DNA from: a virus | Lineage: Duplodnaviria; Heunggongvirae; Uroviricota; Caudoviricetes | Direction: 5' to 3' (one strand) | IMG/VR virus record: IMGVR_UViG_3300045988_152564 | DNA length: 55,949 nucleotides | Shown here: piece by piece, positions 1-55,949 of the stretch | Numbering within the stretch: position 1 is the stretch's first letter | Layout of the letters: the number at the start of each line of letters is the position of its first letter | The notes under the pieces: model-generated | Seen by the model: only the letters and a program-made list of their open reading frames with translations | What the model was told of the DNA's origin: nothing | The model's database searches: none | Program-made: the position numbers and the translations under genes

Positions 1-157
1 GCGTACCGGGTTGAGAAGCGGTGTAAGTGAACTGCAGTTGCCATGTTTTACGGCAGTGAGAGCAGAGATAGCGCTGATGTCCGGCGGTGCTTTTGCCGTT
101 ACGCACCACCCCGTCAGTAGCTGAACAGGAGGGACAGCTGATAGAAACAGAAGCCAC
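1..157 (-). CDS. insA: InsA of IS1, N-terminal part only (GTG start at 157)
   Basis: Minus-strand translation from 157 reads [52 protein letters not shown], matching remembered InsA. Confidence 0.85.
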
Positions 158-212
158 TGGAGCACCTCAAAAACACCATCATACACTAAATCAGTAAGTT
201 GGCAGCATCACC
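1..212 (-). mobile_element. IS1 end fragment (terminal inverted repeat plus 5' part of insA), cut by the window edge
   Basis: Reverse complement of 190-212 is GGTGATGCTGCCAACTTACTGAT, the IS1 terminal repeat; the element continues past position 1. Confidence 0.85.
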
Positions 213-316
213 AAAAATGGAATTATGCACTGGCTTACTTAATGTTCAGTGAAACATTAAAATCTCCTTGATGTGGAAACAATCATTTTCTGTATGTGCT
301 GGTGGGTACCTGTAGT

Positions 317-679
317 TCAGCTTTCGTTGGCATTTAACTTCGTCTTTGCTTTCTCCACCAGCAACTTCCAGATGCCTATTTCATTAGCAGCCGCCTTGAT
401 GGCGGCATAAAAAGCATCTTGCTGATCGTAACGCTGAATCTGTTTTTTCAGTTTTGCCTCCACCAATTTAATTTCATTACGTGCTTTCTGAAGCCGCAGC
501 GCCGCCCGGTTACGTCTGTTCTTGTATAGCGCGTTAATCTCTGATAATTGCTTTAATTTACCAGCCTGACTGCGGATTATCGCCTCTCTGACTTCTGCCG
601 TGCGTCTCATCTGATCTCTTAAGAGTTCACCGTTTTCGATAATTCTTTCAAGGTGTTTGATGTGATCTGCAACTCTCAT
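317..679 (-). CDS. hypothetical protein (120 aa), first gene next to IS1
   Basis: ORF in track; start overlaps stop of upstream gene by 4 nt (676-679), suggesting translational coupling. Confidence 0.5.
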   Translation of the reverse strand: MRVADHIKHLERIIENGELLRDQMRRTAEVREAIIRSQAGKLKQLSEINALYKNRRNRAALRLQKARNEIKLVEAKLKKQIQRYDQQDAFYAAIKAAANEIGIWKLLVEKAKTKLNANES

Positions 680-1608
680 ACTTCACCCTCGCTTGTATCG
701 CCAGCATCCACCAGCGGCAATAAAGCCCTGGCCATCTTATGAACCAATAGTGCATCAATAATGCCAAGCGTATGCCCCGGCTTAATGTTTAATGCCGCCT
801 CAAGGTGACACCTTTCCAGGCCACTTTTCTCGGCTTGTTTATGATGATCTGGTGTAATAACGTCGCCCAAAACACGGCTAATTCTTTCTCGTAATTGCTG
901 GGTGCCAGCACACTTGATCGCTGTATCGTGGAGACGGTTAACCAGTTCGCGATAAACATGCGGCTTAATTCGGATACGTTCACCGGTGACGCCCTTTCCT
1001 GGTGCTGGCACCGAACTATCCGGAATATCCGGATAGTTGCCAGCCTCGTAAGCTACCCGCAGCCAGTGCATGAATGTTTCAGTGGACACACAACCACAGT
1101 CCACATCGATTTTCCCGCGTTGCTGTTCCAGCCATTGCCCAAAATCCAACCTGTAAGTCTTACTTTCAAGTTCATCACCATTGAACTCGACTTTCTGCGA
1201 CGCTATGAGAGCTGATTCGTATTGTTCGCGAGTGACAACTGACTGGTATTCATCGCTATCAAGGTCACCAATTGGAAGCTCAATCTCACAACAAAAATTG
1301 CGCCCAAAGAAAGTGTCTTTTTTGTGGTCTGAGCCAAAAGCAAAAGTCGCGCATGGTGCCATTAAATTGACACTGGGTAGGTAACAATAACTCATTCCAT
1401 CAGGCCACCCGCCGCACTTAGGCAGTTCCTTCACTAACAAGTCGATAAACTTCATTTTTTTATCATCTTTGCAAGCCGCCAAAGCCATTTGGGCAAGTGC
1501 CAATACTTCATCTGCCGTATATCCAGCACCGTGACCATACATTTCGATACGGGAAATAATCTCTGATATACGCTCTTCAGTGATTCTGGTCATTTCTTTT
1601 TGCGCCAT
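676..1608 (-). CDS. hypothetical protein (310 aa); alternative start at 1593 overlapping the upstream stop
   Basis: Long ORF in a co-oriented gene string; no motif recognised. Confidence 0.55.
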   Translation of the reverse strand: MAQKEMTRITEERISEIISRIEMYGHGAGYTADEVLALAQMALAACKDDKKMKFIDLLVKELPKCGGWPDGMSYCYLPSVNLMAPCATFAFGSDHKKDTFFGRNFCCEIELPIGDLDSDEYQSVVTREQYESALIASQKVEFNGDELESKTYRLDFGQWLEQQRGKIDVDCGCVSTETFMHWLRVAYEAGNYPDIPDSSVPAPGKGVTGERIRIKPHVYRELVNRLHDTAIKCAGTQQLRERISRVLGDVITPDHHKQAEKSGLERCHLEAALNIKPGHTLGIIDALLVHKMARALLPLVDAGDTSEGEV

Positions 1609-1964
1609 TTCTTTTCACATTCCTTAGTCCATTTTTCAATGTTCATTTTGGCAATATCAGTCATTCCATCACCTAAGAAATACTTTCTCCGGTACGTCTT
1701 GCACTTAAACCACACTACAACAGCCACCAGCCAGAAAATAAAAGGCCATACAGCAATACCAACTCCAGCCGCGATAAAGCCCAATAGCCATAAATGAAGC
1801 TCTCCAACTTCTGTTTGCGGCAATATTCTTAAAGAATTAAGCAGCAGACTGAAGGAATAGTCGTATGCATTGGCGGTATAAGACATGCAATCCATATAAT
1901 TAAAGTCATAGCCTGCGGCTGCCGCCCATAATGGGCGGTCAAGAAAATGTTTTAGTGTCATCAT
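1590..1964 (-). CDS. small membrane protein (124 aa)
   Basis: Hydrophobic stretch LWLLGFIAAGVGIAVWPFIFWLVAVVVWF followed by basic tail. Confidence 0.5.
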   Translation of the reverse strand: MMTLKHFLDRPLWAAAAGYDFNYMDCMSYTANAYDYSFSLLLNSLRILPQTEVGELHLWLLGFIAAGVGIAVWPFIFWLVAVVVWFKCKTYRRKYFLGDGMTDIAKMNIEKWTKECEKKWRKKK

Positions 1965-1970
1965 ATAAAT

Positions 1971-2360
1971 TTAAGGTTCAGACCAGTTATCTTCAATAGC
2001 AATGCTTAATCTTTGTAGCCATTCTGCTAATTTCAGCATTGCTTCTCTTTCGCTTAAACCACGAGGAAAATCATCAAGCGAAATTGTTGGCTTGAAGCCC
2101 CCGTAATTATCTATTTCAACAGTCAGATTTTGCTCCAGCACGGTATTCCTTACGCGGCTATTGTGCCGAAGCAAATATACTGAACGTGATTTATTGGTTT
2201 TATGGTCAAACTGATATTCGGTAAGTATCATCTGGCTTTTGCCATGACTATTACCTCTCCACATACTTACCTCACTTAATAAAACAACTCCATGCGTAGT
2301 TGATGATTTTTTCCCACGTAATATAAATCTGCACTCCGGCAGTAAAACCAAAGCCAACAA
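1971..2360 (-). CDS. hypothetical protein (129 aa or shorter)
   Basis: ORF in co-oriented string; no motif recognised. Confidence 0.4.
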   Translation of the reverse strand: MLALVLLPECRFILRGKKSSTTHGVVLLSEVSMWRGNSHGKSQMILTEYQFDHKTNKSRSVYLLRHNSRVRNTVLEQNLTVEIDNYGGFKPTISLDDFPRGLSEREAMLKLAEWLQRLSIAIEDNWSEP

Positions 2361-2442
2361 TTGCTGAAAAAATCAAAACATTTACTTTTGACATTATAAA
2401 TTTTCTCTCGGTGTCGTAGGTGATAGCACCATAATTGATAAT

Positions 2443-2694
2443 TTAGTGAGTTAGCAGTTCCATTTTTTGGATGATTTCCGCATGAGCATCATCGTTATCA
2501 ACACTTAACTCGTTTAATGCCTCTCGCACTACATCAACTTCTTCTGGTTGGAAGAAGTCATCTCGGTAGTCACCAAATAGAACCGAAACAAGCCTGCCAC
2601 CAGCAACATCAAGATTGGCGCTAACAGGTGGCTCTTTGCCATCCTCAAATTCGACTACAAAAGTTATTTTTCCCATCGTTACCACCAGCGACAA
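2443..2694 (-). CDS. hypothetical acidic protein (83 aa)
   Basis: ORF in co-oriented string. Confidence 0.4.
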   Translation of the reverse strand: MSLVVTMGKITFVVEFEDGKEPPVSANLDVAGGRLVSVLFGDYRDDFFQPEEVDVVREALNELSVDNDDAHAEIIQKMELLTH

Positions 2695-2758
2695 ATTGAA
2701 TACAAACCCAGTGCTGCCGCCATCACAATTCCTACCGTGGTGAATGCTTCAGGCCAGC

Positions 2759-3646
2759 TCATTGATTCACCTCCTGCGGCGGTTCTGGTAGCGGCATCCA
2801 GAACAAGGCGTTCCCTAACCACGATAAAGTGCCGTCGCTCAACTCCACGTATTCCCCTTGCACCTGGCCTGCCATATACTCGCCGTGCTTTGAATAAATT
2901 AAAATCCAATCATCTTGAGCGGGCATTCGCTCACTACAGCTTATCCAACTATCCGGAGTTACCGGAGAGTTGCCAGCCAGTCTACGCAAAACAGCCTTAA
3001 CAGCCTCAATACGGTCATCATCGCAATTTTCCAGCGTATCTATGCGGTCGAGCATGATGATGGCGTTATCAATATCAGGATTGCCAGTCCACTCATTACC
3101 GCGATTGGATTCGGCAGCCTGGTTGCCAGATGCTGGCTGATTGTCGGCTTGGCTATAGCTAACAGCACGGCAGGCATCCTCTACGTTCTTCACTGCATCT
3201 GCGCAGTAGTTATAGCGATTGCATTCCACTAACTTCTGCTTGAGATTTTCAATTGCTTGCGCGACATCAGCCTGTATTGGCGGAACGGCTGTTTGCTCTC
3301 GAACGTCATTAGTCGCTATCGGTTCTGCTGCCAACTGACTGGCATATTTGTTAATGGTAACGATAAGCTCTTGCTCGGCCTCATCCAGACAATCACCGAT
3401 ACCTCGCCTGTCACCGTCAAAATCATCGAAATCGGCACGAATCCTGGCAACCTCCCGGATTGCGGACAACACTTCACCAGGAATAAGCGGAGAGTTGCCC
3501 GATAGTACATTCTGCTCCAGCGATGCCAGAGCAATTCGTGCCAGTTCTTCCGCTTCTTCTGCTGGCAGTACAACGTTGCTACCAGGTCCGTATGTTTCGC
3601 GCCACTGCCTGATTGTCAGCAGTCGCTCTTTGGTAATAGTGGTCAT
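2759..3646 (-). CDS. DUF551-type prophage protein (295 aa)
   Basis: C-terminus WISCSERMPAQDDWILIYSKHGEYMAGQ...LFWMPLPEPP resembles the DUF551 domain common in lambdoid prophages. Confidence 0.6.
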   Translation of the reverse strand: MTTITKERLLTIRQWRETYGPGSNVVLPAEEAEELARIALASLEQNVLSGNSPLIPGEVLSAIREVARIRADFDDFDGDRRGIGDCLDEAEQELIVTINKYASQLAAEPIATNDVREQTAVPPIQADVAQAIENLKQKLVECNRYNYCADAVKNVEDACRAVSYSQADNQPASGNQAAESNRGNEWTGNPDIDNAIIMLDRIDTLENCDDDRIEAVKAVLRRLAGNSPVTPDSWISCSERMPAQDDWILIYSKHGEYMAGQVQGEYVELSDGTLSWLGNALFWMPLPEPPQEVNQ

Positions 3647-3656
3647 GTGTTAGTCC

Positions 3657-3962
3657 TTATCCTGCTGTACTTTCAACTGATGAGGGGAATAAAATCTTTT
3701 CATCAAATCCGGCATTCATATCATGAACAGCAACACACCAATCCATTGACGAACGATTATCAAGAGCCTCCATGATTTCATCCATGCGGCGCAGGTCATA
3801 CAGGTAAATGCTTTTATCGCCAATGGTGTAAAAACCAATTTTTTTCGGTGATGGGCAGCGATCAAGAACGTCCTGTAATTCGCTCAACCATGCTTGTTCT
3901 TTTTTTGTCAAAGTTGCCATATCACTCTCCTTTGATGCCAATGCCAGCGGCGCGGGAATCAT
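3657..3962 (-). CDS. hypothetical protein (likely starts at 3920, MATLTKKEQ)
   Basis: ORF in track; internal ATG removes overlap with upstream gene. Confidence 0.4.
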   Translation of the reverse strand: MIPAPLALASKESDMATLTKKEQAWLSELQDVLDRCPSPKKIGFYTIGDKSIYLYDLRRMDEIMEALDNRSSMDWCVAVHDMNAGFDEKILFPSSVESTAG

Positions 3963-4479
3963 CCCATCGCTTTACTTCTTCACGAATTACGTCAATGCAT
4001 TCTTTCGAATCCATTAGGTAATCTTCATCAAAAAGACGTTCCTGTTCGTTTTCTATCGCAACAATGATTGCTTCAACTAACTTTTGTGCCTGAGAACCAC
4101 TTTCTAACTCTGCTATGCGCTTACTCCCATCAGAGATAACACCTTCGTAATACTCACGCTGCTCGTTGAGTTTTGATTTTGCTGCTTCCAGCTCAACGCG
4201 CAACTTCCCTACCGTTAGTGCAATATCCTCGTTCTCCTGGTCGCGGGATTTGATGTATTGCTGGTTCCTTTCCCGTTCATCCAGTAGTGCCAAAGCAATC
4301 TTTGGATTAAAGGCAGCAATAAATTCAGCGTTGTTTTTCAGAACGTGTTGCGCAATGGCCTGACTACTTAGTCGGACCTCATAACCACGTGCGCCACGGT
4401 GTGGTTTATATGAGTCCCAGTCTCCCCACGTTGCCTTCTCTGCCGCCTCACGCAGTGCCTGATAGTCAATCTTGTTCAT
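3922..4479 (-). CDS. Ead/Ea22-like protein (185 aa)
   Basis: N-terminus MNKIDYQALREAAEKATWGDW typical of Ead/Ea22-like prophage proteins; central coiled coil. Confidence 0.6.
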   Translation of the reverse strand: MNKIDYQALREAAEKATWGDWDSYKPHRGARGYEVRLSSQAIAQHVLKNNAEFIAAFNPKIALALLDERERNQQYIKSRDQENEDIALTVGKLRVELEAAKSKLNEQREYYEGVISDGSKRIAELESGSQAQKLVEAIIVAIENEQERLFDEDYLMDSKECIDVIREEVKRWDDSRAAGIGIKGE

Positions 4480-4480
4480 G

Positions 4481-4813
4481 TCACATCACCCTGAATCCGT
4501 TGCATTTACGTAAGAAATCGCAGATATAGCCCTTCATTTTTTCATGCCAATCTCGATCATTCCCATTGCACCAACCATCAGGTGGAGTCCAGTTTTCTAT
4601 CAGAGCAGCCATTTTCTTTGCTTTCGCCGGAGTAGCTGTTGCGGTATCGCAGTAATGACGAGTGTCAACCAACGCATCCATACCATCGATATCAAGTACG
4701 CAAAACCATGTGTGATTCGGAATTCCTACAGGTGGTATTTGTTGCCCACGTCGACGTTTATCAATAAGATATACACTCACTGCTTGCCTCCTTTGCGAAT
4801 CTGTTCCGCCCAT
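4481..4813 (-). CDS. hypothetical protein (110 aa)
   Basis: ORF in co-oriented string, Cys/His-rich. Confidence 0.45.
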   Translation of the reverse strand: MGGTDSQRRQAVSVYLIDKRRRGQQIPPVGIPNHTWFCVLDIDGMDALVDTRHYCDTATATPAKAKKMAALIENWTPPDGWCNGNDRDWHEKMKGYICDFLRKCNGFRVM

Positions 4814-5502
4814 TCTTCAAGGGATTTCTCCGCATATTCACCGGACAGGCCATCAATCGGATGCGGTTCATTAGCCAACTCTTCTTTCGCTGACAAAATC
4901 ATGCGTGTAACGTCGAAAACTTCACGCAAAGATTTATTGATAAATCCGTGATTGAACGCAGCAGCAAGACGGCTGGCGGTATAGTTAATCCCCTCGTTGC
5001 GTGCTTCCGCACGAATTTCAGCCAGAAAAGCATCGGTGGCTGAAATATTTCCTGTTGCCTTCATGGCCCCCAAAATAACCAGAACGCCATCTCGCCCAAC
5101 CTCCTCAGCGATAACCTCGGTGTTGTCGCCAACAACATCGCAGAATGCCTGAACTGCCTTACGAGCCAGCTCATTCTCCGCCGCCAGCGCCGCGCACTTG
5201 GCCTCAAGAGCGGCAACCACTTCCTGATGGTCTTTGTACTTAACGTATGAGCCGGAGATGTCATCACCTTCGGTGTTTAGCCATGCGTCATTGCAATTCA
5301 CTGCGTAGGTTCTGATGCTCATGTTGATGCTCTCCCGCCCCTGACAGACGCTAGGCCAGTCAATAAAGTATCCGCAATGCCTACCCTCAGACGTGCGCGC
5401 AGGATAAATGCCGTTATGACCCGGCAAAATATATGCTACCCATTCATCTTGCGTTGCCTGTTTCGCCGCCTCGCGCAGTTCTTTATAGTTAATTTCGCTC
5501 AC
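4777..5502 (-). CDS. Ead/Ea22-like protein (241 aa), paralogue of 3922..4479
   Basis: N-terminus MSEINYKELREAAKQATQDEW; C-terminal tail EQIRKGGKQ. Confidence 0.6.
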   Translation of the reverse strand: MSEINYKELREAAKQATQDEWVAYILPGHNGIYPARTSEGRHCGYFIDWPSVCQGRESINMSIRTYAVNCNDAWLNTEGDDISGSYVKYKDHQEVVAALEAKCAALAAENELARKAVQAFCDVVGDNTEVIAEEVGRDGVLVILGAMKATGNISATDAFLAEIRAEARNEGINYTASRLAAAFNHGFINKSLREVFDVTRMILSAKEELANEPHPIDGLSGEYAEKSLEEWAEQIRKGGKQ

Positions 5503-5738
5503 TGGTTGCCTCCTTTACGGATCTGCGCTGCGATGCGCGAAAAAAAAGACTCCCGCGTATGACTGTTAAGAGCTGGCGCGAACGCTGCGTTAAGAACAGC
5601 AGCATCACAGCCGTCATCAATATAGAGCGCAATTTTTTTCTCCAGGCGCGCTTTGGCTTCCTGCAACTGCATACCCCGGCACGCACGCGGGATATAATCA
5701 GCAATTTGAGCGATAGCCTTTTCGTTCTGTTTAAACAT
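5499..5738 (-). CDS. small protein (79 aa) sharing the Ea22-like C-terminal tail
   Basis: C-terminus AAQIRKGGNQ parallels EQIRKGGKQ of 4777..5502. Confidence 0.4.
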   Translation of the reverse strand: MFKQNEKAIAQIADYIPRACRGMQLQEAKARLEKKIALYIDDGCDAAVLNAAFAPALNSHTRESFFSRIAAQIRKGGNQ

Positions 5739-5934
5739 GCTTCACCTCGATAGGCTTGATGGTGTCTAACAGCAGTCGGCGGCGCGTATTTTCTGCAAAA
5801 TGGCGGCGTCCAGTTTCTTTGTGGTAAAACTCGTTTTTGCCGACGACCCACATCCGCTCTGTTTGGTGCAGTTTTTTTACCTGCGGACCGTCTTTGGTGA
5901 TCACGGTGCCGGTATGGGTTTTTACGATTGTCAT
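5731..5934 (-). CDS. hypothetical small basic protein (67 aa)
   Basis: ORF in track, overlaps downstream start by 8 nt. Confidence 0.4.
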   Translation of the reverse strand: MTIVKTHTGTVITKDGPQVKKLHQTERMWVVGKNEFYHKETGRRHFAENTRRRLLLDTIKPIEVKHV

Positions 5935-6017
5935 GCCACTACCTATTCGAACAGATGAACGAGACAGGCCGATGCTCGTCCACCTGAAAAACTGACGATT
6001 TGATGCATACTCACGGT

Positions 6018-6746
6018 TTATTCCTGAATGCGCTTAAACTCGATTACCCACACCCAGGGATTAGCGTTCCAGCTTTCTTCACCATAGATGGATTCCCACA
6101 GACGCTGGAACGCAACCTTGGCCATTGCGAAATCCCCCTTGGGAGTAAGGAATGTTCCCGGGTGATCAGGAAGCAAACTTCCAGCAGGCGGAACGCCCTC
6201 ATCCCTTGCATCGCATTCGCTGATATCGTTCAACCGCTCAACGCGCACGTTGGTAATTTCCAACAGGATGCGTGATGCCCATCGCGGCATGTGAATTGAT
6301 GGACGCCACCCACCATCAAACTTTTCATTCACAGTGTGAGGTTTCCAGTCGGCATCATCGGGTATCGACCATAAACCGTAATCACCAGGCTTTTGCTCAC
6401 AACTGGCCCGATAAATCCTTGCTGCGTTCTTCTCATCGCCACGACAAAGGTTGTCGTTCCAGTCCACACTGCAACCATCTTCATTGCCTAATATCGCCCA
6501 TGTTTCACGAACCCAAATTCGATCGCCGACGATACCAAAGGGGCAATTGAAAACACTGCTTACACCATCAGCCCCGTACCACTGAAAACCTGCACCAATT
6601 TCCCTAACCATCACTGGTGCTTCTGGACCAACTTCCGCAGGCTGATTTTTCATTATCCGCCGCGTCTGCGTTTTCCTTCCTTCGAGGATGGCTCGGACCA
6701 TCTCATCGTTGAAAATCATGCCGCGCTCTTTCACTTCGCCTTTCAT
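6018..6746 (-). CDS. hypothetical protein, possibly ASCH-like N-terminal domain (242 aa)
   Basis: N-terminal MIFNDEMVRAILEGRKTQTRR pattern resembles ASCH-type domains; assignment from memory only. Confidence 0.45.
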   Translation of the reverse strand: MKGEVKERGMIFNDEMVRAILEGRKTQTRRIMKNQPAEVGPEAPVMVREIGAGFQWYGADGVSSVFNCPFGIVGDRIWVRETWAILGNEDGCSVDWNDNLCRGDEKNAARIYRASCEQKPGDYGLWSIPDDADWKPHTVNEKFDGGWRPSIHMPRWASRILLEITNVRVERLNDISECDARDEGVPPAGSLLPDHPGTFLTPKGDFAMAKVAFQRLWESIYGEESWNANPWVWVIEFKRIQE

Positions 6747-6923
6747 GCATCCCCCTTACCCATGCGCGACGATGCCGCCAAAAGTGATAGAGAACAGCCA
6801 GAAATAGATCGCGGCCATAATGATTTTGAATGCCGTGTTCATATTTTCAGCTCCTGTGATTGATTGGATACATGCCGCGCCTTACGGCATGTTTTTATTT
6901 TCACTTTCTCTGTTTTAAAAATC

Positions 6924-6940
6924 AAGATTTATTAGAGCAA
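6924..6940 (-). promoter_or_regulatory. C1-operator-like 17-mer (reverse complement ATTGCTCTAATAAATCT)
   Basis: 16/17 match to the P1 C1 operator consensus ATTGCTCTAATAAATTT; lies upstream of the 6018..6746 gene string. Confidence 0.6.
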
Positions 6941-7447
6941 TTATTGTTGATGGAGAAGCGCGTTTTCATACTCCCTGACCATTAACGTAAGTACGCCGTG
7001 ACTCCTGAAAACACGCGCCACTTCAATCTTATCTTCCAGCGCGAACGCAATTTTACTTAGACCAATTTTCTTCAGGAGATCAATCTTTGCTGGACCGTCA
7101 TTTCTGTCATCGGTGGCAGGACGCATAGATAGCAAAGGCTCCGCCCCATTTGTTACGTGCTTACGCAACCAGGCTCGTGTTTTATCCCTGGCTATCTCAC
7201 AGCGCCCGGTTACAAACCAGAGGGTGTAAATGCCGGACAACTGGCGCACCATATCAATAACTGGAGTGATGGGAGCATCAGTGTCACAGGCAAGGTTAAA
7301 CTCGTTCCAGTGCTCTGTTAATGCACCTTTGCCAGGTGGTGGAAGTAAATGCAGCCTGTCTTCCGTTGCCTCTGATATCGTCCCATCAATATCTACTATG
7401 ACGATGTACGGACGTTCCTGGTGTGCGTGTTTATTGAAAATACTCAA
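6941..7447 (-). CDS. HAD-superfamily phosphatase-like protein (168 aa)
   Basis: N-terminal IVIVDIDGTIS (DxDGT motif I of HAD hydrolases). Confidence 0.6.
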   Translation of the reverse strand: MSIFNKHAHQERPYIVIVDIDGTISEATEDRLHLLPPPGKGALTEHWNEFNLACDTDAPITPVIDMVRQLSGIYTLWFVTGRCEIARDKTRAWLRKHVTNGAEPLLSMRPATDDRNDGPAKIDLLKKIGLSKIAFALEDKIEVARVFRSHGVLTLMVREYENALLHQQ

Positions 7448-7519
7448 ATGCCCTCCTCATTGGACGAAAAAAATGCTGGTGGGAGCACTCCACCAGCATT
7501 AAAAGTGACACTGTAACTA

Positions 7520-8782
7520 TCAGCGAACGTAAATAGTGCCGCCGTTCTCTTTTTCCCATGCATCGCTACGTGCATAGCAAACATCGAGAAGTCTTCTTGC
7601 CGCAGTTTCCTCTAAACCCAATTCGACAACCAACTGCTCATGACGGCGGGTAACCACATCAAACAGGGTATGCAGCCCTTTAGTTGCCAGATCATCAATG
7701 AATTCCGGTTCGAACGGCAGCTCTGCATCTGCCAACATAACCTCTTGCGCCCACTCAACTCGACGGACCAATTCCGGGCGACGGCTTTCCATCTCTTTAC
7801 AGATCAATTCATGGAAGAACTCTACCCAACCTTCCGGCTGGAACTCGCGGAAAATTGCCAACGGCTGGAAGTTTGGCATCAACCATTCGTTGATTCGGAT
7901 ATCAATGGCATAGCCCATGTCGCAGCAGAACTGATAAGCAAAGTCCAGCTTAGAAACGATATAAGGACGCTCGTTATTGAACTCTTTAGGCGATGAGATC
8001 CCATAAGCCAGGAGGCGCGGGAAGAAGGAGATTTGCCCTAACGTCGGATGAAGTTTGCTTGCAGGGAAACGGCGCTCAGTAATGCCATACATTTCCTTCT
8101 TGAGCGTCGCAAATTTGGCATTCTCATTAACCAGCGCGGTAACCTCTGCTTTTTTATTAGCAAATGCCACGCGCGCCTCGCTTGCATCTTTAATAGTTTT
8201 TTTGAGCTGTTGGTTAAGGTCGGCGACCTGCTTACGCAGTTCCTGTCGCTCGCTTTTAGCTTTGTTATAGCGTTTCTCAAGGTTAAAAGGATCAAGTTTC
8301 ATGATCTCTTTATATTGAGATTTTAGCGTTGAAATCTGTGAGTTCCGCAGTTCAACCATCGCGGTCATTTCATTGAGTTTTGTTTCCAGCTCAATGCTTA
8401 TACGTTCGGCATTATCAGCACGCTGGTTGGCGTCATGCGTCGCATCGTCGATCGCGTCCTGTTGCTGGCGTTTCAAATGTTCAATTTGCAGCTGAAGCTC
8501 TTCAATTTCTTTACCCTTCAGACCGAGATCCAACTGCATATTTTCAGCTGCATCTACCAGGGAGTTATGGCTATCAGCTTCTGCGTTATAAACATCAATA
8601 AGCTGTGCGTGAAGCATCTCCGCTGACTGAACCGCATTATCAAAAAAACGCGCTGTGAGGTCATCACAACTAACGCGGCGTTGCGCGGCCCGGATGTTCT
8701 GGATAATGGCCGGGATACCGGCATTCAGGACGTCAGGGATAGATACATTTTCGATTGATTGGTTTTGTGCTGAAGTGATCAT
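7520..8782 (-). CDS. coiled-coil protein with unknown C-terminal domain (420 aa)
   Basis: About 230 aa of heptad-like charged sequence (QLQIEHLKRQQQ...) followed by a globular C-terminus. Confidence 0.55.
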   Translation of the reverse strand: MITSAQNQSIENVSIPDVLNAGIPAIIQNIRAAQRRVSCDDLTARFFDNAVQSAEMLHAQLIDVYNAEADSHNSLVDAAENMQLDLGLKGKEIEELQLQIEHLKRQQQDAIDDATHDANQRADNAERISIELETKLNEMTAMVELRNSQISTLKSQYKEIMKLDPFNLEKRYNKAKSERQELRKQVADLNQQLKKTIKDASEARVAFANKKAEVTALVNENAKFATLKKEMYGITERRFPASKLHPTLGQISFFPRLLAYGISSPKEFNNERPYIVSKLDFAYQFCCDMGYAIDIRINEWLMPNFQPLAIFREFQPEGWVEFFHELICKEMESRRPELVRRVEWAQEVMLADAELPFEPEFIDDLATKGLHTLFDVVTRRHEQLVVELGLEETAARRLLDVCYARSDAWEKENGGTIYVR

Positions 8783-8783
8783 T

Positions 8784-9002
8784 TCAAAGTTCCGTATTAG
8801 CTTGTGCTTCGGTCATTTTTCCTAAGTATGAAGGAGGAAGGACTACGCAATTTGTATCCAGTCCCTCACCTATGGCAGCCTGTAAAATTCTGGCTAAGGT
8901 GAGTCTCTTGTTGCGATACCTGGTGATGACATGCCTGATACCGCCGGTCGGCGTAACAAAGGCGATCAGCCAGTAGTGATATTTCCGTCGGAATGGCCAC
9001 AT
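8784..9002 (-). CDS. small protein (72 aa), first gene behind the double operator
   Basis: ORF starts ~15 bp downstream of operator 9017..9033; stop abuts start of the 420-aa gene. Confidence 0.4.
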   Translation of the reverse strand: MWPFRRKYHYWLIAFVTPTGGIRHVITRYRNKRLTLARILQAAIGEGLDTNCVVLPPSYLGKMTEAQANTEL

Positions 9003-9016
9003 AGTGCACCTTGTAG

Positions 9017-9033
9017 ATTGCTCTAATAAAAAA
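9017..9033 (+). promoter_or_regulatory. C1-operator-like 17-mer ATTGCTCTAATAAAAAA
   Basis: 15/17 match to consensus; forms an inverted pair with 9066..9082. Confidence 0.6.
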
Positions 9034-9053
9034 CGTGATGAGTGTACATCACG
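9027..9053 (-). terminator. putative rho-independent terminator between the paired operators
   Basis: 6-bp arms CGTGAT/ATCACG (9034-9053); on the minus strand the hairpin is followed by a T-run. Confidence 0.4.
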
Positions 9054-9065
9054 TTTTAAAAATAT

Positions 9066-9082
9066 GGAATTATTAGAGCAAT
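9066..9082 (-). promoter_or_regulatory. C1-operator-like site, inverted partner of 9017..9033
   Basis: aattattagagcaat at 9068-9082; reverse complement ATTGCTCTAATAATT. Confidence 0.6.
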
Positions 9083-9083
9083 A

Positions 9084-31037: not shown

Positions 31038-32234
31038 ATGAGTGATTCCAGCCAGCTTCACAAGGTTGCTCAAAGAGCAAACAGAATGCTCAATGTTCTG
31101 ACTGAACAAGTACAGTTGCAAAAGGATGAGCTACACGCGAACGAGTTTTACCAGGTCTATGCGAAAGCGGCACTGGCAAAATTGCCTCTACTGACTCGAG
31201 CGAACGTTGACTATGCCGTAAGTGAAATGGAAGAAAAGGGCTATGTTTTCGATAAACGCCCTGCTGGCTCTTCAATGAAATATGCGATGTCAATTCAGAA
31301 CATCATTGACATATATGAACATCGCGGAGTGCCAAAATACCGGGATCGCTACAGCGAAGCGTATGTGATTTTCATCTCCAATCTTAAAGGCGGTGTGTCA
31401 AAAACTGTATCGACGGTTTCTCTGGCGCATGCAATGCGTGCCCACCCTCATCTTCTGATGGAAGATTTAAGGATTCTGGTTATTGACCTTGATCCGCAAT
31501 CTTCAGCAACGATGTTTTTAAGCCATAAACACTCTATTGGTATCGTAAACGCAACATCTGCACAGGCTATGTTGCAGAATGTAAGCCGTGAAGAGCTGTT
31601 AGAGGAGTTTATTGTTCCTTCTGTTGTACCTGGGGTTGACGTTATGCCTGCGTCGATTGACGATGCCTTTATTGCATCCGATTGGAGAGAGCTGTGCAAT
31701 GAGCATCTACCGGGTCAGAACATCCATGCTGTCCTGAAAGAAAATGTGATTGATAAGCTGAAGAGCGATTATGACTTTATCCTCGTTGATAGTGGTCCTC
31801 ACCTTGACGCCTTCCTGAAAAATGCTTTGGCCTCGGCCAATATACTGTTTACACCTCTGCCGCCAGCAACTGTCGATTTCCACTCATCGCTTAAATACGT
31901 TGCCCGCCTTCCTGAGTTGGTGAAACTCATTTCGGATGAAGGCTGCGAGTGCCAGCTTGCGACTAACATTGGTTTTATGTCCAAGTTGAGTAACAAGGCA
32001 GATCATAAGTATTGCCATAGCTTGGCTAAAGAAGTGTTCGGTGGGGATATGCTCGATGTCGTCCTCCCTCGCCTTGACGGTTTTGAACGTTGCGGCGAGT
32101 CTTTTGACACTGTTATTTCAGCTAACCCGGCAACGTATGTTGGTAGTGCTGATGCATTGAAGAACGCGCGAATTGCCGCGGAAGATTTTGCTAAAGCAGT
32201 TTTTGACCGTATTGAATTTATCAGATCTAACTGA
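31038..32234 (+). CDS. parA: partition ATPase ParA (398 aa)
   Basis: Deviant Walker A KGGVSKTVST; N-terminal regulatory extension; length as P1 ParA. Confidence 0.9.
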   Translation: MSDSSQLHKVAQRANRMLNVLTEQVQLQKDELHANEFYQVYAKAALAKLPLLTRANVDYAVSEMEEKGYVFDKRPAGSSMKYAMSIQNIIDIYEHRGVPKYRDRYSEAYVIFISNLKGGVSKTVSTVSLAHAMRAHPHLLMEDLRILVIDLDPQSSATMFLSHKHSIGIVNATSAQAMLQNVSREELLEEFIVPSVVPGVDVMPASIDDAFIASDWRELCNEHLPGQNIHAVLKENVIDKLKSDYDFILVDSGPHLDAFLKNALASANILFTPLPPATVDFHSSLKYVARLPELVKLISDEGCECQLATNIGFMSKLSNKADHKYCHSLAKEVFGGDMLDVVLPRLDGFERCGESFDTVISANPATYVGSADALKNARIAAEDFAKAVFDRIEFIRSN

Positions 32235-32250
32235 GGAGTAAGAAACCCCC

Positions 32251-33252
32251 ATGTCAAAGAAAAACAGACCAACAATTGGGCGAACCCTTAATCCTTCAAT
32301 ATTAAGCGGATTTGATAGTTCTTCAGCCTCTGGCGATCGAGTCGAGCAGGTATTCAAGTTATCAACTGGTCGCCAGGCCACATTTATTGAAGAGGTAATA
32401 CCTCCGAACCAGGTAGAAAGCGATACCTTTGTTGATCAGCATAACAACGGGCGTGACCAGGCATCTCTTACGCCAAAATCATTAAAAAGTATCCGAAGCA
32501 CTATTAAGCATCAGCAATTTTACCCTGCAATAGGTGTTAGACGGGCTACAGGGAAAATTGAAATTTTGGATGGTTCCCGGCGTCGAGCTTCTGCCATCTT
32601 AGAGAACGTAGGGTTGCGGGTTTTAGTCACGGACCAGGAGATCAGCGTTCAGGAAGCGCAAAATTTAGCGAAAGACGTTCAGACAGCATTGCAGCACAGC
32701 ATTCGAGAAATAGGTCTGCGTTTGATGCGAATGAAAAATGATGGGATGAGTCAGAAGGATATTGCAGCCAAGGAAGGGCTGTCTCAGGCGAAAGTCACGC
32801 GTGCTCTCCAGGCAGCGAGTGCTCCGGAAGAATTAGTCGCCCTTTTCCCTGTGCAGTCGGAATTAACCTTTTCGGACTACAAAACGCTTTGTGCTGTTGG
32901 CGACGAAATGGGGAACAAGAATTTAGAGTTTGATCAGCTTATTCAAAACATATCCCCGGAAATAAACGACATCTTATCCATTGAAGAAATGGCCGAAGAT
33001 GAAGTTAAAAATAAAATCCTGCGCTTGATAACAAAGGAAGCCTCACTACTCACGGATAAAGGTTCTAAAGATAAGTCCGTAGTTACTGAATTATGGAAAT
33101 TTGAGGACAAGGATCGCTTTGCAAGGAAGCGCGTGAAAGGCCGTGCATTTTCTTATGAGTTTAATCGACTTTCAAAAGAGCTACAGGAAGAACTCGACAG
33201 GATGATTGGGCATATCCTTAGAAAGAGCCTCGATAAAAAGCCGAAGCCTTAA
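32251..33252 (+). CDS. parB: partition protein ParB (333 aa)
   Basis: Immediately downstream of parA, followed by parS-like boxes; length as P1 ParB. Confidence 0.9.
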   Translation: MSKKNRPTIGRTLNPSILSGFDSSSASGDRVEQVFKLSTGRQATFIEEVIPPNQVESDTFVDQHNNGRDQASLTPKSLKSIRSTIKHQQFYPAIGVRRATGKIEILDGSRRRASAILENVGLRVLVTDQEISVQEAQNLAKDVQTALQHSIREIGLRLMRMKNDGMSQKDIAAKEGLSQAKVTRALQAASAPEELVALFPVQSELTFSDYKTLCAVGDEMGNKNLEFDQLIQNISPEINDILSIEEMAEDEVKNKILRLITKEASLLTDKGSKDKSVVTELWKFEDKDRFARKRVKGRAFSYEFNRLSKELQEELDRMIGHILRKSLDKKPKP

Positions 33253-33254
33253 AC

Positions 33255-33342
33255 TTTCGCCATTCAAATTTCACTATTAACCTACTGTTTTTAAAGTAAA
33301 TCACTCTAAAATTTCAAGGTGAAATCGCCACGATTTCACCTT
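33255..33342. promoter_or_regulatory. parS-like centromere: hexamer TCGCCA and heptamer ATTTCAC boxes around an AT-rich spacer
   Basis: TCGCCA 33257-62, ATTTCAC 33268-74, AT-rich spacer, then GTGAAAT-TCGCCA-cg-ATTTCAC at ~33320-33341. Confidence 0.7.
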
Positions 33343-33403
33343 GGATTTTACCTTCCTCCCCTACTCCCGAAAAAAATAAAAAAATTGCTTGTCACGAGAA
33401 AGT

Positions 33404-33427
33404 CAACAAGTGACTTTCAATAAAATC
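33404..33427 (+). promoter_or_regulatory. putative late promoter (caacaagTGACTttcaaTAAAATc)
   Basis: Same motif and spacing as 12727 and 46174. Confidence 0.45.
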
Positions 33428-33456
33428 TCTTCCGAAAAGGGATTCACACAAGTGCC

Positions 33457-35184
33457 TTGTGTTTAAGGAAGAGTAAATTGAGTAACTTACGCGAATACCA
33501 GAATCGTATTGCAGATATCGCAAAACGCTCTAAAGCTGTGCTTGGCTGGGCAAGCACTGCGCAGTTCGGTACTGATAACCAATTCATTAAAGATGATGCC
33601 GCGCGTGCCGCATCTATCCTTGAAGCTGCACGTAAAGACCCAATTTTTGCGGGTATCTCTGATAATGCCACCGCTCAAATCGCTACAGCGTGGGCAAGTG
33701 CACTGGCTGACTACGCCGCAACACATAAATCTATGCCACGTCCGGAAATTCTGGCCTCCTGCCATCAGACGCTGGAAAACTGCCTGATTGAGTCCACCCG
33801 CAATAGCATGGACGCCACCAATAAAGCGATGCTGGAATCAGTCGCGGCAGAGATGATGAGTGTTTCTGACGGGGTTATGCGTCTGCCTTTATTCTTGGCG
33901 ATGATCCTGCCTGTTCAGTTGGGGGCAGCTACCGCTGATGCGTGTACATTCATTCCGGTTACGCGTGACAAGTCCGAAATCTATGAAATCTTTAACGTAG
34001 CGGGTTCTTCTTTTGGCTCCTATGCTATTGGTGATGTTCTGGACATGCAATCCGTTGGCGTGTACAGCCAGTTGCGCCGCCGCTATGTGCTGGTTGCAAG
34101 CTCCGACGGCACCAGCAAAACTGCAACCTTCAAGATGGAAGATGTCGAAGGTCAGAATGTCCCGATTCGCAAAGGTCGCACAAACATCTACGTTAACCGT
34201 ATTAAGTCTGTTGTTGATAACGGCTCCGGTACTCTGCTTCACACATTCAATAACAAAGCAGGCGAACAAATCACTGTTACTTGCTCTTTGAATTACAACG
34301 TTGGTCAGATTGCCCTGTCGTTCTCCAAAGCGCCGGATAAAGGCACTGAGATCGCCATTGAGGCGGAGATCAATATAGAAGCAGCTCCTGAGCTGATCCC
34401 ACTTATCAACCACGAAATGAAGAGTTACACCCTGTTCCCAAACCAGTTCGTCATCGCGGCTGAGCACACGGTACAGGCGGCGTATGAAGCACAGCGTGAA
34501 TTTGGTCTGGATCTTGGCTCCCTACAGTTCCGCACCCTGAAGGAATACCTGTCCCATGAGCAAGATATGCTTCGTCTTCGTATCATGATTTGGCGAACTC
34601 TTGCGACCGACTCCTTTGATATTGCACTACCAGCTAACCAGACCTTTGATGTGTGGGCAACCATCATTCGAGGCAAATTCCAGACGGTATATCGCGGTAT
34701 TATTGAGCGTGTTAAATCTTCTGGTGCGATGGGGATGTATGCCGGTGCTGATGCGGCATCTTTCTTCAAACAATTGCCGAAGGATTTCTTCCAGCCAGCA
34801 GAAGATTACATCCAGACCCCATACGTCCACTACATTGGCACTCTGTTCGGCAACGTCAAAGTGTTCGAAGTACCAGAAGGTATTTGTACGAACCTGACCG
34901 CCGACGGTATCCAGTTCAGCCCAATGGATGTGCTGTGCTACGTCCGTGATGAAAATCCGGGCAAAGCGGGCTTCGTAACTGGTGATGCAGTCCCGGCTGT
35001 CCCATTCCAGCATCCGACCACCCCGGCACTAGTCAACCGAACCACTCTGTGGGGTTCGGCTATCAACGATATGCATCCACGCAACGGTGCTGACTACTTC
35101 ACCCGTGTAACTCTGACTATGGCAAAAAATGGCGGAATTAACTTCCTGACCGGTAACACGATTGATGCTGGTGACTCTGAGTAA
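33457..35184 (+). CDS. virion structural protein, candidate major head protein precursor (P1 gp23-like); a TTG at 33478 with RBS may be the real start
   Basis: Large late gene directly behind a late-promoter motif, adjacent to par; product assignment from map memory only. Confidence 0.5.
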   Translation: MCLRKSKLSNLREYQNRIADIAKRSKAVLGWASTAQFGTDNQFIKDDAARAASILEAARKDPIFAGISDNATAQIATAWASALADYAATHKSMPRPEILASCHQTLENCLIESTRNSMDATNKAMLESVAAEMMSVSDGVMRLPLFLAMILPVQLGAATADACTFIPVTRDKSEIYEIFNVAGSSFGSYAIGDVLDMQSVGVYSQLRRRYVLVASSDGTSKTATFKMEDVEGQNVPIRKGRTNIYVNRIKSVVDNGSGTLLHTFNNKAGEQITVTCSLNYNVGQIALSFSKAPDKGTEIAIEAEINIEAAPELIPLINHEMKSYTLFPNQFVIAAEHTVQAAYEAQREFGLDLGSLQFRTLKEYLSHEQDMLRLRIMIWRTLATDSFDIALPANQTFDVWATIIRGKFQTVYRGIIERVKSSGAMGMYAGADAASFFKQLPKDFFQPAEDYIQTPYVHYIGTLFGNVKVFEVPEGICTNLTADGIQFSPMDVLCYVRDENPGKAGFVTGDAVPAVPFQHPTTPALVNRTTLWGSAINDMHPRNGADYFTRVTLTMAKNGGINFLTGNTIDAGDSE

Positions 35185-35244
35185 TCAGGGGAAGCTCTCC
35201 GTTTAACATAGCGCCCCCGCGCGGGGCGCATAACAGGGAAAGTT

Positions 35245-36834
35245 ATGTCTCAATATTCAATTCAACAGTCATTAGGTAATGCATCCGGCGTCGCGGTTAG
35301 CCCGATCAATGCCGATGCGACGTTATCTACCGGTGTTGCATTAAATAGCAGCTTGTGGGCTGGTATTGGCGTATTTGCGCGTGGCAAGCCGTTTACTGTT
35401 CTTGCGGTTACTGAGTCCAATTACGAAGATGTTCTTGGCGAACCGCTGAAGCCGTCTTCCGGCTCACAGTTTGAACCAATTCGCCATGTGTACGAAGCTA
35501 TTCAGCATACGTCTGGTTATGTTGTCCGTGCTGTTCCGGATGATGCGAAGTTCCCGATTATTATGTTCGATGAATCAGGCGAACCGGCTAACAGTGCGTT
35601 GCCATACGGTTCTGAAATTGAACTTGATAGCGGCGAAGCCTTTGCTATCTACGTTGATGATGGTGATCCGTGTATTTCACCTACCCGTGAGTTAACCATC
35701 GAAACGGCAACAGCGGACAGCGCGGGTAATGAACGCTTCCTCTTAAAACTGACCCAGACGACTTCGCTCGGTGTGGTAACGACCCTGGAGACACACACTG
35801 TGTCTTTGGCGGAAGAAGCGAAAGATGACATGGGCCGCTTGTGTTATCTGCCTACGGCTCTGGAAGCCCGTTCTAAATATCTGCGTGCGGTTGTTAATGA
35901 AGAGCTGATTTCTACAGCGAAAGTAACAAATAAAAAATCGGTGGCATTCACTGGCGGTACCAATGGCGATCAGTCGAAAATCTCAACCGCTGCTTACCTG
36001 CGTGCGGTTAAAGTGCTGAATAATGCGCCGTACATGTACACCGCTGTTCTTGGCCTGGGCTGCTATGACAATGCGGCTATCACCGCATTAGGTAAAATCT
36101 GTGCAGATCGCCTGATTGATGGCTTCTTTGATGTCAAACCGACATTAAGGTACGCAGAAGCACTAACAGCTGTTGAGGGTACCGGTTTACTTGGTACCGA
36201 TTATGTAAGCTGTTCTGTCTATCACTACCCGTTCTCCTGCAAAGACAAATGGACCCAATCCCGTGTGGTCTTCGGTCTGTCTGGCGCGGCGTATGCGGCG
36301 AAAGCTCGTGGCGTCAAGAAAAACTCTGATGTCGGCGGTTGGCATTACTCACCGGCTGGTGAAGAACGTGCCGTCATTGCTCGTGCGTCAATTCAACCGC
36401 TGTATCCGGAAGATACCCCGGACGAAGAAGCAATGGTCAAGGGCCGTCTCAATAAAGTATCTGTTGGCACCTCTGGCCAGATGATCATCGACGATGCTTT
36501 AACTTGCTGCACGCAGGATAACTATCTGCACTTCCAGCACGTCCCATCCCTGATGAATGCAATCAGTCGTTTCTTTGTCCAGTTAGCCCGACAGATGAAG
36601 CATAGCCCGGACGGTATTACTGCGGCTGGCCTGACTAAAGGGATGACCAAACTTTTAGATCGCTTTGTCGCCTCCGGCGCTCTGGTGGCTCCTCGTGATC
36701 CCGATGCTGACGGTACAGAACCGTATGTGCTGAAAGTTACGCAGGCGGAATTCGATAAATGGGAAGTAGTCTGGGCCTGCTGCCCGACTGGCGTAGCCCG
36801 TCGTATCCAGGGCGTACCGCTGCTTATTAAGTAA
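35245..36834 (+). CDS. virion structural protein, candidate tail sheath (529 aa)
   Basis: Size and position upstream of a tube-sized gene in a contractile-tail module; no motif verified. Confidence 0.45.
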   Translation: MSQYSIQQSLGNASGVAVSPINADATLSTGVALNSSLWAGIGVFARGKPFTVLAVTESNYEDVLGEPLKPSSGSQFEPIRHVYEAIQHTSGYVVRAVPDDAKFPIIMFDESGEPANSALPYGSEIELDSGEAFAIYVDDGDPCISPTRELTIETATADSAGNERFLLKLTQTTSLGVVTTLETHTVSLAEEAKDDMGRLCYLPTALEARSKYLRAVVNEELISTAKVTNKKSVAFTGGTNGDQSKISTAAYLRAVKVLNNAPYMYTAVLGLGCYDNAAITALGKICADRLIDGFFDVKPTLRYAEALTAVEGTGLLGTDYVSCSVYHYPFSCKDKWTQSRVVFGLSGAAYAAKARGVKKNSDVGGWHYSPAGEERAVIARASIQPLYPEDTPDEEAMVKGRLNKVSVGTSGQMIIDDALTCCTQDNYLHFQHVPSLMNAISRFFVQLARQMKHSPDGITAAGLTKGMTKLLDRFVASGALVAPRDPDADGTEPYVLKVTQAEFDKWEVVWACCPTGVARRIQGVPLLIK

Positions 36835-36843
36835 GGGAATACA

Positions 36844-37659
36844 ATGAGCAAAAACTTTTTTCAATCCGGGGCATTTTTGGGGAATGGACTGTCCCGTTTC
36901 GCTTTGAACTCTGATCCTGTGCAGCTGATGGAGTCTGCCCGAGCAAGCGCCGAACCGCCAACAGATCCGGTTATTAATAATAATCCGGAACCGGCGGCAC
37001 AGACTAACGATAACGTTCCATCTGCCCCGGCTCCAGAGCAAATCCTGGAAGGGAAAGACGGTAAAGAATGGACCGTCGAACAGGCGCACCAGATGATTCT
37101 GGAAGCTGCAAATCGAAGTGCTATGCAGAATGCGTTGAGTGATGCGGCCGACGCCGTTTTCTCCTGGGCTGATAGCGGTGATCTGACTTTCGACTCCCTT
37201 GATGGTTTCGTTCAGGCTATCGCTGGTATCTCTGATGACGACGACTCCGAAGTTACAGAAGAACAGGACGATGCCTATAACGAAGCATGGGCAAATGTTG
37301 CTGACTTCCTCGCAGCATGCGGTGTAGATGATGACCTGATCGAAGCACTGGCTGACGATGAAGACGACGACGCTGCTGCTGATGTTGGTGCCTCTATCGC
37401 TGGTTTAGATAGCGACGACCGCGACGAACTGGAAGCGGCGTTTGTTGTTGCTGGCACTTCTGATGAAATGCTGACTGAAGCATTTAAGAAGGTTGTTCGT
37501 AACGGTGAGATCAAACTCATCCGTAAACGCCTGCGTAAAAAACGTCTGACTGCGGCTCAAAAATCGGCGCTGAAAAAAGCGCGTCGAAAAGCCCAGACCG
37601 GCGCGGCAAAACTTGCCCGCAAAAAGTCAATGAAACTGCGCCGTAAGCGCCTTGGCTAA
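36844..37659 (+). CDS. acidic protein with strongly basic C-terminal tail (271 aa)
   Basis: Asp/Glu-rich body, C-terminal KRLRKKRLTAAQKSALKKARRKAQ. Confidence 0.5.
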   Translation: MSKNFFQSGAFLGNGLSRFALNSDPVQLMESARASAEPPTDPVINNNPEPAAQTNDNVPSAPAPEQILEGKDGKEWTVEQAHQMILEAANRSAMQNALSDAADAVFSWADSGDLTFDSLDGFVQAIAGISDDDDSEVTEEQDDAYNEAWANVADFLAACGVDDDLIEALADDEDDDAAADVGASIAGLDSDDRDELEAAFVVAGTSDEMLTEAFKKVVRNGEIKLIRKRLRKKRLTAAQKSALKKARRKAQTGAAKLARKKSMKLRRKRLG

Positions 37660-37694
37660 AGGAGGAGGCCGGAGAACTCCGGCCTTTAACTTGA

Positions 37695-38276
37695 ATGGCA
37701 CCTATACCTTATGGGGTTTACAGCCAGGCTGACGGTGTATCGCCATTTCTGAAAGTTACTTTAACGAACTCTCAGTACCAGGTTACCGGATATATCAGCC
37801 AGGGAGCGGCAATGAACATGGCCCAGAATTGGGAAGCGCCGTTTACCGGTATGTCCATGGGATCTGTTTCTGGTGCTCTGGGTGGTTTTGTGCAAGTAGG
37901 TACTGAAACAACGTCGGTTGCCCGTTGGAATAGCTTAATGGTTTGGGAAGGGGGGACTCCGCCGACGTTCACGCTGCCTGTAACTTTCATTGCTTTGAAC
38001 AATCCATTCATTGAAGTTTCAGGCGCTATCGCCGCGTTGACAGCCATGATTAGCCCGGAACTAAAAGCGGCCAATGTTGGTGGTCGAATCCCGGAGCGCG
38101 TGACGCTAAACATTGGTCGCCGGATCAACATCACCGATGTCGCCATCCAGGACTTAAGTTTTGATCTCGATGCGCCAAGGGACAGTAATGGATATTTCCT
38201 GAAAAACACCGTCAACCTCCAGTTGACCGGTTCTTCGATATATAACAGCTCCGATATTGTTCGGGCGTTCCAGTAA
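37695..38276 (+). CDS. candidate tail tube protein (193 aa)
   Basis: ~21 kDa product in the sheath-tube position. Confidence 0.45.
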   Translation: MAPIPYGVYSQADGVSPFLKVTLTNSQYQVTGYISQGAAMNMAQNWEAPFTGMSMGSVSGALGGFVQVGTETTSVARWNSLMVWEGGTPPTFTLPVTFIALNNPFIEVSGAIAALTAMISPELKAANVGGRIPERVTLNIGRRINITDVAIQDLSFDLDAPRDSNGYFLKNTVNLQLTGSSIYNSSDIVRAFQ

Positions 38277-38287
38277 AAGGATTTTAT

Positions 38288-38797
38288 ATGGGGCACAATA
38301 ACACTAAGGGAAACCGTAAATTTATTAAGGGCCGCTATACTGCCAACGCGGCCAAAGGCGAACGACTGGTATCTTCTGAATTCCAGCTCACTTTTGCAGG
38401 CCATGAAGATATCAGCGTACTGGTTCGCACGTCGCAAATCCCTGAAATGACACGCGAGGATGTGGAGGACTATGGTCCGAATGGTGTGAAGTTCAACCAG
38501 CACGGACCAATTCGAAACTCTGGGGAAATCCAGGTCCAGTGCGTGGAGACTATCGAAGGCGATATTCTTCAGTTCATCAAGGATCGCATTGCGGCGAAGG
38601 ACTATGTTGATATCACGATGGCTGCTACCCCTGAATCCAAATCTTCCGGGGTTAACGCTGTGACAAAAGCTGCTACAACAATTGAAATGTTGGACTGCAA
38701 AATCTACAGTGATGCAATCGACTTTAGTACCGAAGATGTGACTGCCGCTGTGCGCCCGTCACTTCGTATCGTCTACAACTGGATTGAGTGGGATTAA
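38288..38797 (+). CDS. late structural protein (169 aa)
   Basis: Last gene of the operon, followed by a strong terminator. Confidence 0.45.
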   Translation: MGHNNTKGNRKFIKGRYTANAAKGERLVSSEFQLTFAGHEDISVLVRTSQIPEMTREDVEDYGPNGVKFNQHGPIRNSGEIQVQCVETIEGDILQFIKDRIAAKDYVDITMAATPESKSSGVNAVTKAATTIEMLDCKIYSDAIDFSTEDVTAAVRPSLRIVYNWIEWD

Positions 38798-38816
38798 GAG
38801 TCATCCCTTGTATTTT

Positions 38817-38841
38817 AAAGCTCCTTCGGGAGCTTTTTTTA
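38817..38841 (+). terminator. rho-independent terminator (AGCTCC-TTCG-GGAGCT + T7)
   Basis: Perfect 6-bp GC-rich stem, UUCG loop, T-run. Confidence 0.75.
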
Positions 38842-38959
38842 TAACTATTTTATATAAGAATGCATCGATAACATTGTCTTGAGTTTTATGTTAGATTATT
38901 AATGTTCTAATAAACTACAATTATTGAGGTAGATGTTTGTGCCTGTACTGTTAAAGGGG

Positions 38960-39565
38960 GACTCTAAAATGGCTGTGATTCCAATGTCGTACTCCCCGGG
39001 TACTGTCGCTCGTCGATTTTCGATCCTGGACGGAGTTACCATCCAGGGTGTGCTTTACCAGGTTATATGGGATTCCAAAACCCCATTTGCAGCTGTAATA
39101 GAGGCTGCGCCTTCTGTTATCGATGGTGATATGCGCCATAAGGTTGTCGCTACTCTTGAACTTCAACGTCGCCCGCAGCTTGAAGGCGTACTGGTAAGGA
39201 AGTTCTGGGAGGATAGCGATGTTGCCCAGATTGAAGGTATCGTGGTTGATGGAACCGTCCGGGATGTCGGTTTAGCTACTTTTGTTTACGAAACCGTAGC
39301 CTCAAAAGCTGGTGTTGTTTTGCTCAGTGATAATGAGCAATACGAAGGTGGAAAAGCTCTTTGGCAACACATCGCCCGTCGCTCTTCCGAGCTAAAAGTG
39401 TTTATCCTCGACACCGATGCCGCTCAGTATTACCCGTTTGACGGCGAACGTGTTTGCTATGACGGGGTAAGTATTCCTGAATCCGAGATATGGAGTGAAC
39501 ACCCAGATCGAAGTAAGCATGGGGTTGTTCTGGTCGCTGAATCCATAATTGGAAAGGCGGCATAG
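38960..39565 (+). CDS. orphan hypothetical protein (201 aa from ATG at 38960 with AAGGGGGA RBS)
   Basis: Stand-alone gene with its own AT-rich upstream region, between the tail-operon terminator and the IS element. Confidence 0.5.
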   Translation, partial: DSKMAVIPMSYSPGTVARRFSILDGVTIQGVLYQVIWDSKTPFAAVIEAAPSVIDGDMRHKVVATLELQRRPQLEGVLVRKFWEDSDVAQIEGIVVDGTVRDVGLATFVYETVASKAGVVLLSDNEQYEGGKALWQHIARRSSELKVFILDTDAAQYYPFDGERVCYDGVSIPESEIWSEHPDRSKHGVVLVAESIIGKAA

Positions 39566-39859
39566 CAGTAAAAAATTCCTTGCTCCTAAAAAGGGGAGAG
39601 GGCTAATCTACGTATGCTAAGCATAGATATGGCCTCAGATTAATGTTAAGCGTCTTGCAGGACGCGTAATGTTATCTGGGGCTTTCTTCTATCTGCTTGT
39701 CGGGTAATGCCTGAAGCAGATAGCCTCAAGCACCCGCAGCGATTGTATCAATGTCTGGCTTTTTTTCTATAGAAATCACCTGGAAGGGTGAATACCCACA
39801 TCAGAAGAAACGTTGCAGCAAACATGATCCCTAATGGCCAGACCGCGCCAAAGAAAATC

Positions 39860-41175
39860 CATAGTGACTGCTCCCCGCCCTGTCGGGCGAGGCTTCCCAC
39901 TTCTTAAGCCGCAACCGTCTGTGTGACGGATTTACGCTGGCCTCCATGGGCAGAAACGACGAGTCCCGCCGCTTGTAATTCCAGTATGCCCTTGCGTTTG
40001 ATGTTGAGCGCCGCATTGATATCGCGGTCATGTTCAACTCCACACTCTGGACACTGCCAGAAGCGCTTATGTAATGGCATCTCCGACATTTTGTGACCGC
40101 AGCAGTGGCAGGTTTTCGAACTGGCGAACCATTGATCCAGTTTCACCAGATGCACACCTTTCTCTGTTGCTTTGTATTCCAGTTTTGTGATGAATCCAGA
40201 CCATCCAGCATCGCCTATCGCACGAGCCAGATGGTGATTTTTCATCATATTTGCCGTTTTCAATGTCTCGACAATTACCGCTTGGTTTTCGTCAACAATT
40301 GCGCGAGATAACTTGTGCTGGAAATCGGCACGGGCACTGGCTACCCGTTCGTGAACGGCTGCAAGTTGTATTCTGGCTTTGCGCCTGTTTGCGCTCCCTT
40401 TTTTCTTACGGGACAGTGCTTTCTGCTTCCGGCGCAGGTTGCGACTTGCATTGATTAGGTGGCGGGGACTGGCAATTTTATTGCCGTCCGATTTGATGAC
40501 AAAATGCGCCAGCCCCATATCCAGCCCTGTCACATTTGATATCAGTGCGGGCTTTGCCGGCGCTTCCATCCCGTCGTCACAGAGTAACGACGCGTAGTAT
40601 TTCCCGGTTGCGCTGCGGCTCAACGTGATACTTTTCAGCATTCCCGTAATTTCACGATGTAAACGCGCTTCAATCGGCAAGATTTTCGGTATTTTTATCG
40701 CACCATCAAGGACTTTTATGCCAACACAATGATAGCTAGATTGTCTGCCGTGTTTACTTTTAAAGGTAGGTTTACCTGCTTTCAGTTTCGGATTGAAAAA
40801 GTTAGAAAAAGCCACGTCGAGGTTAATTACCGCCTGCTGCAACGCAATAGAATCATATTCTTTAAGCCATCCATACCGGCGGGATTTCTTCGCCACTGCA
40901 AGCAGTGGTTTGAGGTCTTTACGCGGGTTTAAATTTACGCGGTGCCGCTGGTAAGAATGTTTCTTGATATGCAGAGCTTTGTTGTACACAAAACGCACTG
41001 CACCGAACTGGGCGTTGATAAATTCAGCCTGTTCTGGTGTCGGATAGATGCGTACTTTTGTTGCTCTTAACATAGTCACCGCTCATTGGTACAGGTTTTT
41101 ATACTAACACCGTAATAATATTTTTAAAGCCCTTCGGGCTTTTCCGCCTTTCCTCCCCGCCCGCATTGGGCGAGG
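39860..41175 (-). mobile_element. IS200/IS605-family element carrying tnpB only (boundaries approximate)
   Basis: TnpB ORF flanked by related imperfect palindromes ctccccgccc...gggcgagg at ~39871-39898 and ~41143-41170; no tnpA. Confidence 0.5.
39904..41079 (-). CDS. tnpB: TnpB (OrfB) RuvC-like RNA-guided nuclease family protein (391 aa)
   Basis: RuvC-like GLDMG, C-terminal zinc ribbon CHCCGHKM...CPECG, DRDINAALNI. Confidence 0.85.
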   Translation of the reverse strand: MTMLRATKVRIYPTPEQAEFINAQFGAVRFVYNKALHIKKHSYQRHRVNLNPRKDLKPLLAVAKKSRRYGWLKEYDSIALQQAVINLDVAFSNFFNPKLKAGKPTFKSKHGRQSSYHCVGIKVLDGAIKIPKILPIEARLHREITGMLKSITLSRSATGKYYASLLCDDGMEAPAKPALISNVTGLDMGLAHFVIKSDGNKIASPRHLINASRNLRRKQKALSRKKKGSANRRKARIQLAAVHERVASARADFQHKLSRAIVDENQAVIVETLKTANMMKNHHLARAIGDAGWSGFITKLEYKATEKGVHLVKLDQWFASSKTCHCCGHKMSEMPLHKRFWQCPECGVEHDRDINAALNIKRKGILELQAAGLVVSAHGGQRKSVTQTVAA

Positions 41176-41230
41176 GTTCTCGGCGGTTTTTCGCTGAAAA
41201 CGCCAGGTAACTCCAGATTAGAGCAATCTA

Positions 41231-42076
41231 TCACCCTCTGAATCCTGCCGGTATACCCCATTGTTCGTTATCTTTATTTTTGGCTAAAACCGCATTAAGA
41301 GCTTCGTTTACCGTCATGCAATGCGGCAGATTATCGAAGTTTGATACCCCGCCAATATCAGGAGAACGCTTGTTCTTCAGGTAAGCATATTTCCGCGCTG
41401 CCGCCTCTACTTTCTGCTTGAACTCATGTTTTTGTGCGCGTTTTTTGGATAACCGCAGATTGTCAGCCTTTGCTTTTGCCTCAGCGATCCATGAAGTCAA
41501 TTTTTTGAGTCTGGTCGTTCCGGCACCGCCGGAAACTGATCTTTTTGTTTTTTTAACTTGTGACTTCTTATTCTTTATTGCCACGTCATCCTGACAGGGG
41601 GAGGGGGTATCATTTTGACATGGGGGTGTGGATAAAAAATTAAATAAAGCCAATGTCTTAGCGAGAACAGCTTTAACCTTGGTTGCCGCTGAAGAGATCT
41701 TTAATTTGCTTTCAATCAGCGCATTTTTGGCTTGTTGTGCGAAGGCCAAAAAGGATGGCGTAAACCGGTACAGGTTAGCGCGACGTTCACGGTGATCGCC
41801 GATAACAATCTCTACAGACAGAATTCCTTTGTTTACAGCTTCACGGAATGCACGAACGACGGTTGATTGGCTATAACCAGTTTCTGCCGCGATCAGGCGG
41901 TGAGGCTTGTGAATGAAGTATTCACTGGTTGTTGCCGCGAGATTTGCACATTGCGACAGGATATGCCCGGCGCTACGGGATAGACCGGAGTGTGTTACAA
42001 AGCAGGCCAATTCATAGCCAGAAAAAGTAAAATCGCTCATCGTTATACAGCTCAGGAAAGTGACTTTAGCCAGCAT
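41231..42076 (-). CDS. repL: lytic replication protein RepL-like (281 aa)
   Basis: Directly downstream of kilA in the same orientation; length matches remembered P1 RepL. Confidence 0.65.
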   Translation of the reverse strand: MLAKVTFLSCITMSDFTFSGYELACFVTHSGLSRSAGHILSQCANLAATTSEYFIHKPHRLIAAETGYSQSTVVRAFREAVNKGILSVEIVIGDHRERRANLYRFTPSFLAFAQQAKNALIESKLKISSAATKVKAVLAKTLALFNFLSTPPCQNDTPSPCQDDVAIKNKKSQVKKTKRSVSGGAGTTRLKKLTSWIAEAKAKADNLRLSKKRAQKHEFKQKVEAAARKYAYLKNKRSPDIGGVSNFDNLPHCMTVNEALNAVLAKNKDNEQWGIPAGFRG

Positions 42077-42105
42077 TACAATGCTGGTGGTTCTTACTAC
42101 GTCTG

Positions 42106-42906
42106 TTAGCGCGTTGCTGCGACAGGTACCAGCACACCAGCATCAAGCAATCGCTTCATCAGCCACTGCTGACCTTTGCCGGTTATACGAGTCGTGAAAG
42201 AAATCCTGCTTCCATTGCTTGTATCGATCACGGTTTCTTTAAGGGTGAAATACCCACGGGATATGTATTCTTGTTTGGGGACGTTCCTGCGTTCACCGGT
42301 TGCGATCAGAATTCCGTTATCACGCAACCAGGTGAAGAGATAGTTTTGGCCCAGGCCGAGCACTTTGGCATAGTTGCCGATTAGAACCCCGCTGGCGGTA
42401 GCAACGCGTTCGGCGAATTCGACTTTAGGTGCATCCATAAGCATTTTTTGCTCCAGCCGTTGCTTTTGCTCTGCCAGGTCGGCAGCCAAACGGAGAGCTT
42501 CAGGGAGACTCTGCGGAATAGCAGGTTGTAATCTTCCGGCTCGATAGTCGATAAATGTCTGGTTTACCTTCAGCCGAAACGCGGGAGAAATCCAGCCTGC
42601 GTACTCCACAGCGAGCAATTCATGGGCAAAAGTGCCGCCGCCACGGCCTTCGAACGAAACTATGCAATTCTGCATAGTTTCTTTTTCAAGCTCTTCGATG
42701 AGCTGTTTGGCTGACAGCGTTCTTAGCCATTGAGCTGGCGCTTTATGGGCACCGAGTCCGCTCGCTCTGTGTAGAGCATTAAGGTTGTAACGGCCAGCGC
42801 GGTCGGTCGTAATTTCAACACCACAAATAACAGGCAGAGTGGTTGAAGGATCGACATTTTGATGAAGGTTTGATATATTCATATCCGCATTGAATGTTTG
42901 TTGCAT
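42106..42906 (-). CDS. kilA: KilA (KilA-N domain plus antirepressor-like C-terminal domain, 266 aa)
   Basis: N-terminal KilA-N-like region; C-terminal domain paralogous to that of the ant gene; operator 70 bp upstream. Confidence 0.7.
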   Translation of the reverse strand: MQQTFNADMNISNLHQNVDPSTTLPVICGVEITTDRAGRYNLNALHRASGLGAHKAPAQWLRTLSAKQLIEELEKETMQNCIVSFEGRGGGTFAHELLAVEYAGWISPAFRLKVNQTFIDYRAGRLQPAIPQSLPEALRLAADLAEQKQRLEQKMLMDAPKVEFAERVATASGVLIGNYAKVLGLGQNYLFTWLRDNGILIATGERRNVPKQEYISRGYFTLKETVIDTSNGSRISFTTRITGKGQQWLMKRLLDAGVLVPVAATR

Positions 42907-42975
42907 TTTTTCTCCAAATTTGCATCAACCTTCAATCACCAGCTCGAAATGGTGATTCTTTGCACTTAGAAAACG

Positions 42976-42992
42976 AAATTTATTAGAGCAAA
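42976..42992 (-). promoter_or_regulatory. C1-operator-like site upstream of kilA (reverse complement TTTGCTCTAATAAATTT)
   Basis: 16/17 match. Confidence 0.65.
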
Positions 42993-43035
42993 TTTTTCTG
43001 ACTCGATCCAGATCGGGTTGGACGATCTGCTCAGA

Positions 43036-43069
43036 AACCTGCCAGTTTGCTGGCAGGTTTTTTTCTTTT
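43036..43069 (+). terminator. plus-strand rho-independent terminator between ant and kilA
   Basis: AACCTGCCAG-TTTG-CTGGCAGGTT followed by T7 then cTTTTG. Confidence 0.5.
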
Positions 43070-43070
43070 G

Positions 43071-44114
43071 TTAACCTATTGCTACTGGTTTTAACAAACC
43101 AGCATCAAGTAGCTTGCGAGTTAACCACTGCTGGCCTTTACCCGTTAATTGGGGCGTCAGCCGTATCTGGTAGCCATTTTCATCATCCAGCACCACTTCT
43201 TTCACCGTGAAATACCCGGCGTTGATGTACTGTTGGCGCGGTACGTTTTTGCGCGCACCAAAAGCCATGAGAATGCCGTTCTGGCGCAACCATGAGAAAA
43301 GGGCGTTTTGCTTAAGTCCAACGACCTTTGCAAAGTTCCCGATCAGGATTCCATTGGCCGCTGATACCCGGTCGGCAAAATCGACTTTAGGGGCTGCGGC
43401 CACCAGCTGCTGTTCCAACTGCATTTTCTGTTCTGCCAACTCGGCAGCCAGGCGTAGAGCTTCTGGTAATGTTTGGGGGATCGATGGGGCAGGGGAGTTT
43501 GCCTGCTGCAATTCTTCCAGTTTGTCGATCAGCGAACGGCGGACCGCTTTTGACTCACGCGCGGCGACTCGCAAGGCTTGTTTGTAGGTCATGGTGATGA
43601 CCTCAAAAGAGCGCCCAGCCCTTGTGCCATGGGATTTTGCACTTTTTGTGTAAAATTCACCTTCAAGTTCATCGAGTATTTTTTCGATGAATTTATTGTT
43701 TCTAACCTCTGGTTCTCCACATAACTTGCGTGCCTCATTGACCATCTTCAACAATGTTTGGCTGTCGATTGTGTCTCCGGTGTTGGGGATGACATTCACG
43801 GCTGGTGTTGGCGTAGCTGACGTAACAGGTGCTGGTTTCTCAACATTCAAATTTTTACCGGTCACTCTATGTGCCTCCTTTCTCATTTCTGCTGCCACTG
43901 TTGCGTAACGTAGACGTCCTTGTTCAATCAAATAATCCCTGATCTCGGCTATCAGTAGCCTGTTGATCACAGCCTTATCTGTTCGGGTATAAAAACGTCT
44001 GGTTATCATGAAATAGTTAGCAATTGCGCCGGGGATCTCCCGTGTCGGCATACAGGCAGTATGCAAGGCGATCGCTTCGGCTATTTCATTACGGGTGACG
44101 AGAGGTGTTTTCAT
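43071..44114 (-). CDS. ant: antirepressor Ant (347 aa); a shorter in-frame product is possible
   Basis: C-terminal antirepressor-type domain shared with KilA; start overlaps icd stop. Confidence 0.7.
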   Translation of the reverse strand: MKTPLVTRNEIAEAIALHTACMPTREIPGAIANYFMITRRFYTRTDKAVINRLLIAEIRDYLIEQGRLRYATVAAEMRKEAHRVTGKNLNVEKPAPVTSATPTPAVNVIPNTGDTIDSQTLLKMVNEARKLCGEPEVRNNKFIEKILDELEGEFYTKSAKSHGTRAGRSFEVITMTYKQALRVAARESKAVRRSLIDKLEELQQANSPAPSIPQTLPEALRLAAELAEQKMQLEQQLVAAAPKVDFADRVSAANGILIGNFAKVVGLKQNALFSWLRQNGILMAFGARKNVPRQQYINAGYFTVKEVVLDDENGYQIRLTPQLTGKGQQWLTRKLLDAGLLKPVAIG

Positions 44115-44332
44115 AACCCCCCCTGAACGTCGGCAGAGAAGGGGAGGCTCCAGTAACTAAGTGAATTGCGCGAGTTAGTTGAAAAACGGGCAGTAAAAAT
44201 GCAGGGGCCATCAGGCAATTGAGAGCGTGCTTCGTCTTCTGTTGCTGCGATAACGAAGTGATAGTGGTGTTTTTTACAGGAATAGAAACGCCAGATGAAT
44301 TCTTGGCGTGCGCAAGGATTGGCATTAACCAT
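44111..44332 (-). CDS. icd: Icd-like small protein (73 aa from internal start MVNANPCARQEF)
   Basis: 73-aa ORF ending in an ATGA overlap with ant, as in P1 immI; the longer 139-aa reading is unlikely. Confidence 0.6.
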   Translation of the reverse strand: MVNANPCARQEFIWRFYSCKKHHYHFVIAATEDEARSQLPDGPCIFTARFSTNSRNSLSYWSLPFSADVQGGL

Positions 44333-44384
44333 AGTTACGGCCTCATTCGTAGGTTTAACAACCTGCGCCCCGCTGCTAAACGGG

Positions 44385-44465
44385 TGGCAGGACGTGACGG
44401 GGTTAGCAGACTGGCACGAATGAAACCAGCAGGCCGAAGCCTCCCCATCACGCCCCACCATAATT
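44385..44465 (-). ncRNA. candidate c4-type antisense RNA region (coordinates approximate)
   Basis: Between operator and icd; stem GGTGG...CCACC with internal UUCG hairpin, and two copies of GTTTAGCAGC on the same strand that could be paired targets. Confidence 0.3.
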
Positions 44466-44646
44466 CGGGCGTAACGTGGTTTTACGGACACAAAAATTCC
44501 GCAATATCGGATATCTGCGGTTGTCCGCATTCGTATTCAGGCTGCTAAACCCGGTCGCAGAATTTGCTACGACGGCGGAACTATAAGCCTGAACGATTAA
44601 AAGGTCAATATGATGCGAAAAGATAGCATTCGCGACTTAAAAATAC

Positions 44647-44663
44647 AAATTTATTAGAGCATT
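44647..44663 (-). promoter_or_regulatory. C1-operator-like site upstream of the c4/icd/ant block (reverse complement AATGCTCTAATAAATTT)
   Basis: 16/17 match; adjacent 9-bp-arm palindrome ATTTGTGCA-ataaa-TGCACAAAT. Confidence 0.65.
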
Positions 44664-44759
44664 ATTTGTGCAATAAATGCACAAATGGATCTAATAACCT
44701 CTTTTTTTTAAAGGCGAAAATATGTACCCTAAATGGGTTATAAGGCAGGTGAGATTATA

Positions 44760-44891
44760 ATGAGAAGACTATTACTACCGTTATTATTTATGGCCGGGAC
44801 TGTTAATGCAGCATCAAGCGTAAAGGAGATTTGTACCGATTATACGAAATACCTTGGGCACGTTTACGCCTTTGCGATCAATGACTATTAA
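44760..44891 (+). CDS. small secreted peptide (43 aa), first ORF of an AT-rich signal-peptide cassette
   Basis: RBS AGGTGAG; signal peptide MRRLLLPLLFMAGTVNA; not in ORF track because shorter than 60 aa. Confidence 0.35.
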   Translation: MRRLLLPLLFMAGTVNAASSVKEICTDYTKYLGHVYAFAINDY

Positions 44892-44912
44892 TCCATGCGT
44901 AGGAGTGGATTT

Positions 44913-45230
44913 ATGCTGATTCGTTTGTTTTTAGTGCTTTCCTTTTTAACATTTAATGTTTTTGCTGATGAAGTTGACTTTTCGAAGGTAGATTGCAATT
45001 CAGTGGAAACAAGAAAAGCTCTTATTGAAGAATATAACGAAATATTATCGTCATATGGAATAACAGTGGTTGATTCTTATAATCAAAAAACTATTCAGAA
45101 AGGAATAAATAAACTGGTTTGTTATGGTGTTTACCAATATTCAGATGGCTCTTCGGAGTATGTTATTTATAAAGCATACCCAAATAGTCTTGGTGAATTG
45201 ATTAGTGAGTTTAAACCGATTAATGAGTGA
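44913..45230 (+). CDS. secreted protein (sim-like cassette; ATG at 44913 behind AGGAG)
   Basis: Signal peptide MLIRLFLVLSFLTFNVFA; low GC. Confidence 0.45.
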   Translation: MLIRLFLVLSFLTFNVFADEVDFSKVDCNSVETRKALIEEYNEILSSYGITVVDSYNQKTIQKGINKLVCYGVYQYSDGSSEYVIYKAYPNSLGELISEFKPINE

Positions 45231-46017
45231 ATGGAAAATGAAATTATTTAATGTAATAACATTTTGTTGTGCTATTTTTGCTGGAAGCGCGATAGCTGAT
45301 AATAAATTGCCAGATTGGCTTTCTACTTCAAAAAAAGATTATGATTTAGTAAGGGTGTTCTATTTGTCTGGATTTGCCTCGAAAGCAATGAATAATCAAT
45401 TTGGTTATCATTTTCCATCTGAGTTGGTTAATGATTTTAAAGATAATGAATTTGCCGCTCAGGAAAAATGGAATACAATTTCAATTCTATATGGTGAAAT
45501 AAAATCCATAAGAATGGTGAATAATGAACCAATTGTAGAGTTATTTACTCCAGGGGAAAATGCAACGCCACTAAATTATATCAAATTGAAAGTGTTGGAT
45601 TCAAAACAAAACTCTCTGTTAAAACTAAAAAAAGGGGATGATATATATGCAGTGTGCTCCGGTGCTAATTTTAGGTTAGTGCCAATTCTGAGCAACTGCA
45701 CTCCAGCAACTGACGTCATTGATGCTGCACTCTCTTTTTCTGGTGAATATATGTTCCCTGCTTTTGATTCTTTTTCACCTACTAAGCAAAACGTCAAATA
45801 TATATTCACAAATCAAGATCCTGTTCAGATGATGAATTTTATAGGGTACCTATCCTTAGTCGATACAACGAAGGATAAGAATAAAATGGATATGGTTCGT
45901 AAGTGTACGCCTTGGAAGCCGGAATGTTCACAACAATTCGTTGATGTAATGGAAGGATTTGATAACATCATGTATAAATATGAGAGGGAATTTAAAAATT
46001 ACATAGAATTAAAATAG
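45205..46017 (+). CDS. secreted protein (270 aa or from ATG 45238), candidate superinfection-exclusion Sim-like
   Basis: Signal peptide MKLFNVITFCCAIFAGSAIA; AT-rich; sits beside the c4 immunity block as sim does in P1. Confidence 0.45.
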   Translation: MSLNRLMSEWKMKLFNVITFCCAIFAGSAIADNKLPDWLSTSKKDYDLVRVFYLSGFASKAMNNQFGYHFPSELVNDFKDNEFAAQEKWNTISILYGEIKSIRMVNNEPIVELFTPGENATPLNYIKLKVLDSKQNSLLKLKKGDDIYAVCSGANFRLVPILSNCTPATDVIDAALSFSGEYMFPAFDSFSPTKQNVKYIFTNQDPVQMMNFIGYLSLVDTTKDKNKMDMVRKCTPWKPECSQQFVDVMEGFDNIMYKYEREFKNYIELK

Positions 46018-46173
46018 TATTTGAAAGGATAGTCAATTTAAGTTTTAACAAAACGCCCATTAAAGGGCGTTTTATTGTTTTACTCAAAACAATCTGATTA
46101 TGTGATAACCATATCATATTCCTCATTCCACCTACACTGATTACCCCCCCAGACAACAACATTCCTACTCAAT

Positions 46174-46197
46174 GAACAAATGACTACTCGTAGAATC
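46174..46197 (+). promoter_or_regulatory. putative late promoter (gaacaaaTGACTactcgTAGAATc)
   Basis: Third copy of the motif; followed by inverted repeat 46187-46197 / 46211-46221 in the leader. Confidence 0.45.
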
Positions 46198-46203
46198 GGT
46201 TAA

Positions 46204-46794
<591 letters not shown>

Positions 46795-46804
46795 GGGGGC
46801 TGAT

Positions 46805-47416
46805 ATGGGGCTTAATGTTGCTTCAGTAAAGTCTTATGTATCTTCGGCATTAACGACGACATTATTTGGCTCCGGCGTTGGTGAGCGGGAAGTTGGTAAG
46901 CTGACGTCAATCATCATGAACAAAATGCTGTTCGCGCAAGGATGGCAGTTCTCTGTCGAAGTTGATGGTCTGGAGGGGGCAGACTTCTTTGCTAAAGACA
47001 TTACCTACCACGATTACAGCATCGAATATGAAACGATTAAAATCGGCGGAGGGAATATCCTTCAGCCAACGGAGCGTTCGCCTGGGCAGATAACAATGAT
47101 GGTCAGGGATACCGTTGATGGCCTCGTTTTGGACTGGTTTAAGACGGCAAAAAGTCGGGTGATCAATCCGGACGGTACCGGGAATATACCGTCTAAATAT
47201 TTGCTCAATGTGCGTATTTATCGGTTGCTGTCCTCCGGTTTAACCAAACTGGAAAATGAGATGACGGTATTCCCGGTCACTACCGGCGATGTCACCTATG
47301 CGCGGGATCAGGTTACGGAATTTAAGTCATTCCCAATGACCTTCGCATTGCACAGCACGTTTAACCAATCCTCAAGTTCTTTGGCTTCCCTTCTGGGCTT
47401 TAGTTTTTCTCTTTGA
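46805..47416 (+). CDS. late protein (203 aa)
   Basis: ORF in track, tight spacing. Confidence 0.45.
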   Translation: MGLNVASVKSYVSSALTTTLFGSGVGEREVGKLTSIIMNKMLFAQGWQFSVEVDGLEGADFFAKDITYHDYSIEYETIKIGGGNILQPTERSPGQITMMVRDTVDGLVLDWFKTAKSRVINPDGTGNIPSKYLLNVRIYRLLSSGLTKLENEMTVFPVTTGDVTYARDQVTEFKSFPMTFALHSTFNQSSSSLASLLGFSFSL

Positions 47417-47430
47417 ATTAAGGAGCAAGG

Positions 47431-48312
47431 ATGCTTTTACCCCTTTTCCCGCTACCATCGCGGCCAACTGAATTGATCCAGTTCCGTCAGCCAAATATTG
47501 CTGATGCGATGCGTTTCAACTCGATAACACTGGAGGAACAAGAACAACAGACAACGGCGTATTTAAAAGCCTTGCTGGCTGAACCCGCGAAACATGATCC
47601 CCTGACATGGACGGCGCAGGACCGGATTACCGCGTTATGGTGGATATTTACCGGCTCCCGTGAAACACCGGTCGAGACATTCACCTACACCTGTAAACAT
47701 TGCGGTAAAGAGCATTATTACGATTGCGATATGAATGCTCTGGCTGAAGATATCCAGGTCCTGGAAGTGGAACCTTTCATTGACGATATTGAGGTGTCTG
47801 TAGAGGGAGTACCTTATCAATGGCGTATCGTGCCGCTTGATGGTTGGGCAATGGAAATGCTGGAGATGCGCCGTGCAGCATTGCCACCTGAAGACGACGC
47901 GGAATTCAAAGAAGCGATCGTTGATTTGCGTTTTTGGGAATTCGCTTATCAGTGTGAGCTTTATAACGATGTTAGCGGTACTCGTGAAGATCAGGCTGAG
48001 CGTCGTTATGAAACGATTAAACGGATGGCCATTGATACTGAATTTATGAAGCTGGCTGCACACATCCGGCTGGCTCATGAAAAGCTCGAACATGGTTTAC
48101 CGTGCTACATCGATAAAGGCGAAATGCGTCTTCGTCTCCCGCCGCACAAATGCCCAAACCAGGATACAAAGGAGTCCACAGAGGGTGCGTATACCCGTCT
48201 GTGGGTGCCCTTTCGGGCTACCGACTTCATTCCACAGGTGGGGATTGAAAAGCTATCAGACCTTAGTGTCCAACCTGGTTTTGTATGGGGGTATACCGAT
48301 TCAGGACGCTGA
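47431..48312 (+). CDS. late protein (293 aa)
   Basis: ORF in track. Confidence 0.45.
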   Translation: MLLPLFPLPSRPTELIQFRQPNIADAMRFNSITLEEQEQQTTAYLKALLAEPAKHDPLTWTAQDRITALWWIFTGSRETPVETFTYTCKHCGKEHYYDCDMNALAEDIQVLEVEPFIDDIEVSVEGVPYQWRIVPLDGWAMEMLEMRRAALPPEDDAEFKEAIVDLRFWEFAYQCELYNDVSGTREDQAERRYETIKRMAIDTEFMKLAAHIRLAHEKLEHGLPCYIDKGEMRLRLPPHKCPNQDTKESTEGAYTRLWVPFRATDFIPQVGIEKLSDLSVQPGFVWGYTDSGR

Positions 48313-48393
48313 AAGGCTCACTGAATCCTATGCGTTTTTCCTGTTGGAGAAACTGGAAGAAAAACTTAAACCGAAGCGGTAGGCGATAAGATC

Positions 48394-51300
48394 ATGGAAA
48401 GAAAAAACGCCAACATTGACGATGTGATAAGGACGGTTGAAACCGCCAGCGCAAAAGAGCTGGAAGAGCTTGCAGGTATTCGGGAAGCCGTTGAAGATTT
48501 GAAAGGGGGGCGAGTTGCTACAGTTGATCCTGTCTCTCGCAGTGTGTCGGCATTAAATCGCACAATCGAAAATTCACGTCCTGACTTTGTGACCAATGCG
48601 CCATCAGTGGACTCTATTGTTGACGCAATGAAACGGCTTAATTTAGGGGGCGTTTCTCGTATACGGGAGGACAAAGTCACTAACCGTGAACAGCAGGCTG
48701 CACCAACAGCGCACAATCCCCCAAATAGACGAAGAGAGGCAATAACAGAGGATGTTAAAGCACAGCGGTTAGAAACGGTCAAACTCGCTCGTGATTTGAA
48801 AGGGGAACGCGTTGCAACGGTTGACCCAGTATCTCGCAGTGTGTCGGCATTAAATCGAACAATCGAAAATTCCCGGCCAGACTTTGTGGCCAATGCGCCA
48901 TCAGTAGACCCTATTGTTGACGCAATGAAACGGCTTAATTTAGGGGACGTTTCTCGTGTAGTTCAGGAGGGCATTGCTCAACAGGAACAGCAGGCCAAAT
49001 CAACTACACCAAAGGGTAAAAAAAGACGCAGGAAGGCTATAACAGAAGATGTAAAGGCGCAACGGACCGAAGCAGCCGAACACGCTCGCGAAATGTTCGG
49101 TCAAAAAGGCGGTGCGCAAAAAAGCCAAAACCAACGCGATGCGCGTGGTCGTTTTATTGGAAAGTCAGGGAGTAAGGCCGCAGCGGAAGATGCCCGTGCT
49201 GAACGTGCTGAAAAGGCCAGGCGCAAAGAGGATGATGAGCGTCTAAATGCTGAATCAGGTTTATTAAAAAAACTGTCAAAAGTAGCTGAAGGCATAGGTA
49301 ACCCTTCAGAGACTCGTGCCGTCGATGCGTTAGGTTATGCCGTTGCTGGTCCATTGTGGGCAGCAGGGAAGGAGCTTGGCGGGATATCAAAAGAAGTTGG
49401 TGGATCGCTTAATGGTGCCAGAAAGTCTATTGCCGATGTGATTCGTGGCAATGACGATAACAGCCGTAGAAAAGGTTTTTTTAGGCGTAAATCGCAAAAT
49501 AGTGCCGATGTCGTTCAGGTTAACACCCAAAAACGGACGGTTCAGGAACTTCAGGAGCAGACCAGCGAAATTAAAGAGGGCAATGACAAGATTCTCCGCG
49601 CCCTTGATCAGATAGCCAAAAACACCGGGAAAAAGAAGGGCGGCTTGCTGTCCAAACTATTTAGCCTGTTAGGGAAGGGGGCCGGTGGCGTCGCGTCGTT
49701 GTTAATGGGGCGTGGCATGCTGAAAAAAGCTGGAGCACTCGCTTTTGGCGCTCTGGGGGCAAAGAAACTTGTAGGAGTGCTACGCGGTGGTGGCAAGAAG
49801 ACTCTCGCCCATGAAGGCGGAGATTTGGCTGCCCGGGCAGCAGGTAAACTTGGATTAAAGGCAGTTGGTAAAGGGGCGTTACGCGCAATTCCCCTAGTCG
49901 GCACAGTGGCTGGAGGTATTTATGATGCGGTAACCGGTTGGAATGATACAGAAGCGCAACGTCGAGCGTTTGGGCTTAAATCAGGACAAGATCCATCATT
50001 CCAGCAAAAAGCCGCTTATACGTTAGCTAATGTTCTTGATATGGGGGGACTGGTATCTGGTATTAGCAGCGCCATTGGTGAGGTTCTCAAATCACTTGGA
50101 TTTGAGGATATCGGCAATATGTTGCAATCATTTTCGACGGAAAGTATTGCCCAGGCCATTGATAGTGGGATTACCAACTTAGAAACATATATTTCTAACC
50201 TTGGCGACACCATTTCTACCAAGTTCGATGATTACACAGCAAAGATTGGTGATGCTGTTTCAGCATGGTTTAGCGATACATCTAATAAGCTGCTTGAAAA
50301 GCTGGATGCCATCAAAGACTTCTTTACTGTCGATAACCTGAAACAGGTTTTCAGTGATGCAATTGATAGTGCAATTGATTTCATTAAGAACCCAGGGAAA
50401 CACATTAAAGAGGCGGCTGGTAATATTTGGGATGGGGTTAAAAATTTACCAGGTAAAGCATTAGATGCAGCGGTTGATGCCGTTAAAAATACCCCTGCGG
50501 CAATGATTATATCAAAAATACCCAATCCGATCGGCGAGGCTAATGCGAAAGAAATCACTCCAGAGTTAAAAGCTCCGGTTAATAGCCACCAGGAGACGTC
50601 TGATTCTAAAACTGAATCCGATGCCAAACAGAGTAATATTGCTACCCGCGTGATAAATGCGGCACTGGACACAGCGAAAGATAGCAATAAAACAGTTAAA
50701 CAAACTGCCAATCAGATTATCAATGCAAATGCCGTAGAAACGGGCAATAGCGCGTTGCAGAAAATTGATAAAGCTATTGGTCAAAATAGCTCGTCATCAT
50801 CGTCGCTTAATACCACTGGCACCAGGAATGACATTCAGAAAGCTGCGGATACTTACAACAATGGCAACTTAGATGTAAAAGTCGGAAGTCTTGGCGCTGA
50901 AGGTAAGGCAAATCTCGATAAGTTGGCTCCGTATTTTGCCGAACTAGAGAATAAATACGGTCTTCCAGAAGGCACTCTTTACGCGATTGCTGCAACTGAA
51001 TCTGGTGGTAATCCGTATGCAAAATCCCAAACCGGTGCTCTGGGGATGTTTCAGTTCACGGGGATTGCTCGTGAAGAGACTGGCTTAGCTGAAGGTGAAT
51101 CGTTTGATCCTGTGAAATCGGCAGAAGCTGCGGCTCTTCTCATGAGCAAGTATCTGAAGCAAGCCAATGGAGACTTAAACGAGGCCATCACTGCATATAA
51201 TGCTGGGTTTGGCACTATTAATAAGTGGAAAAAAGGCACAGGTGACTTATCGAAAGAAAACCGTGAGTACGCGATCAAGGTCAATACTCATCGTGCTCGC

Positions 51301-52083
51301 TATTTAGGTGGTGAAATCTATACACCTGGAGCAGGAGCACAGGGTGGGGCGCAATATGGAGTGAGGGGACCACTGCCTGATAACGCTGTTATCGATCAGT
51401 ATACTGGCCTGGCGTTTACCCCTGGTGATAGCCCGTTTGAGAAAGGCGGTCTGGTCGACAAAATCGGCAATGCTGTTGGCGTTAACGATCTGGTCAACAA
51501 ATTCATGAATGGCCGGGGGATGCGTCGGGAAGTCGTTCAGGGAACGCTAGAAGAACGTGCACGAGGGAAGGGGACCGCAACAGCAGCTGGCAATGTGTAT
51601 GTTGATACACCTATGCCAGTTGAAGAGGCACGTCCGGTGGCCAACAACTCAAGTTACTTTGACCAGCTCGGCGCACAAATGGGGATTGATGGACTGTATG
51701 ACAAACTCATTAATGCCCGGGGAATGCGCTCAAATAATTCTCCTCAACCAGCCTCCACGTCCCAGGTGACGACTGCCGCCAACGATTTGCAGCAACCAAC
51801 CGGTCGTATGCAGATAGACGGACAGGTTATTAGTGACCTTGGTGGCTCCGGTGCCAAGCCGACAATGCAGTTGGCTGATAATACCGTTTCACTTGATGGT
51901 GAAACGAAGCGGCTGTTTGCGCAGATGACCTCATTGCTTGCCAGGATTGAAGAGCACACCAAAGACTCAGCGAAAGGCCAGGGAACTGTCGTAAAGGTCA
52001 GCACGCCTCAGCCGGGCGTTATGCGCACGGTACCACTGTCAATTGATGATCCGTTGATGAATGACTACGCGAGAGTTGATTGA
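48394..52083 (+). CDS. sit: tape-measure-like structural injection transglycosylase (1229 aa)
   Basis: SLT-type motif ATESGGNPYAKSQTGALGMFQFTGIARE in the C-terminal third; Gly/Ala/Lys-rich repetitive centre. Confidence 0.8.
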   Translation: MERKNANIDDVIRTVETASAKELEELAGIREAVEDLKGGRVATVDPVSRSVSALNRTIENSRPDFVTNAPSVDSIVDAMKRLNLGGVSRIREDKVTNREQQAAPTAHNPPNRRREAITEDVKAQRLETVKLARDLKGERVATVDPVSRSVSALNRTIENSRPDFVANAPSVDPIVDAMKRLNLGDVSRVVQEGIAQQEQQAKSTTPKGKKRRRKAITEDVKAQRTEAAEHAREMFGQKGGAQKSQNQRDARGRFIGKSGSKAAAEDARAERAEKARRKEDDERLNAESGLLKKLSKVAEGIGNPSETRAVDALGYAVAGPLWAAGKELGGISKEVGGSLNGARKSIADVIRGNDDNSRRKGFFRRKSQNSADVVQVNTQKRTVQELQEQTSEIKEGNDKILRALDQIAKNTGKKKGGLLSKLFSLLGKGAGGVASLLMGRGMLKKAGALAFGALGAKKLVGVLRGGGKKTLAHEGGDLAARAAGKLGLKAVGKGALRAIPLVGTVAGGIYDAVTGWNDTEAQRRAFGLKSGQDPSFQQKAAYTLANVLDMGGLVSGISSAIGEVLKSLGFEDIGNMLQSFSTESIAQAIDSGITNLETYISNLGDTISTKFDDYTAKIGDAVSAWFSDTSNKLLEKLDAIKDFFTVDNLKQVFSDAIDSAIDFIKNPGKHIKEAAGNIWDGVKNLPGKALDAAVDAVKNTPAAMIISKIPNPIGEANAKEITPELKAPVNSHQETSDSKTESDAKQSNIATRVINAALDTAKDSNKTVKQTANQIINANAVETGNSALQKIDKAIGQNSSSSSSLNTTGTRNDIQKAADTYNNGNLDVKVGSLGAEGKANLDKLAPYFAELENKYGLPEGTLYAIAATESGGNPYAKSQTGALGMFQFTGIAREETGLAEGESFDPVKSAEAAALLMSKYLKQANGDLNEAITAYNAGFGTINKWKKGTGDLSKENREYAIKVNTHRARYLGGEIYTPGAGAQGGAQYGVRGPLPDNAVIDQYTGLAFTPGDSPFEKGGLVDKIGNAVGVNDLVNKFMNGRGMRREVVQGTLEERARGKGTATAAGNVYVDTPMPVEEARPVANNSSYFDQLGAQMGIDGLYDKLINARGMRSNNSPQPASTSQVTTAANDLQQPTGRMQIDGQVISDLGGSGAKPTMQLADNTVSLDGETKRLFAQMTSLLARIEEHTKDSAKGQGTVVKVSTPQPGVMRTVPLSIDDPLMNDYARVD
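48505..49062 (+). repeat. tandem duplication of a ~279-bp (93-codon) unit inside the sit N-terminus
   Basis: VATVDPVSRSVSALNRTIENSRPDFV(T/A)NAPSVD(S/P)IVDAMKRLNLG(G/D)VSR occurs twice 93 aa apart, each followed by a basic stretch then AITEDVKAQR. Confidence 0.6.
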
Positions 52084-52439
52084 TGGCCAACAATAACGAA
52101 ATTGATCCTTTGCTGACGCTGGAGTTATCCGGCGTAAAAACGTATGAGTCCCAGGAGGAGGCCTGGGGCGCTCGTTTATATGAGTGGCTAAACACTTATC
52201 AGGGTGAGGTATACGGGGATCCGTCATGGGGCAATGTTTTACCGCAGTTTAAACACGAACCGACCAACTTGTCGCATGTTCAAATTGCGGTTGAGGCAAT
52301 GCTGTTGCAAAAACTGACGGTAGATTTACCTGACATACCGATTTCTGGCTTGTCAGTAGCCGAGGGAGATGCTTTTGATAAGTTGAAAATATCCATTCGT
52401 ATCAGGGATATAACTATCACACAGGACGTGGTGCTATGA
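52080..52439 (+). CDS. baseplate wedge protein, gpW/gp25-like candidate (119 aa)
   Basis: Size and position before a J-like gene. Confidence 0.45.
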   Translation: MMANNNEIDPLLTLELSGVKTYESQEEAWGARLYEWLNTYQGEVYGDPSWGNVLPQFKHEPTNLSHVQIAVEAMLLQKLTVDLPDIPISGLSVAEGDAFDKLKISIRIRDITITQDVVL

Positions 52440-53869
52440 GTAAAACAACACCGACTAAAGACAGTATTCGTGCAGAGTTTGAAGAGCTTGTCGAGAAAGA
52501 TTCATTCTGGTCGAAGTTTGTCGGCTCTCAATTTGTCTCGATGCTGACATTGTTTATTACCCAGATTGTCTACAGGTGCTTTCAGTATGCCGATGCGGCG
52601 CTGGCTGAAGGCTTTATATCGACCGCGACGCGGCGTTCCTCTATCCTGGCAGCGGCAGAAACGAATAGTTACGTTGGTACCAAGCCAACACCGTCATCGG
52701 GGATGATTGAGATCACCGCCACAAGTGAAGATGCCCCAGCGGTAATCCCCAAAAATATGCCTTTAATATCTGACGACCAGTACCCTTACATGACTATGGA
52801 TGTATGCAGGTTGGTTGACGGCACCGGTACGGTAGAAGTGGCACAGTTGGAAATCCAGGAGGTGACATATACCGTTACGGCTGCCAAAGAATTTCTGGAA
52901 GTCGTGTTATCAAAGGCTCTCACTGCTGTCTGCTATAAGCTGGAAGTATTCGTGACGACCGATGGTAAGACCACGCAGTGGTCTTCCAGCACAATGTTCC
53001 GGTTAGCTGGTAGTAAAAGCCAGGTCTACGTTGAGTTTTATAAACCATCCGAACAGTTGGGTGTCCGATTCGGCGATGGGCTAATTGGGCAAATACCGCC
53101 AGAAGGCTCGACAATTACGCTTAAGGTATGGTGCACCAACGGCGATATAACCCTGGTTGCTGGCCAAAACCTGACTCCTGTTGATTCTGCGGCTAATTTA
53201 GCTAATTTGATTTCAGTTAAGACAACGACACCTATAACCGCAGGTACCGATGCTGAAACAACGGAGATCACACGTAACCGTGCACAATATTACCTTGCCT
53301 ATGATGATCAGGTCGTATGGGGCGGGGACTATACGTATTTTCTGGTGCGTAACATCCCGGGACTGTCCTGGGTAAAGGCATGGGGCGAAGGCCAGCAAGA
53401 GAAATTAGATGGTGCTTATAATGTTCGGAATATCAATAAGATATTTATTTCAGGATGGCATCCAAACAAAAGCCAGTCAGAGCTTGAAGAAATGATCCTG
53501 GCCGCCTTTAAGAAGGTGCCGAATGAGTTGAACAAGAAATTCTCGTATAAAGAGGTCAGAAAACTACCCTTTAAGATCACCATCACTGGGCGGATATCGG
53601 CAAGCCTGACCATTGAGAACGTGACTGATGAGCTGAAGTCGGCACTGGAAACAAAATTTGGGCGTGACTCAACTTTCTTTGATCCGAACCGTGTCGGCAA
53701 GTACATCCTAATCAAGAAAAAAGACGTTTGGGCATTTATCGAAACGCTGGGTTATTTCCGCGACTTTTATCTGGAATTTGTCGAGTGGAATGAGTCCAAC
53801 GGCTTTTACGATTTCGTTTATCTGGATACAGAAAACTCCACCTTTAATATTTCGTATGAGGAGGAGTGA
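52436..53869 (+). CDS. baseplate J-like protein candidate (477 aa)
   Basis: Size and synteny (W - J - I - fibre). Confidence 0.45.
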   Translation: MSKTTPTKDSIRAEFEELVEKDSFWSKFVGSQFVSMLTLFITQIVYRCFQYADAALAEGFISTATRRSSILAAAETNSYVGTKPTPSSGMIEITATSEDAPAVIPKNMPLISDDQYPYMTMDVCRLVDGTGTVEVAQLEIQEVTYTVTAAKEFLEVVLSKALTAVCYKLEVFVTTDGKTTQWSSSTMFRLAGSKSQVYVEFYKPSEQLGVRFGDGLIGQIPPEGSTITLKVWCTNGDITLVAGQNLTPVDSAANLANLISVKTTTPITAGTDAETTEITRNRAQYYLAYDDQVVWGGDYTYFLVRNIPGLSWVKAWGEGQQEKLDGAYNVRNINKIFISGWHPNKSQSELEEMILAAFKKVPNELNKKFSYKEVRKLPFKITITGRISASLTIENVTDELKSALETKFGRDSTFFDPNRVGKYILIKKKDVWAFIETLGYFRDFYLEFVEWNESNGFYDFVYLDTENSTFNISYEEE

Positions 53870-54705
53870 TGCAGCGTTCCTGGTTTAATAACCGGCTTAC
53901 ATCAGCTAAGCAAAAGTCATTACTTTATAAATCATTGGCTGATTTGGTTCAGTCAATGATGGACACCTTTGTTGACCCATGGTTGGAGCGAATTACCAAC
54001 CGGAAGTCTATTTTCTCCATGAGCAAGGAGGATCTGGAGACTAGGACAAATGAACTTGGCCAGTTTTTTACTATCAGAACGTCGAATTCATCTTCCGTTC
54101 CGATGTTGTTACAACAGCGGTTTGATGAGATCCATTTTAAGGGTACTGAACGCCCTATAAACCAGACAATTTATCGCGAATTTAACGGTATATCGGTTTT
54201 ATGGGATCCCATATATGCTCCGGTGGACTTTGAACGTCATCCCTATGGCACGGTCCTGATTCCAGAAAGCACACTGGAAACCACCGGCGGCACATTCGGC
54301 GAGATGTTTCTGACTTCCAGAGGAATGATCAGTATTCCCATAAACGACTTGGCCCGGACAATGGGTATTACTGGAACGATAGATCAGTCCGCAATTACAG
54401 AAGAAATTCTCAGAAAGTTTAATCAGTTCGTAAAGCCTCTACTGCCACTGCATATAGTGTTTGATGGGCTTACGCTCTATTTGTCGGTTGTTGTAAATGA
54501 ACAGGCCGACATGATCACTTTGAATGAGATTTCTGATACCGAAAAAGCATTCTGCTGGTTTGAAACTTCGGATACAACTTCGCTTACTGAAGTTACGTCG
54601 ATTAACGCCCCGATCACTGCAACGCCGGGCGGCACTATTGTGAAAGCAACGCCTACGTTTGATCGCACCCGCGCAGATGATTTGCTGTTGGATAGCGATG
54701 CGTGA
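53866..54705 (+). CDS. baseplate/tail protein I-like candidate (279 aa)
   Basis: Translationally coupled to the J-like gene. Confidence 0.4.
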   Translation: MMQRSWFNNRLTSAKQKSLLYKSLADLVQSMMDTFVDPWLERITNRKSIFSMSKEDLETRTNELGQFFTIRTSNSSSVPMLLQQRFDEIHFKGTERPINQTIYREFNGISVLWDPIYAPVDFERHPYGTVLIPESTLETTGGTFGEMFLTSRGMISIPINDLARTMGITGTIDQSAITEEILRKFNQFVKPLLPLHIVFDGLTLYLSVVVNEQADMITLNEISDTEKAFCWFETSDTTSLTEVTSINAPITATPGGTIVKATPTFDRTRADDLLLDSDA

Positions 54706-54783
54706 CAATCACCCCGTCCGCAGGGCGGGGTGACAAGTTACTTATCTTACAATGAGGCTTCACAACATTGATTAGGGAAAATC

Positions 54784-55218
54784 ATGTCTGACGTCTCAAC
54801 AAACCTCTATAAGAGTCAGTTGTTGGACTATTACTATCAGCGGCGCGCTGAATCGTCCATTAACAAAGGCTCTCGATTTTTAATCAGCAAGGCCGTTTTC
54901 GGTACCAGTTCACTGGTTACTAAGAAAGGAGATGGCACTTATGAGATTGGAGAACTGCCAAAGGCTTTCGATCTGGCAGAACTGACCAGTCAATTTTGCA
55001 CCATCAACCTCGTCCCAACCTACTCAGGCGGGATAATTACTGTCCGAATGGACCTTGATCAAAGTCAGTTGCAGGAAGGGAAAAACTACCCATTCAACAC
55101 TCTGGTTGTTCTGGATAACGAGAATAAGCCAATCGCCATTATTTGTGTCCAAGAAGACTCGCTGTATGTGGGCAAAACATATACCGCAGTTATGGCCATA
55201 AACTCGACTACAGCATAA
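54784..55218 (+). CDS. small tail-fibre-operon protein (144 aa), P1 R-like by position
   Basis: Immediately upstream of the tail-fibre gene. Confidence 0.45.
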   Translation: MSDVSTNLYKSQLLDYYYQRRAESSINKGSRFLISKAVFGTSSLVTKKGDGTYEIGELPKAFDLAELTSQFCTINLVPTYSGGIITVRMDLDQSQLQEGKNYPFNTLVVLDNENKPIAIICVQEDSLYVGKTYTAVMAINSTTA

Positions 55219-55229
55219 GGATATGCTTG

Positions 55230-55949
55230 ATGAATGACGTTACAGTTGTTACATCGGTTACTTACCCATCACCCGAGTCGTTGGCTCTGGTGGCTGATGT
55301 GCAATACCACGAACCATATCTGTCAGCCGCTCTAAACCGAAAATTCAGGGGAATTGTTGACCCGGGATTTTATGCTGGTTTCTTGCCTAAGCCTGGCGGT
55401 GGAATGAACCTGTTAATCACCTCAGTGGATGGAGATAAAACCGCTGGCGCGGCGTCAGTGGATATTGGTGAATTCTACCAGGTAACTATTCAGCATCGTA
55501 AGGATATCTCTCTTGCACTTAACGCAGGCAAGAAATATGCAATTGTGCTGAAGGGAAGATACCTTCTTGGAGAAGATACCTATCAGGTGAATACCGCGTC
55601 ACATATTCATGCAGCTGAATTTGTTGCCAGAACCTATACCGATTCATATCAGTTAGGTGATGGGGAACTGCTGGTTTGTACGGTGAATATCCCTGCTGGC
55701 GTATCTACCATTACTCAAGAGATGATTGATACATCCGAGCGTATCAACCGCACGATCGGCATTGATATTTCAGACTCTGTAACCAGTACCAGAAGTGATG
55801 TTGCTGCGAGTTCGCTGGCAGTTAAAAAAGCCTACGATCTGGCGAAAAGCAAGTATACGGCGCAGGATGCAAGCACAACGCAAAAGGGATTAGTTCAGCT
55901 CAGTAGTGCCACTAACAGTACGTCCGAAGTGCTGGCCGCCACACCGAAA
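55230..55949 (+). CDS. tail fibre protein, N-terminal part (continues beyond window end)
   Basis: Conserved fibre N-terminal motif ...KGLVQLSSATNSTSEVLAATPK; RBS AAGGA before ATG at 55230. Confidence 0.7.
   Translation, partial: MNDVTVVTSVTYPSPESLALVADVQYHEPYLSAALNRKFRGIVDPGFYAGFLPKPGGGMNLLITSVDGDKTAGAASVDIGEFYQVTIQHRKDISLALNAGKKYAIVLKGRYLLGEDTYQVNTASHIHAAEFVARTYTDSYQLGDGELLVCTVNIPAGVSTITQEMIDTSERINRTIGIDISDSVTSTRSDVAASSLAVKKAYDLAKSKYTAQDASTTQKGLVQLSSATNSTSEVLAATPK

Follow-up and report, generated by a model that had tools for sequence, protein, structure and literature searches.

The window, by which we mean the whole 55,949-nt stretch of viral DNA analysed, carries near its left end a string of genes on one strand (317-6746), and the question raised by this locus is whether the string is foreign cargo or a part of the backbone in which it lies. 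The initial annotation read it as a recent lambdoid acquisition bounded by a truncated IS1 and an operator. The block is a variable accessory-gene operon of a kind that is usual in P1-like phage-plasmids and has been catalogued before; part of it consists of genes shared with lambda-like prophages. It is quite probably the early operon named pmgT-pmgU-pmgV in P1 and hea in P7 in its long, natural form, the middle of which was most likely deleted in P1. The window is identical to the E. coli plasmids pNord122_1 and NZ_CP145648.1, and phage vB_EcoM-813R1 is 99.4 % identical to it. In all 30 E. coli genomes with at least 80 % of the 5-kb block, the block was found on plasmid records of ~90-190 kb, most of them 91-120 kb, and none of the 30 had a chromosomal copy of that extent.

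Architecture and predicted control of the operon

As described at the outset, about 13 leftward genes follow an operator: 317-6746 holds 13 annotated genes, all on the minus strand and each with a PHROG family match at E <= 1e-42, and an unannotated 28-aa ORF lies between them and the operator. The gaps between genes range from -19 to +10 nt, except for three of 82-178 nt, which could contain internal promoters, and terminator-like sites in the block were not above the number expected by chance. The C1 repressor operator, ATTGCTCTAATAAATCT (6925-6941, minus strand), has one mismatch to the consensus, overlaps the operon promoters and occupies a position homologous to the annotated P1 OpmgT (formerly Op88) in a region that is 98 % conserved. 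C1-type sites number nine in the window versus 0.29 expected by chance, and no second one was found in or near the block. The leader of the operon includes the hydrophobic 28-aa ORF (6756-6842, minus strand; hydropathy 2.10), with a Shine-Dalgarno sequence (caggag) upstream of its ATG. This ORF is 100 % identical in P1, P7 and RCS47, and operator, leader and ORF together are 98 % conserved between the window and these elements. Sequence and P1 annotation point to a single C1-controlled early transcript: in the plasmid prophage the block genes would be silent, and lifting of C1 repression would give one early message.

The position of this slot is fixed in the backbone of P1-like phage-plasmids, between pap and upfM/hot, and the interval from pmgT to humD has been described as their variable region 8 (PMC9603915). 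The conserved head comprises the C1 operator, the promoters, a leader hairpin, the 28-aa ORF and the ~30 first codons of the first gene, and the conserved tail the last ~160 codons of a 310-aa gene and pmgV. The middle varies among elements, here being a tightly packed or overlapping one-strand array with no operator inside; P7, RCS47, SJ46 and JL22 have other gene sets in the same slot.

Gene content and the lambdoid gene pool

The first gene (6018-6746) encodes a 242-aa protein that has the ASCH fold and large insertions in it. This is P1 PmgT at full length, 99 % identical to PmgT residues 1-232 and with the family end NPWVWVIEFKR retained; its family numbers 45,230 cluster representatives. 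HMM searches, including Pfam, gave no ASCH match for the protein itself, but five of 65 relatives match Pfam ASCH and the nine best Foldseek matches of its AF2 model (pLDDT 86.7) are all solved ASCH structures, which bears out the early description of an ASCH-like protein. Known ASCH proteins (E. coli YqfB ac4C amidohydrolase, ZmASCH, PH0355, PDB 3s9x) have the same fold at target-normalised TM-scores <=0.74, the 242-aa protein differing from them by ~130 residues of insertions. Further resemblances to YqfB are GRKTxTxR in the N-terminal region and VIEFK at the C-terminus. Since it has the ASCH fold, the protein probably binds or modifies RNA or nucleosides.

Next in the order of transcription are a 67-aa basic protein (5731-5934; phrog_1226), 96 % identical to Ss-VASD gp15, and a 79-aa protein (5499-5738), 89 % identical to Ss-VASD gp14, which likewise lies upstream of an Ea22 gene. 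A 99-aa DUF7739 protein (4481-4780; Pfam E 4e-19), the APC_JM3.2 homologue of which is 100 % identical at the protein level, separates two Ead/Ea22-family proteins with different C-terminal domains, of 241 aa (4777-5502; Pfam Ead_Ea22, E 1.4e-16) and 185 aa (3922-4479; Pfam Ead_Ea22, E 4e-37). In the P22-like phage APC_JM3.2, where the gene order matches, the Ea22-like protein is 65 % identical to residues 1-127 of the latter. An 87-aa acidic protein (3657-3920; phrog_1714, E 1e-50) is followed by a 295-aa EaA-like modular protein (2759-3646), the first 45 residues of which are similar to the start of the 310-aa protein; the DUF551 noted initially is its C-terminus (residues 233-291; Pfam E 3e-10). 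This ORF is intact, yet PGAP breaks it into three pieces.

Both Ea22-like proteins are thus genuine family members, as proposed; however, they share only ~40 N-terminal residues, at 43 % identity, and are not recent duplicates. The 79-aa protein, taken before for a small ORF with only a shared C-terminal tail, has a family of its own (phrog_1344, E 2e-52) and has just its last 8-9 residues in common with the 241-aa protein, that is, 28 nt of 89 % identity. QIRKGG(K/N)Q is no protein domain but the translation of a 28-nt gene junction, formed by the ribosome-binding site AAAGGAGG and a GTGA stop/start overlap. Both copies of this junction are on the minus strand (repeat D5), at 4776-4803 (CAGATTCGCAAAGGAGGCAAGCAGTGAG) and 5498-5525, and the motif joins two upstream to 15 downstream protein clusters at no fewer than 120 IMG/VR loci.

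The left part comprises a 77-aa acidic protein of pI 4.2 (2443-2676; phrog_3876, E 5e-53), a 97-aa protein (1971-2264; phrog_1258, E 3e-49; GC 39 %) with a 92 % identical protein in RCS47, and a 124-aa predicted membrane protein (1590-1964; phrog_2638; maximum 19-residue hydropathy 2.38; GC 41 %) with a 96 % identical RCS47 counterpart. The 310-aa protein (676-1608), the presence of which had been recorded correctly, is modular, several PHROG families matching separate segments; the conserved tail module of the slot corresponds to residues 148-310, over which P7 and pX14-3 are 98 % identical. A palindrome within its gene, CTATCCGGAATATCCGGATAG (1015-1035), belongs to repeat families D4 and I2 and codes for the linker between domains, AGNYPDIPDS. 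The last gene encodes PmgV (317-679; 120 aa; phrog_4403), a basic protein with 100 % protein identity to P1 PmgV and only weak matches of coiled-coil type.

Lambdoid content had been suggested for the block as a whole. This is true of only ~3.2 kb (2766-5951), eight genes that match the lambdoid early-left exo-xis/ea region in content and local order, with DNA patches 86-98 % identical to lambdoid phages and protein identity of up to 100 %, whereas the left third (1170-2760) matches P1-like elements and no close lambdoid counterpart of it was found. The proposed mosaic nature of the block is upheld. By sequence, the eight middle genes belong to the lambdoid exo-xis/ea gene pool, which has the Ead/Ea22, EaA/DUF551 and DUF7739 families and those of the 67-, 79- and 87-aa proteins in common with the window and is likewise mosaic, with swappable C-terminal domains. 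The order 67-79-Ea22 recurs in Ss-VASD, and DUF7739-Ea22-small ORF-EaA in APC_JM3.2. The lambdoid array, however, lies between exo and xis under PL, while that of the window is under the P1 C1 repressor in a plasmid-prophage backbone. Of 5426 complete E. coli genomes, 3446 contain pieces of the block, mostly in the chromosome. Recombination with resident lambdoid prophages at short conserved joints, such as the SD-bearing 28-nt junction, the AGN.P..PDS linker and the N-terminal module of Ea22, may serve to exchange the middle genes.

Probable deletion in P1, the uptake alternative and possible roles

Canonical P1 lacks the block at this locus, as the initial annotation had expected: 1052-6051, a 5.0-kb segment, is missing, and the window stretches 213-1051 and 6052-9000 meet directly at P1 locus position 6840. 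This junction of window 1051 with 6052 has a microhomology of ~1 nt. P1 PmgT starts with residues 1-231 of the 242-aa protein and then runs out of frame through the 310-aa gene, without the family-wide conserved end WVIEFKR, while P1 PmgU consists of the last 111 residues of the 310-aa protein, aligned in frame. The middle of the block has most likely been removed from canonical P1 by an illegitimate deletion, by which the first gene became joined, out of frame, to the 310-aa gene. The direction is based on parsimony and frequency, and deletion is favoured because pmgT and pmgU look like pieces left over from the two genes and the P1 form is rare, its exact junction being intact in five plasmids versus ~591 with the pap-operator locus; that long arrays are the norm was estimated from probe counts across plasmids. 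Two further short forms have different junctions, all within ~10 nt at the same gene end, and the palindrome lies at or adjoins the left ends of two independent deletions, in P1 (1051) and GCA_018491215.1 (1030).

The opposite direction, in which a P1 backbone recently took up lambdoid cargo between breakpoints at IS1 and at the operator, would account for the shorter P1 locus, for the close lambdoid relatives of eight genes and for an IS1 adjoining the block. It is very unlikely and already largely refuted, as the insert would have to supply both the exact conserved ASCH-like C-terminus and, in frame, the first 199 residues of the 310-aa protein, and the P1 arrangement is so infrequent. Breakpoints were found neither at IS1 nor at the operator, the conserved flanks reaching inward to ~1166 and ~6655. 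The supposed IS1 flanking amounts to a single piece in the whole window, the left-end 212 bp of IS1A (1-212, minus strand; 99.5 % identical to IS1 positions 557-768 in pNord122_1), which appears truncated only because the window starts there: in pNord122_1 the element is complete (768 bp) and has an 8-bp target duplication, the right copy of which, AAAAATGG, lies at 213-220 and the other copy of which stands before the opposite IS1 end in that plasmid. The target site is single-copy in P1 (L002 6001-6008), both IS1 flanks are collinear with P1, the insertion point is 104 bp beyond pmgV, and most plasmids with the same block lack IS1, their matches starting at 213. IS1 is a simple insertion outside the block and has no role in it; its arrival would be a later event.

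As for function, the products may be dispensable accessory proteins that influence the host or the choice between lysis and lysogeny rather than virion assembly, a role proposed because of the analogy with lambda Ea22. The latter, which favours lysogeny and is a coiled-coil protein that forms tetramers and has swappable C-terminal domains, could serve as a model, although the two proteins of the window differ from it in their C-terminal domains; Ea22 has been reported to be prolysogenic and mosaic (PMC7093339, PMC10834534). A host-takeover or anti-defence role, suggested earlier, is supported by no test. That the array is chiefly a counter-defence island, with early small acidic proteins inhibiting restriction, abortive infection and other defences and an arms race driving gene turnover, is possible but doubtful: the putatively early, C1-controlled expression, the hypervariable content of a fixed slot, several small acidic products (pI 4.2-5.4) and the dispensability of the genes in the laboratory agree with it, but no block protein matched a characterised anti-defence protein in the searches run, the only experimental data on a family member (Ea22) concern the lysogeny decision, and PADLOC gave no matches in the block, although it models defence genes and not anti-defence genes. 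A morphogenetic function, implied by the putative assignments of pmgT, pmgU and pmgV in the P1 annotation and by the adjoining pmgS, annotated as a head morphogenesis protein, is hardly credible, since P1 makes virions without the block, a CRISPRi screen scored the three genes as nonessential (PMC10695390), two of them, pmgT and pmgU, look like gene fragments, and homologues sit in non-structural early-left regions of lambdoid phages.

Comparison with the operons of P1 and its relatives

The P1 pmgT-pmgU-pmgV operon lies at the same locus as that of the window and agrees with it in the operator, the promoter region, the leader and the 28-aa ORF. Codons 1-231 of the first gene, the 111 codons at the end of the 310-aa gene and the whole of pmgV match at 98-100 %; the P1 operon differs in the absence of the 5.0 kb, in the frameshifted 78-residue tail of pmgT and in pmgU being a C-terminal fragment. 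The five plasmids with its exact junction are natural ones, so the short form persists in nature. The P7 hea operon (upf86.8 to upf90.8) and the RCS47, SJ46 and JL22 arrays share the slot with its conserved head and tail, each with an Ead/Ea22-like gene and EaA/DUF551-type modular proteins, but differ from the window in the middle genes. The P7 array includes a predicted tyrosine phosphatase and the 432-aa Upf89.5, and the identity between its first gene and that of the window is only 49 %.

A variable slot in the P1-like backbone

The first 9 kb of the window are identical to the E. coli plasmids pNord122_1 (NZ_CP139854.1) and NZ_CP145648.1, and within this stretch phage vB_EcoM-813R1 shows 99.4 % identity from position 213 onward. 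The right-hand neighbours of the block of 13 leftward genes (317-6746, minus strand) are pap, pmgS, ppp and pmgQ, and on its left side the identical plasmid record carries pmgV, upfM-O, hot, humD and phd/doc, collinear with P1. Since these flanking genes are P1 backbone genes, the window derives from a P1-like phage-plasmid, and the block occupies the slot between pap and upfM/hot. To the left of the window, pNord122_1 (1557-1625 in the record that we call L001) has about 67 bp between humD and hot in place of the lxr region, which spans about 700 bp in P1. Eight C1-operator-like sites (0-3 mismatches) are found elsewhere in the window, at 9017-44663, in addition to the one next to the block; the total of nine against 0.29 expected by chance fits a P1-type immunity network.

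Using tblastn, the head of the locus (the N-terminus of PmgT) and its tail (the PmgU module and PmgV) were found to be 99-100 % identical to P1, with the tail at 95-98 % in P7 and pX14-3. The conserved head reaches about 6655 and the conserved tail begins at about 1166, and the gene content between them is different in the P1-like elements P7 (annotated as "hea operon"), RCS47, SJ46 and JL22. Wang et al. have described pmgT, pmgU, pmgV, upfM-O, hot, lxr and humD as variable region 8 of P1-like phage-plasmids, and pmgT of JL22 as "replaced" by a gene cluster including an Ea22 gene (PMC9603915). Coverage of the exact 5-kb block reaches 80 % or more in 24 plasmids of PLSDB and in 30 complete E. 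coli genomes; all 30 carry it on a plasmid record, about 90-190 kb in length (mostly 91-120 kb). The block belongs to a variable region that is already known, and public records including RefSeq contain it verbatim. The main effect of the analysis is to correct the record: what was described as an unusual IS1-borne acquisition is the state in which this published variable slot is usually found.

The initial annotation had placed IS1 at the borders of the block. The window starts inside an IS1 element, of which pNord122_1 has the complete 768-bp copy (L001 2445-3212), flanked by the 8-bp duplication AAAAATGG. The element sits in the pmgV-upfM spacer, 104 bp past the stop codon of pmgV; the sequences to its left and right are collinear with P1, where the target is present once. 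In most plasmids that carry this block the matches begin at 213, and these plasmids therefore lack the IS1. A search for a second copy found none, and the single IS1 piece of the window lies outside the block in P1-collinear DNA, so that the description as IS1-flanked had to be withdrawn. A composite transposon was rejected, as IS1 is not at both ends of the cargo, and IS1-mediated acquisition was rejected on account of an IS1 end that does not coincide with the homology breakpoint, the 8-bp target duplication and the P1-collinear DNA on both sides. IS1 is a late simple insertion and no boundary of the block.

Short forms of the locus and the ASCH-like protein

Comparison of P1 with the window showed that the segments 213-1051 and 6052-9000 are retained in P1 at 98 % identity and abut at one point. 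P1 PmgT comprises residues 1-231 of the 242-aa ASCH-like protein (6018-6746, minus strand) and then a stretch of 78 residues that results from out-of-frame reading of the 310-aa gene (676-1608). PmgU corresponds in frame to the C-terminal 111 residues of the 310-aa product, and PmgV (317-679) is identical in both. NPWVWVIEFKR forms the C-terminal end of the family in 24 diverse full-length relatives of the 242-aa protein; PmgT diverges right after NPWV and thereby loses the last conserved strand. Had the long form arisen by acquisition, as initially proposed, the insertion would need to supply both missing gene parts in frame, and for this reason the canonical P1 form is more simply explained by a deletion of 5.0 kb in the P1 lineage.

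A probe from pap to the operator was covered to at least 80 % in 591 plasmid records, with the P1 junction intact in only five plasmids. A second short form, in GCA_018491215.1, joins window position 1030 to 6042, and a third, the pX14-3-tetA type (22 plasmids), encodes an in-frame 392-aa fusion in which the ASCH-like gene is cut after NPWVWVI and joined to parts of the 295-aa and 310-aa genes. Together the three make up about 5 % of the plasmids with this locus; they are independent events with nearly the same right end. A modest by-product of this comparison, possibly new, concerns pmgT and pmgU of P1: their current annotation is as putative morphogenetic genes, but they look like fragments left by a deletion, and conclusions on this operon drawn from P1 may therefore not hold for its wild relatives.

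The breaks of the three rearrangements lie no more than about 10 nt apart (6042-6052), after NPWV, NPWVW and NPWVWVI in the P1, GCA_018491215.1 and pX14-3-tetA-type junctions, respectively, which possibly makes the 3' end of this ASCH-like gene a hotspot of recombination. The left ends of two independent deletions, those of P1 (1051) and GCA_018491215.1 (1030), are at or beside a palindrome, CTATCCGGAATATCCGGATAG, at 1015-1035; its translation in the 310-aa protein is the linker AGNYPDIPDS. In the 295-aa protein, a related copy of 32 nt (2947-2978) gives AGNSPVTPDS, which precedes the DUF551 domain.

For the 242-aa protein itself, no match to Pfam ASCH (PF04266) was obtained even at E <= 10, none to NCBIfam, and PDB sequence and profile searches returned nothing useful. 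Its family is large (45,230 cluster representatives at E <= 1e-3), and Pfam ASCH was matched by 5 of 65 relatives, with a best E-value of 1.2e-4. A first structure model from 25 close homologues was poor (pLDDT 65.9) and was superseded by one from a 65-sequence alignment (pLDDT 86.7). The nine best Foldseek matches of the latter in the PDB were all ASCH proteins, among them 3s9x, YqfB, EF3133, PH0355 and ZmASCH, with probabilities up to 1.00 and target-normalised TM-scores up to 0.74, though E-values of only 4e-3 to 0.5. On the basis of these matches, the five relatives and the present PGAP name (ASCH domain-containing), the protein is regarded as ASCH-like at the fold level. The model thus supports a predicted ASCH beta-barrel fold with large insertions in its core, an affinity visible only through fold comparison and relatives.

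Operon layout and the Ea22-like genes

A C1 operator, ATTGCTCTAATAAATCT, is located at 6925-6941(-), directly upstream of the operon. It is the sole C1 operator near the block and the counterpart of the annotated OpmgT/Op88 of P1, and the operator/promoter region is 98 % identical to P1, P7 and RCS47. Each of the 13 minus-strand genes in 317-6746 matches a PHROG family (E <= 1e-42), every one labelled as of unknown function. Genes are spaced by -19 to +10 nt except for three gaps of 82-178 nt, and scans for terminator-like sites and promoters gave no excess over shuffled expectation; the tight spacing together with terminator-like sites at chance level fits a single operon. Judging from the operator and the P1 annotation only, its transcription would be under C1 repression, with induction at an early stage of lytic growth.

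Between the operator and the first gene of the operon lies a 28-aa hydrophobic ORF (MNTAFKIIMAAIYFWLFSITFGGIVAHG; 6756-6842, minus strand) with its own SD. The peptide is conserved at 100 % identity in P1, P7 and RCS47, and the one nucleotide difference seen is synonymous. It is unannotated in these three and in the two window-identical records; pX14-3-tetA alone has a small CDS over it. The leader also contains a G+C-rich hairpin at 6870-6892 (ACATGCCGTAAGGCGCGGCATGT), just downstream of the promoter region and terminator-like on the plus strand, which is kept in P1, P7 and RCS47 with a single loop change. An Rfam search of window positions 1-9000 found no family.

The Pfam family Ead_Ea22 was detected in the 185-aa protein (3922-4479; E 4e-37, residues 3-126) and in the 241-aa protein (4777-5502; E 1.4e-16, residues 2-133), DUF7739 in the 99-aa protein, and DUF551 (E 3e-10) at the C-terminus of an intact 295-aa ORF (2759-3646, minus strand). 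RefSeq/PGAP annotates only the last 98 codons of this ORF (DUF551) as a CDS and two upstream in-frame pieces as "partial" pseudogenes, a splitting that looks like an annotation artefact caused by a mosaic protein. Both Ea22-like proteins show the published architecture of a short N-terminal segment, a central coiled coil and a variable C-terminal domain (PMC10834534); neither gave a significant match in PDB sequence searches. They have only about 40 N-terminal residues in common and their C-terminal parts are unrelated. A recent duplication of the Ea22 genes was rejected, as only the N-terminal module is common to the two, and so was an extended domain common to the 241-aa and 79-aa (5499-5738) proteins, for which BLASTP shows only the last 8-9 residues.

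The DNA behind this shared tail is a 28-nt repeat at 4776-4803 and 5498-5525 (89 % identical), CAGAT(T/C)CG(C/T)AAAGGAGGCAA(G/C)CAGTGAG, in which a strong ribosome-binding site precedes a stop/start overlap, the TGA of one gene sharing bases with the GTG that starts the next. In IMG/VR, the motif was found at 120 or more loci. Among the loci listed, the ORFs ending in it belong to two main families, and those starting in it to at least 15 clusters, including Ea22-like, DUF7739, methyltransferase-like, membrane and zinc-finger-like small proteins. Given the structure of the repeat and two upstream as against 15 downstream clusters, the tail is a shared intercistronic joint, and we infer that the joint is also a site of module exchange. 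The duplicated Ea22-like tails of the initial annotation are thus this joint, with 8-9 residues common to the 241-aa and 79-aa proteins. The gene string that it reported is otherwise largely real (13 genes, Ea22-like and DUF551 proteins, ASCH-like fold, operator), although IS1 flanking was also misread; as to interpretation, the content and mosaicism were rightly recognised, the role of IS1 was not, and the direction, an acquisition, is most likely wrong.

Predicted role and relation to lambdoid phages

P1 is plaque-forming without the block, and in a CRISPRi screen pmgT, pmgU and pmgV were nonessential (PMC10695390). Ea22 proteins of lambda and Stx phages favour lysogeny and have been described as mosaics in which the N-terminus and coiled coil are conserved, whereas the C-terminal domains, DUF551 among them, are variable and portable (PMC7093339, PMC10834534). 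Searches of ten proteins of the block gave no match in PADLOC and nothing meaningful in NCBIfam; the products include two predicted membrane proteins and several small acidic ones. Our working reading is that of an early-expressed, dispensable accessory array predicted to act on the host or on the lysis-lysogeny decision, with counter-defence as a possible role. A more far-reaching proposal, which we consider rather unlikely as a whole, is that the laboratory reference phage P1 is a deletion mutant of natural origin, lacking an exchangeable C1-controlled accessory array which the majority of wild P1-like phage-plasmids have retained, and that this array draws on a gene pool common with lambdoid exo-xis regions and holds at least one candidate counter-defence or lysis-lysogeny effector. 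If true, the absence of this effector would have been overlooked because P1 is the model, and the recurrence of deletions and in-frame fusions at two points, where the ASCH-like gene ends and in the palindromic linker AGNYPDIPDS, would reflect a recombination hotspot. The array is a reasonable candidate place for lysis-lysogeny modulators or counter-defence genes common to two very different temperate phage families.

At the DNA level, the similarity of window 2766-5951 to lambdoid phages, Stx-converting and P22-like ones among them, is patchy, with stretches of 36-490 bp at 86-98 % identity. Of 5426 complete E. coli genomes, 3446 contain pieces of the block, with 8155 chromosomal locations. 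The left third (1170-2760; 39-42 % GC) matches mainly P1-like phages; beyond these, only matches of about 290 bp at 65-67 % in phiKO2 and a few Salmonella and Klebsiella phages were found, plus right-edge matches of about 80 bp in lambdoid/Stx phages. As lambdoid matches are confined mainly to 2766-5951, the label "lambdoid" fits about 3.2 kb and eight genes and not the whole block. GC content is 39-42 % in the genes for the 124-, 97- and 77-aa proteins (1590-2676) and 44-51 % in the remaining annotated genes, except for an 87-aa gene at 41 %. The DNA of the three genes is shared mainly with other P1-like elements, suggesting a source other than that of the lambdoid-type genes.

With its Ead/Ea22 and EaA/DUF551 family proteins, the block contains families of the lambdoid exo-xis/ea region, and protein identity to lambdoid relatives reaches 100 % for the DUF7739 protein, 96 % for the 67-aa (5731-5934) and 89 % for the 79-aa protein. 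The gene order is also shared in part, with 67-aa, 79-aa and Ea22 genes in lambdoid phage Ss-VASD and DUF7739, Ea22, a small ORF and EaA in lambdoid phage APC_JM3.2. In both phages these sub-blocks lie in the early-left region, adjoining recombination and integration genes. The block does not have this exo-xis/ea setting, between recombination genes and xis/int in the PL operon: unlike the lambdoid region, it is flanked by the P1 genes pap, pmgS and pmgV and has the P1 C1 operator as its control element.

What the first reader, a model, noticed from the sequence alone, without database searches (positions are those of the whole stretch)
6941..9082. Paired inverted operators flanking a hairpin, driving a small gene, a 420-aa coiled-coil protein and a HAD phosphatase
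Two C1-operator-like 17-mers (9017-9033 and 9066-9082) face each other as a 13-bp inverted repeat around a smaller palindrome (CGTGAT...ATCACG) that also looks like the terminator of the upstream operon. Immediately downstream are a 72-aa ORF, a 420-aa protein with ~230 aa of coiled coil plus an unknown C-terminal domain, and a HAD-type phosphatase. A bipartite operator implies tight repression in the lysogen, and the coiled-coil/phosphatase pair has no obvious structural or replication role.
Basis: partly seen in the sequence, partly recalled or inferred. Interest (0 to 1): 0.55.

Follow-up and report, generated by a model that had tools for sequence, protein, structure and literature searches.

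The report
Phage P1 Op86 operators, pmgR–pmgS
This is the already-annotated control region of phage P1 where two repressor-binding sites bracket a terminator hairpin ahead of the genes pmgR and pmgS; it is real and neatly built but ordinary, and the phosphatase gene next door is probably a separate add-on.

Summary
The window is a P1-type phage-plasmid. The two 17-mers at 9017-9033 and 9066-9082 are P1's annotated C1 operators Op86b and Op86a (OpmgRb/OpmgRa), identical to reference P1 (0/81 differences across the intergenic region). The genes are pmgR (72 aa), pmgS (420 aa) and pap (168 aa), all on the minus strand.

Details added here:
- The operator-to-operator span is exactly 66 bp in 22 of 23 distinct variants from 107 loci.
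- The inner hairpin keeps pairing through compensatory changes and is followed by a U-tract on the gene strand, so it is probably the terminator of the upstream operon.
- The predicted promoter would start transcription inside the hairpin loop, so its own transcripts would escape termination.
- pmgR and pmgS form an old, tightly linked pair, conserved down to about 26-31% identity, and end at a strong terminator.
- pap lies beyond that terminator, is missing in several relatives and has diverged more, so it is modular cargo rather than a firm operon member.
- PmgS is a long coiled coil, an unassigned middle domain and a C-terminal (HhH)2 domain.
- Pap is a stand-alone PNKP-type HAD phosphatase with no kinase domain.

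The parts
9066..9082 (-). C1 operator Op86a (OpmgRa), ATTGCTCTAATAATTCC. It contains the predicted -35 hexamer TTGCTC (9076-9081) of PpmgR.
   Evidence: Annotated in AF234172. Identical to P1. Perfect 13-bp core.
9053..9058 (-). Predicted -10 hexamer TAAAAC of PpmgR, 17-bp spacer from the -35. It overlaps the base of the 5' arm of the hairpin. The inferred transcription start is about 9045-9047.
   Evidence: Annotation. The simple sigma-70 scan did not flag it because the last base is not T. Hexamers at the same fixed positions in 7 clades read TAAAAC, TAAAGC, TTAAGC, TAAAGG or TTAAGG.
9024..9057 (-). Hairpin AAAACGUGAUG-UACACU-CAUCACGUUUU followed by UUAUU. It is the probable intrinsic terminator of the upstream pmgN-pmgQ operon, nested between the operators.
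   Evidence: Arms. Fold energy -13.4 kcal/mol, z = -4.3. 95.6% of cells paired, 4 of 11 pairs changed on both sides, none invariant. Stability is kept at -12.3 to -19.1 kcal/mol in 7 clades.
9017..9033 (+). C1 operator Op86b (OpmgRb), ATTGCTCTAATAAAAAA. It lies about +13 to +29 from the inferred start. Its last four bases are the U-tract and lower stem of the hairpin on the other strand.
   Evidence: Annotated in AF234172. Identical to P1. Perfect 13-bp core.
8784..9002 (-). pmgR, 72 aa, preceded by the Shine-Dalgarno sequence AAGGTG (9007-9012). [quoted passage not shown]
   Evidence: ORF. 0 nt differences from P1. Knockout and complementation in PMC9024508. Homologues sit upstream of every PmgS homologue examined.
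7520..8782 (-). pmgS, 420 aa. Its start codon is 1 nt after the pmgR stop. Architecture: conserved N-terminus, coiled coil (41-232), unassigned beta-rich/helical middle domain (about 235-350), C-terminal (HhH)2 domain (about 355-413).
7505..7517 (-). Conserved 13-mer GTTACAGTGTCAC just after the pmgS stop codon. Function unknown.
   Evidence: Present in the window, L002, L004 and L097, and nearly so in L096 and L006, despite diverged flanks. Not enriched elsewhere in the window.
7465..7500 (-). Strong intrinsic terminator-like hairpin (11 bp, 6 G-C pairs) followed by U7. It ends the pmgR-pmgS unit.
   Evidence: Flagged by the scan. Fold energy -18.1 kcal/mol. Conserved with stem changes in L002 and L097.
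6941..7447 (-). pap, 168 aa. A stand-alone PNKP-type HAD phosphatase (motifs DIDGT, VTGR, DDRNDGPAK, LEDK) with no kinase domain. Variable cargo.
   Evidence: Pfam PF25109, E = 3e-11. Profile hits to Pnkp1 and T4-type Pnk phosphatase domains. Absent in L004, L005, L008, L096 and L097. 26/507 nt differ from P1, against 10/1263 for pmgS.
6925..6941 (-). C1 operator Op88 (OpmgT), ATTGCTCTAATAAATCT. It starts on the last base of the pap stop codon and controls the next operon (pmgT).
   Evidence: Annotation. Site. An Op88-like site follows pap, or pmgS where pap is missing, in relatives.

Best explanation
This is phage P1's Op86a/Op86b-PpmgR control region with the pmgR-pmgS transcription unit.

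In the lysogen, the P1 repressor C1 occupies two inverted 17-bp operators. Op86a covers the -35 of the promoter. Op86b lies just downstream of the start site, about +13 to +29.

Between the operators sits an intrinsic terminator for the upstream, separately C1-controlled pmgN-ppp-pmgQ operon. Its 5' arm coincides with the promoter's -10 and start region. Transcripts arriving from upstream therefore form the hairpin and stop. Transcripts that begin at PpmgR start in the loop, lack the 5' arm and read on. Op86b's non-consensus AAAA tail doubles as the terminator's U-tract.

[quoted passage not shown] PmgS is a coiled-coil protein with a C-terminal (HhH)2 domain that probably binds DNA. The unit ends at a strong terminator.

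pap, a PNKP-type HAD phosphatase, lies beyond that terminator. It is an exchangeable accessory gene expressed at most by read-through.

Shown here: identity with P1, the geometry, the conservation, the covariation, the protein folds and families.
Taken from the literature: the gene phenotypes.
Inferred: C1 occupancy of these two sites, the start site, termination, and DNA binding by PmgS.
For: Identity with P1:
- 97.5-99.1% identity to P1, P7 and relatives.
- AF234172 annotates OpmgRb and OpmgRa at exactly these coordinates, with the PpmgR -35 and -10.
- 0/81 differences in the intergenic region.

Hairpin:
- -13.4 kcal/mol when complete, but only -1.7 kcal/mol for an RNA starting at 9046.

Conservation:
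- 107 loci give 23 distinct cores, 22 of them exactly 66 bp. This includes clades with only 51-77% PmgS identity and two clades whose hairpin is shifted by 1 nt.
- Hairpin: 95.6% of cells paired, 4 of 11 pairs changed on both sides; all slid controls pair below 58%.
- Three clades fold much better on the gene strand than on the antisense strand.

Transcription unit:
- The terminator after pmgS is flagged and stable and conserved in L002 and L097.
- pap is absent in several relatives.
- The PmgR-PmgS pair is conserved to 26%/31% identity.

Literature:
- pmgR is essential and complementable; pmgS and pap are dispensable.
- C1 binds 22 dispersed operators with this consensus, and Lxc is its corepressor (PMC8546580).
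Against: - No transcript-end or binding data for this region could be found.
- The -10 TAAAAC lacks the usual final T, varies between clades and was not flagged by the sigma-70 scan.
- The terminator scan did not flag the hairpin. The likely reason, which is my inference, is that extending the stem through the four A-U pairs leaves only a short U run after it.
- The stem core has only 4 G-C pairs, so termination may be partial.
- In L006 and L011 the U-tract is interrupted.
- One clade (L003) folds slightly better on the antisense strand.
- The compensatory changes come from only about 5-6 independent clades.
- The remote relative L107 has no such cassette, and L008 has a different inverted repeat.
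Confidence: 0.8

Rival explanations
1. PpmgR is not a real promoter. pmgR-pmgS are expressed by leaky read-through from the upstream operon. The two operators act only as C1 roadblocks that reinforce the terminator in the lysogen.
For: The -10 is weak and variable, with no final T, and was not flagged by the scan. The terminator stem is modest. Op86b lies downstream of the hairpin, where a roadblock would sit.
Against: A TTGCTC-type -35 and a TAA-type hexamer keep a 17-bp spacing at fixed positions in all 7 clades. An essential gene behind a terminator with no promoter of its own would be poorly served. The P1 annotators predicted a promoter here.
Confidence: 0.15
2. pap is a full member of the operon. 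The hairpin after pmgS only attenuates or stabilises the mRNA.
For: Only about 25 nt separate the hairpin from the pap start, so there is no room for a separate promoter. The same layout occurs in L002. The Op88 operator begins only at the pap stop codon. A preprint groups pmgS and pap together in expression behaviour.
Against: The hairpin is -18.1 kcal/mol and is followed by U7. pap is missing in L004, L005, L008, L096 and L097 while pmgR-pmgS and the cassette remain. pap is about 6 times more diverged from P1 than pmgS.
Confidence: 0.3
3. The inner palindrome is a DNA site for a dimeric protein, or a cruciform, and not an RNA terminator. Its symmetric changes would then reflect co-evolution of two half-sites.
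For: In three clades the palindrome is perfect, so both readings fit equally. Both operator arms change symmetrically in L002 for exactly that kind of reason.
Against: The sequence is not conserved, only the pairing is. Three clades carry G-U wobbles, which are mismatches in DNA and on the antisense strand: -13.6 against -5.8, -16.3 against -7.7, and -19.1 against -7.9 kcal/mol. A U-tract follows in most clades.
Confidence: 0.07
4. In read-through RNA the operator arms and inner stem stack into a composite duplex of about 24 bp (-26.9 kcal/mol). This would serve as an RNase III processing site separating pmgQ and pmgR messages.
For: The composite fold is the minimum-energy structure, z = -10.5.
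Against: The outer arms are already fully explained by C1 binding. Nothing tested distinguishes RNA pairing from operator symmetry. The duplex forms only if termination fails.
Confidence: 0.05

Closest known systems
Phage P1 Op86a/Op86b (OpmgRa/OpmgRb), PpmgR, pmgR, pmgS, pap, as annotated in GenBank AF234172 / NC_005856
   Same: The operators, promoter hexamers and gene order have identical coordinates. The intergenic DNA is identical, and so are the PmgR and PmgS proteins.
   Different: Pap differs at 8 residues. No terminator feature appears among the 58 features listed for the 8.7-kb stretch retrieved. That record says Op86a 'controls expression of pmgR and pmgS'.
P1 'bivalent' C1 operators, for example the overlapping pair at window 23110-23137 (the Op72 position upstream of kilA-repL)
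   Same: Two asymmetric C1 sites in inverted orientation at one promoter.
   Different: There the two 17-mers overlap by 6 bp. Here they are 32 bp apart (49 bp centre to centre), enclose a terminator hairpin, and keep a fixed 66-bp span.
Phosphatase domain of T4-type polynucleotide kinase-phosphatase (PDB 1LTQ, 5UJ0) and bacterial Pnkp1 (4XRP)
   Same: Pap matches these by profile (E = 8.6e-5 to 1e-3) with aligned HAD motifs. It passes Pfam PF25109.
   Different: Pap is the phosphatase domain alone, at 168 aa with no kinase domain. Motif IV reads E-D where T4 Pnk has D-D. Its substrate is unknown, and the deletion has no plaque or anti-restriction phenotype.
(HhH)2 domains: RAD51/RAD51C/RadA N-terminal domain, NusA acidic repeat, RNA polymerase alpha C-terminal domain
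   Different: In PmgS the domain follows a roughly 190-residue coiled coil and an unassigned middle domain. The window's protein has no Pfam HhH hit of its own. Whether it binds DNA or a protein partner is unknown.

Membership tests
P1 C1-controlled operators Op86a/Op86b | Sequence identity with the annotated P1 sites at the equivalent position | tested here: met
   Annotated sites map to 9017-9033 and 9066-9082. 0/81 differences in the intergenic region.
P1 C1-controlled operators Op86a/Op86b | Match to the asymmetric 17-bp consensus ATTGCTCTAATAAATTT | tested here: met
   13/13 core in both sites and 14/17 overall. The consensus is quoted in PMC8546580.
P1 C1-controlled operators Op86a/Op86b | Bound by C1 repressor | not testable with these tools
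   Needs EMSA or footprinting. The name 'former Op86' in the record implies earlier binding work, but those papers were not available.
P1 C1-controlled operators Op86a/Op86b | Overlaps a functional promoter that it represses | tested here: inconclusive
   The -35 TTGCTC lies inside Op86a and the 17-bp spacer is conserved. The -10 is weak and was not flagged by the scan. No start-site data were found.
Intrinsic (Rho-independent) terminator | Stable stem-loop on the transcribed strand | tested here: met
   -13.4 kcal/mol, z = -4.3. -12.3 to -19.1 kcal/mol in 7 clades.
Intrinsic (Rho-independent) terminator | U-rich tract directly after the stem | tested here: met
   P1 has U6-A-UU counted from the G-C core. 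Five of 7 clades have 5 or more U; L006 and L011 have an interrupted tract. The simple scan did not flag it.
Intrinsic (Rho-independent) terminator | Pairing maintained by compensatory change | tested here: met
   4 of 11 pairs changed on both sides, 95.6% of cells paired, 0/500 shuffles reach the score (that shuffle result is for the whole 24-pair structure, operator arms included), and slid controls pair at 41-58%. Few independent clades contribute.
Intrinsic (Rho-independent) terminator | Actually terminates transcription | not testable with these tools
   Needs 3' end mapping or a read-through reporter.
HAD superfamily, PNKP-type phosphatase domain (Pfam PF25109) | Profile match above the curated threshold | tested here: met
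   44.1 bits against 27.6, E = 3e-11. PHROG 415, E = 5.7e-56.
HAD superfamily, PNKP-type phosphatase domain (Pfam PF25109) | Catalytic motif I DxDxT and the downstream motifs | tested here: met
   D19-I-D21-G-T23 aligns with DVDGT of 5UJ0. VTGR aligns with VSGR, DxRxD...K with DTRKD, and LEDK with IDDR, so E replaces the first D.
Bifunctional polynucleotide kinase-phosphatase (the label '3'-phosphatase, 5'-polynucleotide kinase' used in several records) | N-terminal P-loop kinase domain | tested here: not met
   Pap is 168 aa. It matches only residues 183-292 of T4 Pnk and 208-299 of Pnkp1, which are the phosphatase parts.
(HhH)2 domain | Fold match to solved (HhH)2 domains | tested here: met
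(HhH)2 domain | Sequence-profile match (Pfam HHH_5 / HHH) | tested here: inconclusive
   The window's PmgS has no hit. Remote homologue P0043 passes the threshold at the same position (29.8 against 27), and four others give sub-threshold hits: three to HHH_5 (P0039, P0045, P0053) and one to HHH (P0064).
SMC / Rad50 / LmuB | ATPase head domains flanking the coiled coil | tested here: not met
   Only the coiled coil matches, at 15-18 bits against cut-offs of 300-1000. The model has no nucleotide-binding fold.
Phage head or structural protein (the PHROG 1660 label 'PmgS-like head morphogenesis') | Homology to a known virion protein, presence in virions, or a morphogenetic phenotype | tested here: not met
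   Sequence membership in PHROG 1660 is trivially met. No structural-protein homologue was found. PmgS is not mentioned in the main text of the paper that reports the virion proteome (0 occurrences). The pmgS deletion makes infectious phage.

The most novel reading that the evidence does not exclude
Two things not excluded by the evidence would be new.

(a) The operator-terminator-operator cassette may be a fixed-geometry device. The strictly kept 66-bp span, held even where the hairpin has moved by 1 nt, could reflect a required contact or roadblock geometry between two C1 monomers (with Lxc) clamped around a terminator. The junction would then be a repressor-dependent insulator as well as a promoter switch.

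(b) PmgR and PmgS may be an ancient two-protein module in which a DNA-binding coiled-coil (HhH)2 protein works with the essential head-completion factor, for instance at the packaged DNA end or portal. PmgS may be dispensable only under laboratory conditions.
Probability: 0.25. Interest if true: 0.4.

Novelty: already known. Interest (0 to 1): 0.18.

Why it matters

The added details are useful to people who work with P1 and P1-like phage-plasmids:
- pmgR-pmgS, not pmgR-pmgS-pap, is the conserved unit.
- The 'polynucleotide kinase' and 'head morphogenesis' labels on Pap and PmgS are not supported.
- PmgS has a probable DNA-binding end.
- The junction between two C1-controlled operons packs a terminator inside a promoter-operator pair, with a spacing that evolution has held fixed. 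That is a compact design that could be tested or reused.

Tried and rejected
Sources not available or uninformative:
- The 2004 P1 genome paper is not in the held library.
- A full-text search for Op86, Op88 and OpmgR returned only unrelated accession-like strings.
- Two P1vir RNA-seq papers give no transcript ends or operon structure for this region.
- Rfam has no family here; the single hit is a sub-threshold snoRNA match.

Protein searches that led nowhere:
- PmgR has no Pfam, NCBIfam, PADLOC or PDB sequence hit.
- The SMC, Rad50 and LmuB hits are coiled-coil noise.

Ideas rejected:
- The conserved 13-mer after pmgS shares AGTTAC with the late-promoter -22 box AAGTTACTT of LPhot. It has no -10 at the right distance and is not repeated in the window, so the late-promoter idea was dropped.
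- The 18-bp inverted repeat of L008 occurs only once in 13 kb, so it could not be shown to be an operator of another repressor.

Searches that added little:
- A viral-contig scan with the most distant homologue found nothing.
- The first viral scan returned only near-identical P1 copies.
Full report
**What the window is.** The stretch 6700-9400 matches 19 phage records at 97.5-99.1% identity over essentially its full length. These include P1, P7, SJ46 and RCS47. The 601 bases around the finding occur in 687 plasmid records, mostly from Escherichia and Salmonella. So the window is a P1-type phage-plasmid (genus Punavirus).

OpmgRb (former Op86b) maps to 9017-9033 on the plus strand. OpmgRa (former Op86a, 'controls expression of pmgR and pmgS') maps to 9066-9082 on the minus strand. 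The predicted sigma-70 promoter PpmgR has its -35 at 9076-9081 and its -10 at 9053-9058. The genes, all on the minus strand, run pmgQ, pmgR (72 aa), pmgS (420 aa), pap (168 aa). A further operator, OpmgT (Op88), sits at 6925-6941. The window's pmgQ-pmgR intergenic DNA is identical to reference P1 (0/81 differences), and PmgR and PmgS are identical in protein sequence.

**Observation check.** The outer inverted repeat is 13 nt, perfect, with 40 nt between the arms. The inner palindrome is 11 nt with a 6-nt loop. The 13-mer core occurs 14 times in the window at up to 2 mismatches, against 1.6 expected. Both sites depart from the 17-bp consensus only in positions 14-17. That consensus, and the fact that C1 binds 22 dispersed operators with Lxc as corepressor and Coi as antirepressor, are stated in PMC8546580. 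The three ORFs are as described.

**Anatomy of the control region.** The 81-nt gap between pmgQ and pmgR is almost entirely functional sequence. Reading the gene strand, the order is:
- Op86a, which contains the -35 TTGCTC;
- a 17-bp spacer;
- the -10 TAAAAC, which forms the base of the 5' arm of the hairpin;
- the loop;
- the 3' arm;
- a U-tract that is also the last four bases of Op86b;
- the rest of Op86b;
- the Shine-Dalgarno sequence AAGGTG;
- the ATG.

The full hairpin folds at -13.4 kcal/mol (z = -4.3). An RNA starting at 9046, about 7 nt after the -10, contains only the 3' arm and folds at -1.7 kcal/mol. I therefore infer that transcripts from pmgQ can terminate here while PpmgR's own transcripts cannot. 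This step is inference: no start-site or 3' end data were found. The simple scans flagged neither the promoter, whose -10 lacks a final T, nor this hairpin. My explanation for the missed hairpin is that stem extension through the A-U pairs consumes most of the U-tract.

**Comparative evidence.** I collected 107 loci that encode a PmgR homologue. They give 23 distinct operator-to-operator sequences. Twenty-two of these are exactly 66 bp and one is 67 bp. The set includes clades whose PmgS is only 51-77% identical to the window's. It also includes two clades (L006/L007 and L011) in which the hairpin sits 1 nt further along but the total span is unchanged.

Across 21 distinct sequences, the inner hairpin keeps 95.6% of cells paired. 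Four of its 11 pairs change on both sides and none is invariant. Sliding the partners drops pairing to 41-58%. Hairpin stability on the gene strand stays between -12.3 and -19.1 kcal/mol in all seven clades. In three clades the gene-strand fold is far better than the antisense fold because of G-U pairs, in three the two are equal, and in one (L003) the antisense fold is slightly better. This favours an RNA structure on the gene strand, but only about five or six independent lineages contribute.

The operator arms are nearly invariant. In the L002 clade both arms read TTGTTC, and so do that clade's other operator-like sites. This is a shifted operator consensus, not RNA covariation. More remote relatives lack the cassette. 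L107 has only 29 nt between the genes and no C1-type sites. L008 has a different 18-bp inverted repeat, which I could not show to be an operator.

**The transcription unit.** The pmgS start codon follows the pmgR stop by 1 nt. The two genes are adjacent in every relative, including L008 and L107, where the proteins are only 25-35% (PmgR) and 27-31% (PmgS) identical to the window's. PMC9603915 lists both among the 21 most conserved genes of 77 P1-like phage-plasmids.

After pmgS comes an 11-bp hairpin with six G-C pairs and seven U, at -18.1 kcal/mol. It was flagged by the scan and is conserved with stem changes in L002 and L097.

pap starts about 25 nt after this hairpin, so it has no room for a promoter of its own. 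It is absent from L004, L005, L008, L096 and L097, and an extra gene separates it from pmgS in L006. It differs from reference P1 at 26 of 507 nt, against 10 of 1263 for pmgS and 0 of 219 for pmgR. Wherever pap is present, an Op88-like operator begins at its stop codon. Where pap is absent, that operator follows pmgS directly. So pmgR-pmgS is the conserved unit and pap is exchangeable cargo reached only by read-through.

**The proteins.**
- *PmgR* has no detectable family beyond phage groups of unknown function. In-frame deletion abolishes infectious particles and yields tails plus incomplete heads. Plaque formation is restored in trans (PMC9024508).
- *Pap* passes Pfam's HAD_PNKP threshold. 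By profile it matches the phosphatase parts of Pnkp1 and T4-type polynucleotide kinase, with motifs DIDGT, VTGR, D-x-R-x-D...K and LEDK aligned. It has no kinase domain, so the label '5'-polynucleotide kinase' in several records is not justified.

**Mechanism and rivals.** The best-supported account has four parts. C1 on Op86a blocks the promoter. C1 on Op86b sits just inside the transcribed region. The hairpin insulates pmgR-pmgS from the upstream operon. The promoter's own transcripts start within the hairpin and escape.

The rivals are:
- there is no real promoter, and expression depends on leaky read-through with C1 acting as a roadblock (0.15);
- pap is a full operon member (0.3, and partly compatible with read-through);
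- the palindrome is a protein-binding DNA site (0.07);
- the composite 24-bp RNA duplex is an RNase III site (0.05).

From my own knowledge, not tested here: C1 binds as a monomer to asymmetric sites and can loop DNA between operators at the c1 locus. That would make an interaction between the two Op86 sites conceivable. The fixed 66-bp span is compatible with such an interaction, but it is also explained by the dense overlap of elements.

**Novelty and verdict.** The operators, the predicted promoter and the genes are in the public P1 annotation, so the finding is already known.

As far as I could check, the additions are:
- the fixed spacing;
- the covariation-supported terminator nested in the promoter-operator pair;
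- the delimitation of the unit by a conserved terminator, with pap as variable cargo;
- the (HhH)2 assignment for PmgS;
- the stand-alone nature of the Pap phosphatase.

I could not read the 2004 genome paper, so some of these may already be noted there. Interest is low.

Noticed in passing
window 7505-7517 (minus strand): A 13-mer, GTTACAGTGTCAC, starts 2 nt after the pmgS stop codon. It is conserved exactly or nearly so in six clades although the surrounding intergenic DNA has diverged. It is not repeated elsewhere in the window and is not a convincing late promoter.
   Followed up: partly
window 6756-6842 (minus strand): A 28-aa hydrophobic ORF (MNTAFKIIMAAIYFWLFSITFGGIVAHG) with a good ribosome-binding site lies between Op88/PpmgT and pmgT. 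It is not in the AF234172 annotation. Phage JL22 annotates a 44-aa protein there.
   Followed up: partly
window 6870-6892 (plus strand): A terminator-like hairpin with a U-tract lies on the plus strand, opposite to all neighbouring genes. It sits in the leader of the pmgT operon, just downstream of Op88. No plus-strand transcript is known here, so it might end an antisense RNA.
   Followed up: no
window 6018-6746 and leftwards: The pmgT ORF is 242 aa in the window but 309 aa, overlapping pmgU, in AF234172. The ORFs further left also differ from P1's pmgU and pmgV. PMC9603915 lists this region as highly variable.
   Followed up: no
window 6941-7447 compared with 7520-9002: There is a sharp change in divergence from reference P1 at the pmgS terminator: pap differs at 5.1% of nt, pmgS at 0.8% and pmgR at 0%. 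This suggests a recombination boundary.
   Followed up: partly
L008 5701-5753; L107 4725-4753: Remote P1-like elements keep the pmgP-pmgQ-pmgR-pmgS gene order but have no C1-type operators. L008 has an 18-bp inverted repeat (CAAAAGATACTAATTTAT) with a 17-bp spacer at the equivalent spot. L107 has only 29 nt between the genes. Both carry a CTP_transf_3 gene nearby, and L107 has a HAD_PNKP gene three genes further on.
   Followed up: partly
Annotation of public records (ON018986.2 and others): JL22 does not annotate pmgR at all. Several records call Pap '3'-phosphatase, 5'-polynucleotide kinase' although it has no kinase domain. One record labels a neighbouring gene 'RNA-directed RNA polymerase L'.
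   Followed up: no
Proteins P0002 and P0016: Two singleton PmgS-containing predicted proteins are longer and carry foreign Pfam domains. One is 480 aa with a DNA cytosine methyltransferase domain and the other is 463 aa with a metallophosphoesterase domain. They are probably gene-calling or assembly fusions with neighbouring genes.
   Followed up: no

What the first reader, a model, noticed from the sequence alone, without database searches (positions are those of the whole stretch)
38842..39565. Orphan 201-aa gene with its own AT-rich promoter region between the tail-operon terminator and the IS
After the strong terminator at 38817-38841 comes a ~120-bp AT-rich stretch and then a stand-alone ORF with a good RBS whose product I cannot assign to any family. 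It is convergent with tnpB and not coupled to any operon. This is the classic layout of a moron or cargo gene, which in phages frequently encodes defence or anti-defence functions.
Basis: seen in the sequence. Interest (0 to 1): 0.5.

Follow-up and report, generated by a model that had tools for sequence, protein, structure and literature searches.

The report
Full-length PmgF: stand-alone GNAT-fold gene
The orphan gene is real and under strong purifying selection; it encodes a divergent acetyltransferase-fold (GNAT) protein, of which phage P1's "PmgF" is a truncated relic, and it travels as a self-contained cassette between phage-plasmids, plasmids and genomic islands, sometimes beside anti-restriction genes, but its target is unknown.

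Summary
An intrinsic terminator (38817-38843) ends the P1-type tail operon (22-21-pmgG-bplB). A 27-29% GC leader follows, then a stand-alone + strand ORF ending at 39565, convergent with tnpB. The length is not 201 aa. It is 198 aa from ATG 38969, or more likely 208 aa from GTG 38939, because the extension MPVLLKGDSKM is conserved in homologues.

Residues 4-66 are 43% identical to P1 PmgF, which sits at the same locus. P1's pmgF is therefore a truncated relic. The locus is the known variable region rlfA-rlfB-pmgF.

Homologues (72-78% identity) lie between ddrA and ddrB in the Dar anti-restriction operon of other P1-like elements. One lies with a ddrA-like gene next to an antirestriction gene in a conjugative plasmid's leading region. 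Others sit beside integrases.

Best reading: an accessory acetyl-CoA-dependent protein acetyltransferase, probably counter-defence. No target, expression or activity has been shown. This is an uncharacterised family of a known superfamily, of moderate interest.

The parts
38817..38843 (+). Intrinsic terminator closing the tail operon (22-21-pmgG-bplB). It is the left homology boundary of the variable locus.
   Evidence: 8-bp G+C stem, TTCG loop and T7 tail. Identity to P1 and to MH422554 ends at 38839.
38840..38938 (+). AT-rich leader belonging to the cassette. It is absent from P1 and from MH422554.
   Evidence: GC 0.27-0.29. No homology in L002 or L003. Only about the last 55 nt before ATG 38969 (from ~38914) are shared with non-P1 contexts.
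38901..38917 (+). Candidate P1 C1-repressor operator, AATGTTCTAATAAACTA, overlapping the -10-like box. Weak and unproven.
   Evidence: 13 of 17 matches to ATTGCTCTAATAAATTT. Nine better operators lie elsewhere in the window. 3% of dinucleotide shuffles of the leader match as well.
38916..38921 (+). -10-like hexamer TACAAT with no convincing -35.
   Evidence: Reads TATAAT in L041-type loci and TACTAT in L049, L052 and L055 at the aligned position. Not called by the consensus scan.
38926..38929 (+). Shine-Dalgarno GAGG serving GTG 38939.
   Evidence: Read from the sequence. Conserved as GAGG or AAGG in homologous loci.
38939..39565 (+). CDS for a GNAT-fold protein, 208 aa from GTG 38939. Alternative starts are ATG 38969 (198 aa, as annotated in RCS47) and ATG 38933 (210 aa).
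39561..39863 (-). Remnant of a hok/sok type I toxin-antitoxin locus. The leader and sok region are kept and the hok ORF is missing. It abuts the stop codon of the CDS.
   Evidence: Rfam RF01794 at 89.7 bits. 98.5% identical to MH422554 over 39601-39863. No Hok homologue near it.
39864..41193 (-). tnpB-only IS200/IS605-type element (tnpB 39904-41079). A secondary insertion, not part of the cassette.
   Evidence: Present only in the window, RCS47 (L001) and L040 among loci carrying the ORF. Hairpin ends read.

Best explanation
The ORF is a functional accessory gene. It encodes a roughly 208-aa, highly divergent member of the GNAT (acyl-CoA N-acyltransferase) superfamily, and it is the full-length form of the protein that survives in phage P1 only as the N-terminal stump called PmgF.

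It is its own transcription unit. The tail-operon transcript stops at the terminator at 38817-38843, and the gene brings its own AT-rich leader.

The protein most likely binds acetyl-CoA through the conserved beta4-alpha3 loop (R98-x-x-G101-x-A103, numbered on the 198-aa form). It most likely transfers the acetyl group to an amine, probably a lysine of another protein. The invariant Ser120-Asp121 at the end of beta5 would act as proton relay and general base, as the equivalent S809-D810 pair does in ESCO1.

Biologically it is most likely a dispensable effector for counter-defence or host modification, used when the element enters or takes over a cell. It is not a virion part.

Status of each step:
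- Shown: the gene is real and under selection, the fold, the motif conservation, the relation to PmgF, cassette mobility, and co-location of homologues with Dar and antirestriction genes.
- Inferred: catalysis, a protein substrate, the anti-defence role, and the timing of expression.
For: Real gene:
- dN/dS 0.03-0.06.
- 124 PLSDB plasmids carry it at >=95% protein identity.

Fold:
- AlphaFold2 with a 60-sequence alignment gives pLDDT 91.1 and pTM 0.87.
- Foldseek PDB and BFVD hits point the same way, including viral proteins labelled 'NAT_SF domain containing protein'.
- Weak Pfam Acetyltransf_1 hits occur in 7 of 60 family members, best E 6e-4.
- NCBI names one 88%-identical cluster 'N-acetyltransferase'.

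Motifs:
- R/Q/K98 in 47 of 60 sequences, G101 in 51 of 60, A/G103 in 52 of 60.
- S120 in 60 of 60, D121 in 59 of 60, W132 in 60 of 60.
- Q87, Y107, Y164 and W175 each in 59 of 60.
- In ESCO1/ESCO2, the serine at the C-terminus of the strand before alpha4 and the following aspartate are required for catalysis (PMC7300003). The ESCO1 sequence ...AFSDPTPDGKLFA... was verified.

Relation to PmgF:
- tblastn gives 43% identity over residues 4-66 to P1 PmgF, at the same position after bplB.
- phrog_7349 matches at E 5e-11.

Accessory status:
- pmgF is non-essential (PMC10695390).
- The locus is a variable region (PMC9603915).

Context:
- Loci L052-L054 and L049 read lydB-hdf-darA-ddrA-[homologue]-ddrB on one strand.
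- The ddrA identity was checked against P1 DdrA, E 9e-20.
- Locus L055, an Enterobacter plasmid, reads traM..SLT..Antirestrict(PF03230)..ddrA-like..[homologue].
- Leading regions of plasmids are enriched in anti-defence genes (PMC11541004).
- GNAT domains are among the protein-modifying domains of injected 'polyvalent' proteins (PMC5512222).
Against: - No Pfam GNAT model reaches its threshold (14.2 bits against 20.7).
- NCBIfam, PADLOC and PDB sequence searches give nothing significant.
- The Ser-Asp equivalence to ESCO1 rests on topology and motif spacing only. hhalign gives E 0.097 and aligns only the motif A stretch. No coordinate superposition was possible.
- In this window the gene is not in the dar operon, which lies outside the window.
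- The Dar and leading-region contexts share one ddrA+homologue module, so they are not independent evidence.
- Other homologues sit beside integrases, next to a toxin domain (Ntox44), or alone among housekeeping genes. Those contexts fit lysogenic-conversion or defence cargo equally well.
- No promoter was found by the scan, and there are no expression data.
Confidence: 0.45

Rival explanations
1. It is a lysogenic-conversion 'moron'. It is expressed from the resident phage-plasmid and protects the host, by superinfection exclusion or anti-phage defence, for example by acetylating an incoming phage protein.
For: - It is a stand-alone unit behind a terminator.
- Close homologues sit next to integrases at prophage or island ends (L047, L061, L063).
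- Homologues occur in islands carrying AlpA and DUF3987 primase-type genes, always convergent with a conserved unknown 534-568-aa gene.
- One homologue is beside an Ntox44 toxin gene.
Against: - No PADLOC hit for it or for the 545-aa neighbour.
- Family members also occur on virus-like metagenomic contigs dense with small genes (L010-L013) and in the jumbo phage RsoM2USA.
- Homologues lie inside the Dar anti-restriction operon and in a plasmid leading region.
- A C1-operator-like site over the -10 box would, if real, silence it in the lysogen.
Confidence: 0.2
2. It is a catalytically inactive or non-enzymatic GNAT-like scaffold that helps virion or Dar-protein assembly. This is the 'putative morphogenetic function' implied by the name PmgF. 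It might itself be packaged and injected.
For: - It lies directly after the tail tube/baseplate genes here.
- It lies between ddrA and ddrB, both head-packaged proteins in P1 (PMC9024508), in L049 and L052-L054.
- It is a divergent GNAT with low Z and no Pfam hit.
Against: - It is separated from bplB by a strong terminator, and no P1 late-promoter -22 box lies upstream.
- P1 works with only a 98-aa stump, which is non-essential.
- The name pmgF does not occur in the main text of the P1 virion proteome paper.
- Homologues occur on a conjugative plasmid and in chromosomal sites with no virion genes.
- Invariant polar residues (S120, D121, Q87, Y107) and the CoA-loop motif argue for an active site.
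Confidence: 0.13
3. It acetylates a small molecule (an antibiotic, polyamine, toxic metabolite or signal) and benefits the host as metabolic or resistance cargo.
For: - Chromosomal singletons occur among housekeeping genes in Pantoea, Dickeya and others.
- P1-like variable regions are discussed as hot spots for mobilising resistance genes (PMC9603915).
Against: - No NCBIfam hit at E<=1. By my own knowledge that library includes the curated resistance-enzyme models.
- The top structural neighbours are protein acetyltransferases (ESCO1, HAT1, NatD).
- The association with ddrA and antirestriction genes is not explained.
Confidence: 0.12
4. It is a GNAT toxin of a type II toxin-antitoxin module (AtaT/TacT/KacT-like) that acetylates aminoacyl-tRNA, serving plasmid addiction or abortive infection.
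For: - It sits in a plasmid-maintenance neighbourhood and next to an addiction-module remnant (hok/sok).
Against: - No antitoxin-sized ORF lies upstream or downstream in an operon. The 129-nt leader holds no ORF, and what follows is the hok leader on the other strand.
- The gene is solo in most contexts.
- At 198-208 aa, with a different N-terminal half, it is longer than those toxins (size of those toxins from my own knowledge).
Confidence: 0.05

Closest known systems
Phage P1 PmgF (98 aa, 'putative morphogenetic function'; phrog_7349)
   Same: - It occupies the same locus and orientation, immediately after bplB and its terminator.
- Residues 4-66 are 43% identical.
- It is non-essential (PMC10695390).
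   Different: - P1 PmgF stops being homologous after about residue 66. It lacks the whole GNAT core (beta4-alpha3-beta5-alpha4, the CoA loop, and S120/D121/W132).
- The window's protein is the complete form, and P1's looks like a relic left when the rlfB-rlfA allele took over the locus.
GNAT superfamily protein acetyltransferases, closest in structure ESCO1/Eco1 (PDB 4mxe) and HAT1
   Same: - R/Q-x-x-G-x-G/A loop.
- A Ser-Asp pair at the end of the strand before alpha4, followed by G-K-x-(L)-aromatic. In ESCO1 this reads FSDPTPDGKLFA and here it reads LSDNEQYEGGKALW.
   Different: - No significant sequence similarity (hhalign E 0.097; no PDB sequence hit).
- No zinc finger.
- A different, beta-rich N-terminal half.
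- Bacterial and phage origin, with an unknown substrate.
AcrVA5, a GNAT-type anti-CRISPR that acetylates Cas12a
   Same: It is a small, stand-alone acetyltransferase carried by a mobile element that disables a host immune nuclease by lysine acetylation (abstracts listed). This is the mechanism I consider most likely here.
   Different: - No sequence relation was tested or found.
- AcrVA5 is much smaller (from my own knowledge).
- The target here is unknown, and the gene is not linked to acr or aca loci.
Rac of phiKMV-like phages (predicted GNAT acting on the RNA polymerase alpha subunit)
   Same: It is a phage-encoded solo GNAT that targets a host protein during takeover (PMC7552054, listed).
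   Different: - It belongs to a different phage group and a different family.
- Here the gene sits on a temperate phage-plasmid, and expression in early infection is not shown.
P1 Dar anti-restriction system (hdf-darA-ddrA-ddrB; darB-ulx)
   Same: - Homologues at 72-78% identity sit between ddrA and ddrB on the same strand in other P1-like elements.
- They also travel with a ddrA-like gene onto a conjugative plasmid.
   Different: - In this window the gene is about 25 kb from the dar operon, judged from RCS47 coordinates.
- Canonical P1 Dar works without it.
- Even inside the dar operon it keeps its own terminator-plus-leader cassette.
- Packaging has not been tested.

Membership tests
GNAT (acyl-CoA N-acyltransferase) superfamily | Core fold: mixed beta-sheet with beta4-alpha3-beta5-alpha4-beta6-beta7 | tested here: met
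   [not shown]
GNAT (acyl-CoA N-acyltransferase) superfamily | Pyrophosphate-binding loop Q/R-x-x-G-x-G/A between beta4 and alpha3 | tested here: met
   The window has R98-D-V-G101-L-A103. Across 60 family members, R/Q/K occurs in 47, G in 51 and A/G in 52.
GNAT (acyl-CoA N-acyltransferase) superfamily | Sequence match to a curated GNAT model above its threshold | tested here: not met
   Pfam Acetyltransf_1 scores 14.2 bits against a cut-off of 20.7, E 0.053. The best family member reaches E 6e-4. NCBIfam gives 0 hits.
GNAT (acyl-CoA N-acyltransferase) superfamily | Binds acyl-CoA and transfers the acyl group | not testable with these tools
   This needs biochemistry.
PHROG 7522 (phage proteins of unknown function) | Full-length profile match | tested here: met
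   E 9.9e-140, residues 1-198 on profile positions 13-210 of 210.
P1 PmgF (phrog_7349) | Homology and the same genomic position after bplB | tested here: met
   phrog_7349 E 5.2e-11 over residues 3-66. tblastn gives 43% identity to P1 pmgF. The positions match.
P1 PmgF (phrog_7349) | Equivalent full-length protein | tested here: not met
   P1 PmgF is 98 aa and aligns only to residues 1-66. The GNAT core is absent from it.
Moron / autonomous cargo cassette | Own transcription signals, and present or absent among close relatives | tested here: inconclusive
   An upstream terminator and an AT-rich leader occur in all contexts, and three alleles exist at the locus. No promoter passes the scan, no downstream terminator was identified, and there are no expression data.
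Type II GNAT toxin-antitoxin (AtaT/TacT/KacT) | Adjacent co-transcribed antitoxin gene | tested here: not met
   No ORF lies in the leader or directly downstream on the + strand. The gene is solo in most other contexts.
Dar anti-restriction system of P1 | Encoded within the darA or darB operon | tested here: not met
   In the window it follows bplB, and no dar gene lies in the window. The feature is met only by homologues in L049 and L052-L054.
Dar anti-restriction system of P1 | Packaged in the head and protects incoming DNA from type I restriction | not testable with these tools
   This needs virion proteomics and plating tests.
Known anti-phage defence systems (PADLOC) | Match to a defence-protein model | tested here: not met
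   0 families at E<=1.

The most novel reading that the evidence does not exclude
The family is a previously unrecognised class of lysine acetyltransferases carried by mobile elements. It would use an Eco1/ESCO-like Ser-Asp catalytic pair, be made as the DNA enters a new cell, and switch off a host immune protein by acetylation. The target could be a type I restriction enzyme, in concert with DdrA, or an SMC-type plasmid or phage sensor. Phage P1's 'pmgF' would then be the fossil of an anti-defence gene.
Probability: 0.15. Interest if true: 0.75.

Novelty: new member of a known kind. Interest (0 to 1): 0.42.

Why it matters
- It gives a long-standing 'hypothetical' or 'putative morphogenetic' gene of the P1 group a concrete fold and a testable chemistry.
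- It shows that the reference phage P1 carries only a truncated relic. That explains why pmgF never showed a phenotype.
- The cassette turns up in places where mobile elements keep their counter-defence tools: the Dar operon and a plasmid leading region, in both cases with a ddrA-like gene.
- If it really acetylates a host immune protein, it would add an enzymatic anti-restriction or anti-defence mechanism to phage-plasmids that spread ESBL genes, as RCS47 and SJ46-type elements do.
- If it does not, it remains one more divergent GNAT of unknown substrate.

Tried and rejected
Searches that gave nothing useful:
- Pfam, NCBIfam, PADLOC and PDB sequence searches with the single protein and with the family profile gave nothing significant.
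- Single-sequence AlphaFold gave a poor model (pLDDT 53). It was replaced by the alignment-based model.
- The AFDB50 fold library was not available.
- The search for related loci with the family alignment failed because no stretch was conserved enough.
- A second deep search with the profile returned only 'hypothetical protein' names.
- tblastn with a distant member found only the jumbo phage RsoM2USA among cultured phages.

Ideas tested and dropped:
- P1 late (Lpa-dependent) promoter: no AAGTTACTT-type -22 box upstream, so it is not a late gene by that test.
- Sigma-70 promoter: none passes the scan on the + strand.
- C1 operator: only a 13/17 match, with shuffle frequency 0.03. I kept it as a lead, not a finding.
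- The weak Rfam hits in the leader (SAM-III 22.7 bits, STnc130 32.7 bits) are below threshold and taken as chance or as the terminator itself.
- Toxin-antitoxin reading: rejected for lack of a partner gene.
- A paralogue or dar genes in the window: none.
- The 534-568-aa neighbour found in genomic islands has no Pfam or PADLOC match and is absent from the window.
- ESCO1 relation at sequence level: not significant.

Full report
**What the window is**

The region around the finding is a P1-type phage-plasmid. The stretch 38288-41300 is 98.6% identical to Escherichia phage RCS47. The gene order is 23, 22 (sheath), 21, pmgG, bplB, then the ORF, a tnpB, and repL-kilA-ant-icd-c4 on the other strand.

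**Checking the observation**

- Terminator: a 20-nt stem-loop AAAGCTCC-TTCG-GGAGCTTT at 38817-38836 is followed by seven T.
- AT-rich stretch: GC falls to 0.27-0.29 in the 100-nt windows covering 38800-38949, against 0.42-0.56 on both sides.
- ORF: a + strand ORF runs to the TAG at 39563-39565 and is convergent with tnpB at 39904-41079.
- Length: no start codon gives 201 aa. ATG 38969 gives 198 aa (the RCS47 annotation), GTG 38939 gives 208 aa and ATG 38933 gives 210 aa.
- Start codon: I favour GTG 38939.
  - The ten residues it adds, MPVLLKGDSK, recur as MPVLL[KR]GDS[KN] in six homologous loci. The changes are synonymous or conservative (CTG/TTA, TTA/CTC, GAC/GAT, TCT/TCA). In three of those loci the peptide opens with ATG.
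  - Distant family members keep a P-x-[LMV]...G motif there.
  - GTG 38939 has a GAGG box 9 nt upstream.
  - One island lineage (L004-type) has a stop codon in the extension and must start at the downstream ATG, so both forms exist in nature.
- Reality of the gene:
  - dN/dS is 0.056 against the SJ46 allele (dS 0.24) and 0.03-0.04 against island alleles (dS about 2).
  - PHROG 7522 matches at E 1e-139.
  - 265 clusters at 50% identity match at E<=1e-3.

**The locus and its alleles**

Homology to canonical P1 and to the P1-like MH422554 ends at 38839, just after the terminator stem.
- P1 then carries pmgF, rlfB and rlfA, and homology resumes at 41217 before repL.
- MH422554 carries a complete hok/sok locus (Hok = MKQQKAMLIALIVICLTVIVTALV...), and homology resumes at 39601-39863.

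The 761 bp at 38840-39600, leader plus ORF, is therefore one allele of a multi-allelic site. The literature already lists rlfA-rlfB-pmgF as one of eight variable regions of P1-like phage-plasmids (PMC9603915). It also records substitutions between repL and bplB (PMC6906374).

Among 38 IMG/VR loci encoding the protein, the 28 P1-like ones all show bplB-terminator-leader-ORF followed by the hok-leader remnant, in nine of them cut short after 100-125 nt (in eight by ~1.8 kb of other sequence, in one by the end of the held locus). Only the window, RCS47 and one other carry the tnpB element. The IS is therefore a late, secondary insertion and has nothing to do with the gene. In PLSDB, 124 plasmids carry the full-length protein at >=95% identity.

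**What the protein is**

Sequence libraries are silent on function:
- Pfam gives a sub-threshold Acetyltransf_1 hit (14.2 bits).
- NCBIfam, PADLOC and PDB sequence searches give nothing.

The predicted secondary structure has the GNAT core: beta4 at 84-93, alpha3 at 102-114, beta5 at 116-119, alpha4 at 126-138, beta6 at 142-148 and beta7 at 186-192. The N-terminal half is unusual, being beta-rich.

Conservation maps as follows:
- the CoA pyrophosphate loop, R/Q/K98-x-x-G101-x-A/G103;
- Q87 and Y107;
- an invariant S120-D121 right after beta5, followed by Q124, Y/F125, G128 and W132;
- a C-terminal Y164-D-G-x-N-I-x-D-x-x-I-W175 block.

In ESCO1/ESCO2, the serine at the C-terminus of the strand before alpha4 and the next aspartate (S809/D810) sit at the CoA pocket and are required for catalysis (PMC7300003). 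The ESCO1 sequence there reads FSDPTPDGKLFA (verified), against LSDNEQYEGGKALW here. This is a topological and motif resemblance only. Profile-to-sequence comparison is not significant and aligns only the motif A stretch (E 0.097), and I could not superpose coordinates.

**Relation to P1 PmgF**

tblastn against phage genomes found P1, P7 and relatives matching residues 4-66 at 41-45% identity. The match falls exactly on pmgF, the 98-aa gene that follows bplB in P1. After residue 66 the P1 protein diverges and ends. P1's pmgF is therefore a stump lacking the whole catalytic core.

That fits its lack of phenotype. It is non-essential in a genome-wide CRISPRi screen, whereas bplB, pmgG, 21 and 22 are essential (PMC10695390). 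The name also does not occur in the main text of the paper reporting the P1 virion proteome (PMC9024508). The label 'putative morphogenetic function' is positional and does not refute an accessory role.

**Where relatives live**

| Loci | Identity to window protein | Context |
|---|---|---|
| L052-L054 (contigs of ~14-90 kb), L049 | 72-78% | lydB-hdf-darA-ddrA-[homologue]-ddrB(ParB domain)-...-repL, one strand. The ddrA-position protein is 40% identical to P1 DdrA (E 9e-20). |
| L055, Enterobacter conjugative plasmid | 77% | traM, SLT, DUF5983, Antirestrict (PF03230), 151-aa ORF, ddrA-like gene (82% identical to L049's), then the homologue |
| L004-L009, L041-L048, islands with AlpA and DUF3987 primase genes | 87-89% | At the edge of the island or next to its integrase, always convergent with an unknown 534-568-aa gene |
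| L061, L063 | 31% and 70% | Next to an integrase, one beside an Ntox44 toxin gene |
| L056, L059, L064, L065 | 40-70% | Solitary chromosomal genes |
| L010-L013, virus-like metagenomic contigs dense with small genes; jumbo phage RsoM2USA | about 27-30% | Distant members of the family |

Two further points bear on these contexts.
- Canonical P1 has ddrA directly followed by ddrB.
- L055 lies in the leading region, a zone reported to be enriched for anti-defence genes (PMC11541004).

In four of the five contexts compared (P1-like, dar-operon and plasmid) the gene keeps a terminator-like hairpin and an AT-rich spacer in front of it; the island locus L041 shares only the spacer, -10-like box and RBS. 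So it moves as a cassette.

**Regulation**

Little can be claimed.
- The consensus scan finds no + strand sigma-70 promoter in the leader.
- A -10-like TACAAT at 38916-38921 is conserved as TATAAT or TACTAT in other contexts. It lies so close to GAGG/GTG that a transcript starting there might serve only ATG 38969.
- No P1 late-promoter -22 box is present.
- A 17-mer at 38901-38917 matches the C1 operator consensus at 13 of 17 positions. The consensus was checked on two annotated P1 operators. Nine operators with <=3 mismatches lie elsewhere in the window, and 3% of shuffled leaders match as well as this one. This is a lead suggesting repression in the lysogen, not a finding.
- Downstream, the hok-less hok/sok remnant keeps a promoter-like site and its SD-AUG, pointing into the 3' end of the gene. 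Antisense transcription is possible but untested.

**Conclusion**

The gene is an autonomous, mobile accessory cassette encoding a divergent GNAT-fold protein, and it is the intact version of P1 PmgF.

I consider an acetyl-CoA-dependent protein acetyltransferase with a counter-defence or host-modifying role the best-supported mechanism, at about 0.45 for the whole statement and about 0.9 for the fold alone. The rivals are:
- a lysogen-protecting moron (0.2);
- a non-catalytic assembly or packaged factor (0.13);
- a small-molecule acetyltransferase (0.12);
- a toxin-antitoxin toxin (0.05).

It is a new, uncharacterised family inside a very well known superfamily. Interest is moderate until a target is found.

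Noticed in passing
window 39561-39863 (- strand): Hok-less hok/sok remnant. The Rfam sok model matches at 89.7 bits, and 39601-39863 is 98.5% identical to the complete hok/sok of MH422554. The Hok ORF is missing. The retained SD-AUG (39563-39561) now opens a 53-aa ORF antisense to the 3' end of the GNAT-like gene. A promoter-like site (TAGAAA-16-TACAAT with a TG) lies at 39769-39742.
   Followed up: partly
window 39864-41193: tnpB-only IS200/IS605-type element with similar hairpins near both ends (CCCCGCCC...GGGCGAGG). It replaces 143 nt present in IS-free relatives such as L014. It is found in only 3 of about 30 related loci.
   Followed up: partly
window 38901-38917 (+); also 6925, 9017, 9066, 12690, 23110, 23121, 26643, 42976, 44647: Nine sites match the P1 C1-repressor operator consensus with <=3 mismatches, against 0.2 expected by chance. 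A weaker 13/17 site overlaps the -10-like box of the gene under study.
   Followed up: partly
L004:6684-8321, L041:6690-8396, L047:6680-8284 (- strand in each locus): An unknown 534-568-aa protein (60-70% identical among the three) is always convergent with the GNAT-like homologue in integrase, AlpA and DUF3987 islands. It has no Pfam or PADLOC match. It may be a linked partner or a separate cargo gene.
   Followed up: partly
L052:6772-10903 and L049:3354-6477: In these P1-like elements the place of P1's single 995-aa ddrB is taken by separate genes on the same strand: a 448-aa DdrB-ParB protein followed by a 559-563-aa protein of unknown function and, in L052, a 331-aa protein.
   Followed up: no
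window + 33408 and + 54735: Sites resembling P1 late promoters: a -22 box AAGTGACTT or AAGTTACTT, followed four bases later by TAAAAT or TACAAT. They were seen while checking that the ORF has none.
   Followed up: no

Follow-up and report, generated by a model that had tools for sequence, protein, structure and literature searches.

A tnpB gene directly downstream of repL in a P1-like phage-plasmid raises the question to which mobile element it belongs, how that element arose and what the encoded TnpB may act upon. The gene lies in the window, by which we mean the whole stretch of viral DNA analysed (55,949 nucleotides; IMG/VR record IMGVR_UViG_3300045988_152564).

Identity and extent of the element

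An intact tnpB between two terminal hairpins, unaccompanied by tnpA, bears out the view of the first-pass annotation that a tnpB-only element of the IS200/IS605 type sits directly downstream of repL. The extent given there, 39600-41230, overshoots the true ends at 39864 and 41193, which could be fixed to the nucleotide when five independent genomic contexts and two P1-like phages free of the insertion were compared.

39864..41193, minus strand: tnpA-less element of the IS200/IS605 family, a chimeric ISEc46 derivative (1,330 bp)

The right-end terminus ...AGCAGTCAC is found in nearly all of the ~70 family members, with the flanks diverging directly beyond it; a few members terminate in GTCAT, GTTAC or GAGCGTCAC instead. 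The same 1,330-bp element is present in IMG/VR P1-like contigs, and the copy in phage RCS47 differs from it at 4 positions. The element is already known, because it is annotated in RCS47, where the record labels the gene "Transposase ISEc46, IS605 family"; the RefSeq name of the tnpB product is RNA-guided endonuclease InsQ/TnpB. Indeed, ISEc46 and its TnpB are catalogued, the TnpB-ωRNA mechanism is established, and we are dealing with an ordinary insertion sequence. What the dissection adds is a natural tnpA-less recombinant IS200/IS605 element with nucleotide-exact ends, a putative TAM, and a predicted guide and ωRNA.

Full ISEc46 copies carry tnpA between the left end and tnpB, and such tnpA-bearing copies are common on E. 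coli chromosomes. A tblastn search with the ISEc46 TnpA as query confirmed the earlier impression that tnpA is missing, both from the element and from the whole 55.9-kb window (best E-value 0.92). A Y1 (HUH) transposase is thus not encoded, and the element is therefore a non-autonomous derivative and not an autonomous member of IS200/IS605. Neither does the near-identity expected of ISEc46 extend across the element from end to end and include both genes, given that tnpA is missing and positions 41075-41193 are only 68-87% identical. Judged from these alignments, the most fitting name for the element is chimeric ΔtnpA ISEc46 derivative. Taken jointly with the proposals on TnpB-ωRNA action and on origin made below, we consider it probable that 39864-41193 is a non-autonomous, tnpA-less chimeric ISEc46 derivative occupying the variable region between repL and bplB of a P1-like phage-plasmid of the RCS47 type.

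Insertion site and lost backbone

The comparison with insertion-free P1-like genomes, which had been suggested beforehand, yielded the empty site and in addition a match to the predicted guide at a CTTAG site (in 296 PLSDB records). The element stands where the insertion-free phages have 142 bp, and both of its junctions lie exactly 3' of target motifs, TTCAG on the left and CTTAG on the right. A simple insertion is ruled out by the comparison of these 142 bp with the 1,330 bp of the window. The lost 142 bp contained the 5' part of a gene for a membrane protein of 81 aa, the ORF of which is present as a whole in one of the insertion-free relatives (L002). The listed 50-aa ORF at 39748..39900 is what remains: its first 9 codons come from the right end of the element, and its residues 10-50 match positions 41-81 of 81 of phrog_3772.

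39748..39863, minus strand: C-terminal 41 codons of the gene for an 81-aa two-transmembrane protein (phrog_3772), truncated by insertion and deletion
39561-39735: hok/sok leader remnant of the backbone (Rfam RF01794, 89.7 bits), outside the element

P1 does have rlfA and rlfB downstream of repL, as the first-pass annotation stated. The insertion did not take their place, because the insertion-free relatives L002 and L003 already lack both genes; the region had been replaced there, and the IS displaced only 142 bp. A C1 operator is located 18 bp from the left end, and the operon that directly precedes tnpB is the C1-controlled kilA-repL lytic operon.

Terminal hairpins and target recognition

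The two ends carry the features by which TnpA presumably recognizes members of this family.

41111..41193, minus strand: left end (LE), with imperfect palindrome IP_L at 41155-41175 and the presumed TnpA guide tetranucleotide G_L = GAAC at 41176-41179
39864..39903, minus strand: right end (RE), with the IP_R hairpin at 39873-39892, G_R = GAAG at 39893-39896 and the cleavage tetranucleotide C_R = TCAC at 39864-39867
41194..41198, minus strand: target motif 5'-TTCAG (TnpA target site), abutting the left end and outside the element, as read in insertion-free phages

The palindrome halves recur at both ends, CTCCCCGCCC at 39871-39880 and 41153-41162 and GGGCGAGG at 39885-39892 and 41168-41175, and no further copy of the hairpin motif was found elsewhere in the window. 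Both palindromes fold as single-stranded DNA into 8-bp hairpins (z about -2.4; for IP_L -13.8 kcal/mol, z -2.4). IP_L and IP_R have an identical stem sequence in the same orientation, and the stem positions covary across the family. The element thus has subterminal imperfect palindromes at both ends and lacks terminal inverted repeats, as is characteristic for IS200/IS605. The palindromes had been taken for subterminal hairpins from the start, and rightly so; the upstream one is separated from the start codon of tnpB by about 75-100 nt, more than the ~60 bp first given.

At the left junction the insertion-free phages read TTTTCAG|TTTGAGG, and the left end abuts exactly TTCAG|. The same preference is seen throughout the family, with 27 of 28 left-end junctions at TTAG or TCAG. 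All six independent insertions with a GAAC-type left end sit at TCAG, and a G_L of AAAC pairs with a TTAG target in 21 of the 22 such junctions. The left end thus abuts a fixed short target motif, as is usual in this family of tetra- and pentanucleotide targets. As to target-site duplication, no repeat is common to the flanks compared for other copies, and at the window locus a duplication would be unreadable since 142 bp are missing. The expected complementarities are likewise present in the sequence (TCAG/GAAC on the left, TCAC/GAAG on the right), and G_L and target co-vary between lineages in a manner that fits the C_L/G_L recognition rule of IS608 (PMC3201880).

The comparison with IS608 of Helicobacter pylori, the reference for end recognition by TnpA, can be extended further. 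Both elements have subterminal imperfect palindromes, C_L is located ~18 nt 5' of the foot of IP_L in the window element and 19 nt in IS608, and the distance from IP_R to C_R on its 3' side is 9-10 nt. Guides of four bases are found 5' of the hairpin feet and complement the cleavage sites in the same register, with the pairs TTAC/AAAG in IS608 and TTAG/AAAC, TCAG/GAAC and TCAC/GAAG here. The sequences and targets differ from those of IS608, and two natural G_L variants with matching targets co-exist in E. coli. Between these two co-circulating left-end types the target (TTAG or TCAG) changes along with the tetranucleotide that guides TnpA, a relation that was earlier shown by engineering IS608.

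The TnpB protein

39904..41079, minus strand: tnpB CDS, 391 aa from a GTG at 41079, with the stop codon at 39904-39906

The protein had been described as a 391-aa TnpB with RuvC-like motifs and a zinc ribbon, and the domain content was corroborated by Pfam, NCBIfam and alignment to ISDra2. Translation likely starts at an ATG at 41073, and the protein then has the 389 aa of the RCS47 annotation. Three Pfam domains, HTH_OrfB_IS605, OrfB_IS605 and Cas12f1-like_TNB, all exceed their curated cut-offs, the NCBIfam model guided_TnpB scores 341.8 bits (cut-off 100), and the protein aligns over its full length with the ISDra2 TnpB structures 8H1J, 8BF8, 8EX9 and 8EXA (E ~1e-74). The RuvC residues D185 (GLDMG), E269 (VETL) and the D of HDRD (349-351) align with the catalytic positions of ISDra2, and the zinc ribbon has its CxxC pairs at 322-325 and 341-344. 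Both the D-E-D triad and the zinc-ribbon TNB domain that mark TnpB/OMEGA proteins are therefore in place. Decay of the ORF, named beforehand as an observation that would speak against a functional element, was not encountered: the ORF is intact, and its product departs from the RCS47 protein at 1 aa and from the TnpB of chromosomal ISEc46 at 3 aa.

The predicted ωRNA and its guide

39864..39974, minus strand: predicted ωRNA (reRNA) scaffold, extending from the 3' part of tnpB to the right-end boundary (covariation)
39974-39954; 39950-39896 enclosing 39942-39907 and 39929-39915; 39892-39873, minus strand: predicted helices of the ωRNA (RNAalifold)
39848..39863, minus strand: predicted ωRNA guide TATGGATTTTCTTTGG, directly 3' of the right end

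The structure was derived from an alignment of 52 element sequences, for which RNAalifold predicted 35 pairs with compensatory changes in 19 of them. Of the cells, 97.3% are paired, against 37-54% when the partners are slid, and the covariation score is 0.475 against at most 0.124; none of 500 shuffles reached the observed value. Conservation across the elements ends at the right-end terminus. The arrangement is in line with a structured ωRNA at the 3' end of tnpB that draws its guide from the flank, the transcript itself being a prediction. The fold of the single sequence, in which the long-range pairing differs and the guide region is paired into the scaffold, only marginally beats shuffles (z -1.93) and was set aside for the alignment-based structure. 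The guide is taken to be 16 nt long by analogy with ISDra2 and may reach to ~39844; TATGGATTTTCTTTGG occurs once in the window.

An Rfam scan of 38500-42500 (E up to 1) returned no ωRNA or IS605-orfB family, the hok/sok leader being its sole strong hit, and the identity of the RNA therefore rests on covariation and on protein homology to ISDra2 TnpB. A match to HgcC (17 bits, 39853-39963) was treated as chance, and around the left end and the ωRNA a scan for promoter and terminator consensus sequences did not rise above background. The first-pass annotation had placed a 3'-end guide RNA in 39600-39950. The covarying scaffold sustains the idea of such an RNA but moves it to 39974-39864, with the guide running from 39863 to ~39848, and 39561-39735 is the hok/sok leader remnant.

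In insertion-free P1-like plasmids CTTAG immediately precedes the sequence matching the guide, and this site is intact in the 296 PLSDB records. The RE|TATGG junction is carried by 117 PLSDB plasmids, a figure that replaces an earlier count of 133 records at 80% or above, which included the ~80%-identical L004-type elements. From the insertion sites of ISEc46 we infer that the TAM of ISEc46-type TnpB is NTTAG. The system as a whole resembles the TnpB-ωRNA of ISDra2 from Deinococcus radiodurans (Karvelis 2021, PMC8612924), with the same domain order and catalytic residues and, as predicted here, a scaffold that starts inside the 3' part of tnpB and extends no further than the right-end boundary, such that the flank becomes the guide. 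The two differ in the TAM (TTGAT in ISDra2, NTTAG as deduced here) and in tnpA, which is divergent in the ISEc46 parent and absent from the window element.

Mosaic structure and origin

ISEc46 (the ISfinder name; IS200/IS605, 1,763 bp with divergent tnpA and tnpB) shares with the window element the hairpin sequences and the right-end terminus ...GCAGTCAC, and tnpB, the ωRNA region and the right end are 98-100% the same at the nucleotide level. The window element is shorter (1,330 bp), lacks tnpA, has a left end and leader of only 68-87% identity, and differs in G_L (GAAC versus AAAC in ISEc46) and in its site (TTCAG versus NTTAG). Sliding-window identity revealed where the left part came from. 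The left end is 95-98% identical to the L004-type tnpB-only element and only 68-87% to ISEc46, and the tnpB leader within 41193-41075 is likewise of the L004 type, whereas 39864-41073, including tnpB from 41073 downwards, is 98-100% identical to chromosomal ISEc46. By its sequence, then, the element is a mosaic, with the left end and the 5' leader of tnpB from a sister lineage of tnpB-only elements whose target is TCAG, and with tnpB, the ωRNA and the right end from ISEc46, which inserts at TTAG.

The L004/L114-type elements of plasmids (~80% identical) are ~1,340 bp long and agree with the window element in architecture, in the TCAG target and, almost completely, in the left end, but their tnpB is only 70-88% identical to that of the window. 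They occupy other plasmid sites, for instance between ardA and psiA in the plasmid leading region (L114). Two further elements, L111 and L112, combine a window-type left end with tnpA, but their tnpB is only 77.6% identical.

A single parent, i.e. a plain ISEc46 that lost tnpA by internal deletion, would account for the 98-100% identity of tnpB and right end and for a missing segment that amounts to tnpA plus a few bases. It is hardly credible, however, given that 41193-41075 is 95-98% L004-type and 68-87% ISEc46 and that both G_L (GAAC) and the target (TCAG) are of the L004 type; on the basis of the sliding-window identity we rejected it.

Instead, we propose that a single step produced the chimera, removed tnpA and deleted the 142 bp. 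A TCAG-type tnpB-only element would have inserted at TTCAG| and ISEc46 at CTTAG| 142 bp downstream, and homologous recombination would have joined both insertions at the conserved start of tnpB. The junctions that would bear on this origin are RE|TTTGAGGTCGG, CTTAG|CGAAAAACGCCGTAAACC and RE|GGATCATG. A search of 5,426 complete E. coli genomes at a query coverage of at least 80% yielded neither of the intermediates (RE|TTTGAGG, CTTAG|LE), where the CTTAG|LE query carried the window-type left end and an ISEc46-type left end at CTTAG would match less cleanly.

As an alternative, a pre-formed chimeric tnpB-only element could have been mobilised in trans by a TnpA into TTCAG|, followed by a later TnpA event that joined its right end to the next downstream TTAG|, excising 142 nt as a single-stranded circle (an integration-like reaction with a donor-joined right end). 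We regard this as improbable, although both junctions do lie at TnpA target motifs and in our reading the strand-transfer chemistry of IS608 would permit cleavage and exchange between right end and target (PMC3201880, PMC3597680). Moreover, in a P1-like contig from Kluyvera (L062) this right end is followed by backbone that begins 35 bp further on, after CATTAG|, as if the flank had been nibbled from TTAG to TTAG, but the left side of that contig was destroyed by IS1 and is uninformative. Two events are required instead of the one needed for recombination between two insertions, the breakpoint at the conserved start of tnpB is left unexplained, the chimeric element occurs at no other locus among the samples examined, and a right-end-adjacent deletion of this kind was not found documented in the literature consulted.

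Proposed action of TnpB

TnpB is an RNA-guided nuclease whose TAM is identical to the target of TnpA (PMC8612924). In the window TnpB would bind an ωRNA transcribed from 39974 to ~39848 and cut double-stranded DNA that bears the NTTAG TAM followed by TATGGATTTTCTTTGG; the predicted guide-matched sequence 3' of the TAM is TATGGATTTTCTTTGGCGCG. In P1-like plasmids without the insertion, the predicted cut would fall at the CTTAG site within the gene for the 81-aa protein. As with other TnpBs, for which the promotion of transposon retention and homing (bioRxiv 10.1101/2023.03.14.532601) and a gene drive for IS in plasmids (PMC11870625) have been described, cleavage would favour the IS-bearing copies via homing or gene drive. 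The element itself would be mobile only if a cognate TnpA were provided in trans, for example from a chromosomal ISEc46. Our literature search found no work that ties TnpB or ISEc46 specifically to P1-like phage-plasmids.

It is very unlikely that this TnpB has been domesticated or inactivated, as a TldR-like RNA-guided regulator or a decaying remnant, or that the phage uses it for something other than IS maintenance. The missing tnpA would fit such a fate, and the C1-controlled kilA-repL operon with a C1 operator 18 bp away makes phage-regulated expression conceivable. Nevertheless, the D-E-D and zinc-ribbon residues are intact, the C-terminus is of full length, just 1-3 aa separate the protein from transposon-borne ISEc46 TnpB, both ends are intact and the ωRNA region is 98-100% ISEc46. 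Moreover, most P1-like plasmids have the locus without the element (296 versus 117), which argues against a conserved phage function.

For an active nuclease, two considerations shape the expected role. P1-like plasmids are of low copy number, and a drive within the cell would therefore be relevant chiefly when P1-like plasmids co-reside or superinfect. TCAG is specified by the chimeric left end and TnpB presumably needs TTAG, so that the donor joint left after excision, TTCAG|TATGG, might escape cutting, which would weaken a role in retention. Tentatively, and as a possibility that we do not favour strongly, the element may be an "uncoupled" TnpB cassette, in which the left end sends TnpA to TCAG and the TnpB-ωRNA, directed at CTTAG plus TATGGATTTTCTTTGG, cuts rival P1-like genomes on co-residence or superinfection. 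It would then serve as an inter-phage-plasmid gene drive or exclusion weapon and not as a retention device, and AAAC/TTAG versus GAAC/TCAG would represent a natural retargeting of such an element via G_L. The predicted target is a coding site that ~300 sequenced P1-like phage-plasmids without the insertion, from E. coli, Salmonella and Klebsiella, have in common, and its presence in hundreds of such competitors bears on the TnpB-driven spread of IS in plasmids (PMC11870625).

The element and its protein

The insertion directly follows repL (41231-42076) in the minus-strand order icd, ant, kilA, repL, and the plus-strand genes of the region are a 210-aa ORF, bplB, pmgG and genes 21 and 22. P1 carries a C1 operator, rlfA, rlfB and pmgF after repL, and the repL-bplB interval is recognised as variable among P1-like elements (PMC9603915; PMC6906374). 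The window is a P1-like phage-plasmid: across 39400-41400 it matches Escherichia phage RCS47 at 98.4% identity, and over 39700-41350 it matches a 96-kb plasmid carried by E. coli TUM1586 at 100%. The element is already catalogued as ISEc46, being annotated in RCS47 and in RefSeq, and its mechanism is known. The first-pass annotation was essentially correct in observation and interpretation, apart from the boundaries.

The tnpB ORF (39904..41079, minus strand) encodes 391 aa from a GTG, or 389 aa from the ATG at 41073, as annotated in RCS47. The protein contains three Pfam TnpB domains, passes NCBIfam guided_TnpB and aligns end to end with the structures of ISDra2 TnpB (E ~1e-74). The RuvC-like motifs and CxxC...CxxC zinc ribbon recognised earlier are borne out by this alignment, in which D185, E269, D349/351 and both CxxC pairs are conserved. 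Since the protein differs by only 1 residue from its RCS47 counterpart and by 3 from chromosomal ISEc46 TnpBs, the ORF is not a decayed remnant. The reported lack of tnpA holds for the whole 55.9-kb window, and the two related palindromes are real: both fold into single-stranded DNA hairpins and occur nowhere else in the window.

Directly after repL, at 41211-41227 (minus strand), lies ATTGCTCTAATCTGGAG, the counterpart of the P1 C1 repressor operator Orlf (Op55). It is located 18 bp upstream of the left end of the element, and it is therefore conceivable that transcription from the C1-controlled kilA-repL operon runs on into tnpB.

Ends, empty site and mosaic structure

To set the ends, the window copy was compared with two chromosomal ISEc46 and two plasmid tnpB-only elements, five unrelated contexts in all. 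The comparison placed the right-end terminus, ...GCAGTCAC, at 39864 and the left-end start, CGAAAAACC, at 41193. The tnpB-only IS200/IS605-type reading stands, with these ends in place of the proposed 39600-41230. The right-end terminus is conserved in some 70 family members, Photorhabdus, Serratia, Aeromonas, Vibrio and Halomonas being among the sources; it reads ...AGCAGTCAC in nearly all, and is followed immediately by divergence. A full ISEc46 measures 1,763 bp and carries a divergent tnpA between left end and tnpB, whereas the window element measures 1,330 bp.

The P1-like phages vB_EcoM-673R5 and MH422554 lack the element and have 142 bp between the positions equivalent to 39863 and 41194, which implies that the element replaced these 142 bp. 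Each junction falls exactly 3' of a target-like motif: in the empty site, the left-end junction matches the end of TTTTCAG, and CTTAG stands before the right-end flank, TATGGATTTTC.... The lost segment comprised the ribosome-binding site together with codons 1-40 of a gene for an 81-aa two-transmembrane protein (phrog_3772), which follows repL in insertion-free P1-like phages and is intact in MH422554 (3151-3396) and frameshifted in vB_EcoM-673R5. The window retains only the C-terminal 41 codons, within the following feature:

39748-39900, minus strand: 50-aa ORF just downstream of tnpB, truncated C-terminal half of the phrog_3772 protein, its first 9 codons supplied by the IS right end

Sliding identity along the element revealed a mosaic. 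The left end and tnpB leader (from 41193 to about 41075) are 95-98% identical to L004, a roughly 80%-related tnpB-only element on other plasmids, and only 68-87% to ISEc46; the remainder, from the ATG through the right end, is 98-100% identical to ISEc46 and 70-88% to L004. The switch falls within a segment that every lineage conserves (ATGTTAAGAGCAACAAAAGTACG).

Full IS copies with their own tnpA also carry the L004-type left end, in norW on the E. coli TUM9803 chromosome (L111) and on plasmid pGF60-C (L112). Both are inserted at TTCAG, have the GAAC-type left end and encode TnpA WP_045145567 and a 392-aa TnpB (WP_045145569; tnpB 77.6% identical in nucleotides to that of the window); they are likely the autonomous relative of the TCAG-targeting lineage. 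Another tnpB-only element, about 80% related and with the L004-type left end, occupies 1029-2368 of the E. coli AR_0089 plasmid NZ_CP032264 (L114), inserted at ATCAG. It lies between ardA and psiA, adjoining psiB and parB, a gene order that we read as the leading region of a conjugative plasmid. Its exact left-end and tnpB-start variant is common to eight sampled plasmids of 85-129 kb (H174-H181), L114 being the one inspected.

Target recognition by TnpA

In IS608 the tetranucleotide TTAC, at which cleavage and insertion occur, base-pairs with the guide AAAG just 5' of the left-end hairpin, and insertion can be retargeted by altering this guide (PMC3201880). As in IS608, guide and insertion target change together in the present elements. 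Among 28 distinct left-end junctions, 22 have ...CGCCGTAAAC before the hairpin, and 21 of these are at TTAG, the remaining one at ATTCG. With ...CGCCGAGAAC before the hairpin, all six independent insertions are at TCAG (the window, L004, L111, L112, L114 and L113, an E. coli chromosome). The pairs TTAG/AAAC, TCAG/GAAC and, at the right end, TCAC/GAAG all fit the IS608 register (C1:G2, C2:G1, C4:G4, as we derive it from the published pairs), and hence both ends look competent for use by a TnpA acting in trans. E. coli chromosomes commonly carry ISEc46 with tnpA.

Predicted guide RNA and target of TnpB

When the last 170 nt were aligned across 52 elements, a consensus structure of 35 pairs emerged, with compensatory changes in 19. 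Of these pairs 31 were retained, and in them 97.3% of cells were paired versus 37-54% with the partner slid by 1-3 columns, and the covariation score was 0.475 versus at most 0.124; the observed values were reached by none of 500 shuffles. Mapped onto the window, the predicted ωRNA, for which Rfam holds no family, consists of:

39974-39954, minus strand: predicted helix
39950-39896, minus strand: predicted helix, enclosing 39942-39907 and 39929-39915
39892-39873, minus strand: right-end hairpin, with the scaffold ending at 39864

With ISDra2 as model for guide placement directly after the scaffold (PMC8612924, PMC10097598), the predicted guide is the next ~16 nt, TATGGATTTTCTTTGG (39863-39848), which is single-copy in the window. 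The 3'-end guide RNA suggested earlier would thus run from 39974 to about 39848; the stretch 39561-39735 is instead a hok leader/sok region (RF01794).

In ISDra2 the TAM equals the TnpA target (PMC8612924). The window TnpB is of ISEc46 type, and the left-end junction survey therefore makes NTTAG its most likely TAM. In insertion-free P1-like plasmids the guide sequence directly follows CTTAG, and the RNP is accordingly predicted to cut these relatives. PLSDB contains 296 plasmids (E. coli, Salmonella, Klebsiella) with this site intact and 117 with the right end joined to TATGG. Experiments on other TnpBs have shown the behaviour predicted here, in the form of homing or retention (10.1101/2023.03.14.532601) and of gene drive in plasmids (PMC11870625). 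As the chimeric left end specifies TCAG, the donor joint left by TnpA excision, TTCAG followed by TATGG, may be a poor TnpB substrate. Only two points seem to us to merit experiment: this chimeric decoupling of the left end's specificity from the TnpB TAM, and the prediction that rival P1-like plasmids are targeted.

Origin of the element

The most economical account of the chimera, the missing tnpA and the 142-bp loss with junctions at cognate motifs would be recombination between two insertions. An L004-type element would have inserted after TTCAG and an ISEc46 after CTTAG, lying 142 bp downstream and oriented alike; homologous recombination would then have joined them where the start of tnpB is conserved. 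A search of 5,426 complete E. coli genomes turned up neither of the two parental junctions, which leaves this model unconfirmed. Alternatively, a pre-formed chimera could have inserted at TTCAG, after which TnpA would have mediated a deletion adjacent to the right end up to the next TTAG. A P1-like contig from Kluyvera (L062) lends this some support, its identical right end joining the backbone 35 bp farther along, after CATTAG.

The copy of the element on that contig (Kluyvera cryocrescens NZ_BCTM01000057, ~1201-2250) also has P1-like surroundings, and an IS1 end truncates its tnpB at codon 134. Beyond the right end the sequence continues with GGATCATG, before which insertion-free phages have CATTAG, and this constitutes a third TTAG-associated junction at this locus.

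Miniature derivatives of 46-48 bp, in which the 5' part of the left end is fused to the 3' part of the right end via a single hairpin (for example CTTAG followed by CGAAAAACGCCGTAAACCCTCGCCCGACAGGGCGGGGAGCAGTCAC), occur in IMG/VR contigs L093, L094, L095, L101, L106, L108 and L109, in L089 and in the E. coli chromosome L113 (2496-2543). They are either PATE/MITE-like non-autonomous elements or scars of LE-RE recombination.

Neighbouring features

39561-39735, minus strand: hok/sok locus remnant (hok mRNA leader/sok region; Rfam RF01794, 89.7 bits)
38933-39565, plus strand: 210-aa ORF (phrog_7522, E 3e-147)
38817-38854, minus strand: GC-rich hairpin and T-run just downstream of bplB

No hok ORF follows the leader/sok region, which may be an orphan sok antitoxin region. 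MH422554 retains an intact hok/mok locus (MokW/Hok at 2814-2969), and homology to that locus ends at window position 39601. In the present lineage the hok ORF is replaced by the 210-aa ORF, which has no match in Pfam or NCBIfam, sits at the hok position in phages of the RCS47 and vB_EcoM-673R5 types and is absent from MH422554. The hairpin gave a partial, sub-threshold Rfam match to STnc130, in its terminator portion (32.7 bits, against a gathering score of 55), and is probably just an intrinsic terminator.
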